Below, in pieces: positions 1 through 63,048 of a stretch of DNA of 63,048 nucleotides (within the stretch, counting starts at the first letter, position 1; every line of letters begins with the position of its first letter). Source of the DNA: a virus (taxonomy: Duplodnaviria > Caudoviricetes); IMG/VR virus record IMGVR_UViG_3300036884_000169, positions 1 to 63,048 of that record. One strand, given 5' to 3'. The notes under the pieces were generated by a model. The model worked only from the letters and a program-made list of their open reading frames with translations. It did no database searches and was not told where the DNA came from. The translations under genes were made by a program, and so were the position numbers.

Positions 1-144
1 TTCTGATACCCACCTACGTTTCTCTTTTCATCAGCCCTGTCCCAATCGTGCCGGGTCGCCAGAACATACCCATGCAACAGGCGTGTAGGGCAATCTTCGA
101 GAGGGTACGGCATTATAATCCTCCTGGTTAATTAAGTTAAGTTG
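1..144. repeat. Terminal direct repeat, left copy (circular-assembly overlap)
   Basis: 1-144 matches 62905-63048 except G18 vs T62922. Confidence 0.95.
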
Positions 145-617
145 TGAGCTTCAAGCGAATCAGCTTGAACTTGTTGTTGGGCGTCGTAATCTCTGATTTT
201 AGTTCTATCGGTGCAATTTGAGTATGTTACACCAGTGTGTATGCAAGTTTCATTTTCGGTCAAAAACCTTCCACACTGATTGCACTGATAGCCTTGTTGA
301 AATCCCATCATTGGCCACATATTTTTCCTCTGTTGCCTGTCCGTGTAAATCGCCAGATTTATGCGGCTGGCAATCCGCCCAACATTGTGATAACCCGCAA
401 GCGTTAGCTTGTCGGGTTGATTACGTTGTTAGCCGCCCCATTGGAATAGCGTTCGACTGCCTCCAATCATCCTTTTCGATATTGGCGGCTTGCAGTTGTG
501 CCCGGCCCTCAAGTACACCAGCGTTGAAATGCTTTACACAATTAGGGTCGAGCGCCAGCAATTGATTTTCAGTAAAACCGCATTCATCCGCCCATTGCTG
601 AGAGTATTCTTTTCCTG

Positions 618-1397
618 TCATTTTTCTCCTCCGATTAGTTCCGTAATATTCACCCCTGCTGAACGCTCATCATCAGTTATCTGGCAATCGTCGAGGTTAC
701 CGGACAATTCAGTGCAATCTCCGGACAACCCGCTGCAATTCCCGGACAACCCACTGCAATTCCCGGACAATCTACTGCAATTCCCGGTCAATCCGGTGCA
801 ATTCCCGGACAATTCAGCGCAATTCCCGGACAATCCGCTGCAATCTCCGGTCAATCTACTGCAATTCCCGTACAATCCACTGCAATTCCCGTACAATCCA
901 CTGCAATTCCCGGACAATTCAGTGCAATTCCCGGACAATCTACTGCAATTCCCGGTCAATTCTCTGCAATTCCCGGTCAATCCGGTGCAATTCCCGTACA
1001 ATCCACTGCAATTCCCGGACAATTCAGTGCAATTCCCGGACAATTCAGTGCAATCTCCGGACAATCCGCTGCAATCTCCGGACAATCCGCTGCAATCTCC
1101 GGTCAATCCTCTGCAATCTCCGATCAATTCTCTGCAATTCCCGGACAATCTACTGCAATTCCCGGTCAATCCGGTGCAATCTCCGGACAATCCACTGCAA
1201 TTCCCGTACAATCCACTGCAATTCCCGTACAATCCACTGCAATTCCCACGCAATCCGCTGCAATTCCCGTACAATTCGCTGCAATTCCCGGACAATCCAC
1301 TGCAATTCCCGGACATTGCTGGGTTTTCCCCTTCGATTTTATTACCGCCTGTACAGTGGTAAAGACCACTCTGAGTTTGCTTTAACATCTTTTTCAT
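618..1397 (-). CDS. Cys-rich heptapeptide-repeat protein (GNCSGLS/GDCTELS, about 29 copies), probable beta-solenoid
   Basis: 21-bp tandem repeat at ~700-1315. GGAGGA precedes the ATG at 1397. Same strand as neighbouring genes. Confidence 0.8.
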   Translation of the reverse strand: MKKMLKQTQSGLYHCTGGNKIEGENPAMSGNCSGLSGNCSELYGNCSGLRGNCSGLYGNCSGLYGNCSGLSGDCTGLTGNCSRLSGNCRELIGDCRGLTGDCSGLSGDCSGLSGDCTELSGNCTELSGNCSGLYGNCTGLTGNCRELTGNCSRLSGNCTELSGNCSGLYGNCSGLYGNCSRLTGDCSGLSGNCAELSGNCTGLTGNCSRLSGNCSGLSGNCSGLSGDCTELSGNLDDCQITDDERSAGVNITELIGGEK

Positions 1398-1482
1398 TCG
1401 TTTCCTCCTATGGAATAGTGCCACGCATCGTCGATAATTTGGGCAGCTCGTTTTCTTAGGTCCATCAGGTAATCATAGGAGT

Positions 1483-2349
1483 TCATTCCGGAGCCTCCAT
1501 ACTCATAATAGTTTCTACGATATGGATATATTTATCATATTGTTTTGCATACACATTGTCCCTATGGGTTTTAATAACTTTGTCCTTAAACTCCTGTAGG
1601 GTGCCTTTGAAACACCCGCATATAACCCGCACGGTGGCCCCCACCCAGTACGTTGTTGTTTGGGCGTCCCGTGAACCCGTCACTTGGCCTGTATACCGCA
1701 TGGGATTGCTATCAAAACCCTGGCAGTACCGGCAGTCCTGGCAGCCATGGCAGTTCCGGCAGTCCTGGCAGGACCGGCAGTTCAGGCAGTCCTGGCAGTA
1801 CCGGCAGCTCTGGCAGTACCGGCAGTCCTGGCAGCCCTGGCAGCCCTGGCAGCCCTGGCAGCCCTGGCAGTACCGGCAGTTCCGGCAGTTCAGGCAGTTC
1901 CGGCAGGACCGGCAGTACCGGAAGCCCTGGCAGTCCTGGCAGTCCTGGCAGTACCGGCAGCCCTGGCAGTCCTGGCAGCCCTGGCAGTCCTGGCAGTTCC
2001 GGCAGCCCTGGCAGTTCCGGAAGCCCTGGCAGGACCGGCAGTCCTGGCAGCCCTGGCAGTCCTGGCAGTTCAGGCAGTCCTGGCAGTCCTGGCAGTCCTG
2101 GCAGCCCTGGCAGTTCAGGCAGTCCTGGCAGTCCTGGCAGTTCCGGCAGTCCTGGCAGTCCTGGCAGCCCTGGCAGTCCTGGCAGCCCTGGCAGTCCTGG
2201 CAGCCCTGGCAGTTCAGGCAGTCCTGGCAGTCCTGGCAGTCCTGGCAGTTCGTCAGAGACTTACTGAACTCAGTGACCACGGCCTCATCAATGTCGCCAG
2301 CCCAATTATTATTGTTATCGTCAACCCATCGGTCATTGATCTTTTTCAT
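1483..2349 (-). CDS. Cys-X-X tripeptide-repeat protein (CQD/CQG/CRN, about 59 copies) with a conserved phage C-terminal domain
   Basis: 9-bp repeat at ~1720-2250. The C-terminus GSR..TT.Y...V.CGCF.GTL.EF..KV..TH..N.YA..Y is a motif I recognise following repeat tracts in phage proteins. GGAGG RBS. Confidence 0.85.
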   Translation of the reverse strand: MKKINDRWVDDNNNNWAGDIDEAVVTEFSKSLTNCQDCQDCQDCLNCQGCQDCQGCQDCQGCQDCQDCRNCQDCQDCLNCQGCQDCQDCQDCLNCQDCQGCQDCRSCQGFRNCQGCRNCQDCQGCQDCQGCRYCQDCQDCQGFRYCRSCRNCLNCRNCRYCQGCQGCQGCQGCQDCRYCQSCRYCQDCLNCRSCQDCRNCHGCQDCRYCQGFDSNPMRYTGQVTGSRDAQTTTYWVGATVRVICGCFKGTLQEFKDKVIKTHRDNVYAKQYDKYIHIVETIMSMEAPE

Positions 2350-2633
2350 TCGCCCGCCTCCAATTTATCAATCTGGTCCAAGGTCCTGATTTCCTGGCAA
2401 TACTCACACCGGCAAATGTTATTCCGCTGCCGGATTGGACGCCATTTGTGCGGTTCGCCATTTGCGCATGGCAATACCCGTGCGGTGTAGGACGGAGGAT
2501 ATTCAATAGTGTAGCCAAACACCTTTTCACAGTTGGTGCACTTAATCTCATACAATTCGCATGGGTTATAAGCATCTTCTCCACTGGCTGACTGGTCATG
2601 ATCGTTGCAATACGGACAGGTTAAATCACTCAT
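2346..2633 (-). CDS. Small zinc-ribbon protein
   Basis: CPYC, CTNC and CEYC motifs. GGAGG RBS. ATGA overlaps at both ends. Confidence 0.7.
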   Translation of the reverse strand: MSDLTCPYCNDHDQSASGEDAYNPCELYEIKCTNCEKVFGYTIEYPPSYTARVLPCANGEPHKWRPIRQRNNICRCEYCQEIRTLDQIDKLEAGE

Positions 2634-3411
2634 TCTTGGCCTCCCCTGGCATTATCAAGCTTCTTTTCCCGGTAGTACTCAGCGCGACCAAGATCGTCTG
2701 GTTCGTTAGGTTCGTTAGGTTCGTTAGGTTCGTTACTGTCGGAAGCATCCGTAGTATCGTCATCATCGCCAGGAGTTTCCGGGCATCCGCTTGAATGCAG
2801 CCCACCCCAGCAATTGCATTCAGGGCAGCGTTTCATTTGTGTTTCTCCAATTGAAGCTTGAGCCGGAAAACCTGATTTTTCAGCGCAGATATTTCCGTGC
2901 CGGTCTTGGCCCTGGATGCTTTCAAAGCGCATTGGGGGCAATCCAAATAAGCGCTTGTCTCCTGGTCGTAAACCAGTCCGCATTCATCACATTTTGTCGT
3001 CATAATTGAGCCGCCTTTTCGTTTAGTTCAACGGCATACCGGTGCCAAAAATCCCCCATTTCCTGCTTATTTTCATGCCAACAGTTTATTGCAGCCCTGA
3101 TACACCAATTGGCTTTATGATACAGCTCTGTTTTACGTTTCTCTTTTCTAAAAAACATACACTATTACCCCCCTTTATGGGCGTGTGAAGTAGGCCGATC
3201 CTACCTTATTTCCGTTAGTGTCCAGCAATATTTTCATTGCGTCTTCTGCCATGAGGGAAGGGAGAACCTGCCCGGTAATTATCTGAGAGATTTCCGCTGC
3301 CTTGTCCTCATCGAAGGCGGCATTTTCACAGTTGATAACGATATGGTATGTCATTTTGATTCCTTCCTTTACCTAATAAGGCAATAATAAGCCAATTTTC
3401 GTCAATTATTA

Positions 3412-3726
3412 TTAGATTTCTTCAATGCCTGTCAAATTAAGTATGGCATTGACACTCTGGCGCTCCGCATCGTCCAAATCCTTGTAGTCCCGGATGACAC
3501 ATTGGGCCTCATCAGATAGTCCGACCATCCGGTGAAATACTGGCCCGATTTCGTCTAACGGCCCAGCAAGGAATGGTTGGCCGTCCACATAGATAGCAGT
3601 TGTATCTTCAAACTTGCTAATAGCAATCATTCCTAACTCCTGTTGAGCTTTGCAGCTCTGGCTTCCAATTTCTTTTTCTGCCCATAGGCGATAATAGTTC
3701 TGGACGTGTTGCAATACAGTGCCCAT
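3412..3726 (-). CDS. Hypothetical early protein
   Basis: ORF with GGGGAG RBS in the leftward gene run. Confidence 0.6.
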   Translation of the reverse strand: MGTVLQHVQNYYRLWAEKEIGSQSCKAQQELGMIAISKFEDTTAIYVDGQPFLAGPLDEIGPVFHRMVGLSDEAQCVIRDYKDLDDAERQSVNAILNLTGIEEI

Positions 3727-4350
3727 TCACTCCCCTTTTTTATAACGGTGTACTTTTTCATTGATTTTATTCTCCTACCCAATTATGCCATGTGTTTCCA
3801 TGTTTGGGCAGAGCAGAAAAGAAATACCTTTTTCTGGTAGTGCCTTGAGTCGTGCGGTTTCGGCCCGTAACATCATGGCGAAAGTTGTGTGGTATTTGTA
3901 TATGACAAGGCCGGTTTCAAAGTCATTCCCTGTCTGCCTGTTCTCTTCATACCACTGGACAGCCCACCCGGCACGGCTGTTGCGTATGACGTACAGCACG
4001 GCACCTTTTGCCGTAGCCAGGCGCTTCAATACAGCCATGGCCCGGCCGGCCGCCTTATTAAGCTCATTTTGTTTGTGTGTGGCATAAATCATTTTGTGCC
4101 CCGCTCCCTTTATTTTGGCAGACTGTTGATATATGCCTTGTACCATGATAGGATTCTTGTACAATCCTGCTTTTCAGCTTCTGTCTTCGGCAAGCGGCAG
4201 GATTCCTTTATATAGCGAGGGTGTGCTTCATTATGGCTTTCCCTGCGGGTGAATACGCCGATGTATGGCCAAGTGCACGGCATTTCCTTGGCCGTCAGGA
4301 TGATGATCGGTTCGGCATAGTCGGTGGTAACTTCTATACGCACTTTCATT

Positions 4351-4932
4351 TTATTCTCCTTCTTTATCCAATAACCCACACGCAGCTGCCCTGTGACTGG
4401 TTTTGGCATAATCCCGGATTTTATCAATGATTTCCGCTGCCTCCGGACTGACTATCAAACTGCATAAATGAGCTAAAACCTGCTTTATTAGTTTGTCGTC
4501 GGCCTTAAATCGCGTGCCACCACACCATAAAGGGAAGCACGAATAGTCAAAGTTTGCCCCTTGCAAGTCTGCCCCTCGCAAGTTTGCCCCTCGCAAGTTT
4601 GCCCCTTGCAAGTCTGCCCCTTGCAAGTTTGCCACCTGCAAGTCTGCCCCTTGCAAGTTTGCCCGTCGCAAGTCTGCCCCTTGCAAGTCTGCCCCTTGCA
4701 AGTCTGCCTCTTGCAAGTTTGCCTCTTGCAAGTCTGCCCCTTGCAAGTTTGCCCCTTGCAAGTTTGCCTCTTGCAAGTTTGCCTCTTGCAAGTCTGCCCC
4801 TTGCAAGTTTGCCCCTTGCAAGTTTGCCTCTTGCAAGTTTGCCTGTTCGCCTGTTTCGTTATCATCAAGCCAAAGCTTGTGATTATTGATAATTTCACTT
4901 ATCTTAAACGTGTTGATTGCTGGTCGCGCCAT
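4351..4932 (-). CDS. Pentapeptide-repeat protein (A[N/D]LQ[G/E], about 20 copies)
   Basis: 15-bp tandem repeat at ~4553-4845 with the canonical A(D/N)Lxx pattern. AGGAG RBS. Confidence 0.92.
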   Translation of the reverse strand: MARPAINTFKISEIINNHKLWLDDNETGEQANLQEANLQGANLQGADLQEANLQEANLQGANLQGADLQEANLQEADLQGADLQGADLRRANLQGADLQVANLQGADLQGANLRGANLRGADLQGANFDYSCFPLWCGGTRFKADDKLIKQVLAHLCSLIVSPEAAEIIDKIRDYAKTSHRAAACGLLDKEGE

Positions 4933-4941
4933 GATTTACTC

Positions 4942-5349
4942 CTATGGATGTACGCACAGTATATGCATATTGTCTAAGCCTAGAGCGCCACCAACCGCAG
5001 CGAGCGCATCGGACATAGCACCTTCCCCCGCGCCATCAATGGACTGCGAAAGGGTGATACCAGCGTCATTCAGGGCATTTTCCAACGCTGTTGATGGATG
5101 ATGGAAGCCGTGGCCTGAAGCCCTGCCCCCGCCAGTGAAATACTGGCCAGCATGGTGAATCCATACACAACAGTAGCACGTTGATTGTCCTGGTTGGTAG
5201 AATCGCGCTTCTATGGTCGGCTCGATTGACATGCTGCCACCCCTATTCTGTATGATGGTTTGCAGTAGCATAGCGCGAGTAAAACCCTTTTCTTTTCTGT
5301 TCTTTCCGACTGCTTGGCCTTGCCGGGCCAAGGTAATATTTGCTGTCAT
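4942..5349 (-). CDS. Conserved hypothetical phage protein
   Basis: G.G.A.G.G[FY]H..S.A...AL..AGI motif. GGGAGG RBS. Confidence 0.65.
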   Translation of the reverse strand: MTANITLARQGQAVGKNRKEKGFTRAMLLQTIIQNRGGSMSIEPTIEARFYQPGQSTCYCCVWIHHAGQYFTGGGRASGHGFHHPSTALENALNDAGITLSQSIDGAGEGAMSDALAAVGGALGLDNMHILCVHP

Positions 5350-5365
5350 GATTTATCTCCTCCCC

Positions 5366-5752
5366 TTAGTAAAAGTATACCTTGCCATCATCATCACCCA
5401 CGTATGGGCTTTCTTCGTCGCCAATCACCTTTGATGCCTCAGTAAGTTTCTCACATGCTTTTTCCATAGACTCGCCCAGGCCGTAAGCCCCGTCCCAAAA
5501 GCCTGCCCCATGTCTCCTAGAAGTCAGAAAAAAATCGTGCCCGGCTCGCGATTCGTCGTAGCGTTCGTAGAACACTTGTAGGGCATTACTGAATAATGCC
5601 TCAAACTTGGCACATGTCTTTAATTCCTTGGCTAATGATGCGCTATCAATGTCCTCAATATCATACTTTGAGTCGAGTGGCTCACCATCGTCATCATTAC
5701 TGGCCCATAGGGCACAGGTTAAATACCCTTGTGCGAAACTGTTAATTTCCAT
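5366..5752 (-). CDS. Conserved hypothetical acidic phage protein
   Basis: Y..CALWAS and AGHDFFLT...HGAGFWDG motifs, recognisable from phage early genes. Confidence 0.75.
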   Translation of the reverse strand: MEINSFAQGYLTCALWASNDDDGEPLDSKYDIEDIDSASLAKELKTCAKFEALFSNALQVFYERYDESRAGHDFFLTSRRHGAGFWDGAYGLGESMEKACEKLTEASKVIGDEESPYVGDDDGKVYFY

Positions 5753-5755
5753 GAT

Positions 5756-6007
5756 TTATTCCCTTCCTTGATATAGCCTTGGTTCTGAGTCTATTGCCTT
5801 GTGGTACATGTCCTCAAGAACATAATTCTCAAATAAATCCCACAACTCTACCCGGATTTTTTCGCCTGTCTCGTCAAAGTCTGAGCCGGGTACAATTCCT
5901 TTCAATTGCGCTAGGGCTTCCCCTTGCCAGATAGGCATTACCCGGTATTCATTTTCACCTTGTTTAGCATAGGTTATTCTATGGATAAGCATTGTTTTAG
6001 TGGTCAT
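5756..6007 (-). CDS. Hypothetical early protein
   Basis: Tightly packed ORF with AAGGA RBS. Confidence 0.6.
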   Translation of the reverse strand: MTTKTMLIHRITYAKQGENEYRVMPIWQGEALAQLKGIVPGSDFDETGEKIRVELWDLFENYVLEDMYHKAIDSEPRLYQGRE

Positions 6008-6010
6008 GAT

Positions 6011-6358
6011 TTATTCCTTTGCACTATCGCGCATGTACGCTTTGAGAATACATACACCGTCAGACAGACTGCATGCGTGAGCACCGCTCAACTGCTTATT
6101 CAGGCGGCAAATATTGAGTTTGTGCGCCAGTGTCCAGCCGTCCATTACATCCATCCAACCTTTTCTCAGGTTATTTAGGTGCCTGTCTTCTGCCAGTTTT
6201 GGCCGGATATAACCCGGAGTATAGCCATGTTGAAGGCAAAAACTTTTGCACTCAGAGTGCATAGCATCGGCAAATTGCATATAATATGCATGATGTTTTG
6301 CGGCCTTGGTTTCATCGGTGCCAGCATCATCGTAGGCCATGTATTCTTTATATGTCAT
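6011..6358 (-). CDS. Hypothetical early protein
   Basis: ORF directly downstream of the promoter/palindrome at 6370-6408. Probable start is MTYKEY. Confidence 0.6.
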   Translation of the reverse strand: MTYKEYMAYDDAGTDETKAAKHHAYYMQFADAMHSECKSFCLQHGYTPGYIRPKLAEDRHLNNLRKGWMDVMDGWTLAHKLNICRLNKQLSGAHACSLSDGVCILKAYMRDSAKE

Positions 6359-6464
6359 GATTTTCCCCTTTGCCTTATAAGGCAATAACAAACTGATTTT
6401 TCAGTCAATCTTTGAAACCTATTGCAAACCCATCAAAGTAACTTGATCCAATAATATTTGGCTA

Positions 6465-6695
6465 TCAATTTTCAATGGCGACAGGTAGCAGCCGTTTTCC
6501 GTCAATGAACCGTATTGTGGACACACCACCAGGTGTCACCCACCATGTCTGTGTGTGCTGGCCATGCCGGGCATTCACGGCGATTGCTTCACCCATAGGG
6601 ATGGTATCGTATGGGATACCATGGCTTTCCAAATTCGCAGTGATCATCGTTATTACAATGTCGCGCCCGATTGTTGGGACAGGTTTTCTGTGCAT
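6465..6695 (-). CDS. Hypothetical early protein
   Basis: GAGG RBS. Part of its sequence is duplicated at ~6845-6928. Confidence 0.5.
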   Translation of the reverse strand: MHRKPVPTIGRDIVITMITANLESHGIPYDTIPMGEAIAVNARHGQHTQTWWVTPGGVSTIRFIDGKRLLPVAIEN

Positions 6696-7063
6696 TTTAT
6701 AACCTCACTTTTATTGGTAGTAGCACGGGCCTATTAGTTTGTTACGCTATGCCGTGCTGCTATTACACTGTATCAGGCAACAAAACGATTTTTTTTCGTC
6801 AAAATAATTTCTTTTTTTCGCGCGTTGCTACGGCTATTGTGACACCCATGGGTGGTATCGTATGGGATACCATGGCTTTCCAAATTCGCAGTGATCATCG
6901 TTATTACAATGTCGCGCCCGATTGTTGGTAGTAGCACGGGCTTATTAGTTTGTTACGCTATGCCGTGCTGCTATTACACTGTATCAGGCAACAAAACGAT
7001 TTTTTTTCGTCAAAATAATTTCTTTTTCTTTGCCGCGCATTGCTACGGCTATTGTGACACCCA
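6591..7063. repeat. A-B-A-B tandem duplication carrying a promoter-like motif and a hairpin
   Basis: A is ~6591-6677 and ~6845-6928. B is ~6715-6849 and ~6926-7063. The copies are nearly identical. Confidence 0.9.
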
Positions 7064-7483
7064 TAACATTGGCAATCCAGCGCCATGCATCCAGTTCAGA
7101 TACAAAACCGGTCCGGATTATGCCGTATATGGCACCCCGATAGCCGTTAACCGTATTGTAAACTGACCCAAAACCATTATTTTTGCCCATTTTTTATCTC
7201 CCGTATATAATAGTACCGCATATAGTAATAAATAACAAGTGACAGTTACTAATTTACACAATTATTTTATAGCTGATAATTAGCAAACTATAGTTTTGGC
7301 TACATTTATGTAGTATTATGTCGGTTTATTGGCAATTGGTAACTGCCGTACATATATATACGCAATAATGCGGCCTTTTTTCGTCAAAAATATTTTTATA
7401 TTATGTTTATCGCATGGTGTAGGCAGTTTTGACGCTAAAACCGGCTTAAAACTGGCCTAAAACCAGCCCAAAATTAGATAGCT

Positions 7484-7524
7484 TGTGGATAACTTGTGGA
7501 TAACTTGTGGACAGTTGTGGATAA
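7484..7524 (-). promoter_or_regulatory. Four tandem DnaA boxes (left arm)
   Basis: TGTGGATAA at 7484, 7495 and 7516, and TGTGGACAG at 7506. The DnaA consensus is TTATCCACA. Confidence 0.85.
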
Positions 7525-7881
7525 CTTTTTATTTTTGACAAAAAATCATACGTAAATGTAGGGGAAAACAGAAAAAAAGTGCGCGGGCTTGTGAATCGGT
7601 AAATTATTATCTTACTTTAATGCTTATGGTGTATATACTTAGGTTAGTGGCCAGTGATTAGGTAATATATATAAACGTGTTTTAGCAAAAGTCATAACTT
7701 TTCGTCCCTTTTTTCGTTTTTATTTGATTAGTTAAACTGTAGTTGGTAATTGTTGTTTGTCGATTATCTTATATCGTTATTAGATATATAGATAGATGGA
7801 CAATGGGCAGTATAGCGGATAGGTGTGATTGTGTCAAACTATATTTTGGTACATATATAGGATAGTACCGATTGATAATTG

Positions 7882-8083
7882 TATACCGATCGGTATAGTA
7901 AATCAATAACTGTATACCGATCAGTATAGTGATTTGCTACGTATATAATGATAACTGTTGATTGATGAGTATACATGTATCAGTATATCTTGATACACCG
8001 TTATTGATAACTGTTGATTGATGAGTATACATATATCAGTATATCTTGATACACCGTTTCTTCGCAGTATACCGATCGGTATA
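7882..8083. repeat. Central palindromes and a ~54-bp direct repeat
   Basis: TATACCGATCGGTATA at 7882 and 8068, with a variant at 7913. TGATAACTGTTGATTGATGAGTATACAT...GATACACCGTT occurs twice in ~7948-8058. Confidence 0.9.
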
Positions 8084-8289
8084 GTAAATCAATATTTCAA
8101 AAATTATTCTTTTTTTTTAAGGAAAATGGTATAACATATATATAGATAAAGCCCAATCACTAATTACTAAGTTAAGTCTATACACCGTAGGCATTAAAGT
8201 AGGATAAAAAATTACCGATTCACAAGCCCGCGCACTTTTTTTCTGTTTTCTCCTACATTTACGTATGATTTTTTGTCAAAAATAAAAAG

Positions 8290-8330
8290 TTATCCACAGC
8301 TATCCACAAGTTATCCACAAGTTATCCACA
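8290..8330 (+). promoter_or_regulatory. Four tandem DnaA boxes (right arm)
   Basis: TTATCCACA at 8290, 8311 and 8322, and CTATCCACA at 8300. Confidence 0.85.
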
Positions 8331-8609
8331 AGCAAGCTAACATTATAAGCATATTTGGTTGATTTTTTCGCGTAACGTCTAAGAAAACCGTATGCGAGAA
8401 AAATATTTTTGACGAAAAAAGGCCGCATTATTGTGTATATATACGTACAGTAGTTACCAATTGGCGATTAACCACGGCAAAACTACGCAAATGTAGCGTA
8501 AATTATGGTTTGCTATTTGCCGGTTGAAAAATAATTGTGTAAATCGTTATTTATCGCTTGTTATTTATTATTTATAGTGCTATATTTATGCGTATAGGAG
8601 ACGAAAAGC

Positions 8610-9236
8610 ATGAAAAACACAATGTTACAGGGTTTGATCGGGCATTTTGGCAGCGCCAATGCACTACGCATCTATGCGTGCGGCACAATTATGGCCAATA
8701 ACAGTGGTGTGGCCATTGAGGAGAGCTTACGTATGACCATAGGCGCATTAAAGCGCATCAGGCGTGATAATGGATGGGGCATCATGCCGTGGGCCACGGC
8801 GGTGGAACAACTCGAAGCCGAACAGGATGAGGGCAGACACTACCGCCTGAGTCTGCCGTCACCCATAGCGATAGAGGCAGCGCGCATTGAACAGGTAAAC
8901 CAGCCGGCATATCGTAACCCGCTGGTCAAGGCCAAGGCCAAGGCTAAGGCCAAGGTCAAAGCAGCTTGTATACAAGCCATCCATACTAAGGTGCTCATGG
9001 CACAGGAGTATCATGACCAGGATATGGACACGCAAGCCATTGTAGCGGCGTGGGTTGATGAGTACTGGCAAACCATCAGTAATACCAAGCGCTGCTATCT
9101 ACACGCAGCCATCAGCGCATACAGGGCACGGGAGACTATATCTGAGGATATCCGCAAAAATATTTCAAGGCGCTATACACCCAAGGGCGTTAAGCCAATG
9201 GAGTTTCTGGAGTTATTGGCTAGATACGTCGCGTAG
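8610..9236 (+). CDS. Hypothetical protein, first gene right of the inverted repeat
   Basis: AGGAG RBS and a basic KAKAKAKAK tract. No family recognised. Confidence 0.7.
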   Translation: MKNTMLQGLIGHFGSANALRIYACGTIMANNSGVAIEESLRMTIGALKRIRRDNGWGIMPWATAVEQLEAEQDEGRHYRLSLPSPIAIEAARIEQVNQPAYRNPLVKAKAKAKAKVKAACIQAIHTKVLMAQEYHDQDMDTQAIVAAWVDEYWQTISNTKRCYLHAAISAYRARETISEDIRKNISRRYTPKGVKPMEFLELLARYVA

Positions 9237-9545
9237 TTGGTATGTAGTGTAATGGGGCTATACCGATCGGTATAGCTCCTGCCGGGGAATGTACCTCGGG
9301 GGCTGGTTTTGAGGATGCCAACGGTTAGTCACGCGCGATTTTCAAGTATTTTCACAGGTGATAAATAATAATTATCATTTCCCATCCAACAAAGTAAGGG
9401 GCAGTGAAGCAAAGTGGGAGCCGGTGCAAGCATGAACCATTTCCCATCCAGCAAAGTGGTGGCCGTGGGAAAGTGCGGGAGTAATGAAGCAAGGTGTGCA
9501 CATTCAGCAACGTTCCGCAGTAAAATTGGGGTAATCAGTTGATAT

Positions 9546-9574
9546 TTGACAACACCCAAAACAAGGGCTACGAT
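9546..9574 (+). promoter_or_regulatory. Sigma70-type promoter for the packaging genes
   Basis: TTGACA-17 nt-TACGAT, with an ATG 7 nt downstream. Confidence 0.7.
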
Positions 9575-9581
9575 ACCCCAT

Positions 9582-10223
9582 ATGGCAAAAGAAAAATTAG
9601 TTCGTCCAACCCTGCCCGAAAAAACCGACCCAGACTATGTAGAAGCGCTCGTTGATGCCTGTATTACTGCCTTTGAAAAGTTCGGCGACGATGGCATGTC
9701 CCTCAATTATATGGGGGTAGATGGAAAACTCAGGCCCATGGTCCTGGACAACCCACGCTACAAGCAAGAAACACGCAAGATCATGGCCGAGAAGTTTCTT
9801 GAAGAAATTGAAGAAATAGAGAGCATTTCAGAGACGCTAAAATCCGAGTCACCACGCGAATCAAACTATGATATTAGAAATCCGAAAGAGGCAGAAAGTT
9901 TTACCAAGGACATCAAGGACACCCTTACCCTTAGACTGAAAGTTGCTGATATGCGTCGCGATGTTTTGAGCATCACAAAGAATAAGGAAGTCGAAGAGAA
10001 CGACGCACTAAATATATTCTTCATATCGCTCACTGCCGAAGAGTTTGCAGCAATGGATAATGTAGAGATTCATGAGGGTACAGAAACGGCAGAGCTGACC
10101 AACAAAGAAAAAGAAAAAGCTGCAAAGGCTAAAAAACGATTTGGTGATGACGAAGAGGACAATGAGCCTGACCCATTCATCATCGCAGCCGACGGCTCTA
10201 TTGAAGAGATATTTACACAGTGA
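9582..10223 (+). CDS. terS: Probable terminase small subunit
   Basis: Lies directly upstream of terL and overlaps it (GTGA). Helical with an acidic tail. Called by position. Confidence 0.55.
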   Translation: MAKEKLVRPTLPEKTDPDYVEALVDACITAFEKFGDDGMSLNYMGVDGKLRPMVLDNPRYKQETRKIMAEKFLEEIEEIESISETLKSESPRESNYDIRNPKEAESFTKDIKDTLTLRLKVADMRRDVLSITKNKEVEENDALNIFFISLTAEEFAAMDNVEIHEGTETAELTNKEKEKAAKAKKRFGDDEEDNEPDPFIIAADGSIEEIFTQ

Positions 10224-12586
10224 AAAAGATAAAATTACTTAAACATCAAGGGCAATTTATTCAAGCACCTTTCTTGTTTATTAAACACCGATTTTTTATA
10301 CTATGCTGTGGCTACGGAGCCGGGAAATCAAGCGCAATATGCAAAGTAGTTCTACATTATGTAAAAATACTACAAGGTAAAACAGATACAGAAGGGCACA
10401 GCCCCGTAATTTGTCTTGGTGGTGTGACACTTTCGCACTTAGAAAAAACAACATTAGCAATGATAAAAGAAGACCTTGATGCCTCAAAAACTGTGTATAG
10501 ACACGACACAAAAAATAACACGATATTTATAGGTAATGTGCGCATCATTTTAGTATCACTTTCAGAACCAAGTAAGATAGTAGGTTTTAACGCTTATATA
10601 AGTGTTGGTGATGAAATAGACGATCTTGGAACAAGCACATCAGATGATCTTACATTTGAGGCAGTAAAAGCACTAAACGAACGAACACGGCAAGTCATAA
10701 AAGGGCTGCGCAAACCTGCACTTTTATTTGCTTCAACAAGCCAGGGTCAAAAGGGGCTGTACCGTGTCTATACACAATTCATAAAAACAGGGGCTGCATT
10801 CATACTTATTAGAGGAAGCACCCGAGACAACCCGCACCTTGATCCTGAATATGTAGAATCACTCTATAAAATGTACAATGAAGTCGAACGCAAAGTATTC
10901 CTGGAAGGTTATTTTCTGCCTATATCGACAGGGCGTGTATTTGGTGACTTCGATTGGGGGAGAAACTTTATCCATGTCGATATGGATCAGGAGATTGGAC
11001 CTGATGAAACGGTGTACTGGGCGCAGGACTTCAACACCGGGTACTTTCGAGGATGCACGGGGGTGGAACGCGGTGGGCGGATATACGTGGTGAAGGGGTA
11101 TGACTTTCCCGATATTCGAGAGGCACCCGCCGTCGTGCGGCATGACTTTCCACACAACAAAATTGTCTGGATTCCAGACACGACTGCCAAGGACCAAATC
11201 AGCCACTTCACCAAGGAGTTGCGCAAGCACCGGATTCATTGGATTCAACGTGGTAAAAATCCACTGGTCGAGGATAGCGCATTCCTGGTGAATAAATTAT
11301 TCTTTACGAAGCGGCTATTCTTTACAACCATGGCAAAAGATGTTGCCGAAGCCTGTGCACTGGCCCAACGTGATAAAAATGGGAAAATCCCCAAAGGGAT
11401 TGGGCCAAACAGCCCTATTCACTATTGCTTCGCAGGCCACACAAAAGTCACCACAGCCCGAGGGCAAGTACGGATCGACCGTGTACGAGTCGGTGACGAA
11501 GTACTTACCCGAGCCGGATGGAAAAAGGTGGAAGTATCGGCCTACATGGGCAAGCAGAAAACACGCCAGCTTGGGCTAACCCGTATCACTCCAGAGCACC
11601 CGGTATGGACCGAGGAACGTGGCATGACTCCAGCGTACTCCTTGACAGACAGCGAACGATTGCTTACAATGACCAAAGAGGACATTAAGCAATGGCAAAA
11701 GACAAAACGACAGGAAGATTTATTGCAGGGCGTCACCGACGAAATGTCGAGACTGTTGAGCAGTTTGGCCGAACGTGGTACCGCTACCCAGACGCGAGAG
11801 GCTGGTCTGATAGGCACTATTTCCGAAGTGGCCCGGTATGGCTTCACGTTTTTACTTGGGAATATTACAACGGACCTGTACCAGAAGGTTATGAAGTCCA
11901 TCACAAAGACGGGAATACTGCACACAACGAAGAAGGGAATATTGAATGTATTCCTGCGGAGTTACACCAGAAGCTTCCAAAACGCATTGACCTTACGAAA
12001 GCAAGAGAAAATCTTAACAGAATCAGACCCATCGCCGCAGCTTGGCACGGCAGCGAAGAAGGCAGACAATGGCATTCTGCGCATGGCAAGGAAGTGGCTG
12101 CGAGTAACGCAGGTAAAACTGTACTCAAAGAGTGTGGATATTGCGGTAGCAGCTACACAACACTCCAGGTCAAAGCCACCATCAGCAGGTTCTGTTCCAC
12201 CCTTTGTAAGAACAAGAGTCGATACCATTCAGACGTGGACCTGGAAACACGGACCTGTATCGTTTGCGGAAAAGCTTTTCAGACACACAAAAGAACGACT
12301 TCTATATGCTGCTCAAGCAGTTGTGCCGCGACTAACAGGTGGAAAAAGCGTCGAGAAAGTGTATGATATAAGCGTGGAAGGCCAGCACGAGTTCATCGCA
12401 GACGGCATTCTGGTGTCCAATTGTGACGGAGTTAGAATGTTATCATATTTCCTGGCATCAAATAAGCGTAGCCTACGGGACATCAGGCGTGTTACAATAG
12501 CCAGACACTTGGAAATGTACGAAGAAGAGGCAGCGATCACCGAACTGGACGGCGGCTACCGAGAGCTGAATCCAGAAGCCCTCTAA
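10220..12586 (+). CDS. terL: Terminase large subunit with intein
   Basis: Walker A GYGAGKS, Walker B VGDEID, DNPHL, QDFN, and a C-terminal H-Y/C-DGVR nuclease motif interrupted by the intein. Confidence 0.95.
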   Translation: MKKIKLLKHQGQFIQAPFLFIKHRFFILCCGYGAGKSSAICKVVLHYVKILQGKTDTEGHSPVICLGGVTLSHLEKTTLAMIKEDLDASKTVYRHDTKNNTIFIGNVRIILVSLSEPSKIVGFNAYISVGDEIDDLGTSTSDDLTFEAVKALNERTRQVIKGLRKPALLFASTSQGQKGLYRVYTQFIKTGAAFILIRGSTRDNPHLDPEYVESLYKMYNEVERKVFLEGYFLPISTGRVFGDFDWGRNFIHVDMDQEIGPDETVYWAQDFNTGYFRGCTGVERGGRIYVVKGYDFPDIREAPAVVRHDFPHNKIVWIPDTTAKDQISHFTKELRKHRIHWIQRGKNPLVEDSAFLVNKLFFTKRLFFTTMAKDVAEACALAQRDKNGKIPKGIGPNSPIHYCFAGHTKVTTARGQVRIDRVRVGDEVLTRAGWKKVEVSAYMGKQKTRQLGLTRITPEHPVWTEERGMTPAYSLTDSERLLTMTKEDIKQWQKTKRQEDLLQGVTDEMSRLLSSLAERGTATQTREAGLIGTISEVARYGFTFLLGNITTDLYQKVMKSITKTGILHTTKKGILNVFLRSYTRSFQNALTLRKQEKILTESDPSPQLGTAAKKADNGILRMARKWLRVTQVKLYSKSVDIAVAATQHSRSKPPSAGSVPPFVRTRVDTIQTWTWKHGPVSFAEKLFRHTKERLLYAAQAVVPRLTGGKSVEKVYDISVEGQHEFIADGILVSNCDGVRMLSYFLASNKRSLRDIRRVTIARHLEMYEEEAAITELDGGYRELNPEAL
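11426..12421 (+). mobile_element. Intein (332 aa) in the terminase nuclease domain
   Basis: Block A CFAGHTKVTT, block B TPEHPV, block F VYDISV, block G FIADGILVSN, followed by extein Cys+1. Confidence 0.93.
11692..12366 (+). CDS. HNH homing endonuclease with zinc fingers, overprinted in another frame inside the intein
   Basis: LH..W....GPVPEGYEVHHKDGN..N...N.EC motif and two CxxC...[FC]CS..C fingers. Has its own AGAGGA RBS. Confidence 0.88.
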   Translation: MAKDKTTGRFIAGRHRRNVETVEQFGRTWYRYPDARGWSDRHYFRSGPVWLHVFTWEYYNGPVPEGYEVHHKDGNTAHNEEGNIECIPAELHQKLPKRIDLTKARENLNRIRPIAAAWHGSEEGRQWHSAHGKEVAASNAGKTVLKECGYCGSSYTTLQVKATISRFCSTLCKNKSRYHSDVDLETRTCIVCGKAFQTHKRTTSICCSSSCAATNRWKKRRESV

Positions 12587-12615
12587 CCAAGCTTTTTTCT
12601 GCTAAGGGGAACACT

Positions 12616-14496
12616 ATGGCTTTGACGTGGTATCGAGAAGTTTGGCAAATACTAAACAGTGGAAAGACCAGCACCGGCAGAACGAAAGACGGTGCACGTG
12701 TCATAAACACCAACCACTTCAAGCCACTGCCGATGGACAAGCAGTTGGCAGTCAATGGCATCATCGAAGAGTACCAGTTAGGGCATGTTCGGCGGGTGCT
12801 GGGCAATCCTGACACCCTTTCCGATGTGAAAGCCAGGGCTGGGCGGCTCATGCCGCTGATCGTCAACAACTTCGGCTCGGGTGAAATGGCCAAACGGGTA
12901 CGGGACTCAATGATGACCCGCGACATAGCACCAATGGGCAGTAACCAAAACGGCGGGATTTCCAACATGAACTCCATGAGCGGGGTGTATGGACAAGACC
13001 CGGCCTTGAATAATCGGGTTAACCCAAATATTTGGATTTCCCCTATGGAAGCCGCAGCCGTCTATTCACAGAAAGGATTGCCAGAAACTATTATCCGAAA
13101 GAAAAGTCAGTCTATTCTCCTGAATGGGGTCAGGATCAAATGCAAAATGCTGTCTGCCGACCAGAATGACCGGATCGCCGACAGTATCTTGGCAACGGGG
13201 CTGGCATACAAGATTGCCGAAGTGGTTGCCAACTCGCTCACCCACGGCGGGGGACTTTTATATCCGAACTTCAAGAAGGATTCACCGGCCAGTTTTGGCA
13301 TGTCGATTACCGAGTTGGCCAAAGCCGGGATCATCGGAAAGAACTGCCTTGACTTCTACACGGCCATTGACCGGTGGAACGTAGTGCACATCCCAAACTG
13401 GAACCCCACTTCAAGAGACTTCCTGACTCCTGACCATTATTACGTGCCGTTCCTGGGCTGCGATGTGAAAGGTGCCCGGTGCGCACGAGTCATCACGGCC
13501 CCGCAGTCAGGATACTGGGGAGCGTTGATGACACTGGGCTGGGGAATATCCGATATTCCAGGCTGGATCGAGTCGGTCTACAATTACTACAACGTGATGG
13601 CAGCCGTTCCAAACATGATTAACCAGATGTCGATCCTGGCTCGTACCTTCAACGTCGATGGTTTAATGGCCACAGAAGGGGCGTCCATCATGGAAGCCAT
13701 CGACTTCGACGAGACGATCCGGGTCCGTCAGGCGTCCATCAACAACCCCATCAATATGGACGTTATCGGTGATTTGAAGGCTATTGACCGTGACTTTGCC
13801 CAGGTGCCTGAGCTGATCCGGCTGGTGCGCCAAGATGCTGCGGCTCGGGCTACCATACCAGAAGAGTTGCTGTGGTCCTCGGAGCGCGGGGCGTTTTCCA
13901 GCGGGGATTCCAGCGACAGTGCCTACGAGAAACAATCCGAGGGCACCCGGTACATCCATGTCGATGTGGCACACCAACTAAAAGCGGTGTCCCAATTGGC
14001 AGTTATCAATGCCCTGGGATTGGACCGCGACGTAATTGCGGCACTTCCCTACGTCACCATTTCCTTCGACAACCCGCGTGTCACCAATGCCAAGGACAAG
14101 TCTGATATTGCCGCGAAGATCACCAAAGGATTCTTCGATCTGGTGGCGGGTGGCTTGCCGGAAGACGCAGCACTGGACATCAGCCGTCAGTTTGCCGACG
14201 ACGAGTTCTTTATCGACCCGAAGGTTATGGAAGATGTACGCCGCCGCCAGGGTATTAAGGACGAACGCGAAGCCGAGAAGCACCAGAAAGAAATGGAGCT
14301 GATGGGCAAACAGATCGAAACTGCCGGTGCGCCACCTACTGCCCCTGGGGGTAAGCCCAAGGGGAAAGCAGCCCCAGCCTCCGCAGGCGAAAAGAAAGGG
14401 CACAGTTACAAAGACCCGCTGGAACAAAAGCAACACGAAAAAGTAGGAGCGAATAAAAAACAAGGTATCCAGAAAGCACAGGCGAAAGTACCGTAA
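12616..14496 (+). CDS. Portal protein (DUF1073-like)
   Basis: Follows terL. Size and motifs (GWG.S, AA...IP...L...GAFSSGD) fit this portal class. Confidence 0.8.
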   Translation: MALTWYREVWQILNSGKTSTGRTKDGARVINTNHFKPLPMDKQLAVNGIIEEYQLGHVRRVLGNPDTLSDVKARAGRLMPLIVNNFGSGEMAKRVRDSMMTRDIAPMGSNQNGGISNMNSMSGVYGQDPALNNRVNPNIWISPMEAAAVYSQKGLPETIIRKKSQSILLNGVRIKCKMLSADQNDRIADSILATGLAYKIAEVVANSLTHGGGLLYPNFKKDSPASFGMSITELAKAGIIGKNCLDFYTAIDRWNVVHIPNWNPTSRDFLTPDHYYVPFLGCDVKGARCARVITAPQSGYWGALMTLGWGISDIPGWIESVYNYYNVMAAVPNMINQMSILARTFNVDGLMATEGASIMEAIDFDETIRVRQASINNPINMDVIGDLKAIDRDFAQVPELIRLVRQDAAARATIPEELLWSSERGAFSSGDSSDSAYEKQSEGTRYIHVDVAHQLKAVSQLAVINALGLDRDVIAALPYVTISFDNPRVTNAKDKSDIAAKITKGFFDLVAGGLPEDAALDISRQFADDEFFIDPKVMEDVRRRQGIKDEREAEKHQKEMELMGKQIETAGAPPTAPGGKPKGKAAPASAGEKKGHSYKDPLEQKQHEKVGANKKQGIQKAQAKVP

Positions 14497-14506
14497 GGAG
14501 GGTTCT

Positions 14507-15163
14507 ATGCCAACAACTATCAACAATTCACTGGGGAAGCCAAACTGGTCCCAGCGCAATAACCCCGACGATCCTTCAACTCCATGGAATGAAACCTTCG
14601 AGACATGCAACGTAACAGCTGCTTACACGTCGGGCGGTATTGCCAACTGGCCTATGGCAAACTTCATGAAAGGGCTGCACCCACGCGGACCCATGGATTT
14701 GCTGTTATTCATGCGCCAGAATACCCGCTGCAAGGCATTGTACGAACAGACCGACCCCAAACATTCCAGCCCCATGAACGAGTGGATGGAAATCGTGGCG
14801 GTTGGCTTGGATGAGTATTTAGGGAATCCCGGTGTCAAACTCGTCTATGGCGCAAGTCTTACCACGATCCATTCACATATCTGCGCCGGAGACGGCATTG
14901 TGATTCATGGAAACTTCACCTTCAAACGCGCTGACGGTTCTTCCGTAACCGGTGGCCACTACGAATCGCTGGTTGGTTTGAGAGCCGACGACAACGGAAC
15001 CGTCACGGCATGGCTGGTGGATGATCCCTACGGCGATCCCATCACCGACTACCTATCGACGATGGGTAATGATATTTGGCTGACAATGGGGCAGGTAGCA
15101 ACCTGGATCAAACCGCAGGGCGACGGGGGCAAGGATGCTATCTTCATACCCAAGTACAAATAA
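14507..15163 (+). CDS. Papain-fold C39-like peptidase, possible endolysin or virion hydrolase
   Basis: SQRNN, ETCNVTA (Cys), GGHY (His), VDDPYG (Asp). Confidence 0.75.
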   Translation: MPTTINNSLGKPNWSQRNNPDDPSTPWNETFETCNVTAAYTSGGIANWPMANFMKGLHPRGPMDLLLFMRQNTRCKALYEQTDPKHSSPMNEWMEIVAVGLDEYLGNPGVKLVYGASLTTIHSHICAGDGIVIHGNFTFKRADGSSVTGGHYESLVGLRADDNGTVTAWLVDDPYGDPITDYLSTMGNDIWLTMGQVATWIKPQGDGGKDAIFIPKYK

Positions 15164-15218
15164 TGTTTTTTTCTGCTTCTTGCTTAATTGATAAGATGGT
15201 TGTAGAATTGGAGGCACG

Positions 15219-16451
15219 ATGAGTATTACACAAACACGCGACAATCATCCGGCTATCATGATTAAACCAAGCATTTTGGCGCGGAGTGGCGTGTATCTAT
15301 ACACACACGACGAAATGATTAAGCGTGGGTTTACTCCACCGGTCAGAAAAGAAATCTACAAAGAATACCGACCGGCAGCGGTGCTCATTCGGAATAAGGA
15401 TAAGTTTGCATTTACGGCGATGACGGTTGAACATACCGACGACGAAATAAGTGCAGCCAACTTCCGGGACCAGGCAAGTGGCGTGATTGGGGATAGTATC
15501 GAAGTTACCACATTAGATGATGGCGAAGTGGCATTGCGTGGAAACATTGCGTTTTATACACAAGATGCAGTTGACTATTTTAATGCTGGTAATAAAGAAA
15601 CAAGTGCCGACTACCGATCAAAGGTTGTGTTGAGTAAGAATCCGTTGTATGATCTTGAATTAGTTGACATTATTTCGGTTAATGCGGTTGTCATTACCGA
15701 ACGAGGGCGCGGCGGTGAGAACGTCAGAGTACGTGATAGCTTACCGAGTGCCCAGAAAAAAACCGGAGGTTTGAAAATGGGGTATAATGTACTGGGGTTT
15801 TTGGGGATTGGCCGCACAAAAGACAAGGCTGATTTTAAGCTTTCTCAGGTTGTCATGGCTGGCGTGAAGCAAGTTCACACGGTCGATGCCAAGAAACTCG
15901 ATGAGCTAGTGGGTGGTGTCATGGGGCATATCACTGTGCTTTCCGAAAGCAAGGATCGTGAGATTTTGATCGGTGCAGTGCAGGACAGTTTCAAGCACCC
16001 GGTCGAAGTCATCGCCAAGGAAAAGGAAGTGTCGGCCCTGATTGACAAGTTCTACAGCCGGTGTGTCGATGCCGACGAAAAGGCTTTGAAGGAAACCATG
16101 GATTCCGTGGAATCCGAGGACAAAGAAAAGGCTAAGAAAACTGACACCAAAGACGGCGAAGAAACTCCCGAAGAAAAGGCCAAACGCGAAAAAGAAGAAA
16201 AGGACGAGAAGGACGGTGCCAAAACCAAGGACACTGCCAGGCTCATCGACGAAGCGTTTGCCAAGTTCCGGGATGAAATGAAACGGACTCTGGACGGAAT
16301 ACCAGGCGTTGTTGACGCTGCGGTTGCCAAGTCCCTGTCCTTGGGGGCCGGCGCCGGTGGAAAGACCGACGGGGATACACGTACCATCGACAGCACCAGC
16401 ATTGACAACGGTGATGCAGCGTTCTTGCTTGACGGTATTTTCGGCAAATAA
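15219..16451 (+). CDS. Prohead protease/scaffold (DUF2213-like)
   Basis: LARSGVYLY, EYRP, T.EH, ETSADY and N.V.I..RGRGG motifs, with a charged C-terminal scaffold. Confidence 0.8.
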   Translation: MSITQTRDNHPAIMIKPSILARSGVYLYTHDEMIKRGFTPPVRKEIYKEYRPAAVLIRNKDKFAFTAMTVEHTDDEISAANFRDQASGVIGDSIEVTTLDDGEVALRGNIAFYTQDAVDYFNAGNKETSADYRSKVVLSKNPLYDLELVDIISVNAVVITERGRGGENVRVRDSLPSAQKKTGGLKMGYNVLGFLGIGRTKDKADFKLSQVVMAGVKQVHTVDAKKLDELVGGVMGHITVLSESKDREILIGAVQDSFKHPVEVIAKEKEVSALIDKFYSRCVDADEKALKETMDSVESEDKEKAKKTDTKDGEETPEEKAKREKEEKDEKDGAKTKDTARLIDEAFAKFRDEMKRTLDGIPGVVDAAVAKSLSLGAGAGGKTDGDTRTIDSTSIDNGDAAFLLDGIFGK

Positions 16452-16489
16452 GACGGCGTACCGTCACAACTACTTGGAGGTAGATTATT

Positions 16490-17203
16490 ATGGGCACATA
16501 CGGTAATGGTACCCCGCTGGCAATTAACCAGCACAACGTTTTCCGTGGCCAGGGGCGCACCAACGGCTTCCTGATGAAAAATGTCGATGGCCGAATCCCT
16601 GCGGTGCAGGAAGGCTTCTCCCGCATGGCAATCGGAAGCGGGAGCGCTTTGTACGCCGACGGGATCGTTCCCTATGGTACGGCGCTGTGGCGTGATACCA
16701 ATCTTATCGACACCAATCCGGGCGGAGTCTGGGCAGACAAGCCCACTAAGGCATGGTTCGTCGGTATCTTGAAGTTTGAACAGGGAATGCAGAATGCGCA
16801 TCCTGTGGCTGGGCACGGTATTCAGGCCGGGTTCATGAAGGGAACCTTGGTGCGCAAGGGCCTGGTGGGTTACAAAGTCTGCATGACTGCTGTTGGCCAA
16901 GAGGCCAATTACCTCGCCTACCTGAAAGGTGACACCACCAAGGACACCGGAACGGTGCGCAAGGTGTACGCTGATTGGGTGGCTGCATGGAAGGGCGGTG
17001 CAGACGGTGACCGTTTGGCCATGTTCTTCGCCAATGCCTCGGGATTCCCGATTATCAGTTTGGTAGTCGCGGCCAATCTCGGTGCACCGACCCTGGCGAA
17101 TTGTACCTTCGGTGGTTGGGTGGAAATCCTCGAACCGGAAAACCAGGCGGTGTATATCGACCTCCGGGCCGATCAGATCGGTGTTCCGGACATTGATTCA
17201 TAA
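16490..17203 (+). CDS. Probable head decoration/cement protein
   Basis: Position between scaffold and capsid genes. GGAGG RBS. Confidence 0.6.
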   Translation: MGTYGNGTPLAINQHNVFRGQGRTNGFLMKNVDGRIPAVQEGFSRMAIGSGSALYADGIVPYGTALWRDTNLIDTNPGGVWADKPTKAWFVGILKFEQGMQNAHPVAGHGIQAGFMKGTLVRKGLVGYKVCMTAVGQEANYLAYLKGDTTKDTGTVRKVYADWVAAWKGGADGDRLAMFFANASGFPIISLVVAANLGAPTLANCTFGGWVEILEPENQAVYIDLRADQIGVPDIDS

Positions 17204-17268
17204 ACCAGGTCGGGAAATAAGTTCCGGGCAAATACCCGGAACTTCACAAACTGCAAAAGGATAGAGCA

Positions 17269-18834
17269 ATGGAAAAAGGAAGTTTACTGACAGTTGCCCG
17301 GCACTACGACGGCTGGAAAACCAAAGCAGAGAATTATCTGTGCAAACAGTTTCCCGAAATGATCGACAGCGGCCATTTCCACGGGATTTCTGTGGGGCGC
17401 AATCAGGATGGCGGAGTGGGGGATCGTGGTGGATACCGCGTTCGTGGCAATCCGTCGGTAGTGGCCCATGCGTTGTACCTGGACGTGCCCAAGCGCATGA
17501 TCGGTGATAACCTTCTGGCCCATCCCGATTTGAAAACAAAGAGCATTGTCACCCGTGCCAGTGATGCGGTGCAAGCCCTGGCAATCGAACAGATCAATGA
17601 TCTGATTGGCAAGGGCATCGAAAAGAACGTTGCCCAGCAGCGCGTGGCGGATTCCATCGCCAGCTTCGGCTACTATGACAAGAAGTCTGGTACGTTCGTG
17701 GCTGAGCGCATCAGTGGCCGTACCAAGGACTCTGTACTGGGTGGTATGATGACCCCGTACTGGGATATTGCCCGGATTCAGAAGGTGTTCAAGCAGCCCT
17801 TCCTGCGCGGTTATTCCGACAATCTGGTCAACAAGGTCGGGATTCCCAATATCTGGGCCGACCTGGTGCAGATTTTCACCGAAACCTTTGAAGGCATGGC
17901 GCGTGTGTCTAATGTCGCCAAGGGCACTGGCGAGTTCAACACCACAACCGGCGTGAAAAACCGCACCGGTACCATGCTGTCTGAAATAATCAACCTGGTC
18001 ATCGACTACGAATCCCCCACTCCTATGGACGGAATCTACGGTGGTATGGAAGGTAACTGGCTGACCAATGCGGTCATCGGCGACCGCGATGCCTACGCCA
18101 ACCTGATGTTGGAGCAGCTTACCTGCCTGTTGTATTACTTCGGCCATGCTGAGTCCGGCTTTGAAGGTTTGACCCAGATCGCCAACCGCGACGGAACCTA
18201 CACCTTCTACGATCACCTGAAGCCCCCGGCCAGCTATATGTGGGACAATGACGGTGCTGGAGGTGGTACGGGAACCGTGAACAACACGGTAGGTTCTGAC
18301 CTGCTGCTGATGTTCAATCACCTGATTGCCGACATGATGGAAGAACTTTTCTTTCTGCCGGTCGATGTCAAGATCACTTGTTCACCGATCTTGTACAAGG
18401 CATTGAAGTTCTCAATGCTGAGCAAGAACTTTAACCAGAACAGCCCCTTGTCGATCATCAGCACTGCGTTTGAATCCGGTAACAAGATTCAGGGAACTAT
18501 GGCTTCGATCAGCGGTGACAGCCTGTACCGCCAGTTTGAGCTGGTGCCCGACCCCATGTTGATGCCGAATACCGACTTCAACCCCACCGGCGAGGATTTG
18601 ATGTTCATCACCTTCCCGACGCTGCAATCGGCCATGGATGGTGGAAACCTTACCGACCTGATTATGGCTCCTGTGCCTATCGACAAGATGGTGCTACCCA
18701 GCGCTCCTGGCTACCGTGATGGTACTGCACGTACTGCCTTGAAGCGGATTGGTAGTCTCCTGTGCCCGGTCGCCAAAACGGTCCATGTCATCAGCGGCAT
18801 GGGCATCAACAGCCGGTATACCCCTCCCGTCTAA
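17269..18834 (+). CDS. Major capsid protein with N-terminal extension
   Basis: Position, GC3-rich codon usage, YFG....GFEGL motif and a downstream hairpin. Confidence 0.75.
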   Translation: MEKGSLLTVARHYDGWKTKAENYLCKQFPEMIDSGHFHGISVGRNQDGGVGDRGGYRVRGNPSVVAHALYLDVPKRMIGDNLLAHPDLKTKSIVTRASDAVQALAIEQINDLIGKGIEKNVAQQRVADSIASFGYYDKKSGTFVAERISGRTKDSVLGGMMTPYWDIARIQKVFKQPFLRGYSDNLVNKVGIPNIWADLVQIFTETFEGMARVSNVAKGTGEFNTTTGVKNRTGTMLSEIINLVIDYESPTPMDGIYGGMEGNWLTNAVIGDRDAYANLMLEQLTCLLYYFGHAESGFEGLTQIANRDGTYTFYDHLKPPASYMWDNDGAGGGTGTVNNTVGSDLLLMFNHLIADMMEELFFLPVDVKITCSPILYKALKFSMLSKNFNQNSPLSIISTAFESGNKIQGTMASISGDSLYRQFELVPDPMLMPNTDFNPTGEDLMFITFPTLQSAMDGGNLTDLIMAPVPIDKMVLPSAPGYRDGTARTALKRIGSLLCPVAKTVHVISGMGINSRYTPPV

Positions 18835-18840
18835 GTATAC

Positions 18841-18868
18841 TACCCGCCCTGTTGTGGGGCGGGTATTC
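18841..18868 (+). terminator. Stem-loop after the capsid gene
   Basis: TACCCGCCC-TGTTGTG-GGGCGGGTA, with a weak U tract. Confidence 0.55.
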
Positions 18869-18889
18869 TGACCCAAGGAGAATAGTTCA

Positions 18890-19414
18890 ATGAAATACAT
18901 TCAGAATGTGCATACTGCGTTAATCAAATGTAAGGTTGTGGACGCTGGTGCACCGCTGGAAGGTGGTCGTCCGGTTCCACGCGAATTCTTTTTTCGCCCG
19001 GCTACCATGGATCGCGGTACTGGCCGGGCGCTGGAAAGTGGCTATACCCCCATCGAAGATTCCGACTATGATCTTTTGATGGCACAGAGTAAAACATTCA
19101 GCCATTTCACCGACCCGGCAAAACACATGCTCTATGTGCATGATGATCTGCCTGATGACATCAAGACTCCCCAGGATGTCTTGGTTTCGGTGCGCAAAGA
19201 CCTACAAGCCGCCAATACGCTGATTGCCACCTTACAGGCCCAGGTTGCTACCAACAGTGGCAAAGCCCTGACTGACGCCAAGGCCGAAATCACCAACCTG
19301 AAATCCCAGATTACTGCGCTGCAAGATCAGCTCAATGCAGCCAAAGCCGCAATACCGGGTGCGGGTAAAGTGGCCGATAGCCAAGATGGAGCCGGGGTTA
19401 CTCCCAAGTTCTAA
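18890..19414 (+). CDS. Head-associated protein with coiled coil
   Basis: AAGGAG RBS and a heptad C-terminus. Confidence 0.65.
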   Translation: MKYIQNVHTALIKCKVVDAGAPLEGGRPVPREFFFRPATMDRGTGRALESGYTPIEDSDYDLLMAQSKTFSHFTDPAKHMLYVHDDLPDDIKTPQDVLVSVRKDLQAANTLIATLQAQVATNSGKALTDAKAEITNLKSQITALQDQLNAAKAAIPGAGKVADSQDGAGVTPKF

Positions 19415-19890
19415 TGAGCGATCCAATCTTCGTTAACGGGCTTCCTGCGCAACTCACCGCGCAGGATTTCATGCGCTACCACCTACAGCAGTTCCCAAAA
19501 CTTGCTAAACCAGAGAACGTAGGCATCATCGAGGAAGCAATTGCCTCGGTGTATGCAATGTTCTATGGCGTTGGCACGATCTGGGACATCCATACGAAAG
19601 ATGTGTGGTATGACAAAACGGTGCTGTGCTATCGGCTGCTGGTAGCGTGGTACATCGCGGACACCAATCCGAAGATGCTTTCAGGGCTTCCAACGATGGG
19701 CGGGGTGCCGGTAAAGCGAAAGAAGATTGGGGACATTGACATCACCTTTGCGGACAGCATGAGTACAGAAAGTGGTGCCTACCAGGACTTGTTGTCGTCT
19801 CTTAAAAGTAATCCGTTCGGGCACAAAGCATACCTGATGCTCCGAGCAGCAGGTAAGCGCGTTATGATACGTGGCAAGACGATGGTATAA
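19414..19890 (+). CDS. Head-tail adaptor (DUF4054-like)
   Basis: F...FP, LLVAWY, V...KIGDI.I.F and L.SNPFG..Y pattern. Confidence 0.7.
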   Translation: MSDPIFVNGLPAQLTAQDFMRYHLQQFPKLAKPENVGIIEEAIASVYAMFYGVGTIWDIHTKDVWYDKTVLCYRLLVAWYIADTNPKMLSGLPTMGGVPVKRKKIGDIDITFADSMSTESGAYQDLLSSLKSNPFGHKAYLMLRAAGKRVMIRGKTMV

Positions 19891-19902
19891 AAGGAAATAA
19901 CT

Positions 19903-20115
19903 ATGGCCGGTGTAGAACCAAACAAAGGATTTTTCAGTGTGAAGCATTCATGCACGATTGGTGGCGGGCAATATCGACCGTCAATCTGCTATGAAATACC
20001 GCAGTCGCTGGAATCCACCATTAAAGAAATGGCCACAACGGGCATGGCAAGACTGTATGAATATGAAATGCGGTTTGTGTCCGGTGTCGCGCGCCCCATG
20101 CCCAAAAAGGTATAG
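19903..20115 (+). CDS. Small hypothetical virion protein
   Basis: AAGGA RBS, within the operon. Confidence 0.55.
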   Translation: MAGVEPNKGFFSVKHSCTIGGGQYRPSICYEIPQSLESTIKEMATTGMARLYEYEMRFVSGVARPMPKKV

Positions 20116-20118
20116 CAC

Positions 20119-20526
20119 ATGGCTGGTGTCTACGGGGATCAACTCGCGTACTTCCCGGAGTTGATGATTGATTATACAATATTCTCCATGGCACCAAAGA
20201 CCGGTGCAGGCTACGGTGCCAGAAGGCTATTCAGAGAAGTCGAAGGCTACTTATCGCGTAAAAGTGGGGGACAAGAATCTGTAGTAACAGACCTGCGCAC
20301 CGAAAACCAGAAGGCGGTATTTTACTGCGAAGAAAAAATGCCTGCTGCCAACATCATCCAGGGGCTGTTTGTCGAGGATGACGGGGAATTATACCAGTTC
20401 ATCATGGATAATGGGTTCGTGCGTGAAGGTGGGTTTGTTCGGCATGGGTTACAACTTGTTACCGGGAATACCGATAGGCAGACACCGCACCGAAATGTGA
20501 ACCTGGGGCTGGACGAATATAAATGA
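20119..20526 (+). CDS. Probable head-closure protein
   Basis: Position and beta-rich 135-aa sequence. Confidence 0.5.
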   Translation: MAGVYGDQLAYFPELMIDYTIFSMAPKTGAGYGARRLFREVEGYLSRKSGGQESVVTDLRTENQKAVFYCEEKMPAANIIQGLFVEDDGELYQFIMDNGFVREGGFVRHGLQLVTGNTDRQTPHRNVNLGLDEYK

Positions 20527-21323
20527 CCGAGGACTGGACCCCGGAAAATCTACCAATCATGCTGCTTAACCGCACCCTTGTTACATCAACAAGGGCCAAG
20601 CCTATCAAGATCGGTGTCGCCAGAGTGACTGCCTCGGACGAAGACTCCCTGCTGGCCTTTGACGCGGCGTTTGAAGATCGGGCGAACGACGAAGAAGATG
20701 TGGACGGGGGTAGACAAGTTCCTGATGTGGCTATGCCGAGCCGATATGAAGCAGGCGCAGACTGGCTCCAGGATTTGACGGGGCTATCCTACCAGATCAG
20801 CTATTACTTTCCCTCGTCGGTCCGCCCTAATGCCGTCGGCCTGGGAAAATATGGGCGCGATGGTATGACGTACCGTATCCTCTATGAAGCCCTATGCAAC
20901 GCCTTCAACGGTGGCCGCAGGTTTATCGAGGATTATTTTTCTTCTGTTTTCGAGTACCACATGAAATCGAAATACGACGCCGCCATTCGTGACTTGAAAC
21001 AACGGATCGCTGACGAAGCCCAGACGCGGCGTACTGCACATAAGGCATACTTGCGAAACTACACTGAATGGGCACAACCACTAACCAAAGACACGTTCAA
21101 TATGCTGGCCAGAGAAACTAAAAAAGATATTGTGGCCAGCCTTGCCTCGGGTAAGATACCACTGGCCAAAAGCCAGCTTAGCCTAAGAACCTTAGCCGCG
21201 CGTAAAAGACTTGGTATTGCGTCTGATGCAATATTTTACGCGACAGGAAACCTAATTGGGAGTATAGTGGTATCAGTAATACTACTTGATAAAGCAACTG
21301 CGGTAATAGAAGGTGAAAAATGA
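20523..21323 (+). CDS. Neck/tail-completion protein
   Basis: C-terminal L...T..ARK..G......ATG.L..SI motif. Confidence 0.6.
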   Translation: MTEDWTPENLPIMLLNRTLVTSTRAKPIKIGVARVTASDEDSLLAFDAAFEDRANDEEDVDGGRQVPDVAMPSRYEAGADWLQDLTGLSYQISYYFPSSVRPNAVGLGKYGRDGMTYRILYEALCNAFNGGRRFIEDYFSSVFEYHMKSKYDAAIRDLKQRIADEAQTRRTAHKAYLRNYTEWAQPLTKDTFNMLARETKKDIVASLASGKIPLAKSQLSLRTLAARKRLGIASDAIFYATGNLIGSIVVSVILLDKATAVIEGEK

Positions 21324-21904
21324 CAGGGCCGCGTGAAATTATATACAACGGTGTTACGTTTGAAACTATCCGGCTATGCCTCTTTAACATGTACTTTTAC
21401 CAGGAAGATATGCCGCCAGAAGCTATAGCGCAGGCTATGCAGTATGTCGTGCCGATGCAGCACAACTTTACGAATCCGCTGCAAGGTGACGAGGCTCACG
21501 ATACGTTCATTGAGTATTGGATCGCTCGGGACGCGCGTATCGCCCAGGATTTTTCACAGAGTACTCCTGACGGGGGGGAAAATGCTGCCTACAAGATGGC
21601 AGTCATCGACATTCGGTTTGTCGGTGTGGAAGCTGAGGTTTGGGCAAAAGCCTTTCATCATATTAACCAGCGTGAGCGTGTAGCCGAGATATTCTGGCAG
21701 CTATGCGGTGGGCGCATTTTGGAGGGTATCAGCGACATAATTCCTGTAAACATAGATTATTATGGCGTTGGCAATTCGTCGGTAGCATTTGACCTGACCA
21801 TAAAAGTGCAGTATAAAGAAAGTGTCGAGTTATCATGGAAACCGCTTGAGTACATTTCGCTGGCTCCCGGTGAAATCATAACAGGTGGCGTGGGTGCATC
21901 TTAA
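21320..21904 (+). CDS. Probable tail terminator protein
   Basis: Position just before the sheath gene. Confidence 0.5.
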   Translation: MTGPREIIYNGVTFETIRLCLFNMYFYQEDMPPEAIAQAMQYVVPMQHNFTNPLQGDEAHDTFIEYWIARDARIAQDFSQSTPDGGENAAYKMAVIDIRFVGVEAEVWAKAFHHINQRERVAEIFWQLCGGRILEGISDIIPVNIDYYGVGNSSVAFDLTIKVQYKESVELSWKPLEYISLAPGEIITGGVGAS

Positions 21905-21919
21905 AACTTATCGGGAGAA

Positions 21920-23611
21920 TTGGAGGGTAGTATCATTAACGTAAATTACGATGGCAGTATTGCACAGCGTAAAATGAGGTTTTCGTCCTCTGTTCAAGTC
22001 GTCATCAACGAGAAGAACGAGCTGTTTAATACCATTTCGCTCTATGTGCCAGCGTCGTATGCGCTGGGCAATATCGTGGGGTGGGAGGATTTGGCCACGG
22101 AAGTCACTGCTACGAAGCCAGTGGTGCTGACGGTGGACGTAACCAACTACGCCAAGATTATGCAGGGTTCGATGCTCAACCAGTGGATCGACGCATTCAA
22201 CCAGGACACCAACGTTGACATGCTGGTGTACCTTATCGTGTTTGATGATTCACAGACTGGTAGCTGGGCCATTGGTGCCACAAGCATCGACTATGCCCCA
22301 CTGTCCAGCGCGTTCACCAAGCTGTACTCCATCAGCTACATCAAAATGCTGTTCGATGAGCATTATGATGGCCTGGATGTGGTAATTCCCTACCCCGGCA
22401 CTCGGGCGCGGCGGATCATCAGCATCACTAACAGCACCTTGGACAGTCACACACTGCCTGCCGGGACGTATGCCTACAACGACACCATCAAGTCGTATGC
22501 CTTGGAAGTGCTGGCCGACATTGTGCTCGCTCCTTCGGGCACTATGACCGGGATCGAGCTGGTAGCCGGTACTGTAGGCGTTGACGCTGACCTGGCGACC
22601 GGAGCTATGACTATCGGCGATTTCAGCCCCACCCTTGCAGGTGGTGCGGAACTGCTGACGTTCGCCACGACTGCCATCACCCAGGGAACGGCTGCAAATC
22701 CGACCCCGGCAGCGGTCCCGTCCAAGTACTTCGATCTTTCACTTGCCCTGGCTTACCAGTGCACCTTGAATGTGAAGTTGTCGTTCTTCTGGTCGCTGGT
22801 CAAGGTAGCGCTGTCTCAGACCGGCTATCCGGTGGTTAGCAGCACGGATACCAACCCCTGCTGCATCACCAGCAAGAACTCCGCAGCACAGAAATTGGGT
22901 ATGACCGCCTTGAATATGCCTGCAACCATACCGGTTCCCAAGCCGCGCACCCAATATTACTGGGGTGCCTTGTGGCTGATCGGTGCGACAAACACTTGGG
23001 TATCGGTTCATTCCGAAGCAGTGAATGTGATTACCGAAGTACTCGGTTCCTGGTTTGCTGCCAGAAATGCGTCGGGGCAGTACATTGGCAACAAACTGTC
23101 GCTGCTGCGCTTGTCTGGATCGAAGATCAAGCCCCTGGGCTACACTTCGTGGCTGAACTCGGAAGTGAATGAAAATTACGCTGCCGTGTTCGACCAGCTC
23201 GATGCTATGAACGTCGGGTACTTGATGACCATCGCCGACAACACACCACAGGATTGTGCGCTGTCCTCAGCCAGAGGGATCACCGGGTTGCCTGTTACCG
23301 CCATGATGATTTCTAAATACGTGGATTACCAAAGTGCCCAGGATTGCGCCAAGCTCATCACCGACAAGGGCACCTTGACGGACCCGGTGTTGACGGATGC
23401 AAGCGCGTACACCAAAATCCAGAACATCGTGAAAACCAACCTCATGTTGTTTGTGGCCACCAACCGACTGACCCAGATCAGTCTTCAATTTCCTCCGTTC
23501 GCTGTTGCCAAAACCGGCATGACGAAGTTGGAAGCCGCCAGCGCCTGGTCCGCCAAGTACGTTGATGATCTTGATTCGATCACCGTTACGGGCGGTATTA
23601 CCGCAAGTTAA
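21920..23611 (+). CDS. Contractile tail sheath protein
   Basis: 563 aa, position, and a C-terminal Y...LDSITVTG.I typical of DUF3383-like sheaths. Confidence 0.7.
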   Translation: MEGSIINVNYDGSIAQRKMRFSSSVQVVINEKNELFNTISLYVPASYALGNIVGWEDLATEVTATKPVVLTVDVTNYAKIMQGSMLNQWIDAFNQDTNVDMLVYLIVFDDSQTGSWAIGATSIDYAPLSSAFTKLYSISYIKMLFDEHYDGLDVVIPYPGTRARRIISITNSTLDSHTLPAGTYAYNDTIKSYALEVLADIVLAPSGTMTGIELVAGTVGVDADLATGAMTIGDFSPTLAGGAELLTFATTAITQGTAANPTPAAVPSKYFDLSLALAYQCTLNVKLSFFWSLVKVALSQTGYPVVSSTDTNPCCITSKNSAAQKLGMTALNMPATIPVPKPRTQYYWGALWLIGATNTWVSVHSEAVNVITEVLGSWFAARNASGQYIGNKLSLLRLSGSKIKPLGYTSWLNSEVNENYAAVFDQLDAMNVGYLMTIADNTPQDCALSSARGITGLPVTAMMISKYVDYQSAQDCAKLITDKGTLTDPVLTDASAYTKIQNIVKTNLMLFVATNRLTQISLQFPPFAVAKTGMTKLEAASAWSAKYVDDLDSITVTGGITAS

Positions 23612-23625
23612 GGAGAAGCAACAAA

Positions 23626-24402
23626 ATGGCTTTTGCAAATAACCGCGCTGCGGTACACCCAAGAAGTAGTTTCCAGACTGCCGGGGGCACAATTTTGAAG
23701 TTCCGGCATCCGTTCCTGGCCGGGCAGATCAGCGGTGTCGCGGTCATCGACGAAATTGACGTGTCCCGAGCGGTAAAGCTCAATGACACGTTCCTTGACG
23801 CGATGCCCTCGCACGACAGTTCGTTACAAGAAGTTTTGGTCGATGGTTCGGTGCTGACCATCACCAACCACCTGATGGCTGGTAAGATGACGATCCCCGT
23901 AGTGCGAACTACAGGCTTGGTCGGAACCGGTGACTTTATTGCCGCAGCACATTTAGTCATCGCATCCAAGGATGACATTGGTGGCACGTTTACCCAGATC
24001 GAAACGATTCAGGGTAAACGGATCATCACGATATTCTACGGTGTATCGTTCTCGAACGTACCCCACATGAAGAAGGCTGGCAATGCCGTTGTCACCTACC
24101 CTGTCGTGATGTTGTACGCTGGCTGGGTCCAGGGTGTGTCTGGCGACAGCGCATTCAGCGAAAAAACCATCTGGGGCGTTGGTAACAAGTACGGCCTCAA
24201 GAAAGTGTACGCACCGTACAGCATCCAGGCTGCTGAAAGCCCTGACTTCTATAGTGGTACGCCTTTCGGAAGCAACGCAGCAGTTGAAGGTGGCGCTGAT
24301 ATTGATGCATACGACGACAAGACTGGCGATGTGAACGCCACGGTTATCGACACCAGTGCAACGGGCACAAACGGTGGAACCGTCGTGAACTGGCCAGCAT
24401 AA
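23626..24402 (+). CDS. Tail tube protein
   Basis: Follows the sheath gene, is beta-rich and is followed by a terminator. Confidence 0.65.
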   Translation: MAFANNRAAVHPRSSFQTAGGTILKFRHPFLAGQISGVAVIDEIDVSRAVKLNDTFLDAMPSHDSSLQEVLVDGSVLTITNHLMAGKMTIPVVRTTGLVGTGDFIAAAHLVIASKDDIGGTFTQIETIQGKRIITIFYGVSFSNVPHMKKAGNAVVTYPVVMLYAGWVQGVSGDSAFSEKTIWGVGNKYGLKKVYAPYSIQAAESPDFYSGTPFGSNAAVEGGADIDAYDDKTGDVNATVIDTSATGTNGGTVVNWPA

Positions 24403-24422
24403 GGCCAAGCTGTCGGAATCTC

Positions 24423-24458
24423 GGGCAAGGTAGGTTACACTGCCTTGCCCATATTTTT
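24423..24458 (+). terminator. Rho-independent terminator
   Basis: GGGCAAGGTAG-GTTACA-CTGCCTTGCCC followed by ATATTTTT. Confidence 0.7.
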
Positions 24459-24474
24459 ATCAGGAGAACATGGT

Positions 24475-24981
24475 ATGCAAAATGACGATCTTGCCCAGGC
24501 AATCACCGGCAATGAGAAACCAAGAAGCTTTATCCTCGATGCATCAATCCTGGACTACGAACAGGAGTACAAAATTGTTTGTGAGGATGTGAAGCAGAAC
24601 AGTATCATTTTCAGTTTCCCCAGCGGGGTGAATAAACTTGACCTGCTGGAAGAGTGCCGGGCGCTGACGCAACTTGATGATTTTGACATGATGTTTGACA
24701 TCACCATGCAAATGCTGGTAGATAAAGATTTGGTAATATCGGTGCGGGACACCCACGGTACGCCGGTGGAAATGGCTGCGGTGCATGTTACCGATCGGTA
24801 CATGAATCTGCGTGGTGACAACTTCATCGACGAATACCCGGTCGTAGTAACCTGGCTAACCGAGTTCATAAGCGGTATGCTATCAAAAAAGTTTCCGACG
24901 ACACCGCCGAAGCAAAAACAAGCGCAAGAGAACGATGAAAAGAAAAAGAAAGTCGTATACAAGACCAATTCCCAGGTATAG
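24475..24981 (+). CDS. Tail assembly chaperone, copy 1, with A_AAA_AAG slippery site
   Basis: Lies between tube and tape measure genes. In-frame heptamer at 24885-24891. Confidence 0.65.
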   Translation: MQNDDLAQAITGNEKPRSFILDASILDYEQEYKIVCEDVKQNSIIFSFPSGVNKLDLLEECRALTQLDDFDMMFDITMQMLVDKDLVISVRDTHGTPVEMAAVHVTDRYMNLRGDNFIDEYPVVVTWLTEFISGMLSKKFPTTPPKQKQAQENDEKKKKVVYKTNSQV

Positions 24982-24990
24982 TATACTTTT

Positions 24991-25542
24991 ATGACATACA
25001 CAGAAGTATTGGCTAAAATGCCAGAAGACTTACCAAGGAAGCCTATCATTATTGGCGACGTAGCCGTGGCACGAACACAGCTCGGCAACGTGTTTGTATG
25101 CTCTGTCGAAGACTATGATTTAGTCAAACGCCATAAAATAACCGAACGAAATGACTTTGGGTATGTTGAGTTCAGAGAAAACTACAAATCAGTAAAACTT
25201 AATCGACTAATAGCAAACAGGCTTGGAGCTAAGCCAAATGAAATGCTTGATCACATAGATGGCAACAAGCTTAATTACCTACGCAGTAACGTTAGAGTAG
25301 CAACGAGAGGTGAAAACAACATGAACAGGCATGTGATAAATAACAAGACTGGGTATGCCGGGGTAACATTCATGCGTGGAAGATACACCGCGAAGTTGCA
25401 AGCGCGTGGTAAGTTTGTACACGTAGGATGCTTTAACACAGCAGAGGAAGCAGCCACCGCGAGGAACGCCGCAGCTATAGTACACCATGGTGCGTTTGCA
25501 GCACTAAATATCATAAAGGTGCCTGTCCTTGAACAAGCTTGA
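24991..25542 (+). CDS. Free-standing HNH-AP2 homing endonuclease
   Basis: LDHIDGNKLN..RSNVR, N.TGY.GV and GCF.TAEEAA.A.N.AA...HG.FA.LN motifs. Confidence 0.92.
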   Translation: MTYTEVLAKMPEDLPRKPIIIGDVAVARTQLGNVFVCSVEDYDLVKRHKITERNDFGYVEFRENYKSVKLNRLIANRLGAKPNEMLDHIDGNKLNYLRSNVRVATRGENNMNRHVINNKTGYAGVTFMRGRYTAKLQARGKFVHVGCFNTAEEAATARNAAAIVHHGAFAALNIIKVPVLEQA

Positions 25543-26140
25543 CGCCAGTATTCTGGATTACACGCAGGAGTACCAACAACTCCGTACAGGCATCAGAGAT
25601 AAGACGACATTTAAGTATACCGGGATGCCTATTGACATAGACTTATTATTGAAGTGCAGGGTACTGACTTCAATGGACGACATGCAGACAAAATGGGAGT
25701 ACACTAAAGCAGTAGCCGGAAACGTTAATATATCAGTACTAATAGATTCCGTGGAGATGTGCTGCCTTGACGGATTCAATAAAGCAGGAGAATCTGAGTA
25801 CATAAACGAGTATCCGTGGATAGCATTATGGCTGATAGACGATATTTGTAGTAAACTGTCCGAGGAAGTAAGCGACGCCTGGAAAAGCTCAAAGCGCTCC
25901 GTCCCAAGCGTCGAACCAGGAGACGAAGAAGAAGGTGCATCGGGGGTAGACATCGCGTCTATTGTCAAAACTCATTTCGGGGATAGCCTACTTTTTTTCT
26001 GCTATGAGTTCATGACTGAGTGCCCAGGGGCAGGAAGGCCGCGATCATTCTTAGAACTGTTTGAGTTTATGCGGTTTATGAAGACAAAAAGCGTTGTAAA
26101 AAGTGTACTCATAGAATCAACATCGACAAGGACTGAATGA
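25529..26140 (+). CDS. Tail assembly chaperone, copy 2 (paralog with C-terminal extension)
   Basis: Shares LDASILDY.QEY, LL..CR.LT..DD and I.EYP....WL with copy 1. Confidence 0.65.
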   Translation: MNKLDASILDYTQEYQQLRTGIRDKTTFKYTGMPIDIDLLLKCRVLTSMDDMQTKWEYTKAVAGNVNISVLIDSVEMCCLDGFNKAGESEYINEYPWIALWLIDDICSKLSEEVSDAWKSSKRSVPSVEPGDEEEGASGVDIASIVKTHFGDSLLFFCYEFMTECPGAGRPRSFLELFEFMRFMKTKSVVKSVLIESTSTRTE

Positions 26141-29100
26141 TGGATAGAGAAACGAAAAGACGTATGCTCAATGAGTTCACTGTCACGTCAGACCTTAATT
26201 TGCCCAGCGGGCAGGTAAACGCAACGGGCATTGAAAGAGAAATTAAAAATATCTTGAAGTCTCTTTCTGATGCTGGTGTTGTTTTACAACAGACAGTCAC
26301 CGATCTTAAAAAGGGAACTCGTAGCACGACGTTTGCGTACCCCGGCCCATCAGGTATTCAGGCAGCAGTTACTGCAAACATCGCAGAAGTAGTAAATAAG
26401 AACGGCGAAAAAAACCCAACAATTAAAATTAGTGAGCAGAGACGGGCACAGTACTTAGAAGACCAGGAGCAAATTGCGAACGCACGAGCGGGTGCTGCAT
26501 ACAATAAAGAAGTCGTAAAGAGTGGCGGTGCGGTATCAATTGATAAGAGTACCGGTGTTACTACCTCGCTCATAAAATCAAGGGAAGCCAAACGGTTACG
26601 CACGATAGTCGATGAAGGTGAAATAGCATACACAGCCGGTTTAGCAGGCTCTACCATATCGCAAGCGTCGTATGCGACTCCCTACGACAAGGCATACGCC
26701 GGTATTTCACAGCGAGAAAATATGGGAGTTGCCGAGAAAAAGGCTAAGGCCGATTTCATAAGACTAAACCCACACAGCGATCTTGCAAAAGAAGAAGCAG
26801 AAAAGAAAAGCCAGGAGGCTAAGAAACAGGCGGCTGCGACTCCCTACAACAAGGCATACGCCGGTATTTCACAGCGAGAAAATATGGGAGTTGCCGAGAA
26901 AAAGGCTAAGGCCGATTTCATAAGACTAAACCCACACAGCGATCTTGCAAAAGAAGAAGCAGAAAAGAAAAGCCAGGAGGCTAAGAAACAGTCGGCACAG
27001 AAAGCACAAAGCGCAAAGGGTGCAATGCTCGGTATTGTATCGACTGTTGCTGCCGTAGTCGGTACATCTATCGGCGTATTGACGAAGATACTCGGCGGTG
27101 TTTTGGAAACTGCCAAGGCTACGACGAAAATGATGCTTGATGGTACACGGTTTAATATGTCGTCTACTGAAATGAACAAGCTTGCAGGTATAGCGGCGAA
27201 CATGCAGTTTGACCTAAAAGAAGGTAGCCCATTTCCTGCTATATTTGGTGGTATTGTTGGCAAATATGGTAATGTGAACAGTTCTGGATTTAAGGAAGCT
27301 ATTAAGGCATCAGCTCCGTTTGCACGAGAAGACTCCCCTATAATGCTCGGTTTGATTAACGGTGAATACACAAATCCACAGCAGTTAATGGATGCTATGC
27401 TTGCCGTATCATTGAACGCTACATTATCTGGGCGGGGTGGTGTCAAAGAAGGCATGTCTGTTGGGGCTGCGCATATGGTGAACATGCCAAATGTTGAAAC
27501 CTTTATTGGCAGCGCACAGGGCGCGGAAATGTATAATTTAATGATGAACGATATGATCAAAAATAAAACAGCGTACAAAGGCAGGACATTTACACCGGAA
27601 GAAGCACATGAATACTATTATACGATGGGAGGTGCAAATGCGGTAGGAACTGCGGATGTGGTAGTCCCAAGTACTAATGCTCGGGGAGCAGCAGAGAATA
27701 GAACAAAAGATTTGACGGAAGTAGGCCAAATATGGGAAGGCTTAAAAAGTGAAGTATTCACTAAAATGCTCGATTATTTAGGGCAGATTTTAGGTGTTGT
27801 GCGCGGCATGTTGCGGCCACTTTTAAGAACGCTTGACCCCAGTGCAGCAGCCAGAGAAGATGCCAAAGCACGCGCCATGAATGAAAGACTGGTAGGGGAG
27901 CACACTGCGGCCATAAATACACTAATTCCCAAAGGCATGAAGTATGCGGAGGCTGTAAAATTATCTAATCTTTCTATAAAAGCAGACGCTGGTGATAGAG
28001 CCGCCGACGCCGAACTCGGCAAATTACTCGGAGGTCGGGAAAACGCAGATACATGGGTAGATAAAAATGCGGCACTTATAAAGCATTTTCAAATGCTGAA
28101 TTATGTTAATAATAATAAAGTGAATAATGATTTTTCATACGGCGCAGAAGAAATTGATGTTGCTATGCAGATGGAAAATGACTCAATAAATAGATTCTAT
28201 CGGCGTAAAGATAGGCTAAAAGAAGTAGATGAAAAAATAGATAGGGGTGGCACAACTGAGATACTAATTACCGACACTCCTTTTATGCACACCCCTGGTA
28301 TGAGCAATGATGTTATGGGGATGCTAAAATTGCAGGAGCAAGCGAAAAAGAATACTGACTTTGTTGTACAGGCAGACAAGTTGATAACAGGTAGTAGATT
28401 AAGTGATTTACATAGTAATAAAAACTTCATGTCGTTAAAGCATATTACGTCACTAGAAGAGCTGCGTAAATTAGAACAACGAACTAAGGACCCTAAACTA
28501 CCACAAAAAGATAAAGACCAGGCTTTTAAGGATTTGGCTGCCGCTCGTGCAGATAATGATAGCGCAGTAAAGATGATAAAAGCCGCCGGTGGAAGCTCTC
28601 TTGAAATGGAGGATATTCGCAACGGTAAGTACAAAGATGCAAAGCTAAATAACGAAGAAATGCGTGTTCTACTTAGCCTTAGTGAGATTAGCGAGCGCAA
28701 CAAGAACACTGGCAGGTCTTCCGCACCAGAATGGCGTACACTACTTGCAAAAGAAAACCCTGCTGTTATAAAATCTTTAGTTGAAAAACTTAAAGTGGGG
28801 GCTAATAACCAAGAAAACATTCAGGATTTGTACGATATATTGTATTCTAAAGCACCGATTTCAGCCGTAGATGCACAGGCGGCAGGAACCAAAGCTGCGA
28901 ATGCTGAGTTAGAAAGAGCACAGCGTGAGGCAGTCAAGCTTCATGGTAGCACAGTAAAACAGGACGCCGCAACAAAAGAAAAGAGTCAGGGAGCACCTGT
29001 GGGTGCTGTAGATGGTAAAATATCATTTGCAATATCTATACCTGGTGGGCAGACTGTGCATGGTGTGGCAACGAAAGATGGTGTAACATCTACTATTACC

Positions 29101-29172
29101 GGGCAATCAAACGGGCCTTCGATAGAGAACCTTGTATTTAACCGCAGCCTGGTACAGCAACCAATTGCGTAA
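26137..29172 (+). CDS. Tape measure protein
   Basis: Longest tail ORF, Ala/Lys-rich and helical, with a hydrophobic segment. Position fits. Confidence 0.75.
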   Translation: MMDRETKRRMLNEFTVTSDLNLPSGQVNATGIEREIKNILKSLSDAGVVLQQTVTDLKKGTRSTTFAYPGPSGIQAAVTANIAEVVNKNGEKNPTIKISEQRRAQYLEDQEQIANARAGAAYNKEVVKSGGAVSIDKSTGVTTSLIKSREAKRLRTIVDEGEIAYTAGLAGSTISQASYATPYDKAYAGISQRENMGVAEKKAKADFIRLNPHSDLAKEEAEKKSQEAKKQAAATPYNKAYAGISQRENMGVAEKKAKADFIRLNPHSDLAKEEAEKKSQEAKKQSAQKAQSAKGAMLGIVSTVAAVVGTSIGVLTKILGGVLETAKATTKMMLDGTRFNMSSTEMNKLAGIAANMQFDLKEGSPFPAIFGGIVGKYGNVNSSGFKEAIKASAPFAREDSPIMLGLINGEYTNPQQLMDAMLAVSLNATLSGRGGVKEGMSVGAAHMVNMPNVETFIGSAQGAEMYNLMMNDMIKNKTAYKGRTFTPEEAHEYYYTMGGANAVGTADVVVPSTNARGAAENRTKDLTEVGQIWEGLKSEVFTKMLDYLGQILGVVRGMLRPLLRTLDPSAAAREDAKARAMNERLVGEHTAAINTLIPKGMKYAEAVKLSNLSIKADAGDRAADAELGKLLGGRENADTWVDKNAALIKHFQMLNYVNNNKVNNDFSYGAEEIDVAMQMENDSINRFYRRKDRLKEVDEKIDRGGTTEILITDTPFMHTPGMSNDVMGMLKLQEQAKKNTDFVVQADKLITGSRLSDLHSNKNFMSLKHITSLEELRKLEQRTKDPKLPQKDKDQAFKDLAAARADNDSAVKMIKAAGGSSLEMEDIRNGKYKDAKLNNEEMRVLLSLSEISERNKNTGRSSAPEWRTLLAKENPAVIKSLVEKLKVGANNQENIQDLYDILYSKAPISAVDAQAAGTKAANAELERAQREAVKLHGSTVKQDAATKEKSQGAPVGAVDGKISFAISIPGGQTVHGVATKDGVTSTITGQSNGPSIENLVFNRSLVQQPIA
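26673..26991 (+). repeat. Near-perfect tandem duplication, period 162 bp (54 aa), in the tape measure gene
   Basis: 26673-26829 matches 26835-26991 with one visible mismatch. Confidence 0.92.
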
Positions 29173-29184
29173 TAAGGAGCATAT

Positions 29185-30096
29185 ATGCCAGGCGGGCCAA
29201 TAAACGGAAGCGGAATATACGGCTCTGGGCTAACGGAGCAGAATAACCCTGGGGGTACCCCTGCGGCTACTATCATAGTGTCCACCGTGCTACAGATAAG
29301 CGCTGATGTCGTAGACTCATTTGCGAATATTACCTGTGTGTATGATAGGTACTGGTATGCTCGACACGACATGATGACATTGCCGTTATGCTTTTTCTAT
29401 GTAAAAAATATTAGTGAAGTCATGCAGACCGACGTATCGGAGCAACGCATTATTTTATACGAACCTCAAATGTCTAATGCTGACGCGATAATGAAAAAGC
29501 TCGCTGACCCGATCCGCCCTGGCGCCCAGGAAGTTATTGTAGATAATTCCTGCATAAAACCAAAGGTCTATAACCTTGATATTATTCTGCCCTTCCAACC
29601 ATTCAGTAAGCAAATGGCCCGGACGGTGAATGAAGCAGAGCAGGTAACGGCTGCGATGATGGAGATATTTACGGGTACTGGTAACATTGCGCTCCCCATA
29701 TCCCCGTACCAAATATTCGAGGGATTTTCAAAGACGGCGGCAGTGTTCAGTGACAATCCAGGGGCTAAGTACATCAATAAGAACTCTCTTGAAGCTATGT
29801 GGGAAAGACAAAAAGTGCTTACGATGAAGATGTGGACGGGGCGCGACTACAAGTATGTTCAAATAGTAAACTTAGAAATAAAAAAAGAAGGTACTGAGGA
29901 TGACGTGTTTCGCGCTACAATGCAGGTAAAGGAGCGCCCTGTGCTTACTATGACTCCTGCGACCGACGCCGATCTTCCCAGTACGATAGACAGAAACTGG
30001 GCAGCGCAGGCACTTGCATACTCAGGAGAAACATTCTCCCGTGCTGCGGCTGAGTTTCTTGGGGTAAGAGAAGCTTCTGGTGCTCCCCTTGTGTAA
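29185..30096 (+). CDS. Baseplate/distal tail protein
   Basis: Follows the tape measure gene. L..MW.....LT...G..Y..V.I pattern. Confidence 0.55.
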   Translation: MPGGPINGSGIYGSGLTEQNNPGGTPAATIIVSTVLQISADVVDSFANITCVYDRYWYARHDMMTLPLCFFYVKNISEVMQTDVSEQRIILYEPQMSNADAIMKKLADPIRPGAQEVIVDNSCIKPKVYNLDIILPFQPFSKQMARTVNEAEQVTAAMMEIFTGTGNIALPISPYQIFEGFSKTAAVFSDNPGAKYINKNSLEAMWERQKVLTMKMWTGRDYKYVQIVNLEIKKEGTEDDVFRATMQVKERPVLTMTPATDADLPSTIDRNWAAQALAYSGETFSRAAAEFLGVREASGAPLV

Positions 30097-30110
30097 GAAA
30101 GGATAAAGAA

Positions 30111-30428
30111 ATGAATGTAGTATTGCTTAATAAAAACTTTGTGAATAATAAACTGGTGGTGGGGTACGGAACACGCCAACAGGCCACGTTCACTATTGTG
30201 GATGAGGCGTTCCAGGGGAATAATAATCTCGGTACTATCAACCGTGTCACATGCCTGATCCAACAGTTTGATGCGACGGGGAATGCTGTATCGTCAAATA
30301 TGCTTATGCCGATAATTGGTATAGGTGACAATACAATCATGGTCATGTGTGATAATAAAGTACTACGAGGCACCCCACTCACCCACGACAATATGGAGCA
30401 GTGCACCGTGGATTTGAAAGAGGTTTAG
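30111..30428 (+). CDS. Small baseplate protein
   Basis: Position. Confidence 0.5.
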   Translation: MNVVLLNKNFVNNKLVVGYGTRQQATFTIVDEAFQGNNNLGTINRVTCLIQQFDATGNAVSSNMLMPIIGIGDNTIMVMCDNKVLRGTPLTHDNMEQCTVDLKEV

Positions 30429-30431
30429 TGC

Positions 30432-32330
30432 ATGGCAAACCAACCATCGGTTATAAGATCAGGTGTAAAAACCGGTCAACAAACCGTAGAAATGACTGCA
30501 AACGACCTCGACAACAGGATTATAAATATCCGGTTTATTCATAAACCTTTAGTAGAAGGTGGCGTGCAAAAGACATTCACCCTACGCTCTGATTATGAAG
30601 TCGTGTACGATAAGAATGGTACGGGGTTTAGCTATCAGGTATGCAAACAAAAACCCGCAATACGCATATCGTATAGTCTGGTATCAAGTAAAACAATCAC
30701 AGAACTTGATATTGATATAACTAATCTTTTTATAAAAGATTTAGCAGGCGTAGAGCGGGCTAACGGGGTCATAGAAACCGTGCAAGTACAAGTCGGGTAT
30801 ATGAGCCAGATGCCAAACTGGGAGTCAGACCCAGTATGGAGCAAGAAACCAATATCGAGTTTCTACGCATTGGAAGACAGTCAAATTACCACAAGCACAG
30901 ACGATAGAGTAACATCAGCATGGATTACCGCCAGAGTGCTCACAATACAACGCATAAGTATGCCTCCTGATATGGTGACGCGAGTGCAGTGTGTGGTAGG
31001 CTCATTGGCACACGGGCTGCGGTGGGTGGCAGACGGCGCAAGCACTATCGAGTATAAAAGCACGGACAAAAGTTCACTGTGGGATGGGAAAGAGCCACGG
31101 AATAACCTTCCGGCTACATTCTTTGAGACAATCACACGGCGCTTTATACGGTCAGGTATTACACATACCGTCGTTGCGAATGAATACATTGTTCCGCCTG
31201 ATTATGCGGTAATCGCCGGTGCCAAACCTTCTATGCAGCAGACGGTAACAATATACGAAGAACCAGACAAGCCTAACACACTAACGCTCCAACAAGGAAA
31301 AATGAGTGTTGAAGATGCGAACAAATACGGTGTTATTATATATATGTCGAAAGTATTGTGGGAGTATACTATTGACGAGCTTCCTTTGTGGGGAATGACG
31401 GATGCTGAGCTGGCCAACGTAAAACCTATAACGCATCCAATATTCATGGAGCAGTTAGACATTGTTACCGCACAGTTAAAAGCAATAACCGACCAGTACC
31501 CATTCATATGCCAAATATTACTGGCGAATGGAAATTACTATCTATACCATGTTAGGGAATCGGATAATGATCTATTCCGCGATCCGTTTGTGAACATGAA
31601 ACAGAATAAGCGTATCTATAAACTCCCTGCGGTATATGACATCACATGGTCTGGCACCAGAACAATCCGGGCACCATTTTTTTCTGCTATCGGTCCGATG
31701 GACACTGTTGCTTTCCAGTCCAAGTATGTGCTGAATGATCTTGTTGGTGACTATTACCAGCCTCAGCCTAAGAATAACTGTTATCTGGTATTTATGGTCG
31801 AGATAGTGTTTGCCACCGTTGGGAAAGAAAATATGATGACATTAAGTTGCATTGATATTGAAGGTGAGTACACACCAAATACCCTGCCGGATGGTAGTAT
31901 ACTTCCAGCTCAGCTGCCTGCGTATGCGGCACCTGCGGTGCGTAATAAGATATGGAAAAAAGTTGACCTTACCGTTGTGTATGTGTACAAAGGAGATGCT
32001 TATACCGTAGACAGAAATTGGGCTTCTATTGTTGATCTACTATTGAAATCTGCGGTGCGATACTACGATAGATGGAAAGATGCCCACGGTGCCCCGCCGA
32101 CTGTGACGCAAGCACTTGACCAATTAAAAGCGTGGAATAACGAATCATCAGACGTATTTTCCAGCGACCGATTATCGAGTGGTACACCATCACCGGAGAC
32201 TGATACATTAGGATACGAAGTACCGTTATTATATGGTAGAGAACGTAACCCGGTCAATCCTGGTGTTGGTGACGTTGTGCATATTCAATATCCATTTCTT
32301 CCCACTTATGACAATAAAGAGGCACTATAA
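30432..32330 (+). CDS. Baseplate hub protein
   Basis: Position. NRIINIRF, I.ITNL and V.VGY pattern. Confidence 0.55.
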   Translation: MANQPSVIRSGVKTGQQTVEMTANDLDNRIINIRFIHKPLVEGGVQKTFTLRSDYEVVYDKNGTGFSYQVCKQKPAIRISYSLVSSKTITELDIDITNLFIKDLAGVERANGVIETVQVQVGYMSQMPNWESDPVWSKKPISSFYALEDSQITTSTDDRVTSAWITARVLTIQRISMPPDMVTRVQCVVGSLAHGLRWVADGASTIEYKSTDKSSLWDGKEPRNNLPATFFETITRRFIRSGITHTVVANEYIVPPDYAVIAGAKPSMQQTVTIYEEPDKPNTLTLQQGKMSVEDANKYGVIIYMSKVLWEYTIDELPLWGMTDAELANVKPITHPIFMEQLDIVTAQLKAITDQYPFICQILLANGNYYLYHVRESDNDLFRDPFVNMKQNKRIYKLPAVYDITWSGTRTIRAPFFSAIGPMDTVAFQSKYVLNDLVGDYYQPQPKNNCYLVFMVEIVFATVGKENMMTLSCIDIEGEYTPNTLPDGSILPAQLPAYAAPAVRNKIWKKVDLTVVYVYKGDAYTVDRNWASIVDLLLKSAVRYYDRWKDAHGAPPTVTQALDQLKAWNNESSDVFSSDRLSSGTPSPETDTLGYEVPLLYGRERNPVNPGVGDVVHIQYPFLPTYDNKEAL

Positions 32331-32331
32331 T

Positions 32332-33453
32332 ATGGATAAATATGGCGCGTTTGATTTTATAAAACACAATACTATGCGCAATATAACACAATGGTTCAAA
32401 CAAATGGACATTGTGTCTTACGGCGTTGTAACAAAAATACTCAGCGATGGTATTGTAGAAGTAGAACGTGTTGTGCGGGATGGCCTTGCGAAAAAAATAT
32501 TACGCGTACCAGTACTCACTACAAACTCTACATTATTCGAGGGGGGTGCGGCACCATCAGAGGGTGATCTGGTATTGTTACTATTTCTCGATAGGTACAA
32601 CCGCAATATGTTCGACGCACCGAAACCACGGCATGACGCGAATAAAAATGATTGGAGTATTAACGACCCCAACGCTATCGGGTACAACCAGTTCTCTGGT
32701 ATAGCAATTCTACTCGGCCCTGCACGGGGTTTTGCTGAGACTGTTGTTAAGCATTACATGCAGGCGGATGTGCCAAATATGTCGGTCCGCAGCCGGGCGA
32801 AAATACAGGCATCGTTTGCGCGTGAAATAAGCGTGATATTTGACGCCATGCCGGAGGGCAGTACCCTGGCGGGTAAGGTAATCAGTTTAATATTTGGCAC
32901 CCACAGTCCTGTCGAACTTGACTATCGTGCCCCCGTAACGCGCCTGCACGGATTCTCAGTAAAACATGACAAAACCCTTGAAGCAGTAGATGCAACCGTT
33001 ACTGAAACGTACTCGCCCAACGCACCGATTATAAAAAACATCCAGGCACCAATCACGGCAAAGATCGGTAAAGGGTATAATACTGCGGGCGATCCTACCA
33101 GCGGGGACAAGGACGTTGACGCAAATATTACTATAACGCTCGGCACGAAGGCTGATATTACGATCAACAGTAAATCAAACTGCTCGGTGACGTTCGACAA
33201 GGCAGTCGTGACGATGAATAAAGACGGCACCATTACTGCCCAGAATGATAATGGGTCGATAATACTTAACTCAGACGGCACGTCAACCCTCAAGACAGCA
33301 AGTAATAGCCTTAAAACTTTGATGGATGATTTGCTCGACACTATTGTTGGTATGTCAACATTTGGCCCGCCCCCACTGCACACTGTACTCCCGGCTGATA
33401 TTGCGAAGTTTCAGGCATTGAAAGCAAAGTTCGATCTTTTATTAAAGGCGTGA
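32332..33453 (+). CDS. Baseplate spike protein
   Basis: N-terminal OB-fold signature P..GDLVLLLFLDR, beta-helix repeats and a C-terminal SL..L...L. Confidence 0.7.
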   Translation: MDKYGAFDFIKHNTMRNITQWFKQMDIVSYGVVTKILSDGIVEVERVVRDGLAKKILRVPVLTTNSTLFEGGAAPSEGDLVLLLFLDRYNRNMFDAPKPRHDANKNDWSINDPNAIGYNQFSGIAILLGPARGFAETVVKHYMQADVPNMSVRSRAKIQASFAREISVIFDAMPEGSTLAGKVISLIFGTHSPVELDYRAPVTRLHGFSVKHDKTLEAVDATVTETYSPNAPIIKNIQAPITAKIGKGYNTAGDPTSGDKDVDANITITLGTKADITINSKSNCSVTFDKAVVTMNKDGTITAQNDNGSIILNSDGTSTLKTASNSLKTLMDDLLDTIVGMSTFGPPPLHTVLPADIAKFQALKAKFDLLLKA

Positions 33454-33456
33454 ATC

Positions 33457-33690
33457 ATGGCATTAGTAGTAAGTACCTTAGAAACAGCCATTAAGGCAAT
33501 CCACACGGCAATGTCTGCCGGTAGTGGGCTATCCCCGGATCAGTACGCGGAACAACTGGCCGCTGCCATTGATACCTACATTAAGACCGCAACCGTTACC
33601 ACGCCACTGGGTGTGCCGGTTGCGACAACTGGTTCTCCTTCGGCTCAGACTGGGGCCACAACAGCACCGGGTATTGGCACCATATCGTAG
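33457..33690 (+). CDS. Small spike-associated protein
   Basis: LA.AID.YIK.A.V....G..V.T.G motif directly after the spike gene. Confidence 0.6.
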   Translation: MALVVSTLETAIKAIHTAMSAGSGLSPDQYAEQLAAAIDTYIKTATVTTPLGVPVATTGSPSAQTGATTAPGIGTIS

Positions 33691-33732
33691 GTAGCACTTG
33701 CGGTATTGCAGTTTGTGATATAATATCAACTT

Positions 33733-34920
33733 ATGGCATTAACCGTTAAATCCATTGATGAAATACTCACCCTGATGGCGGATACCTGGGACGGCCTTAC
33801 CGCGCCGTTTCGTATTTTCCGCAATAATAACAATAAGTTGTGGCTGGTATTCCGGTCAATCGCTGCGGGGTACACGATAATCCAAGATTCCATAATGGCA
33901 CTACATAACCGATTCGACCCCACATCGTGTGCTGACGAGGACTTGTTATCCACGGCAAAGATGGTCGGAACCGACTTCAAAGTCGGTAGCGGCTCGTTGT
34001 TACGCATAACGGTAACGAATAACGCCGTGGGTTCAAAGACCCTCCCTGCCGGGCAGTATAAATACACATCCACCAACGGTGATGTATTCCTGTTCACCCT
34101 TGCGGTTGACTTGGTACTGACCACCCTTGCCGCCTCCGTAATCGCTGCGATGAGTGCAAACAAAGGCTCGTTTCTGGTATCGAGTGTTGCCAGTATCACA
34201 CCAGTGCGCGTAGACGGCGCAGCGATTGATTCGCTCCTGTCATTCTCCTGTGCTGACAATTCCAGCTCACTGGGGTATTCCGATGAGTCCAATTTTGATT
34301 TCCGCACCCGAATCCTGGGCGACACCAACCGCCAGGATGCTGTAGCCGAACTTGAACTGGCGATCCGTAACCTGCCTGGGATACTTGAATGCAATGTGGT
34401 GTTCAACCCAAATAATGCTGGCGTATCGTATGACGGCATCACCGTTGGCCCGTTCCAAATACTCATCATACTTACCGGAGCACCCGACGGCACACTGGCC
34501 GATCTGGTAGTGGCCAGTACTATTAACGCCACAAAGATGGTCGATGCAGGAAAAGTTGTACACTACCATGATAGCCATTATTTGGGTGGCCTTTACCCGG
34601 TGTACTACACGAACCACCTGACCGCAGATTTCATACTGGAAATATCCTACCGGTTTGACAGCTCACGCATTTCCCAGATTACCGCCGAAGCGAATCTGAC
34701 GAAAGCCCTGAATGTGTACCGGAATATGTCACAGCACATGGATATTATAACAGAAGAAGATGTCTATACACTGCTGTCTCCGGCGGGGGGAACCAGTGTG
34801 CGGGTTGTGAACGTGGACATTGACGGAGGGAGTGGGCCGATACCATTCCTGGATGTGCCGAAAACGCGCATGGCCAACCTGACTACCGTGACCTTCACCG
34901 GCACCGACATACGGGCGTAG
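33733..34920 (+). CDS. Baseplate J-like wedge protein
   Basis: FDP......L, G..DES..DFRTRI and AI.NLPGI motifs. Extended -10 TGATATAAT upstream. Confidence 0.8.
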   Translation: MALTVKSIDEILTLMADTWDGLTAPFRIFRNNNNKLWLVFRSIAAGYTIIQDSIMALHNRFDPTSCADEDLLSTAKMVGTDFKVGSGSLLRITVTNNAVGSKTLPAGQYKYTSTNGDVFLFTLAVDLVLTTLAASVIAAMSANKGSFLVSSVASITPVRVDGAAIDSLLSFSCADNSSSLGYSDESNFDFRTRILGDTNRQDAVAELELAIRNLPGILECNVVFNPNNAGVSYDGITVGPFQILIILTGAPDGTLADLVVASTINATKMVDAGKVVHYHDSHYLGGLYPVYYTNHLTADFILEISYRFDSSRISQITAEANLTKALNVYRNMSQHMDIITEEDVYTLLSPAGGTSVRVVNVDIDGGSGPIPFLDVPKTRMANLTTVTFTGTDIRA

Positions 34921-34922
34921 CC

Positions 34923-35786
34923 ATGAAACTACCCTTCCGCTTCCACCGTGGCGAGATAAACGGTTTTTTTCTGCTTCGCCTTGCGACGTTCCTTAATTTC
35001 GCCATCGCGGGCATTGTGGAAGAAATAGTGTACTGGGCAAACGTCCAGTTCAAAGTGGTAGTCGAGGTATCAAACAGCATAGAAATGCCGATGCGCGATG
35101 CCGACATTATCGGTATTGGCGTGGTTGCCGGTGTTTTCCCCCTGGTTATGACTGGCGGTGCTTGGGCGGGTGCGGTGCTTCTTACCGAAAGCCATGTGGT
35201 CGGTGGCCAGGATCGTAGCGAGCGCGGGCTATACAACACCGTGACAGAAACGTTCGAGTTCAAGCAGGTAGATAATGATACGTACCCTGCTGACATAAGC
35301 ACCCTGGCGACGCCTGCACTAAAATCAACATTGGTGCCAGCAGGAACCGCTGTCGTTGGGTATGTCGCAGCGGGTACACCACTGTACGATTTGTATGGTG
35401 CAGTGATTTGGGCAAATGTACTATCAACACCCCCAAGTGGTGTTGCCTATGATATATTCTATGGTGAAAACTATTCGACCATGAGTAGTGATGCGTTAGT
35501 AGTCGCCGGTATGCCGATTGAGTTGGTAAAGGCACTCATCGAGGCAATGCAGCGTATACGGTATAACGGACCCACGATCAAGAGCTTGTTTTACGTTACT
35601 GAATTGCTGTGCGGTGCACTCATATCGGACATTAACATTACCAGGAGTGTTGACAACACACATTATGTAATGGCTTACGCGATAGATTTAAGTATAATTA
35701 TTGATAACAAACTTGCCGTGATAAACGCTTGGAAGCAAGTTGTCAAGTCGAAGTTCAAAATATTTGAGCTGTCCGAAATAATATAA
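34923..35786 (+). CDS. Baseplate wedge protein (gpI-like position)
   Basis: Lies between the J-like gene and the fibre gene. Confidence 0.55.
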   Translation: MKLPFRFHRGEINGFFLLRLATFLNFAIAGIVEEIVYWANVQFKVVVEVSNSIEMPMRDADIIGIGVVAGVFPLVMTGGAWAGAVLLTESHVVGGQDRSERGLYNTVTETFEFKQVDNDTYPADISTLATPALKSTLVPAGTAVVGYVAAGTPLYDLYGAVIWANVLSTPPSGVAYDIFYGENYSTMSSDALVVAGMPIELVKALIEAMQRIRYNGPTIKSLFYVTELLCGALISDINITRSVDNTHYVMAYAIDLSIIIDNKLAVINAWKQVVKSKFKIFELSEII

Positions 35787-35799
35787 AAAGGAGCGTACG

Positions 35800-38463
35800 A
35801 TGCCAGGGTACACACCGTCTTTATCTAATGACATCCAGCCCGTGCTGGATAAAGTAACCGCACTCGATGCGAACAAACCCGCGCGGTTTTCGTACACACA
35901 AACCGCGTATGACGAAGATGACGCGGTAAGTCCGAGCAGCTTTAGCCTGTCGAACGAGAATAATATTCCGCCGCCAGACCAGACAAGCTATACTTCAAAT
36001 GTGCTCGACCAGGGAAATCGGGCGCAGTCTGCGTCAATCCCGCGCATGGCTATCAACCATTTCTTTGGCCGATTTAGCTACAATCTGGCAAAACTCACCC
36101 AGCAATTCTTGGCATTCATTGGTATTACCAAGAAGGCATTTGCGCACAACAATGCCGAGTACGACGCTTTACAGGCATACCTTAATGGGGATGTGTGCTA
36201 CGTGACCCGCACCATTCACGGCAGGATTGTCAAGGAAGAGTACAAGAGAACAGGCACGTCTCCTTTGAGCATCACCGGTATTTCACCACTTGCTGTCGGG
36301 CAATCAGACTGGGAAGTAACGAATCCAGCTATTATGCCACTACGGGCGGTAGGGCTACTCATTCCGATGTATATTTATCCCGCAGATATATACACAAACG
36401 CTACCTATAATGCACTGATCGACTTGGCCAAGCAGTATCATGAAGTGCCCATGCACGTAATACTTAACCCGGATAGTGGCCCTGGTAGCGGCGGCATTGA
36501 CGGTAACTACACGGTAGCCATAAAACGACTGCAAGGTGCTGGTATCAAAGTATACGGCTATGTCTACTGCTCGTATGCTACTATCGCACTGTCTACCGTG
36601 CGAGCCGTTATCGCCGCATGGCAGACACGCTACCCTGGCATTGACGGTATATTCCTTGATGAAATGCCCAGTGACGCCGGTAGCGTAGCATATGTGAAGG
36701 CGCTCAAAGAAGCCGCCGCAGTGTGTGCATTCCCGGTGATGATTGGAAACGCGGGTGCAGTATCACCGTACCATTACCTGTACATGGATGCTTGTGCGGT
36801 CGATGTAATCGTGGTGCACGAAAGCAATGTGGTGCCTACCGAGGCAGACCTGAAAGGTGACATGGAAAACGGGTATATGTCCTATGACTACCATAGCCGT
36901 GGGGCGCTGATGTACGCACAACCATCATTCAATTCAGCGTTGTTTAATATGGTCAGCAAGTACGTCGGGATGCTCTACATAACTGATGCTGCCGCAGGGT
37001 GGGCTGTATGGAATACCATATCAGCCTACATGACTTCAATGCTCAGTACTCTGGCTGCTCGTAACGGGTCAATACTGGCAACAGGGTACACGATTGTGCA
37101 ACGGGACTCAGCCGGTAGGAGTCAGATTACCACACCAACGAGCCCACCTGATATTGCAAATAAGGGGTATGTTGACTCAGGCGATGCAACTGTCAAGGCA
37201 TTTTTCACAGGAGCTGGGTTAAATGCCAGTTCACCTTCTTCATCTGATGCAAACGCAGCATCAGTTGGTACAATTATTAGTATAAATGGGACACATGAGG
37301 CATGTGTTGCTGGAAACTGCCCGAATATTGGGTTGGCTCCGACTACTCTAATGTGGTGGAATATTTTTACGTTCGGTACACCAGACAGGGTTACTCAAAT
37401 TGCAAGTCAGGCTTTTAACGGGCAAGGAGATACCGTAAAACTATATGTTAGGAGAGAACATGACTTCACATGGTCATCATGGGAAGTACTGCCTAATAAG
37501 GGGTATGTTGACTCAGGCGATGCAACTGTCAAGGCATATATTGACGCTGAGACAACCAGAGCGATAGGATGCGAATCAACCGAAACATCGGCACGTATAT
37601 CGGGCGATGCAACTGTTAGTTATGACATGACGAATGCAATTGCCAAAATATCAGGATCAATCCAAGCAGGCGCTACTGGATCATCGTATAATCTTGTGGG
37701 TAACAGTACTCCCGAATTATTAGTTAATTCAACAGCCAATCCTTTTACAATAATTTTACCTTCATCATTGCTATGTGTTGGATACAAGGTAAAAATTATC
37801 AATACTGATAACCATAGTAGTGGATTGGTAAAAATCATTCCATTTAGTGGAGAACGAATTGGTGGGCTGGCACCTGACACGGCTATTTATTTGCAAAATG
37901 TTGACCAAAGCGGCTATCCGTATTATTTCCAAAATATCGAACTCGTTGCATCAGTCTCTACGTACTGGGCTGTAACCGGCGGCCAATACATGCCAGAACC
38001 GGGCAGTGCTGATGCTCCGGGTAGTCAGTATTACCTTGGTAAGCTGAGGCATTTGCCGCTTAGGAATGCACTAGATAGGCTTGTTTATAATTCAGCTCCA
38101 CCACCCCGAGATACTTGGTCATCAGCTATTCAAGTATCGGGATTAAATGGAGTTCCAGTTGGAGCAAAAGCAATACGAGCAAAAGTACTAATTACTTGGC
38201 AAGCTAATTACACAGAACTTGGAAATATGGAAATTGGATTTTCAGATAATAATTCAAATATTATTTTTATGGGAACTTCTCACCCCGAGATTTTTAATCA
38301 AGGATATGGATTGGCTGGCAATAGTAATGGTAGCAGTGCTGAAATTGATATTCCATTAAGTCCTTCCGGACAGTTATATATATACACAGTGCAATTATCT
38401 AATAGTATCTATACTAATGATTCATTAATGGTTTCTGTTGTCGGCTACTACATGGGCGACTAA
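35800..38463 (+). CDS. Tail fibre with a spherulin-4/GH135-like glycoside hydrolase domain and a knob domain
   Basis: IPMYIYP, VILNPDSGPG, GYV, IDGIFLDEM and IGNAG motifs. Fibre-type ANKGYVD motifs. Confidence 0.8.
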   Translation: MPGYTPSLSNDIQPVLDKVTALDANKPARFSYTQTAYDEDDAVSPSSFSLSNENNIPPPDQTSYTSNVLDQGNRAQSASIPRMAINHFFGRFSYNLAKLTQQFLAFIGITKKAFAHNNAEYDALQAYLNGDVCYVTRTIHGRIVKEEYKRTGTSPLSITGISPLAVGQSDWEVTNPAIMPLRAVGLLIPMYIYPADIYTNATYNALIDLAKQYHEVPMHVILNPDSGPGSGGIDGNYTVAIKRLQGAGIKVYGYVYCSYATIALSTVRAVIAAWQTRYPGIDGIFLDEMPSDAGSVAYVKALKEAAAVCAFPVMIGNAGAVSPYHYLYMDACAVDVIVVHESNVVPTEADLKGDMENGYMSYDYHSRGALMYAQPSFNSALFNMVSKYVGMLYITDAAAGWAVWNTISAYMTSMLSTLAARNGSILATGYTIVQRDSAGRSQITTPTSPPDIANKGYVDSGDATVKAFFTGAGLNASSPSSSDANAASVGTIISINGTHEACVAGNCPNIGLAPTTLMWWNIFTFGTPDRVTQIASQAFNGQGDTVKLYVRREHDFTWSSWEVLPNKGYVDSGDATVKAYIDAETTRAIGCESTETSARISGDATVSYDMTNAIAKISGSIQAGATGSSYNLVGNSTPELLVNSTANPFTIILPSSLLCVGYKVKIINTDNHSSGLVKIIPFSGERIGGLAPDTAIYLQNVDQSGYPYYFQNIELVASVSTYWAVTGGQYMPEPGSADAPGSQYYLGKLRHLPLRNALDRLVYNSAPPPRDTWSSAIQVSGLNGVPVGAKAIRAKVLITWQANYTELGNMEIGFSDNNSNIIFMGTSHPEIFNQGYGLAGNSNGSSAEIDIPLSPSGQLYIYTVQLSNSIYTNDSLMVSVVGYYMGD

Positions 38464-38483
38464 ATGAAAAAGGAAATAAATAA

Positions 38484-38645
38484 ATGGCAATTTTAAGCAG
38501 AGTCCTACAGAAAATATTCGCATCATCCGCTGGTGCTACAGAAACCGGAGTCATCGGGTCCGAAGACGCTGGAAGCCCCTCGACCTCGTCAAATCTCTTG
38601 ACGATTCAAAGCCTGGCGCAATATTTATCAGGGATAAGCCATTGA
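38484..38645 (+). pseudogene. 53-aa remnant resembling a tail-fibre N-terminus
   Basis: Translated by eye as MAILSRVLQKIFASSAGATETGVIGS...IQSLAQYLSGISH*. AAGGA RBS. Too short for the ORF track. Confidence 0.45.
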
Positions 38646-39532
38646 ACGTGCGAGCAGTATTTTTTATTCTGTTTTTCGTTATGGTGCTGGGGGTAGTTGC
38701 TGCAATAACACCAGCACCTATGCCAAGTCCTGTACCTGATATGTCGATGGTGCAGTATCTTGATACGCATCCTCTTGCTGCATTTGGTATGTGGTTTATC
38801 CTGTTATTTGCTGTATTCAGCGCTACTGTTTTCCTATGGAGAATAGCAGGCATGAAACTACCATTTAATATCAGAAAAGTAAAAATCCCTGGCGGTGTCG
38901 AAGTGGAATTAGATGCGGACGGGAATCCGCGCACCATGTGTGCATTTAACGATATGGCGTTCGATTATGCTGACTATGTTGTTAGGTTAAAGGACCGTGA
39001 AGTTGAATTACTCGATGAGGTAAAACAAAACGCCAGGGAAGCCACTCGACGGCATGTTGATGACTTTATCGCGCAGATTAAAGGGCTTAATCATGAGTAC
39101 TATAACGTTGCAATCGGTAGTAAAACTATCATGCAACGAGATACCCACTTTAATACCATCGTGCGCGGGGATGTAAAATTGATGCTCACCAAGCAACTCT
39201 TGGATATATTCGACCGTAACCATCTTTTGGCAATGGATGATACCGAGTATAAAAATGTAATGGTGGCGAACTACCACCGGGTGAAGCGGCTGGTGTATGC
39301 ATCACTGTCGGAAGATTGGAACCATCCGGCGTACTCGTTTGACGTGTTTCAGCTCGGTATGGAAGAGTTCTCGGCCCGAGGCGAGCGCGATTTTCTTCTG
39401 CTCATGGAGCGTTTCAGAAACCTGGCAAAGAACCGGCGCGAAGTGAAAGAAGAAACTAAGAAGAAAGCTCGGGACGTTCGGCTGTACGCCAAGACTCATG
39501 GGTGCCTGCCTGATTCATGCGCCGATATATAA
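38642..39532 (+). CDS. Membrane protein, possibly lysis-related
   Basis: Two hydrophobic segments followed by a soluble helical domain. Confidence 0.65.
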   Translation: MNVRAVFFILFFVMVLGVVAAITPAPMPSPVPDMSMVQYLDTHPLAAFGMWFILLFAVFSATVFLWRIAGMKLPFNIRKVKIPGGVEVELDADGNPRTMCAFNDMAFDYADYVVRLKDREVELLDEVKQNAREATRRHVDDFIAQIKGLNHEYYNVAIGSKTIMQRDTHFNTIVRGDVKLMLTKQLLDIFDRNHLLAMDDTEYKNVMVANYHRVKRLVYASLSEDWNHPAYSFDVFQLGMEEFSARGERDFLLLMERFRNLAKNRREVKEETKKKARDVRLYAKTHGCLPDSCADI

Positions 39533-39542
39533 GAGGAAAACC

Positions 39543-39941
39543 ATGGACCTGAAAGTAAGCAGAAAAGAAAAGCGTATGCAACCTTCGGGGCCGGTGGAAG
39601 TACTGGTCAGCGATGTTTTCGACCTATACCCGATCCTCAGCCCCACCGACGCGCACCTTATCATGGACGTGGAAATGCTCAATGACCCACGCACCGAACT
39701 GCTGGACCGGGCTATGTTCGCCGCAGTGAAACAGCGTGGGGGCGACCCGATAGAAGCAGGAAGTGGTGTCCAGTGGGCCGAGGCAGTCTTGGGGGAAGTA
39801 CCCACTGCCGTCATCATGGTGCAGGTACAAAACGAAGTGCGGCAGGAAGGCCCAGGGGTGCAGGTAACGTTTGACACCCTCGCCGCCATTACCGGCCAAT
39901 CCTTCTTCCAGTTCGCTATCAAACTGACAAACGCAATTTGA
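39543..39941 (+). CDS. Possible gp25/W-like baseplate protein, displaced from its module
   Basis: Q.G..P.....GV.W...LG pattern. Weak. Confidence 0.4.
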   Translation: MDLKVSRKEKRMQPSGPVEVLVSDVFDLYPILSPTDAHLIMDVEMLNDPRTELLDRAMFAAVKQRGGDPIEAGSGVQWAEAVLGEVPTAVIMVQVQNEVRQEGPGVQVTFDTLAAITGQSFFQFAIKLTNAI

Positions 39942-39966
39942 CTTACCACCCAATCAAGTCTATACT
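39938..39966 (+). promoter_or_regulatory. Sigma70-type promoter
   Basis: TTGACT-17 nt-TATACT. Confidence 0.7.
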
Positions 39967-39988
39967 CGTACCCTATAAGGAGTTACTT

Positions 39989-40684
39989 ATGAAAGTTTCT
40001 ATCGACATTGTGTACCTGGTACTGGCTGCGTTCGCCGTGATCGGGTTTATTACTTGGCTGAAAAACCTGTACAGCTCCATCAAGACCAAGACCTGGGCCG
40101 CCGTCGGCTACTCGTTTTTGGTGCTGGGGTCCGCGATCCTGATCGCCTTTGCCGGTGGGGGCGAATGGTCACAGATTGCGACCACGGCGTTCATCGTACT
40201 GGCCTTGGTTGAGCTCGGCTACCAGATCATTGTCAAAACCGTGCTCTCTATGGTAACGAAACTGGCCGGTACTGATATGTCTGATGCCGTCAGCGATGCC
40301 CTGGCTGCTGCGGCCAACATAGTCCAAGGTGCACAAGCAGACAACGCCTCCGCTACCGTAACTGTGGACAAAACTACACCAGGCGGTCCCGTCGCCACTG
40401 CAACCGCTACAGCGGACAAAACTACACCCGGTGAAACGGCCCCCGTCGCAAATACAGTTGTCCGCACTGCCGACAGTCCACCCAATTGGGCACTCGTACC
40501 TGTCAGTGAGCCACCAGTAGAACCTCCTACCGTAGTTTCCTCTCCTATCCAGGAGTACATCCCCACTCCCGAGACAATGGTGGCAACAGTTCACGAATCT
40601 GACCCGAGCCAGCCCCCTGCTGTGCCCCCTGCCCTGGTAAACATCGACCCTGCCGGATTCATTAAGAATCAAGTACCTCAATAA
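39989..40684 (+). CDS. Holin-like protein with three TM segments and a Pro/Thr-rich tail
   Basis: Three hydrophobic helices, AAGGAG RBS, directly upstream of the spanin-like pair. Confidence 0.55.
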   Translation: MKVSIDIVYLVLAAFAVIGFITWLKNLYSSIKTKTWAAVGYSFLVLGSAILIAFAGGGEWSQIATTAFIVLALVELGYQIIVKTVLSMVTKLAGTDMSDAVSDALAAAANIVQGAQADNASATVTVDKTTPGGPVATATATADKTTPGETAPVANTVVRTADSPPNWALVPVSEPPVEPPTVVSSPIQEYIPTPETMVATVHESDPSQPPAVPPALVNIDPAGFIKNQVPQ

Positions 40685-40693
40685 GGAGTTGCA

Positions 40694-41272
40694 ATGTGCA
40701 AAAGTTTTTTTCTGCCCTCTGGGTTAAAATCAAAGCGCTGCCTGTCTGGATTCGTTGGGCTGCTGTTATTGGTTTTGGTATCCTCGTGTGCATCGCTTTC
40801 CTCCCCGGTGTCCTCGGCCTCATCTTCAAAGCTGGTGATGCCCGAAACTCCAAGCGCGACGCAGCCCTCGCCAACACCACTGCCGCAGACCAACGAGCAG
40901 TTGACACAGCAAAACAAGTTGCTACTGCTGCAAGTGCAAGACAAGGACAAGCTGCTGCTGGAATGGACACAGCGCTGGGAGCAGCTCAAGTCGCCGCTCA
41001 AGGACTTGATAAGCAAAGTGACGGACTTGACGACCTTGAACGACGAACAAAAGAAAGCCTCAGCCAATCAGCACCAAGCGGATCAGGCGGTAATTGATGC
41101 CCAGGTCAAGGTGATCGCCGACAAGGACGGGCAGTTTCAACAGGCAAATATAGAACGCGACCTGGCCCGAGCCGAGCGTGATTTTTCCTTGAAGTACACC
41201 TTGACTGCTGCTATACTGTCAGGTGTAGCTGGCTTGGGCCTTGGTGCATTCGCCGGTCACGCGCTGAAATAG
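40694..41272 (+). CDS. Spanin-like lipoprotein with a C-terminal hydrophobic helix
   Basis: Lipobox-like LVLVSS-C, Ser/Pro linker, coiled coil, and a C-terminal AAILSGVAGLGLGAFAG. Confidence 0.6.
   Translation: MCKSFFLPSGLKSKRCLSGFVGLLLLVLVSSCASLSSPVSSASSSKLVMPETPSATQPSPTPLPQTNEQLTQQNKLLLLQVQDKDKLLLEWTQRWEQLKSPLKDLISKVTDLTTLNDEQKKASANQHQADQAVIDAQVKVIADKDGQFQQANIERDLARAERDFSLKYTLTAAILSGVAGLGLGAFAGHALK
40696..41097 (+). CDS. i-spanin-like protein nested in the lipoprotein gene
   Basis: GTG start 7 nt after AAGGAG. N-terminal TM followed by an Ala-rich coiled coil. Confidence 0.6.
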   Translation: MQKFFSALWVKIKALPVWIRWAAVIGFGILVCIAFLPGVLGLIFKAGDARNSKRDAALANTTAADQRAVDTAKQVATAASARQGQAAAGMDTALGAAQVAAQGLDKQSDGLDDLERRTKESLSQSAPSGSGGN

Positions 41273-41286
41273 CAAAGGAGCCTATA

Positions 41287-41715
41287 ATGATTGTGAATAA
41301 AAGTGAGTTCAGTCTGACCTTCGTTGACCAAATCCAGAAGGTCGTGGTTGCGGATTCCATGCTGGCGATTTGCCAGCAGTATGAGAAACCGCTTACCCCC
41401 ATTGCCAGTATTTCGATAGTCCGGGCGAACATCGAAAGCGTTACCCAAGACCCACCTCAGCCGGTGCACTTCACGGTACAAGTCACCCCTGGCCCGGCTG
41501 CGAGTGCCCATTGCTCGGGCACCCCCAATGATTACATTGTCAACGATGGCGATGAAGTCATCTTCCAGGCCATTGCCACCACCGGATTCACGTTCGTGGG
41601 CTGGTACTTGGGTGCGACGCTGCTTTCTTCTTCGGCGATTGCGAAATTGCCGGTGAATGCTCCGACAATTGCAGGTCAGACGGTACAGTTCTTGGCAACG
41701 TTCGTCGCCGTGTGA
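41287..41715 (+). CDS. Protein with an InlB B-repeat/Ig-like domain
   Basis: G.EV...A....GFTFVGWY motif. Confidence 0.65.
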   Translation: MIVNKSEFSLTFVDQIQKVVVADSMLAICQQYEKPLTPIASISIVRANIESVTQDPPQPVHFTVQVTPGPAASAHCSGTPNDYIVNDGDEVIFQAIATTGFTFVGWYLGATLLSSSAIAKLPVNAPTIAGQTVQFLATFVAV

Positions 41716-42193
41716 GCCTCACCTGGGAATAGATAGTAGTCGTAGCGACTGTCACCACCATTGCTGCCAACGCGGCGATTCCGGTGATGGTCGCTATTTC
41801 TTTGTACAGAGGCGACATACCATACACCGTGCTGACGGTGACGATACCAGTCATAACCACAATCCAAATAATTGCGGCAAGTACTATGGCAACTGCCAAC
41901 ATCAGCACCCCCAGCCCGGCCCAGACACCAGCTAAAATCAGTAGGGCGATAAACTTCTTCATTTCGATCCTCCATCTAAAATCTTGCCTGTCTTCAACGC
42001 ATACAAATGGTTTAGGAACAGTTCAAGGTTTGATTTGCCAAGCACAATCACCTGTGGTCGTGGCCCAATCGCAATCTCTATAAATATGAGCAACATTGCC
42101 CCGTAGAAACAAACTACTATCAAGCGCTGCGCTGCGGCACTGAATCTCGCTACCTTCGCCTTGCGCACAGTATGCTTTGATGGCTTGACAAAC

Positions 42194-43567
42194 TCAAGAT
42201 GGACATTCAGTTTCGGCCACACGTTTGTGCCTCCTACGCTTCTCCCGGCTGCGCTCATCGGCAAGCATGAAGCTGATCGTCAGTGCGAACGGGCACATCA
42301 GGTCGTAGAACACTGCCGGGATCACGTACACGATAAACTTCAATGTGTCCACCGGAATCCCAAACAGATTGGCGAACATGCCGAACACGGTGGTGTCTTC
42401 TACCGCCTTTTTAACGGTGTCTTCTACTGACGAAACATCGTTTGACTTATCCATGGCGGCAGCAGCAAATGGAGTGCGCTCTGCCTGGTGTGCGTTCAGT
42501 GCCTTTGTAGCAGCCGATAGTTTGGACCAGTATTGCCATACCAGATCAGCATTTTTGTCTTTGTCTTTTGCTGTTTCGGACTTCCATGCCCGAGTCCACG
42601 AATCAACCGCAGCCTGGTCAGATTTGATAAGCCCGTCAAGCCGCTGTAGCTCACTGGCCACAAACTTCGCCCTGGTTCCAGCCTCCTGTACCTTGGATGA
42701 TGTATCCACCACTTTCACGATCTTGGCCTCATCCCCTGCTTTGAACTGGTCAAAATTAACCTTAATGGTGGAGAACATTGCAAAGAATATGACAATCACG
42801 CCGAACATGGTGAAGGCAGCACCAATACAGTACCCTGGTAGTCTGGACGTAACTGGCCCACCCTTATTTCGGTCAAAGAAATGCCGCGCTGCGGTAAAGG
42901 CAATAGCAGAAAAAAGAGTCATGATAACGCCGGTGACTGCGGCGATCCAAGCGGCACGACCCCCGTCGTGCATGTAGGTGATGATGTGGTACGCGCTCAT
43001 GACCATGGCACCCAGCCCCACCAGGATGATAACGATCAGCATCAGGAGCGGTGAGCTGTGAATCGCTTCTTTTTCTGCTTCTACTTCCCCGGCAGTAATC
43101 GGCTGCGCCTGCACAACTTCAACCGATGCCGGAGGAATCGGGGCAACACTAATAGGAACCGGAGCCGGGGGGGTAACTTCAACCGGCATTGGGGTTGTTA
43201 TCGGTGCCCGTGAAGTCGGCTGTTGCAGCATTTCCGTGAGCGTAGGGGGCGTGGGCCGGGCTGTGTCTGCCATCGGCGGCGGGGCGGACGGTGTAGGGGC
43301 ACTGGCGATAACAGGAACTTCTACTATATCGGGTGTGCCTGATCTGTGTTGCAAGGTGCCGGTCCTGCGCACATGTTCAAAATCAAACCCGGAGTAGCCT
43401 GGCTTTCCTGCCAGCCCTAATACCTGGGCAAGCATAATGCCTTTACGGTCCCACTCATCAAAATCCTGGGCCAGTACCACCACACCACCATGTTTGAAAA
43501 TTACCCGTTCCTTCCCCCGGATATACTCAAGGCCGGTGTTCTTGTACTTTTGTACCTCAATCGCCAT
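42194..43567 (-). CDS. Multi-pass membrane protein with Pro-rich linker and coiled coil
   Basis: Three TM segments, a coiled coil, then a further TM segment. Confidence 0.75.
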   Translation of the reverse strand: MAIEVQKYKNTGLEYIRGKERVIFKHGGVVVLAQDFDEWDRKGIMLAQVLGLAGKPGYSGFDFEHVRRTGTLQHRSGTPDIVEVPVIASAPTPSAPPPMADTARPTPPTLTEMLQQPTSRAPITTPMPVEVTPPAPVPISVAPIPPASVEVVQAQPITAGEVEAEKEAIHSSPLLMLIVIILVGLGAMVMSAYHIITYMHDGGRAAWIAAVTGVIMTLFSAIAFTAARHFFDRNKGGPVTSRLPGYCIGAAFTMFGVIVIFFAMFSTIKVNFDQFKAGDEAKIVKVVDTSSKVQEAGTRAKFVASELQRLDGLIKSDQAAVDSWTRAWKSETAKDKDKNADLVWQYWSKLSAATKALNAHQAERTPFAAAAMDKSNDVSSVEDTVKKAVEDTTVFGMFANLFGIPVDTLKFIVYVIPAVFYDLMCPFALTISFMLADERSREKRRRHKRVAETECPS

Positions 43568-43861
43568 TTATTCTACCAACCATTTGTTAAACTTCTGTGC
43601 GTAGGCTTCGGTATTCTTGTGCTCTTCGGGGGCATTTGCAATGAAAATATCGCTTGGGTCCACACCCAGTTCTATTAGCTCGTCGCGCCACTGCTCACAC
43701 AGGGCATTTGGTGCGATGATGAGCGTAGGCAGCTTCTTGCGCTGCGCAATTATACCCGCAGTCAACGTCTTGCCAAGCCCACAGGCGAAGTTTAAGCAGA
43801 AAAAAACAGTGCCTGAGAAGATGTTGACCGCCTCGGCTTGGTAAGAACGTAGTTGTTTCAT
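43568..43861 (-). CDS. SF2/SNF2 helicase N-terminal fragment (Q motif, motifs I and Ia)
   Basis: LRSYQ, CGLGKT and LIIAPNALCEQW. Has its own AAGGAG RBS. Confidence 0.85.
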   Translation of the reverse strand: MKQLRSYQAEAVNIFSGTVFFCLNFACGLGKTLTAGIIAQRKKLPTLIIAPNALCEQWRDELIELGVDPSDIFIANAPEEHKNTEAYAQKFNKWLVE

Positions 43862-43862
43862 G

Positions 43863-44087
43863 TCACACTCCTTTCAGTTTACGGATGATGTCGGGCGACT
43901 GGCACTCCGGGCACAGGTCTTGCCAGTCATTATCCTTGTCTTTAACGGGTTTCCAGCCGTTTTCCTTCTTGTAGTCGACGGCTTCGTAGAAGGTTTCAAA
44001 CTCTACGTCAACCGCTTCTTCGCAATAATCACAGACAAGACGGTAGTCAGCTGCACTATTTCTTTCAATGCTCATACAGTACCTCAC
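43863..44087 (-). CDS. Small zinc-finger protein
   Basis: CDYC...GW...DLCPEC. Confidence 0.7.
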   Translation of the reverse strand: MRYCMSIERNSAADYRLVCDYCEEAVDVEFETFYEAVDYKKENGWKPVKDKDNDWQDLCPECQSPDIIRKLKGV

Positions 44088-45451
44088 TCAAACATGAATA
44101 GACCTTTCGGATTGGACGAGGAAATCAACTCCTGGCCAACATTCAACGCGCCGATGACGCGCTCTTCGACGGACCCTTTGACATAAATCTGGTAAGCGAA
44201 CTTCGGTGTCATACTCTGGCCGCGCAGTACCCGGTGCTGGGCCTGGTGGTGACGTTCGACGGACGAGTCGTTGCAATACTCGATAACGTAATTGCAGTTC
44301 CGCATACAGTTCAACCCATAGGCAGCAGACGCCTGGTTTGCCAGGAATACCCGAGCTTCGCCGTTTTCATATTTGCTCTCTGCCCCCTTTTTTTCTGCCT
44401 TACTTTCTGACCCGGAATACCGCACATAGGACAACCCCATTGATTCAAGGCGCTGCGCGATGGAATCAAAGGCATTTGTTCGGGAGCAGAAAATAACGAC
44501 TTGGTTCTGTTCGGTGTCAATCTGCTCCAGCCTTTCTTCCAGGGCGTCAAGTTTTGGATTCTCAGGGAGTGCCCGATACGTCACCACATCGACTTCGGTT
44601 TCGACACCCTTCACAATTTTAGGGGTAATCGTCTTGATTGGCTCAAAGCCATTGCAAATATCTTGCAACCGCATAACCAGCTCAAGTGCTGCGGCTTTAC
44701 CAAGAACCAGGCTATCGGTAAAGCCAAGTTCAATCAGCTCATTTGCCAATTTCTTCGCACCTTTGGAAAGAACAACCGACTGCTTGATTGGCTCATAAAT
44801 ATACTTGTCGTAACTAATATCAAACACATCCTTACGTTCAACCGTCATAGTGAAATCTTTCACCCGTTGCATTAGCTCACCCTGGTTAATGAACGGTGTA
44901 TACTTACGGTGCTCCATGATATGTTTGAGTTTCTTTTCATTGATACCGTACTCGTTGGTGATCCTGCACATTGCAGCCTCAAGTTGTAAATCACCCCCCA
45001 ACCTGTCTGCATTAGCCATGCGTTTTCGTACTGCTGCGTAGTCCTTCTGGCTGATGATAACGCGACGTCCCCGCGCAGTGCGTAAGCTCACCATAATACA
45101 ATAATGCTCCGCAAACTCATACATACTTTCAGGAAATAATGTTGGGTCAAGAAACTTGTACTGGTCGATCATATTCATGGGTGACTTCGACTTCAAAGTA
45201 CCGGTAAGAATGGCGCGTGATTCGGTGTACTGGCTAAGTGTTTTTATCAGGCGTGAACGCTGGCTCTTTTTATCTTCACTTACTGCCTGAGTTTGCTTGA
45301 CCCAGGATGATTCGTCGAGCACCGCGAACACGCGATATTTGAAGTAGTTTACGAACATACGCACGACATTAGGTAGGTCTGAAAATGATACGTACTTTTG
45401 GCCCTTCAATGACCCTGAAAAATGCTGTGTTGGTATGATTAAATACTTCAC
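44084..45451 (-). CDS. SF2/SNF2 helicase C-terminal part (motifs II-VI)
   Basis: VLDESS, LTGT, NPKL, VVIF, AYGLN and Q..HR..RGQ. No Walker A. GTG start overlaps the upstream stop codon. Confidence 0.88.
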   Translation of the reverse strand: MKYLIIPTQHFSGSLKGQKYVSFSDLPNVVRMFVNYFKYRVFAVLDESSWVKQTQAVSEDKKSQRSRLIKTLSQYTESRAILTGTLKSKSPMNMIDQYKFLDPTLFPESMYEFAEHYCIMVSLRTARGRRVIISQKDYAAVRKRMANADRLGGDLQLEAAMCRITNEYGINEKKLKHIMEHRKYTPFINQGELMQRVKDFTMTVERKDVFDISYDKYIYEPIKQSVVLSKGAKKLANELIELGFTDSLVLGKAAALELVMRLQDICNGFEPIKTITPKIVKGVETEVDVVTYRALPENPKLDALEERLEQIDTEQNQVVIFCSRTNAFDSIAQRLESMGLSYVRYSGSESKAEKKGAESKYENGEARVFLANQASAAYGLNCMRNCNYVIEYCNDSSVERHHQAQHRVLRGQSMTPKFAYQIYVKGSVEERVIGALNVGQELISSSNPKGLFMFE

Positions 45452-45849
45452 TCGCCGACCTCCGGTAATTTCATGCTCAGTGACTTTGCAGCTACCACGT
45501 CTTGCCAGCCAATACACACGATACGATTGTACCGACTATCCCAAACGTAAATGTCGATGAAGTAGCCCTTTGGCCCGTAGGTCCGGTAGAACAGAGGCTG
45601 TGATTTCTTAAACTTGATGATACCATCTTTATCACCAATCTTGAACTCGACCCAGTAGACCGGCCCGACCGTGGACACACGCATGGCGTCGGGCATTCCT
45701 GGCACTGTTTCTTCGGTTTCCAACAGAAACCAATCACATTTTGGCTGCAAAAGGGATAGCCGTTTCACGCAGGCTCCTTTGAACTCTGCCTCATCACGGA
45801 ATGGCCCACTCACCAGATTACCGATGGTGAAGTTCAGTATTTTACTCAT
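45448..45849 (-). CDS. VRR-NUC/PD-(D/E)XK resolvase-like nuclease
   Basis: E....GMPD....WVEFK....Q. Confidence 0.8.
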   Translation of the reverse strand: MSKILNFTIGNLVSGPFRDEAEFKGACVKRLSLLQPKCDWFLLETEETVPGMPDAMRVSTVGPVYWVEFKIGDKDGIIKFKKSQPLFYRTYGPKGYFIDIYVWDSRYNRIVCIGWQDVVAAKSLSMKLPEVGE

Positions 45850-45851
45850 TG

Positions 45852-46193
45852 CTACCTCCTGGGGTCTTCGGCAAATAATGGGAGCTGTTTGAGCCGTTCA
45901 GCATCTTCCACTGTATTAGGCAATGGCGCAGGCGTTTTTCGTCTTTTATTCATCCCATTATGACAAATAATTGCCCGTTCAATTGCCTGTACAGCTTCTT
46001 GCAAATCAGCCTGGTAGTCGCCTTTCCCGCGCTGACCGGGCATCAATAACTTCTTGATAGCATGTTGCAGCCCCGGCTCTACCACGTCGAATGCTGACAG
46101 TACCGAGTAGACATCGACAAGCCCTATGTCATTGCCGTCGATGTCTTTGATAGGCTTTTGGTACTTGTTGGCTGTTTTATTTTCTGAAATCAT
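45852..46193 (-). CDS. Conserved phage protein (DUF3310-related)
   Basis: DVY.VL.AF.V..P.LQHAIKKLL.PG.RG..D...DL.EA. Confidence 0.65.
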   Translation of the reverse strand: MISENKTANKYQKPIKDIDGNDIGLVDVYSVLSAFDVVEPGLQHAIKKLLMPGQRGKGDYQADLQEAVQAIERAIICHNGMNKRRKTPAPLPNTVEDAERLKQLPLFAEDPRR

Positions 46194-48400
46194 TCGTCTT
46201 CTCCTTCTTCTTCGGTGTCATCTTCGTCGCCCAATGCGTCGAAGTCGATTTCGTCCTCATCGTCGTCGGTACTGGTAGTTTTCGCTGCATTACCAGCCAG
46301 CAGCTCATGCCCGACTCGTTCCAACAATTCCTGTACCGTCTCATCAAAGGCACCGTCTGTCTTGTGCTGCCCTTCGGCACTTGCCCAGGAATGACCCACT
46401 TCCGGGTCAGCATTGATCGGGATAGAAAGCTCTACGGCAGAACAGAAAAAAGTTTGCAATATCAATACCGCAGCGAATCCCTGCGGCGTTATCGGCACTG
46501 AGAATCCGCCCTCGTCATGCACGGTCAATAGAAGGGTGACGATATTGGCAATGTCGGATTCGGCGTATTTGATGAGTGCCAGTTTCATCATGTCGGAAGC
46601 GGACCCTTGGATTAGGTAGTTGTAGAACTTATAGGCGCCCCGGTCATTGCCTTCACGCAAATGGATGCGGCGACCGATGATGGTTTTGATGTACCGGCGC
46701 TGTTTTCCCCGGTAGGCGTTCTTGCCCAGTAGCATGTCCTGGATCGCATCCATAGTTTCCCGGACCCAGGGGGCGGCGTCATTGATGGCGTTGGTCAGCT
46801 CTTCGGCAAAATCTTTATCCCATCCGAACTGTTCACACATGGTCTGCAACTGCATACCATAGGCGACCCCGAAACGCACACTCTTCGCATATTTACGCCC
46901 AGCCTTTGGCCCGTGCTGCTCAATCAGCCCGGAGCGCTCACCGACGAACTGGTGCTCGTCCAGGCGCGGATTAGCCATGTACATGGACCGGATCAGTTTA
47001 CCCCCAGCCCCTACCGCAAAATGCGCTTGCAGTACATTTTCCTGGCCCGAGAAGTCAAGCTTGACGAACATTTGCCCACGGTCGGCAACGAAAACCTCCC
47101 GGCACATAAATGCCAAGTCTAATTCTTTTTCTGTTCCTTCAAATAATTTTGTTTTAGATGGTATATTTTGCAGGTTTGGTTTGCTTGCGGACATACGACC
47201 TGTCTGCCGCGCACCTACGGTGTCGAAATTGCTATGCAGCCGCCAGTCTCCAACTGTATCTTGCACCAGAAATCTACCGAAATTGGGACCGAGAAACTTG
47301 GTGACTATGTTGGTAACTTGCTTGAACTCTACGATGTCTGCGGCTACTTGGTGGGTGGCCTTGACTGCGGCGAATGCGAACTTGCCGACCGACGGATTAT
47401 TCGTAATCTGATAACCCATGCTGGATGCTTGTAGCGCAGTACGTGCAGCGTATTGCTTTGGCACCATGAGCACGATCTTGTTTTTGACGACACGGATATT
47501 TGGGAAACTTTCTTTTAGGCGTTTACGCTGATCCCATACCTCATCGCCCTTGAACCAGTCGTTCGCACTAAACTTTCGGCCTTCGGGTGCCCAACCTTTG
47601 AATACCAGTTTATGTTTGTACGGCACTTCAAACTTGTCGAAAAGAGCCGCAACCTGCTTCGGGGAGTTGATATTGACTTCACCATATTTAGATACAAAGT
47701 CTTCGTGCAAATCTTTGTAGGCAGCACTGGCTATTGCACAATTCTCTTGCCACTTCTCGTAGTCGATACGCACACCATGCTGTTTCATGGCCTGTGTTAT
47801 GCGCACCATTTTCATGTTCATGATGAAGGCATCCATCAAACCCTGCTCTTCCAGGATCGGGTGCTGCTTTTCCCAGATGCGCACCGGCTGGTCGGCATCC
47901 GAAATTACGTAGGCCCGAATCTCGTCCTTGTAGGAAACCTTGTCCGGCGTTTCTCCGTACCACAGTGCTTTTAGGTGCTTTCGGAAGTCGCCCTTTAGCC
48001 CATATTGCAGCGCGATACCTGCCAGGTCTTCGCTGCCTTTGCGCTCGCGCAGGTATTTTTGCGCCAGTGCATCTAAGGAGAAGGGTTGATACTCGTCAAT
48101 CAAACTTTCGGCAATGGCCACGTCGATCAGTCCGCACCGGGTATCCTTGATTTTAAGTTTGTGCGCGTAGCACAGCCACCCCAGATCGTAGCCGATATTC
48201 GCACCCACAATAGTGGTAGCAGAAGAAAAAAGTATGTCATGCACGGTGTCTCCACCCGCACCATTCAAAGCTCTTTTTTTCTGTTTCTGCGCATCGTAGA
48301 TACCAGTGACCAGGACTTCCCCCTGGCTGTATACCCAGGACGGGCCTTGATCGGTGAGTAGCGGGTCGTGGCTTTCAATATCAAGGCCGAAGTATTTCAT
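46190..48400 (-). CDS. DNA polymerase, family A, with 3'-5' exonuclease
   Basis: Exonuclease motifs LDIES, N..YDL and Y..SD. Polymerase motifs TGRMS...PNLQNIP, DFSGQE, K...FG..YG, NYLIQGSASD and VHDE. Confidence 0.95.
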   Translation of the reverse strand: MKYFGLDIESHDPLLTDQGPSWVYSQGEVLVTGIYDAQKQKKRALNGAGGDTVHDILFSSATTIVGANIGYDLGWLCYAHKLKIKDTRCGLIDVAIAESLIDEYQPFSLDALAQKYLRERKGSEDLAGIALQYGLKGDFRKHLKALWYGETPDKVSYKDEIRAYVISDADQPVRIWEKQHPILEEQGLMDAFIMNMKMVRITQAMKQHGVRIDYEKWQENCAIASAAYKDLHEDFVSKYGEVNINSPKQVAALFDKFEVPYKHKLVFKGWAPEGRKFSANDWFKGDEVWDQRKRLKESFPNIRVVKNKIVLMVPKQYAARTALQASSMGYQITNNPSVGKFAFAAVKATHQVAADIVEFKQVTNIVTKFLGPNFGRFLVQDTVGDWRLHSNFDTVGARQTGRMSASKPNLQNIPSKTKLFEGTEKELDLAFMCREVFVADRGQMFVKLDFSGQENVLQAHFAVGAGGKLIRSMYMANPRLDEHQFVGERSGLIEQHGPKAGRKYAKSVRFGVAYGMQLQTMCEQFGWDKDFAEELTNAINDAAPWVRETMDAIQDMLLGKNAYRGKQRRYIKTIIGRRIHLREGNDRGAYKFYNYLIQGSASDMMKLALIKYAESDIANIVTLLLTVHDEGGFSVPITPQGFAAVLILQTFFCSAVELSIPINADPEVGHSWASAEGQHKTDGAFDETVQELLERVGHELLAGNAAKTTSTDDDEDEIDFDALGDEDDTEEEGEDE

Positions 48401-48707
48401 TTTGCCGATTCTCCTTGGCCACAGTAATGGTCTTTGTCGTCTACTTTCACCCATTGTGGGCTTAGTGTGCAGTACCGTATCTCTACTACCCTACTATATA
48501 TAGAGAGGTCGGGCAGCTCTTGAGCCTTTTCACATTTGCAGTAAATACAGTTAGTACAGTGCGTGAAGAACCGCTTCATCGTTTACTCCTTTTAGCCACC
48601 CACACCTGGTAACGTTTTGAACTTGACCACAGCACATTTCGGATCGGAAATACACCGAAGCACATACCGAATACAAACGAAATACCAACCAGAATCAATG
48701 TTTCCAT

Positions 48708-50210
48708 TTAGTCCTCCACCATGTCCCATACCAGCTCGATGATGTTGTCCATACCATACCGGCTTTGGCTCGGTATCAGGTATAGGCCAATACATGGCCT
48801 GGTACACGCCACATATAACACCCGTAACTCGCTATCCAAATCCAGCATGGTATTCTCGCTTACCAACTTGGTTGAATCCATGAATACTGCACAGTAATCG
48901 CATTCACCACCTTTTACTTTATGGGTGGTTGCCAGCAAAACATATGGTTGTGCTTTGCTCATGCGTTCTATCTCGTCGATACCATACTTATTTACATAAT
49001 CAAAACAGACATACTTGTGGTTAGACGGTACAAGCTCACTCTCGGTAAAATCGTCGTTGATGTCCTGAATACCGTACTGGTGCATGAAATGCTGTTTGGC
49101 TTCCGGTGATCCATACCCTTCTTTCCGGTAGGCGTAAAAGCGTTTGATCTTTGCAATATCGCGCTCATGAATAACGAAACCCTTTGATGTGTGGTACGGC
49201 ACGGTGAACGCTTCAAGGGTGCTCGCAATATCTGCGATGAAATGGTTTGCCCGAAACAGTAAATACCACCGATTAGGAATATACCCTGAATCTTCCAGGT
49301 CTTTGCGCATAATACGCGCCAGTATCCCATGGTCAGATATTGTTTTTACAAACCCCTCCACATTCTTGGCTGGCACATAATCCTTTTCTACTTTATTCTG
49401 TATGAGCTTTGTAATCCCCCGCGCAAAACGGTACACGGCATGGGGTAGTCGGTATGACTTTTCAAGCTTAATAGTTTTGTATTTACTTGCAAGATGAATC
49501 AATGTTTCTGGCGACGCACCACTATAAGAAAAAAGTGCTTGAAAATCATCACCGGCTATACGTATTTTCTCAGCATTTTGGGAAGCAATTTCTACGACTT
49601 CCCAGTGTGTATGTGTTAAGTCTTGCGCTTCATCAACCATGAATACCTTAACACCAATGGGCAGCCCTCGTTCCTTGAAACGTAAAAGGCAGTCATAAAA
49701 ATCAACCAGATCGTTCGCAGCCTTGAACGCTTCATAGGCACTAATGAGACGTGCATAATGATCCTCGTCATAGCTGCTATGGATGAATACACCCTTGTCA
49801 CCGCCGCTGCGCAGCGCATCATACCGCTGTAGCATTTTATCGTCGTCGGTTTGATTGTCGAAGGTGTGCGCAAGGTTTACATGAAATCCTAACAGGTCAT
49901 TGAACTTAGCCATGTCAGTACGTTCCATAATATTCTTGTGCTTCAATCCCGATTCGTGAAAGCACAGGCGGTGCAGTGTCTGAAAGTACGGCAGATCGTC
50001 AGGAGTTAGGTGCGGGTTTGCCTGGATCGCTCGTTCGATTCCGTTCATCACACCCTTACGGGTAAAAGTCACGAAGGCGATTTCGTCAGGCCGGTACACC
50101 TCCAGAAACCCCGGCAGCTCTTCCATCATGGCGTGAGTCTTACCAGCCCCAGCGCCAGCGAAGTATATCTGCACGTCCTCTGTCGAGAACTTTACGTCAA
50201 GTGCTTTCAC
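48708..50210 (-). CDS. UvrD/Rep-like SF1 helicase
   Basis: GAGAGKT, TFT, TLH, VDEAQD, GDDFQ, L..SYR, T.H..KG.E and YVA.TR motifs. Confidence 0.93.
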   Translation of the reverse strand: MKALDVKFSTEDVQIYFAGAGAGKTHAMMEELPGFLEVYRPDEIAFVTFTRKGVMNGIERAIQANPHLTPDDLPYFQTLHRLCFHESGLKHKNIMERTDMAKFNDLLGFHVNLAHTFDNQTDDDKMLQRYDALRSGGDKGVFIHSSYDEDHYARLISAYEAFKAANDLVDFYDCLLRFKERGLPIGVKVFMVDEAQDLTHTHWEVVEIASQNAEKIRIAGDDFQALFSYSGASPETLIHLASKYKTIKLEKSYRLPHAVYRFARGITKLIQNKVEKDYVPAKNVEGFVKTISDHGILARIMRKDLEDSGYIPNRWYLLFRANHFIADIASTLEAFTVPYHTSKGFVIHERDIAKIKRFYAYRKEGYGSPEAKQHFMHQYGIQDINDDFTESELVPSNHKYVCFDYVNKYGIDEIERMSKAQPYVLLATTHKVKGGECDYCAVFMDSTKLVSENTMLDLDSELRVLYVACTRPCIGLYLIPSQSRYGMDNIIELVWDMVED

Positions 50211-50620
50211 AGCTCCCCCTTCAAGAAGTTCTCGCCGATCTTACGTTTCATGTTCGAGTAGAACGCTGGCCATCCTGCGGTGTCCTGCTTTCGCACCAGT
50301 TTTTGGTACAGCGCCACAGACTCCCCCGCAGTGATGTACAGCTCTTGTTTACCCCACAGGTAAATGTTCCTGGAAAAGTCAAACTTGTACCCCCCGCTCT
50401 TCCAGGTAGAAACGCCGGAGGCAGAAATAAATTGGTTAAGCGTTTCCACTCGGTTGTTTTTTCCTGCCCTCACGGTTTGGGGTGTTTTGCATATCGCTAT
50501 GCGAATCTTTACGTCAAGAGATTTCACCATGTCCTTGCGCTCGGCCATGTATGCGACTACAGCCGCAGCAACGCCTTCTGGCTCAGAAACTGCAATGTCA
50601 ATGTAGTCAAGGATTTCCAT
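50207..50620 (-). CDS. Hypothetical protein
   Basis: GGAGG RBS, within the operon. Confidence 0.6.
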   Translation of the reverse strand: MEILDYIDIAVSEPEGVAAAVVAYMAERKDMVKSLDVKIRIAICKTPQTVRAGKNNRVETLNQFISASGVSTWKSGGYKFDFSRNIYLWGKQELYITAGESVALYQKLVRKQDTAGWPAFYSNMKRKIGENFLKGEL

Positions 50621-50629
50621 TTCTTCCTC

Positions 50630-52384
50630 CTAAAACCGGTTGTCGTCTGTACCAGAATCATTACGGTCCTGTTTATGTAGTTTGTTATTTTCGATCACAC
50701 CCGCGTCGGCTTCCATAATGTCGTCGTAGAACGTGTCAAGACTTCGCAGCTCGTCGTCCTCTACCTTCTTCCAGCACTTAATAGTCTTTTCAATCTTTGC
50801 AGCATTTGTGTATTTCAGCTCACCTTCCACGCATCCATACTGCACAAGCTGTTCGCGCAGGTTGGTTCGGCCAAGTATGAACTTTGCCGTGCGCAGGTAA
50901 TCCTGGAATCCTTCTGTCTTGAAGTAAAACGTGCCGCCGTCGGTGTCGTAGTATACTTGCTTGACATTCACCTTGTACGAGTGCTCGGTTCTCGTCTGGC
51001 GGCTGGATAGATACCGCATGAATGTTTCACGCAAGGCAGACATTTCCGTGGTATCTGTCTCTCTGGCAACCAATACTTCTTCTACGTTTGCCATGCAGGT
51101 GTTGACCGTAGTTTCCCAGACAGTCTGTTTAACGGTAATGGACAGTTGATTAAGCGTATCAATGCACACGCGCTGTACAACCTTTTGGTTCATTAAGTTT
51201 TCTGCGCCGTCTATGCGCAACGTCTTATACTCTTCGGTCCCGGATAGCCTGGCTTCCCACAGGTAGTAGGGTGTCTCTGCCATCATTCGTACAATCTTTC
51301 CAAACTCTACGTTGGACACCATGTTGTTCTTGGAACGCCCTACTCCAAACTGTCGTTCTCGGCACAGTGTCTTGTTGCAGAAGCTGACCACCGGCTCTTT
51401 CTTACAGCGCCCGGCTGTCTGCCAGTCCTTGGTGCTGATCGACTGGAAAATACCGTTGATTTCCCGCTGCTCAAGTGGGGCTGGTAGGTCGTTATTCATT
51501 TCTTCGATGTGCTCTTTGGTGAGTGCATCGGCATGTTTGGTTTTAAGATACGTGGCAGCAGTAAAAAGAAACTCGTTGCGCCCGGTGTTGGCACCCATGC
51601 TGCCAGACAGCATGAGCATTTGGACACAAAACGGTGCATCATTATACGGTAATGCGTCGGTAGTTTCCTTTATCGCATCGACTGATGTGAACATCGTCTC
51701 GATAACCGGGATCGCCTTCTTTACAGATAGTAATGCCCCGTCTCGGGTTATCAGCTTCTGCCGAGAACCGCCTTCGCCGCCACTGTTATAAAACGGTAGG
51801 AACAGACACTTGTCATGCTGTCCTGGGGTCCGCTCGGTGTGTGCTGGGAAAATCTCTACACGTGATTTCCCGTCGTTCTGGTAAATCTTGTTTAGCCCAA
51901 AGCGCTCGACGATCCGCTTCATTTCCGCAACAGCTTTTTCTGCTACCTCTGCCTTGCTGTAAAAGAAATAGATGTGCAGCCCACCTGACTTTGAGAAAAA
52001 CGGTGCAAACTTATAGCCATACTTATACAAGCGCTGGATTATTTCCAGGTAGTCTGCATCGTACACATCAATGTCGATAACAGAAAAAAAGCAGACGTTC
52101 TTGCACTCTGGTGTGTCGAACAGAGAGGATATTGCGAGTCCTTCATCGCCGTTAAGGTGGCCCCTGTACTGCTCAATTGTCAGCGGCACATCGTCGTCAT
52201 CATTCGATCCAACAGGAGGCGCGGGATGGTACTTGCTTTTCGACTTATACTTCGCAATGCCCGCAAACTTTGCCTTCATCTTGCCTTCATCATCAAGAGT
52301 AAAGGGTGGAGTATGCTTTACATAATTAGCAGTATAGCCGGTGAACAAGGACCGAAATTGTTCAACAATAGTAGGTCCACTCAT
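50630..52384 (-). CDS. AEP-family primase with a PriCT-like domain
   Basis: IDID, SKSGGLHIY, EIFP and GRN..LF motifs, plus a Cys cluster. Confidence 0.85.
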   Translation of the reverse strand: MSGPTIVEQFRSLFTGYTANYVKHTPPFTLDDEGKMKAKFAGIAKYKSKSKYHPAPPVGSNDDDDVPLTIEQYRGHLNGDEGLAISSLFDTPECKNVCFFSVIDIDVYDADYLEIIQRLYKYGYKFAPFFSKSGGLHIYFFYSKAEVAEKAVAEMKRIVERFGLNKIYQNDGKSRVEIFPAHTERTPGQHDKCLFLPFYNSGGEGGSRQKLITRDGALLSVKKAIPVIETMFTSVDAIKETTDALPYNDAPFCVQMLMLSGSMGANTGRNEFLFTAATYLKTKHADALTKEHIEEMNNDLPAPLEQREINGIFQSISTKDWQTAGRCKKEPVVSFCNKTLCRERQFGVGRSKNNMVSNVEFGKIVRMMAETPYYLWEARLSGTEEYKTLRIDGAENLMNQKVVQRVCIDTLNQLSITVKQTVWETTVNTCMANVEEVLVARETDTTEMSALRETFMRYLSSRQTRTEHSYKVNVKQVYYDTDGGTFYFKTEGFQDYLRTAKFILGRTNLREQLVQYGCVEGELKYTNAAKIEKTIKCWKKVEDDELRSLDTFYDDIMEADAGVIENNKLHKQDRNDSGTDDNRF

Positions 52385-52400
52385 GGCGTTTCACCGGCCT

Positions 52401-52877
52401 TTATTCTTTGATAGTTACGACAATTGGCTGCTTTTGGGTATCGTTCACGGCATTGACGGCAACATAGATGCACCCACACACCTGTACCGTGGCCATACGT
52501 ACCTGATGACGATACTTCTTCGCATCAGTAATGTCACTCAGTTTAACGAACCGGAACTTCTTGTATTTGTATACTACAAGGTCCGGGCGGCTGACAGTGA
52601 TACTATCGGCAGTTGCATCTTCCTTACTGGCTTGCAAGTGGGCTACAGCCTCGTCAATGTCCTGGACGATGATCTGGTCACTCATGCAGGCGTAGTTGTC
52701 CTGGTGCTGTGGCTCAGACGAAAACAGGATGTTGTCAAATACCTGTTTCTGTGTGAGTTCCTTGTTGGCGACGGCGCGTAAAAGCCCCGCATCGCCGAAC
52801 CTGTTTGCCGTGCGGCACAGGTGCTGGTTGACATATTCTTTACCTTCGACGGTAACTTTGTAAAAAGCCATGTTCAT
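52401..52877 (-). CDS. Hypothetical protein
   Basis: AAGGAG RBS. Confidence 0.6.
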   Translation of the reverse strand: MNMAFYKVTVEGKEYVNQHLCRTANRFGDAGLLRAVANKELTQKQVFDNILFSSEPQHQDNYACMSDQIIVQDIDEAVAHLQASKEDATADSITVSRPDLVVYKYKKFRFVKLSDITDAKKYRHQVRMATVQVCGCIYVAVNAVNDTQKQPIVVTIKE

Positions 52878-52896
52878 TCTCCTTGTTTATAGAGTC

Positions 52897-52963
52897 CGGG
52901 AACGGCGGGGATTGAACCCGCTCGTGTCAGTGCCCTGGTGCCTTCCCACTTGGCTACGCTCCC
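52897..52963 (-). ncRNA. tRNA-like RNA with a truncated anticodon arm
   Basis: Acceptor stem GGGAGCG/CGTTCCC, D arm GCC-AAGTGGGAA-GGC, T arm GCGGG-TTCAATC-CCCGC. Only 18 nt between D and T arms. No encoded CCA. Confidence 0.75.
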
Positions 52964-52989
52964 ACCCATTTAGTCTATTGGTTGACCTA

Positions 52990-53913
52990 TCAGAACTTCG
53001 CGCCTTCATCATCGTCGGCGGCAACGGCACGTTTGGCACCCTTGCCAGCCGAAGAAGTGAGGGCCACAGCCGGGGCGGGCTGCTCAAGCAAGGCTGCGAG
53101 GGTAGATTTAGATTTCTTGGATACCATGCGGTTTTCCGCATACTCTTCATTCAGGTGCGCGTACATTTCCAGGGTGGCTTCCACGTCCTCGATACTCATG
53201 CCGCCATCATCTTCGCTGATGAGTTTGATCTTACCGTCAGTAAAATCGAAGTTCTTGCCAACAATCTCGAAGTCCGGGAACAGGTTAGTCGAATCCCAGG
53301 TCTTGTTCTGGATGGCCTGGCTGGTCACTTTGACCTTGATCTGGGGGGCGATTTCGCTGCCGTTCTTTACCATCTTGGCCAATTTCGCATAGACGCTATT
53401 GCCAGTGGATCGGAAGGAAATGACCACGTTTTCCAGGTCGGGGAACTTGTCGAGGCGCAATGCCAGCCAATGCACCGGTTTCAGTACATGCCCGGAGCCG
53501 TCCTTGGAAATGAACGGGCGGTCGAAAATCCCTTCCGTCTGGATGTTTTCGGCGTCTTCGGGCATCCAATACCCGAAAATCTTGGCCAGTTCCTTGCTGC
53601 CTTCCTTCTTGATTTCGGACTCTTCGTACAGCTTGAACATACCGACGATGGTGGCCTCGAAGGACAGGCCCAGGTGCAGCTTCTTGTTGCCGATGACGAA
53701 GCTTTTGTACTTCGCACCCTTGATGAACTCGGGCTTGGTTTGGTTCAATTCCTTGGCCTCGGGATCACCAATCAGCTTGATGAAATTGTTCTGCCCGCCA
53801 ATTTCTGCGCGAGAAACATCTTCGTGCGCTTTCCCGGCTATGGCGAGTTGACTCAGCTTGTCGAGTGCCGAAACCTTGCTCACTTTTGCCGGTGTTTCCG
53901 TTGTCTTTGCCAT
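52990..53913 (-). CDS. Probable single-stranded DNA-binding protein
   Basis: In the replication module, with an acidic tail ending in Phe (DDDEGAKF). GGAGG RBS and GC3-rich codons. Confidence 0.6.
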   Translation of the reverse strand: MAKTTETPAKVSKVSALDKLSQLAIAGKAHEDVSRAEIGGQNNFIKLIGDPEAKELNQTKPEFIKGAKYKSFVIGNKKLHLGLSFEATIVGMFKLYEESEIKKEGSKELAKIFGYWMPEDAENIQTEGIFDRPFISKDGSGHVLKPVHWLALRLDKFPDLENVVISFRSTGNSVYAKLAKMVKNGSEIAPQIKVKVTSQAIQNKTWDSTNLFPDFEIVGKNFDFTDGKIKLISEDDGGMSIEDVEATLEMYAHLNEEYAENRMVSKKSKSTLAALLEQPAPAVALTSSAGKGAKRAVAADDDEGAKF

Positions 53914-53923
53914 TGTGTACCTC

Positions 53924-54265
53924 CTATGGCGTATCAATAAAACCAGTCTTGGCCTTATTTTCTTGGTGATAATGTACCCGCCGTGCGTCAATGTGAATCG
54001 ACCGGGCATCGACGGATACTTGCTGGGCTTGCTGACGGGCGATCATCTGGTAGTACTCATCGCTGAGTTTACCCATCCGAGCATCAGCCCTATCCTCGCG
54101 CCGGTCATTGGCACCGGCAACAGAGTCGAAAATCAGTGCAAACGGCAGGCTTACCAAAGCGCCGGTGCAGAAAATAATCCAGAATACAGCCCAGGAGCCA
54201 AACGGTATAGCACACAGGGCGCTCACGAACAACACACCGACTAAAGCTCCTTTCGTGTATTGCAT
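53924..54265 (-). CDS. Small membrane protein
   Basis: Two N-terminal hydrophobic segments. Confidence 0.55.
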   Translation of the reverse strand: MQYTKGALVGVLFVSALCAIPFGSWAVFWIIFCTGALVSLPFALIFDSVAGANDRREDRADARMGKLSDEYYQMIARQQAQQVSVDARSIHIDARRVHYHQENKAKTGFIDTP

Positions 54266-54268
54266 GGT

Positions 54269-55276
54269 TTATACCTTATTCACTTTGGTCGTGATGCCGT
54301 GGTCACGCAGCATATTGAACAGCGCGGTAAGTGCATCCCCAGCGTCAATCGGATACGTGATGGTGATTGACAGACTCTTGGTCTTCTTGGGGAAGTCCGA
54401 TTGAAAATCAATCTTTTCTGCATCTTCCAGCACCCGCCCGGCCAAACTCTTTTCTTCGGCAGGCCCATCTTCTTCTTCATCGTCGGCCAAATACTCGGTG
54501 CTGTCTTCGGGGCTTCCTGGTACGCCAACAACCTGCTTTGGTGCCTTCAATTCTGCCAGGCGTCCCTGTTCGGTTTCGATCCATTCCAGAATACTGGCAA
54601 CATCCAAACCGCCGTCAAGCTTGTCGATTTGGGCTTGCACATTGATTTCGGGGGAGTCTTTAAGGGTTCTGTTGATGAGCTTGATCGCGCCGTTACGGGC
54701 GACCTGCTCGGCCTTCAATACCTTGAACTGCTCTTCCAGATCAGCCTTGGATTCACGTTCGATGGACGTTTTGTTGTAGTACGACTTCTTGTACTCAATA
54801 CGTGCCAAATAACGATCTTCCAGGCTGTAGAAGGTGGCGAAGTTTTCCTTGTAGGCATCCAAGGCTTCGTTGATGTCGTCAATGCGCTTCTGGTCTTCCT
54901 TTGAAAGAGCCTGGTCAATTTCAGATTCAGTACTGCCGATAATCGACAGGAGCGAATCCATCTTGGCATCAAAAATCTTTTTGGGATTGTTGAAGCGCTC
55001 GGATTTGACGTTGGCTTGAATCTTGGTCAGTGACGTGCGCAGGTTGACCAGTTCAGCCTTGATGATCTTGGCTTGTTCGATGTTTTCGTCAGTGAACACC
55101 AGATCAGCGTACTTGGCAGCAACCCCCTTCAAGTAGGTTTCGACTTCCTCGAAGTTCGCCTCGACTTCGTAACTGGGGCGCTTCTTAACATCGAACACTG
55201 GCATCTTGGCCGGTAGGGTATTGCTCGGTGGAGCCACTTCGGCATCGGTGGCTTGTACTTTACTTTTGATCGTCAT
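54269..55276 (-). CDS. DUF1351-like coiled-coil protein
   Basis: NFEE.......KY..LV.T.E....AK...A.L motif. Confidence 0.7.
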   Translation of the reverse strand: MTIKSKVQATDAEVAPPSNTLPAKMPVFDVKKRPSYEVEANFEEVETYLKGVAAKYADLVFTDENIEQAKIIKAELVNLRTSLTKIQANVKSERFNNPKKIFDAKMDSLLSIIGSTESEIDQALSKEDQKRIDDINEALDAYKENFATFYSLEDRYLARIEYKKSYYNKTSIERESKADLEEQFKVLKAEQVARNGAIKLINRTLKDSPEINVQAQIDKLDGGLDVASILEWIETEQGRLAELKAPKQVVGVPGSPEDSTEYLADDEEEDGPAEEKSLAGRVLEDAEKIDFQSDFPKKTKSLSITITYPIDAGDALTALFNMLRDHGITTKVNKV

Positions 55277-55713
55277 AACTGACCTCCTGTGATACTTGAT
55301 TTCCGCGTTCTTTGGCATCTGCCAGCCAGTCGAACGTATCGTTTTTCTTCTGTTCTTTCTGCACAGCACGTATTGCCCGGCGTTGCTGCTTGGTCAGGTG
55401 TTGCTTGGGCACCGCCCGCTGGATGGTTGTACCAGGACCAGCGAGCGTGTACCCGTTGCTTACGTATCGACCTTTCGTATTGAGCATCACTTACCAGCCT
55501 TTATCGGCGTAAGAAACTCGTTACGGGCTTTGATTACTGCCTTGTCGAGTGCCACCAGCACGTCTTCTACACTGTCGGATGGGCCAACCGTTGCAGTATA
55601 GCCAATCCTGAATGACTCGTAGTTTCCTAAGTTGAACACGCGCTCAAAATGTACTTCTTTAATCTTTGGTTCCGTCATCGTTTCCCCCTTCACTATATAA
55701 GGCAATGAGCCAC

Positions 55714-56298
55714 TTATTTTTCGTCTTTTTTACCGTACAAAAGTTCTTCAATTTCACACGCATCTTTCGGGAAAATCGGGTAGTACTCTTTGTCGCGAAA
55801 TGCGGCGCACCACAGCTTATCCACGCGGTATGGTGTGAACGTTTCAATGAAGTATTTGTAAATACTGAGTTGCCAGGTCACGGGTGTACGCTTGAAACTG
55901 CGCTTCATGTCGAATAAGTCAAGAATCTTGCCGTCGTACTCGGCGATGATGTCCACCGCAGACGCATATTGGGTAAGGTCGCTGACCAGCACTTCGGAGT
56001 GCATGAACTTTGGAATCTGGGTGCATTTGTCTATCAGGGTGCCCGTTATCCACATGACACCGGGGTGCATTGAATTGCAAGTACGCCCCCGTGCGTCTAT
56101 CCAGTCTTCAACCGCCTTGTGGACATGCAACCCTTCGCCTCGGGCTTCCCCTACAAACTCTTCGGGAAACTTGGTGCCCAAGCGCTTGCCGATGATCCCC
56201 GTCACGCCCGATAACTGCTTCCCCCGTAGGTGATACTCATGCCGTGCCTCATTGAAGACGACGCCAGGAGCCAGAATCAACGCATTTTTTTTTGCCAT
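55714..56298 (-). CDS. PD-(D/E)XK (Cas4-like/exonuclease) protein
   Basis: F.E..H.Y...G..L.GVT, G..VH, SE, VD, D.K and WQLS.Y motifs. Confidence 0.8.
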   Translation of the reverse strand: MAKKNALILAPGVVFNEARHEYHLRGKQLSGVTGIIGKRLGTKFPEEFVGEARGEGLHVHKAVEDWIDARGRTCNSMHPGVMWITGTLIDKCTQIPKFMHSEVLVSDLTQYASAVDIIAEYDGKILDLFDMKRSFKRTPVTWQLSIYKYFIETFTPYRVDKLWCAAFRDKEYYPIFPKDACEIEELLYGKKDEK

Positions 56299-56304
56299 GT
56301 GAGT

Positions 56305-56333
56305 ATCCTATACTTGTATTTACTATTTGTCAA
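56305..56333 (-). promoter_or_regulatory. Sigma70-type promoter of the replication operon
   Basis: TTGACA-17 nt-TAGGAT, with an ATG 6 nt downstream. Confidence 0.65.
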
Positions 56334-56341
56334 ATGCTAAG

Positions 56342-56959
56342 TCACTCAATTTCAAGGAGAAACCGGACTTCGCTATTGGTGGGGGCATGGTGACTATTAT
56401 CATATGCCCGATCCCGTTTTGCAAGCATTTCTTTCGGTGCTGCAAGTCTCCCCTGGTAAAAATCGGGGTGGGCAGAAAAAAATAGACTTGCGGGGATTCC
56501 GTGCAGCATGGGCTTGCGGAAGAGGGTCAGGGCGTTTAGATATGTACTATGCAAACCGTACTGTGGAACGTAGGTATCCCACAGGCCCAGGTGGTCGAAC
56601 AGGGATTCGTAGAAGTCCCAGGTAGTTGTGGGCGGCGGTGTCGCCCGATAGTAGGCTGCTTCCACGGCACAAAATGCCAGTAGGCGGTCCAGCCCCAGCA
56701 ATGGCCATATTTCTTTTGCATCGAACGCTACCATGCGCACCGTGCCTTGGCCGGTGTACTCGAACAGCGGCCACCCGGCCTTCGTGTTGGTGTACGCCAG
56801 TGCGCTCAATGCATCGCTGCTCATATTTTTTGTGACTATTTCTCCAGTGAGAAAAATCTGTGCTGCCTCGGGGTTTACTTCCGATAATCCCCGGATGGCA
56901 ACTTTGGCCGCGCCGGATAGTCTACCGGGACGGTATGCCCAGTGTCGCTGTGTTTTCAT
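56342..56959 (-). CDS. Hypothetical protein
   Basis: AAGGAG RBS, downstream of the motif at 56980-57017. Confidence 0.65.
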   Translation of the reverse strand: MKTQRHWAYRPGRLSGAAKVAIRGLSEVNPEAAQIFLTGEIVTKNMSSDALSALAYTNTKAGWPLFEYTGQGTVRMVAFDAKEIWPLLGLDRLLAFCAVEAAYYRATPPPTTTWDFYESLFDHLGLWDTYVPQYGLHSTYLNALTLFRKPMLHGIPASLFFSAHPDFYQGRLAAPKEMLAKRDRAYDNSHHAPTNSEVRFLLEIE

Positions 56960-57039
56960 AATACTCCTTTATTGCTCCGTTGCCTTATAACGCAATAAGT
57001 ACACACGTTTTCGTCAATTAAATGCAAACTTTGCGAAGG

Positions 57040-57068
57040 TTGACATTCGGAGGTTGTGAACGTACAAT
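57040..57068 (+). promoter_or_regulatory. Sigma70-type promoter of the second fibre cassette
   Basis: TTGACA-17 nt-TACAAT. Confidence 0.7.
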
Positions 57069-57118
57069 GGAACTGTCTGTCGCATAGGCACTTATTTTGG
57101 TTTAAGGTAGGTAAGTAC

Positions 57119-57448
57119 GTGGCTTTTAACTTTGCTGTAAAGTGCGGTGATACCTACAACGGCGCTCAGATTACTGTTGAAGTAACTGACAGCGAAGGTA
57201 TTACCAAGCTGCTTGACCTAAAAGACGCAACTGCTTCTATGACCATCACGAAACAAGCAGAGTTTACCCCGACCAAGGTATTAACTACCGGTAGCGGACT
57301 TACCATCCTCAGCTCGGAGGGTGTGATTGGTATTGACTCACAGATTTTCGATCTTCGCCCTGGCCTCTACGATTATCAAATCCGTTTTATATTAGCGAAC
57401 GGCGTCGTTAAAAGCTACGTTGGCGGTGTCATCACCGCAGTGCGGTGA
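57119..57448 (+). CDS. Small Ig-like (BppU N-terminal-like) structural protein
   Basis: GDT.......DL..AT......G.Y.Y.I......G.V.....G.I pattern. Confidence 0.65.
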   Translation: MAFNFAVKCGDTYNGAQITVEVTDSEGITKLLDLKDATASMTITKQAEFTPTKVLTTGSGLTILSSEGVIGIDSQIFDLRPGLYDYQIRFILANGVVKSYVGGVITAVR

Positions 57449-57457
57449 AGCACAACC

Positions 57458-58606
57458 ATGTGTGCCGCTGTTGAAACGCCAGAACATATCACCATCCATG
57501 CGACTGAGCACATAGAGAAAGGCACGATCCAGGTAATTGAGAAGCCAGAACAAGCCGCCATCCATGCGACTGAGCACATAGAGAAAGGCATGATCCATGT
57601 AATTGAGAAGCCAGAAAATATCACCATATCGGTAATTGAAAAACCAGAAAATACCGTCGTATTGGTAGCAGAAAAAGGTACGAAAGGCGACGCGGGGCGT
57701 CAAGGACAGCCAGGGCCACAGGGAATCCAGGGTCCACAAGGGCGACAGGGAAACCCCGGCACCACCGGAGCACACGGGCCTGTTGGCCCACAAGGTACCC
57801 CCGGCGAAGCTGGCCCACAGGGAGTACAGGGAATCCAGGGTGCCGCGTCTACCGTGCCCGGCCCAGCCGGACCCATAGGACCGAAAGGACTGACCGGTGA
57901 CACAGGCCCGGCAGGAGCCGACTCGATTGTTGCTGGCCCCAAAGGCGACACAGGTGCACAGGGTCCGACCGGCATTACTGGTCCGCGAGGACCGACAGGG
58001 CTTACTGGACCGACAGGGCTTACTGGACCGACCGGGCTGACCGGTCCCGCAGGTGCCACCGGTCCCGCAGGGGTGGCAGGCCCGGCAGGTGCCGACTCTA
58101 CCGTGCCCGGCCCGGCTGGTGCAACAGGAGCCACCGGTCCACGTGGATTACAAGGTGCCCCAGGACCGACTGGGCCACGCGGACTCACGGGGGACACAGG
58201 GGCTACAGGTGCCACCGGCCCACAGGGAGCGCTTGGCCCCCAGGGTGCAACAGGTGCCGACTCTACTGTGCCCGGCCCGACCGGCCCCACCGGGCCGCAG
58301 GGTCCGCGTGGATTAGTTGGCTTAACTGGTGCAAGAGGACCGACCGGACTGGCAGGTCCAGCAGGGCCGACTGGAGAAACAGGTGCAACTGGACCCACAG
58401 GCCCACCAGGAGAAACAGGCTTCAACTGGGTGCAGTCCGCCCCGTCCGACACCTGGGCCATTCCACACAACTTGGGTTATTTTCCCAGTGTGGATACATT
58501 CAGCGTTGGCGGAGTTGAGATAGAAGGATCGGTGATTCAACTGACTGATAATGTAACCCAAATATCGTTCAATGTTGCCGTGGCGGGAACTGCCCGGTTA
58601 TCATAA
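57458..58606 (+). CDS. Collagen-like (Gly-X-Y) fibre protein
   Basis: Long Gly-X-Y tract at ~57677-58420 and a C-terminal W.I.HNLG..P.V domain. Confidence 0.92.
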
Positions 58607-58619
58607 AAGGAGAACAGCA

Positions 58620-59411
58620 ATGAGCAAGCAAGTTTTAACAACACTGGATTTCAATGCCCAAGGCAAGATCATCGGATTGCCCAATGGTATAGACCCGCAA
58701 GATGCGGCAACCGTTGCACAATTAACAGCGGCTATTGAGGGCATGGCCTGGAAAGATGACGTGGTTTGCCGTGCTGCATCAAACATCAATCTGGCGTCAC
58801 CTGGGGCCACTATTGACGGCGTGACTATGACTGCCAATGACCGTTTTCTGGCCAGTGAGCAAACCGCTGATGCAGATAATGGCATATATATTTATAACGG
58901 AGCATCAACTCCCGCCACCCGATCCCTGGACATGAACGCCAGTGCTGAGTTTAACCAAGCTATCGTGCCGGTTGGCCAAGGCACGAGCGCCGGTACGCAG
59001 TGGCGGCAAACCGCGCTTAATCCGACTGTGGACAGCACTACGATTACTTTTGTGGCCTTCCTTGCCGCCAGCCCCGCTGCATCAGAAAGTACAGCCGGTA
59101 TAGCTGAGATTGCGACACAAGCGGAGACAGACGCCGGGACCGATGATGCACGTATCGTGACGCCGTTAAAGCTAAAAACCGCGTCGTTTATGCTCAAAAA
59201 GTATTCCACCTTGATTGGTGACGGAACCGCTACATCTTTCACCGTTACGCACAATCTCGGGTCAAGAGACGTACAGGTTAGTGTGTACCGGGTAAGTGGT
59301 AGCTATGATGAGGTCGAGGTTGATGTGGATAATACCACTACCAATACCGTAACCATTGTATTCAATGTAGCACCGGCTTCTAATGCTTTCCGGGTCGTGG
59401 TAATTGGTTAA
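58620..59411 (+). CDS. Virion fibre/decoration protein
   Basis: QDAAT, WK..V, IDGV....DR.L...Q....NGIY, GIAEIATQAE and THNLG motifs. Confidence 0.75.
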   Translation: MSKQVLTTLDFNAQGKIIGLPNGIDPQDAATVAQLTAAIEGMAWKDDVVCRAASNINLASPGATIDGVTMTANDRFLASEQTADADNGIYIYNGASTPATRSLDMNASAEFNQAIVPVGQGTSAGTQWRQTALNPTVDSTTITFVAFLAASPAASESTAGIAEIATQAETDAGTDDARIVTPLKLKTASFMLKKYSTLIGDGTATSFTVTHNLGSRDVQVSVYRVSGSYDEVEVDVDNTTTNTVTIVFNVAPASNAFRVVVIG

Positions 59412-61082
59412 TTGAGTAAGCAAGTACTGACAACTTTAGATTTTTATGCCCAGGGCAAGATTGTCAATTTGCCGAGCGGAGTTGCTGCTCAAGACGCAGC
59501 CACTGTCGCCCAATTATCTGTTGTCACTACCACTATTTATGTGGATGGAAATCGAGCGGATAGTTACACTGAAAATGGGTCACGGTACCGACCATTTAAG
59601 ACAATTGGTGCGGCAATTACTGCGGGTAATGCTTTGGCGTTTGCCTTTTGTCTTGACATAGCGCCGGGGTCCTATGCTGATACTACCGTTGCCACGGTTG
59701 CCTATCCATGCGTGATACGAGGCAATGGATCGTCCTATACTATTGGGTCGGGAGCCGGAACGCTTACGCTTTCCAATGCGTTCAGCATCTACGATTTGAC
59801 GATAGTAGGAAATATAGTCCAATCTAACACCAGCCTGGCTGTCATGACGCTTGCGACCAATGTTACCTTGTATGGGAATCTAACAATCAATGGAAGTATG
59901 CAATACTCAGGAGGGCGGATATTAGGAAATGGCAGTGCCAACTCTCTAATAACTATTGCATCCACTGGCATGGGCACATTCCAGACCCTGGTTATGGGAA
60001 CCCAAGTCGCTAATTACTATGCCCGTATTACCTGTTCCGGCTATTTGTTGTTGCTGAATATCGAACTATTCGCCAATGATAATACGTACTATGCTATTGA
60101 CTGTTCCACTGCCGGGTCATCCATAACAGTAAACGGACTATTACTCTACAACATGGGGACTGGCGGCGGTATAAATTGTGACAATGGGGCAACTACCCAG
60201 CCTAATGAGATTATCACCTGTGAAGCGCATATCAACGGCCTTACTAAGGCAATCACTTGTGGAACGGCCTATACCTATCTTGATGTTTACAAGATGTGGG
60301 ACATTAGTACAAATAGGGCGCTTTTCCCCACCGGCTCTAACATCTTCAATTCATACCACGGGGACTTATCCACCAGTCTGAACCTGGTATCCTATGTCGA
60401 TTTTTTCATTGCTGCGGTCACGTACAGCAATACAAAGTTGACGTCTATAAACTTTCCGAATTTGCAAAATGATAACGGGGCAATCGTGCTATCCGGCTGC
60501 ACTTCTTTGGTAACATTATCAATCCCCAACCCCGTGTACCTGGTATCGGGGGTCACGGTGGCATCAGTTGCCACTTTTACCAACTTTATCTTTGGGGAAA
60601 TCGACCGCTTAATGCAGTGCGGAAATATCACTATGAGCGGATGTGCACTGTCTCAAACCTCGGTGGATAATCTTCTGGCTGTGATGGAATCCCTGGATGG
60701 CAATAACGGAACTACCAAATTCGTAGGGTCCATTGCTATCGGAGGCGGAACCTCAGCCTCACCTACTTTTACCGGCACAGGCGGAACAAGGGCCGGTAAC
60801 ACGTTTAGTGCGTCCAGTACAACGTGCACTGTCACCTGGGCCAACCATGGATTCTCAACAGGGGATATGATTACGGTATCTGGTGTAGGAATAATTGGCA
60901 ACGTGAACAAAACGGCAGTAATTACTGTTACTGACAGCGGTCATTTCACTTACCCAATATCAACCCAATACGGCACGGGGAATGGAACTGCAACCTATCA
61001 TAGAGAGCCTGCCAATGCGACTGATGCCTATTCCAATATGCAGCGGCTCATCATTCAAGGCGCAACCGTCACAACGAATTAG
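59412..61082 (+). CDS. Beta-helix-like fibre/receptor-binding protein
   Basis: N-terminus paralogous to the previous gene. IYVD...GS...PFKTI..AI motif. Asn/Thr/Gly-rich. Confidence 0.7.
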   Translation: MSKQVLTTLDFYAQGKIVNLPSGVAAQDAATVAQLSVVTTTIYVDGNRADSYTENGSRYRPFKTIGAAITAGNALAFAFCLDIAPGSYADTTVATVAYPCVIRGNGSSYTIGSGAGTLTLSNAFSIYDLTIVGNIVQSNTSLAVMTLATNVTLYGNLTINGSMQYSGGRILGNGSANSLITIASTGMGTFQTLVMGTQVANYYARITCSGYLLLLNIELFANDNTYYAIDCSTAGSSITVNGLLLYNMGTGGGINCDNGATTQPNEIITCEAHINGLTKAITCGTAYTYLDVYKMWDISTNRALFPTGSNIFNSYHGDLSTSLNLVSYVDFFIAAVTYSNTKLTSINFPNLQNDNGAIVLSGCTSLVTLSIPNPVYLVSGVTVASVATFTNFIFGEIDRLMQCGNITMSGCALSQTSVDNLLAVMESLDGNNGTTKFVGSIAIGGGTSASPTFTGTGGTRAGNTFSASSTTCTVTWANHGFSTGDMITVSGVGIIGNVNKTAVITVTDSGHFTYPISTQYGTGNGTATYHREPANATDAYSNMQRLIIQGATVTTN

Positions 61083-61091
61083 GAGTTATCA

Positions 61092-61607
61092 ATGTGGAAT
61101 CTAATTTATACTGTTGATTTGAGAATTATCTATTTTATGCTCGATCCAGCAGTGGTAATTCCCGGAACCAACCACATACTGGAGCAGTTTTCAGGTGATG
61201 ATGCCGGGTATGCTCTGGCTAAGGTCAGGATACAGGAATTAGGCTTGTTTATGGATACGAAAAGCCTTGTTTCACAATCTACCGGCACTGCTACTCCTGC
61301 CCCGGTGAACGTGGTGGAATCTAATCCAGCGATTCAATGCGCGAGAGAAATGGCGATTGCTACTGATGCCACAAAGATTCTGGATCAGCTCAAGACCAAT
61401 GATCAGATGCTAAAACAGGCCACAGAACGGGTTAAGGAATTAGGCATCAATGATGATGACCGAAATACACTGCAGCTGGCCATGGATACCATCGGTAAGC
61501 TGGGTGGTGATGATCAAGGATATGCGCAAATTGCCCGAATCCAAGAGTTGATCTTGCCGTTGATGATCAAGGCTTTTTGCGTGCAGAACGGGATACCGCT
61601 AAAATAA
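61092..61607 (+). CDS. Hypothetical protein with an internal repeat (GDD.GYA....RIQEL)
   Basis: AGGAG RBS, last gene of the cassette. Confidence 0.6.
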   Translation: MWNLIYTVDLRIIYFMLDPAVVIPGTNHILEQFSGDDAGYALAKVRIQELGLFMDTKSLVSQSTGTATPAPVNVVESNPAIQCAREMAIATDATKILDQLKTNDQMLKQATERVKELGINDDDRNTLQLAMDTIGKLGGDDQGYAQIARIQELILPLMIKAFCVQNGIPLK

Positions 61608-61622
61608 TTTGGTATGGGTTAG

Positions 61623-62114
61623 CTAAACCAGCCCGTAGGTTTGGGAGGCAGAAAAAACACCGGCATCAGGGTCGGTGTTTATTTTTATCCCTTTTTCTTC
61701 TGCCCTCCCGCAGAGGTAGAAGAAGCAGTCTCGCTGGGCTGCATAGGCATTCACCATGTGCACACCGTGTATGCGTATTTCGGTGTATTTGCGCAGTATT
61801 GCTAAACCCAACATCCACGCAACCGACGAAGAGAATACTGGCCCGAGCATACCTACGAGGTCTTCGCTGGGCAATCGAGCGGCCCAGAGATACCGAGCAT
61901 CGTACTTCATGAGTACAACCCTCGACTGTTCTTGCTCGATCCACGGCTCAAATATACTGGCCGCATGAAGCTGGAAAATCTTTGTCGGTTCAATATTGAG
62001 GGTTCGCAGTTTGGTGAAAATAGTAGCCACACACCATACTTCAAAACCCTCTTCAACATCCTGGGCAGCATTTTCCCAGCCGTACCCTTTGCCGACGATA
62101 GAAAGCTTTTTCAT
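61623..62114 (-). CDS. GT29/DUF115-like Rossmannoid transferase
   Basis: IVG.G, VW.V and SS.AWML.LAI......I.I.GV.M..Y..QR motifs. Confidence 0.55.
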   Translation of the reverse strand: MKKLSIVGKGYGWENAAQDVEEGFEVWCVATIFTKLRTLNIEPTKIFQLHAASIFEPWIEQEQSRVVLMKYDARYLWAARLPSEDLVGMLGPVFSSSVAWMLGLAILRKYTEIRIHGVHMVNAYAAQRDCFFYLCGRAEEKGIKINTDPDAGVFSASQTYGLV

Positions 62115-62331
62115 TTTCCACCGTAATTCAGGTAGGTAGATGTTTCCGTCATTGATCCGTGGTGCGCAGACATGGTGCGGCGCAGTGATCTACCTTCCAT
62201 TATAGCCCGGCACCGTGCACAGTCTACGTGTGCCTTGACGGCAGTGACGGTAATACCGCTGCCTGACTTCCCACCACACAAGGTGGTGTTATTTTCACTC
62301 CCCTGTAGGTGGATAATTGCATCTAATGATG

Positions 62332-62790
62332 TCATTGCTGCCCCTTTATAAAATCGTCAAGAACGCCTGTACAATATGTTTCAAAGTTTTGTTTTTCTTC
62401 TGATAGTATTGTGCTGGTGCTATTTCCTATCAGATGCAGTGCCGAGCCATTACTGTACCATGTGGCATTGTTATCCTCGGCAGATACGGTATTGCTGGCG
62501 GCACCGTACTTTGTGACCAATGCTGTGAACAATTGCGACCAAAGATTGGCCTCACAGAAACTGATTACACCTACCAATTTGTCCTTATAAAATATGTACA
62601 TCTTTGATTGTTCAACACCGTCAGCATCTTTCCACGTATACCGCAGAAGATTCTCAGTGTCAACTGATGGTTCCCCGTCCATATCATAGACGGAGTTCCT
62701 TGACTGAAACCAGGTTAGGTCATTGTCAAGTTCTATACCAAAGACTGTTGTTGAAAGCAGAAGCAGAAAAAAAGCAAGAACCGTTTTCAT
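62332..62790 (-). CDS. Secreted/periplasmic protein
   Basis: Signal peptide MKTVLAFFLLLLSTTVFG. Confidence 0.65.
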   Translation of the reverse strand: MKTVLAFFLLLLSTTVFGIELDNDLTWFQSRNSVYDMDGEPSVDTENLLRYTWKDADGVEQSKMYIFYKDKLVGVISFCEANLWSQLFTALVTKYGAASNTVSAEDNNATWYSNGSALHLIGNSTSTILSEEKQNFETYCTGVLDDFIKGQQ

Positions 62791-62904
62791 TGTGCCCTCC
62801 TGGCCATTCGTGCAATATGCTGTAGCCGCTTTCGCTCAGTTTGTTCTGGCGTCAGCGGCTTACTTTTATGTTTTATACCAAGGAACGCATCTTCCCTGGC
62901 CCTG

Positions 62905-63048
62905 TTCTGATACCCACCTACTTTTCTCTTTTCATCAGCCCTGTCCCAATCGTGCCGGGTCGCCAGAACATACCCATGCAACAGGCGTGTAGGGCAATCT
63001 TCGAGAGGGTACGGCATTATAATCCTCCTGGTTAATTAAGTTAAGTTG
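62905..63048. repeat. Terminal direct repeat, right copy
   Basis: Matches 1-144 and falls inside ORF 62787..63017, so it is more likely an assembly overlap than a biological DTR. Confidence 0.95.

What the first reader, a model, noticed from the sequence alone, without database searches (positions are those of the whole stretch)
11426..12421. Terminase intein carries its homing endonuclease as an overprinted gene in a different reading frame
Seen: TerL is interrupted between Tyr402 and the Cys of C-DGVR by a 332-aa intein (CFAG...TPEH...VYD...VSN/C). The in-frame insert shows no LAGLIDADG or HNH motif. A separate 224-aa ORF (11692-12366, shifted by 2 nt) lies wholly inside it, with its own AGAGGA RBS, a full HNH motif and two Cys fingers. 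Both frames stay open for 225 codons. The HNH stop codon is the TGA spanning the Tyr-Asp codons of intein block F (GTG TAT GAT). Established: intein endonucleases are normally in frame and are released by splicing. Inference: this is a two-frame selfish element in which the intein frame is a splice-out linker and the nuclease is translated independently, uncoupled from splicing. The penultimate intein residue is Ser rather than the usual His.
Basis: partly seen in the sequence, partly recalled or inferred. Interest (0 to 1): 0.88.

Follow-up and report, generated by a model that had tools for sequence, protein, structure and literature searches.

The report
Terminase intein with overprinted HNH nuclease
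A peat-soil phage's DNA-packaging gene carries a self-splicing protein insert (intein) whose homing nuclease is a separate gene written in a shifted reading frame over the same DNA; the layout is real, recurs in distant phages, and matches a kind of element first described in a 2025 preprint.

Summary
TerL (10220-12586, 788 aa) carries a 332-aa intein (11426-12421). A 224-aa HNH_3 endonuclease ORF (11692-12366) lies inside it in the +2 frame, with its own Shine-Dalgarno sequence and ATG.

It is not an assembly error. 10 of 12 members of the protein cluster are 788 aa long, and contigs from four runs show no indels. Eight other loci show the same layout, all with the +2 offset: four named phages of Actinobacteria, Proteobacteria and Firmicutes, and four metagenome contigs.

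Selection differs by frame. The TerL frame has 0 stops where 5.4 are expected. Against a 790-aa relative, 74 of 90 single-step codon differences in the linker fall on HNH wobble positions. 67 of the 87 unambiguous ones are synonymous for HNH, and all change the TerL-frame residue.

AF2 folds the HNH well (pLDDT 92.6). It also folds the two ends of the intein as a mini-intein, and the linker has low confidence.

Three near-complete relatives without the intein also lack the HNH.

The general idea was published in a 2025 preprint (endonuclease VII-like nuclease, actinophages). I file this as a new variant of that kind. Splicing, translation and cleavage remain untested.

The parts
10220..11425 (+). 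TerL N-extein (residues 1-402), ending ...SPIHY
   Evidence: ORF. phrog_2 terminase large subunit 7.9e-28. Aligns with the intein-less alleles L009-L011.
11426..12421 (+). 332-aa intein in the TerL frame: Cys1 ... TPEH (Thr55, His58) ... VYD ... LVSN
   Evidence: Absent from L009, L010 and L011. Pfam Vint, Hint_2 and Intein_splicing. C1, T55, H58 and N332 are invariant across the 50 rows of A3. Block positions.
11426..11770 (+). N-terminal part of the splicing (Hint) domain, about intein residues 1-115. Its last ~26 codons overlap the poorly conserved N-terminal tail of the HNH.
   Evidence: AF2 on A3: 10-residue blocks have pLDDT 83-98 up to model residue 110 and 80 for 111-120, where model residue n equals intein residue n-5. 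Foldseek matches the gp41-1 mini-intein 6qaz at E 5.4e-05.
11771..12310 (+). TerL-frame linker, about intein residues 116-295. It is the shifted-frame 'shadow' of the HNH gene and is kept free of stops.
   Evidence: pLDDT blocks run 35-70, and segments 132-171, 209-221, 236-240, 249-280 and 287-296 are below 50. No Pfam family. 34% identity to P0059 over codons 492-715 (76 of 224), against 70% (62 of 89) and 84% (16 of 19) in the splicing ends.
12311..12421 (+). C-terminal part of the splicing domain (blocks F and G: KVYDISVEGQHEFIADGILVSN). Its first ~18 codons overlap the C-terminal helix of the HNH.
   Evidence: pLDDT blocks 72, 94, 96, 89. The region is conserved in all 9 loci.
12422..12586 (+). 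TerL C-extein, starting with the +1 Cys (TGT 12422-12424). Intein-less relatives have Val (GTC or GTT) at this position.
11692..12366 (+). Nested HNH_3 endonuclease ORF, 224 aa, +2 frame. HNH motif: His70/His71 (11899-11904), Asn83 (11938-11940), His92 (11965-11967).
   Evidence: Pfam HNH_3 2.9e-11 and phrog_15471 4.3e-29. 56 homologues, all carrying PF13392. Conserved columns. AF2 mean pLDDT 92.6.
12133..12324 (+). Two C-terminal Cys4 zinc ribbons of the HNH: C148, C151, C168, C172 (12133-12207) and C189, C192, C207, C211 (12256-12324)
   Evidence: Invariant or >=90% conserved columns in A2. pLDDT blocks are 93-98 across residues 131-220.
11677..11682 (+). Shine-Dalgarno-like AGAGGA, 9 nt upstream of the HNH ATG
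   Evidence: Sequence. SD-like motifs also occur 7-13 nt before the start in phiCDHM19, Rhodobacteraceae MD07, L024 and L019.
11686..11688 (+). TAA stop in the HNH frame, 3 nt before the ATG. It closes that frame against read-in from upstream.
11642..11670 (+). Sigma-70-like promoter match, TTGACA-17-TACAAT (11 of 12). It would start a transcript near the SD.
   Evidence: It is one of only 6 sites at >=11/12 in the whole window on both strands, against 0.82 expected. The same hexamers and spacer occur at 57040. This is a consensus match only.
11659..11693 (+). Possible hairpin. AUUGCUUA (11659-11666) pairs with UAAGCAAU (11686-11693), covering the A and U of the AUG. The 5' arm lies upstream of the predicted transcript start.
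   Evidence: MFE fold. The whole 101-nt fold is not significant (z -1.03; 26 of 200 shuffles fold as well).
12364..12366 (+). HNH stop codon TGA, formed across the Tyr-Asp codons (TAT GAT) of intein block F
   Evidence: The stop sits at the same place, with its last base 55 nt before the intein's last base, in 6 of 9 loci.

Best explanation
This is a composite selfish element in the terminase large-subunit gene of a ~63-kb phage from peat soil. A class-1-type intein sits at the nuclease-motif site SPIHY|C-DGVRM. Between the intein's splicing blocks, the DNA also encodes a complete free-standing-type HNH_3 homing endonuclease in the +2 frame.

Proposed working, all inferred:
1. Ribosomes read TerL straight through and make a 788-aa precursor.
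2. The two ends of the insert fold into a mini-intein. The ~180-residue linker is a disordered loop.
3. Splicing releases a 456-aa TerL.
4. The HNH is made separately from its own SD and ATG. It may also have its own sigma-70-type promoter, and a hairpin may mask the AUG in read-through terL mRNA.
5. In mixed infections the HNH cuts intein-less terL alleles. Repair then copies the intein, the HNH and the +1 Cys codon into them.

Shown here: the anatomy, its recurrence in other phages, stop-purging in the TerL frame, purifying selection in the HNH frame, and the linked presence or absence of the intein and the HNH.
For: Anatomy and family hits.

Not an error:
- 10 of 12 cluster members, drawn from ENA, JGI, NCBI and Logan, are 788 aa.
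- Contigs of 4 runs show no indels.
- The element's words occur in 20 runs from 17 studies.

Recurrence:
- 9 of 9 DNA-verified loci have an open TerL frame and a nested HNH at offset +2. They are the window, TJE1, Highwayman, phiCDHM19, Rhodobacteraceae MD07, L019, L020, L021 and L024.
- The HNH start lies in intein codons 80-93 in 8 of 9 loci.
- The HNH stop lies exactly 55 nt before the intein end in 6 of 9 loci.

Stops in the TerL-equivalent frame:
- 0 in each of the 5 nested genes examined.
- 1-12 in the 6 free-standing homologues.
- 14 in the split Vibrio-phage form.
- 12 of 20,000 back-translations of the HNH protein have 0 stops.

Frame-specific selection, window against P0059:
- Among 90 single-step codon differences in the linker, 74 fall at TerL position 2, which is HNH position 3. 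12.3 fall at position 1 and 3.7 at position 3.
- The N-extein gives 14.5, 22.2 and 7.3 at positions 2, 1 and 3 (Fisher p 1e-6).
- 67 of 87 unambiguous differences are synonymous in the HNH frame.

Folds:
- HNH mean pLDDT 92.6.
- The intein ends match mini-inteins (6qaz, E 5.4e-05), and the linker has low confidence.

All invariant HNH and zinc-ribbon residues are kept.

The HNH is absent from 0 of 3... that is, 0 of 3 intein-less relatives rated 95-100% complete carry it, and the window's own record served as positive control.

No intron: 0 Rfam matches.
Against: - No expression, splicing or cleavage data exist.
- The penultimate intein residue is Ser, not His.
- Empty alleles carry Val (GTC or GTT) where the intein needs Cys (TGT), so no close empty target site was found.
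- Recent polymorphism shows no sign of HNH constraint. All 3 read-level SNPs inside the ORF change the HNH protein.
- By parsimony, 3 of 12 cluster members carry W50-to-stop in the HNH. The nuclease is therefore dispensable and may be decaying in part of the population.
- The promoter is only a consensus match in a phage of unknown host, and the hairpin fold is not significant.
- The per-frame test uses nucleotide changes inferred from a protein-only relative. It cannot see TerL-synonymous changes, and it left out 58 codon pairs that need 2-3 changes.
- The extein tree is unresolved, so horizontal spread is not shown.
Confidence: 0.78

Rival explanations
1. Assembly or sequencing artefact: two compensating indels hide an ordinary in-frame HNH intein.
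For: An in-frame nuclease is the norm for inteins, as stated in the preprint's introduction (passage seen). One database protein, P0057, reads N-extein, N-intein and HNH in a single frame.
Against: - 10 of 12 cluster members from four sources have the same 788-aa reading.
- Contigs of 4 runs show no indels, with X14 covering all 30 bins.
- 8 other loci, including four finished phage genomes, show the same +2 offset.
- A TAA closes the HNH frame 3 nt before its ATG.
- P0057 itself ends at the HNH stop and lacks the intein C-terminus, so it is not a canonical in-frame intein.
Confidence: 0.01
2. The nested ORF in this phage is a decaying relic. A free-standing nuclease gene once invaded a mini-intein and the nuclease is no longer made or active. 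Only the TerL frame is now under selection.
For: - By parsimony, 3 of 12 cluster members carry W50-to-stop in the HNH.
- 3 of 3 read-level SNPs inside the ORF are non-synonymous for the HNH, and 2 of those 3 are synonymous for TerL.
- The preprint expects such ORFs to decay quickly if homing stops (section 15).
Against: - The window's copy is full length, with every invariant catalytic and zinc residue and pLDDT 92.6.
- At greater depth, 67 of 87 inferred differences from P0059 are HNH-synonymous.
- The start codon and SD are kept, and the architecture is conserved across 9 loci whose HNH proteins are only 34-37% identical to the window's (window against 5 of the other 8 nested HNHs).
Confidence: 0.1
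3. The HNH is a packaging helper of the terminase, like the HNH proteins encoded next to cos sites and terminase genes. It would not be a homing nuclease, and it sits in terL so that the two are expressed together.
For: - All 7 free-standing homologues examined lie beside terminase genes. They sit between terL and portal in SN1, EauM23, PAE1, CL2 and Poludnitsa, next to terL in PhiSTP1, and upstream of terS in BP10.
- HNH genes next to cos sites and terminase genes are known (PMC3592412, abstract seen in the listing; passage in PMC11855218).
Against: - 0 of 3 near-complete intein-less relatives carry any homologue.
- Null alleles circulate in the population.
- The family is HNH_3 with two zinc ribbons, and its closest solved relative by profile is the homing endonuclease I-HmuI (1u3e, E 0.0035, a weak match).
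- Presence of the gene is patchy within a single genus: BP10 has it free-standing and Highwayman has it nested.
Confidence: 0.08
4. The nuclease is made by a ribosomal frameshift from the TerL frame, as a fusion to the intein's N-terminal half. It would not be initiated on its own.
For: P0057 shows that an N-intein-HNH fusion reading exists in nature. In TJE1 the HNH frame is open for 270 nt upstream of the first ATG and has no clear SD.
Against: In the window a TAA lies 3 nt before the ATG in the HNH frame, and an SD lies at the correct spacing. In 7 of 9 loci a stop lies within 30 nt upstream of the start. I did not look for a slippery sequence.
Confidence: 0.03

Closest known systems
[quoted passage not shown]
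   Same: The nuclease ORF lies between the splicing blocks on the same strand and in the third frame. The host frame stays open. Terminase large subunit is among the hosts. The in-frame stretch has no recognisable structure. The proposed origin is invasion of an intein by a free-standing nuclease gene.
   Different: - The nuclease here is HNH_3 with two zinc ribbons. Pfam Endonuclease_7 is not among the matches at E<=1. The preprint lists HNH only as an in-frame type.
- The hosts here are not only actinophages. They include Acinetobacter, Clostridium and Rhodobacteraceae phages and a peat virus.
- This report adds conserved start and stop placement, per-frame substitution counts and candidate expression signals.
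- I could not see the preprint's supplementary tables. They may list further types.
ShiLan domain: hidden out-of-frame HNH inserted in a mycobacteriophage DNA methylase (Arsenault et al., Genes 2025, PMC11855218; abstract and passages read)
   Same: An HNH with flanking zinc fingers lies in the third frame of an insertion that has no stops in the host frame. Its stop sits at the very end of the insertion. Its distribution among related phages is patchy.
   Different: ShiLan has no detectable splicing domain and stays in the host protein as a loop. No ribosome-binding site was found there. Here the insert is a bona fide intein with an SD.
Fractured genes: split inteins with a free-standing nuclease gene between the halves (Dassa et al. 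2009, PMC2677866; passages read)
   Same: A free-standing-type nuclease gene sits at the nuclease-insertion point of an intein. Its 3' end overlaps the downstream intein part. Possible 5' hairpins are present. A terminase case is known. The same HNH family occurs in this split form in Vibrio phages 1.238.A and 1.245.O.
   Different: In the window the host gene is not split. The TerL frame runs through the nuclease gene without a stop. The nucleases in Dassa's loci were GIY-YIG and Vsr-like, not HNH.
[quoted passage not shown]
   Same: Hint splicing domain, insertion at a conserved catalytic motif of an essential gene, and a nuclease coding region placed between blocks B and F.
   Different: In canonical inteins the nuclease is part of the intein polypeptide and is released by splicing. 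Here it is a separate polypeptide read from another frame.

Membership tests
Intein (class 1 type) | Cys or Ser nucleophile as first residue | tested here: met
   Cys403 of TerL is intein residue 1. The column is invariant across the 50 rows of A3.
Intein (class 1 type) | Block B Thr-x-x-His | tested here: met
   TPEH, with Thr55 and His58. Both columns are invariant in A3.
Intein (class 1 type) | C-terminal Asn followed by Cys, Ser or Thr at +1 | tested here: met
   ...LVSN|C. Asn is invariant in A3. Intein-less relatives have Val at +1.
Intein (class 1 type) | Penultimate His (usual but not universal; this rule is recalled, not from a call) | tested here: not met
   Ser331 in the window. Among the 9 loci, 5 have Ser and 4 have His.
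Intein (class 1 type) | Hint fold | tested here: met
   In the AF2 model the two ends have pLDDT above 90. Foldseek finds 6 PDB matches at E<=0.001, all mini-inteins (three distinct inteins plus variants), the best being gp41-1 6qaz at 5.4e-05. The Pfam Vint hit is above its cut-off.
Intein (class 1 type) | In-frame insertion that is absent from close homologues of the host protein | tested here: met
   L009, L010 and L011 have exteins 85, 79 and 68% identical to the window's and lack all 332 residues.
Intein (class 1 type) | Protein splicing activity | not testable with these tools
   Inferred only, because TerL is essential and the frame is kept open.
HNH_3 homing endonuclease (I-HmuI-like) | Match to the family profile above the curated cut-off | tested here: met
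   PF13392: 43.3 bits against a cut-off of 24.8, E 2.9e-11.
HNH_3 homing endonuclease (I-HmuI-like) | Catalytic His...Asn...His | tested here: met
   H70/H71, N83 and H92 occupy invariant or >=90% conserved columns of A2.
HNH_3 homing endonuclease (I-HmuI-like) | Structural likeness to a solved homing HNH | tested here: inconclusive
   A profile search of PDB sequences puts 1u3e (I-HmuI) first, but only at E 0.0035. Foldseek with the whole model gives 0 matches at E<=0.001, and 1u3e ranks 8th at E 1.2.
HNH_3 homing endonuclease (I-HmuI-like) | Site-specific cleavage of the element-less allele, and homing | not testable with these tools
   Indirect evidence only. The HNH is absent from 3 of 3 intein-less relatives. 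The extein tree is unresolved.
Inteins with an out-of-frame nuclease (2025 preprint) | Nuclease ORF inside the intein in another frame, with the host frame open | tested here: met
Inteins with an out-of-frame nuclease (2025 preprint) | Endonuclease VII-like nuclease (IPR004211) | tested here: not met
   Only HNH_3 and two weak zinc-finger families match at E<=1.
Fractured gene / split intein with free-standing nuclease | Host gene divided into two ORFs around the nuclease gene | tested here: not met
   TerL is one 788-aa ORF. The split form does occur with a related HNH in Vibrio phages, L006 and L008.

The most novel reading that the evidence does not exclude
The overprinted layout is an old, stable and widespread design rather than a short-lived accident of invasion.

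- One family of terminase inteins spans at least two TerL families (Terminase_3 and Terminase_6) and phages of three bacterial phyla.
- In it the HNH always reads in the +2 frame, starts just after block B, and borrows the Tyr/Phe-Asp/Asn codons of block F as its stop.
- The structured parts of each protein lie over unstructured parts of the other.
- In this phage the nuclease also has its own host-type promoter, and a hairpin masks its AUG in terL read-through RNA. The nuclease would then be made on a different schedule from the late terminase.
Probability: 0.4. Interest if true: 0.7.

Novelty: new variant of a known kind. Interest (0 to 1): 0.55.

Why it matters
The element gives the 'splicing first, nuclease later' account of intein origins a set of living intermediates within one nuclease family. 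The same HNH occurs free-standing next to terL, nested out of frame in an intact intein, and between the halves of a split intein.

It is a clean natural case of long dual coding, 225 codons. Selection keeps one frame only open and keeps the other as a protein, which is useful for testing gene finders and overlap-detection methods.

In practice these nuclease genes are missed by annotation. In TJE1, Highwayman, phiCDHM19 and Rhodobacteraceae MD07 only 'terminase large subunit' is annotated over them.

A compact mini-intein that tolerates a ~180-residue unstructured insert may also interest protein engineers.

Tried and rejected
- **DNA search of the phage collection.** blastn with the terL gene found nothing.
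- **Exact-pattern scan of viral contigs.** The scan with the HNH found no relative.
- **Close DNA relatives carrying the element.** None could be fetched. The metagenome scan returned only distant loci, and P0059 is known only as a protein. The per-frame test therefore rests on inferred changes.
- **Codon-usage scoring of the three frames.** It did not separate the TerL and HNH frames in the overlap (0.074 against -0.104 per codon). I dropped it as uninformative.
- **Low-share runs.** I laid X15, X17 and X18 hoping for diverged variants. They gave only fragmentary cover (19, 18 and 11 of 30 bins) and almost no differences.
- **Foldseek with the whole HNH model.** No significant PDB match. The model has several domains and pTM 0.56.
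- **HNH tree of 18 proteins.** Largely unresolved, with 10 of 15 inner branches open. It neither shows nor excludes a single origin of nesting. One 89/89 group joins nested Highwayman and L019 with free-standing BP10.
- **Extein tree of 5 rows.** Unresolved.
- **Group I or II intron.** 0 Rfam matches at E<=1 in 11200-12700.
- **Breadth from proteins alone.** 31 of 159 candidate proteins match the linker 'shadow' peptide alone at E<=1e-3 (Z=1000), against 0 in each of 5 shuffles. Of the 50 rows of A3, none carries an in-frame HNH family. This suggests many more nested cases, but their DNA was not seen.
- **L023 and L012.** They turned out to be unrelated inteins, in GyrA and in a ribonucleotide reductase.
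- **Regex error.** It misplaced the intein start of Rhodobacteraceae MD07. This was corrected.
- **Literature.** Searches found no paper describing an HNH_3 nuclease overprinted in a terminase intein. Supplementary files of the 2025 preprint were not available and may bear on this.


Full report
**1. What is there**

The window is a complete or nearly complete virus record of 63,048 bases. Runs labelled peat metagenome hold it: 20 runs from 17 studies, 5 of them flagged as possible sources of this DNA.

The ORF at 10220-12586 encodes a 788-aa terminase large subunit (phrog_2, 7.9e-28). Three related viral contigs encode TerL proteins of 456-459 aa. Their exteins are 85, 79 and 68% identical to the window's. 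They align end to end with the window's protein except for one block of 332 residues.

That block is 11426-12421. It starts with Cys (CFAGHTKV...) after ...SPIHY and ends ...GILVSN before Cys-Asp-Gly-Val-Arg-Met. Its N end matches the Pfam Hint families (Vint 29.8 bits, cut-off 27). Its C end matches Intein_splicing weakly. No nuclease family matches in this frame.

Inside the block, shifted by +2, lies an ORF of 224 codons (11692-12366). It matches HNH_3 at 2.9e-11 (43.3 bits, cut-off 24.8) and phrog_15471 'HNH endonuclease' at 4.3e-29.

AGAGGA lies 9 nt before its ATG. A TAA in the same frame lies 3 nt before the ATG. Its TGA stop is formed across the TAT GAT codons of the intein's VYD motif.

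**2. It is not an error and not chance**

- The TerL protein belongs to a 90%-identity cluster of 12 sequences from ENA, JGI/IMG, NCBI and Logan assemblies. Ten are 788 aa long. The other two are a 708-aa N-truncated form and a 305-aa fragment.
- Contigs from four runs laid on 11300-12600 show no inserted or deleted letters and only four substitutions. X14 covers all 30 bins. The other three cover 19, 18 and 11 bins.
- I back-translated the HNH protein with this phage's codon usage. That gives a mean of 5.37 stops in the TerL frame, and only 12 of 20,000 versions have none. Shuffling synonymous codons gives 121 of 20,000, and shuffling codon order gives 16 of 20,000. The third frame carries 12 stops.

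**3. The same layout elsewhere**

A tblastn of the HNH against 50,697 phage records hit 30 records. Several hits lie under genes annotated only as terminase large subunit.

In four named phages, TerL is one open frame of 682-799 codons and the HNH homologue is a nested ORF at offset +2:
- Tetrasphaera phage TJE1
- Acinetobacter phage Highwayman
- Clostridium phage phiCDHM19
- Rhodobacteraceae phage LS06-2018-MD07

Four metagenome loci show the same thing: L019, L020, L021 and L024. The offset is +2 in 9 of 9 loci.

The architecture is nearly constant:
- The inteins are 270-332 aa.
- Block B (T-x-x-H) lies at residues 55-61.
- The first HNH start codon falls in intein codons 80-93 in 8 of 9 loci. 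The exception is L024, whose first ATG lies at codon 29.
- The last base of the HNH stop lies exactly 55 nt before the last base of the intein in 6 of 9 loci. There it spans the Tyr/Phe-Asp/Asn codons of block F. In the other three loci the distance is 43, 40 and 37 nt.

The insertion site is the same TerL nuclease motif in every case (...H/D|C/S-D...R-Y), although the TerL proteins belong to different Pfam families.

SD-like motifs precede the start in 5 of 9 loci: the window, phiCDHM19 (AAAGGAG), MD07 (GGAGG), L024 (AGGAGAGG) and L019 (GGAGG, 13 nt away).

**4. Relatives in other arrangements**

All seven free-standing homologues that I examined lie beside terminase genes. BP10's free-standing copy is 51% identical to the nested copy of Highwayman, a phage with a closely similar TerL C-terminus.

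In Vibrio phages 1.238.A and 1.245.O a related HNH (28% identical to the window's) sits between two separate ORFs. One ends with the intein's N half. The other is a 'hint domain protein' ORF. This is the 'fractured gene' form of Dassa et al. 2009 (passages read).

One database protein, P0057, reads N-extein, N-intein and HNH in a single frame and ends at the HNH stop.

Stops in the frame equivalent to TerL's:

| Arrangement | Genes counted | Stops |
|---|---|---|
| Free-standing | 6 | 12, 1, 11, 4, 10, 8 |
| Split (Vibrio) | 1 | 14 |
| Nested | 5 | 0 in each |

The frame is open only where it has to be.

**5. Which frame is selected as a protein**

P0059 (790 aa, one Logan contig) is a TerL with exteins 81% identical to the window's. 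It carries an intein of the same length at the same site.

In the TerL frame the splicing ends are 70% identical (62 of 89 codons) and 84% identical (16 of 19). The overlap is 34% identical (76 of 224), with no gaps.

For each differing codon I took the window's real codon and the nearest codon for P0059's residue.

| Region | Single-step differences | At TerL position 2 (HNH wobble) | At position 1 | At position 3 |
|---|---|---|---|---|
| Overlap | 90 | 74.0 | 12.3 | 3.7 |
| N-extein | 44 | 14.5 | 22.2 | 7.3 |

The contrast gives Fisher p 1e-6.

Of 87 unambiguous single steps, 67 are synonymous in the HNH frame. Among the wobble-position steps, 67 of 74 are synonymous, where 61% would be expected by chance. 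All of them change the TerL-frame residue.

The limits of this test:
- The changes are inferred from a protein.
- TerL-synonymous changes cannot be seen.
- 58 codon pairs that need two or three changes were left out.

Within those limits, the HNH frame is under purifying selection and the TerL frame in the overlap is selected only to stay open.

**6. Structure**

*HNH.* With 52 homologues as the alignment, AF2 gives a mean pLDDT of 92.6. Only residues 1-20 are lower, at 67-68. All invariant columns are kept: H70, H71, W118, S121, G124 and four Cys. So are most of the >=90% conserved columns, including N79, N83, H92 and four more Cys. The window departs from the consensus at positions 78 and 84. 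The nearest solved relative by profile is the homing endonuclease I-HmuI, but the match is weak (E 0.0035). Foldseek with the whole model found nothing significant.

*Intein.* The model of the intein with 5 flanking residues each side, using 49 homologous TerL proteins, has pLDDT above 90 for about the first 105 intein residues and the last ~30. Values run 35-70 in between. Its folded part matches mini-inteins, led by gp41-1 6qaz (E 5.4e-05, probability 1.00), followed by Ssp DnaB and NrdJ-1.

*How the two proteins overlap.* The HNH's floppy N-terminal tail lies over the end of the intein's N domain. The folded body of the HNH lies over the disordered linker. Only the last ~18 codons of the HNH (helix 209-223) lie over a folded part of the intein.

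**7. Signals for separate expression (inferred)**

A TTGACA-17-TACAAT match (11 of 12) lies at 11642-11670. A transcript from it would start near the SD. Only six sites this good occur in the whole window on both strands, against 0.82 expected from shuffles. One of them, at 57040, has the same hexamers and spacer.

A stem between 11659-11666 and 11686-11693 would cover part of the AUG. Its 5' arm lies upstream of the predicted start, so it could form only in read-through terL RNA. The 101-nt fold as a whole is not better than shuffles (z -1.03).

Comparable two-level control is described for the HNH gene inside the split nrdA of phage Aeh1 (passage in PMC2677866).

**8. Is the nuclease needed by the phage?**

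The three intein-less relatives are rated 95-100% complete. None has a homologue of the HNH (0 of 3 at E<=0.01). The window's own record served as positive control at 1.2e-161.

Within the window's own population, three of 12 cluster members carry Gly541Ser in TerL. The only single-base route to that change is 11840 G>A, which turns HNH Trp50 into a stop. The three read-level SNPs inside the ORF (V19A, W50R, I84L) all change the HNH.

The nuclease is therefore dispensable and behaves like a selfish gene that can decay without harming TerL. This argues against a packaging-helper role. It also leaves open the possibility that some present-day copies are inactive.

**9. Comparison with what is known**

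A 2025 preprint on actinobacteriophage inteins (abstract, sections 8 and 15, and passages read) reports four non-canonical layouts. [quoted passage not shown] HNH is listed there only as an in-frame type.

A 2025 paper from the same group (abstract and passages read) describes a hidden third-frame HNH with zinc fingers in a methylase insertion that has no splicing domain and no RBS.

The window's element combines the two: a true intein with a hidden third-frame HNH_3. With its relatives it extends the layout to phages of Proteobacteria and Firmicutes.

My three literature searches found no description of this combination. I could not see the preprint's supplements.

I therefore file it as a new variant of a known kind. 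Interest is moderate: the surprise of principle is gone, but the breadth, the fixed architecture and the measurable two-frame selection are new and testable.

Noticed in passing
L006 2471-3461 and L008 2471-3461 (Vibrio phages 1.238.A and 1.245.O): TerL is a 'fractured gene'. The N-extein plus N-intein ORF ends at 2609, a 236-aa HNH ORF follows (2495-3205), and a separate 'hint domain protein' ORF lies at 3144-3461. The HNH itself is not annotated in these records.
   Followed up: partly
L007 201-2595 (Clostridium phage phiCD119): TerL is annotated as three ORFs (ter1, ter2, ORF3), whereas the close relative phiCDHM19 has one 799-aa ORF. The nested HNH frame is open here for only 184 codons. 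The breaks are either real or errors in an old sequence.
   Followed up: no
P0057 (796 aa, ENA metagenome protein): N-extein, N-intein and HNH read in a single frame and end at the HNH stop, with no intein C-terminus. This could be a frameshifted or split variant, or an assembly error.
   Followed up: partly
L003 2495-3136 against L002 2498-3145: Within Acinetobacter phages with similar terminases, BP10 has an intein-less TerL and a free-standing HNH upstream of terS. Highwayman has the intein with a nested HNH that is 51% identical to BP10's. This is a candidate pair for tracing how the gene moved.
   Followed up: partly
window 10001-11000: The 5' third of terL has G+C of 0.40, against 0.51 for 11001-13000. 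DNA identity to L009 is also lower there, 62-65% against 71-82% further on, with 74% in columns 200-299 and 67% at the 3' end. This may be a recombination mosaic.
   Followed up: no
window 57040 (+), 43776 (-), 32257 (-), 7837 (-), 3435 (-): Five further sigma-70-like sites at 11 of 12 matches, against 0.82 expected in the whole window. They are probably the phage's host-type promoters. The site at 57040 has the same hexamers and spacer as the one in front of the HNH.
   Followed up: no
window 490-2490: Several long ORFs overlap one another on both strands (490-1362 +, 618-1424 -, 1483-2349 -, 1556-2389 +, 1684-2490 +) in a stretch with G+C of 0.48-0.54.
   Followed up: no
HNH tree: End branches of nested HNH proteins (0.68-4.93, six of nine above 1.5) are mostly longer than those of free-standing ones (0.12-1.54). 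Overprinting may speed up or distort HNH evolution. The tree is poorly resolved.
   Followed up: no
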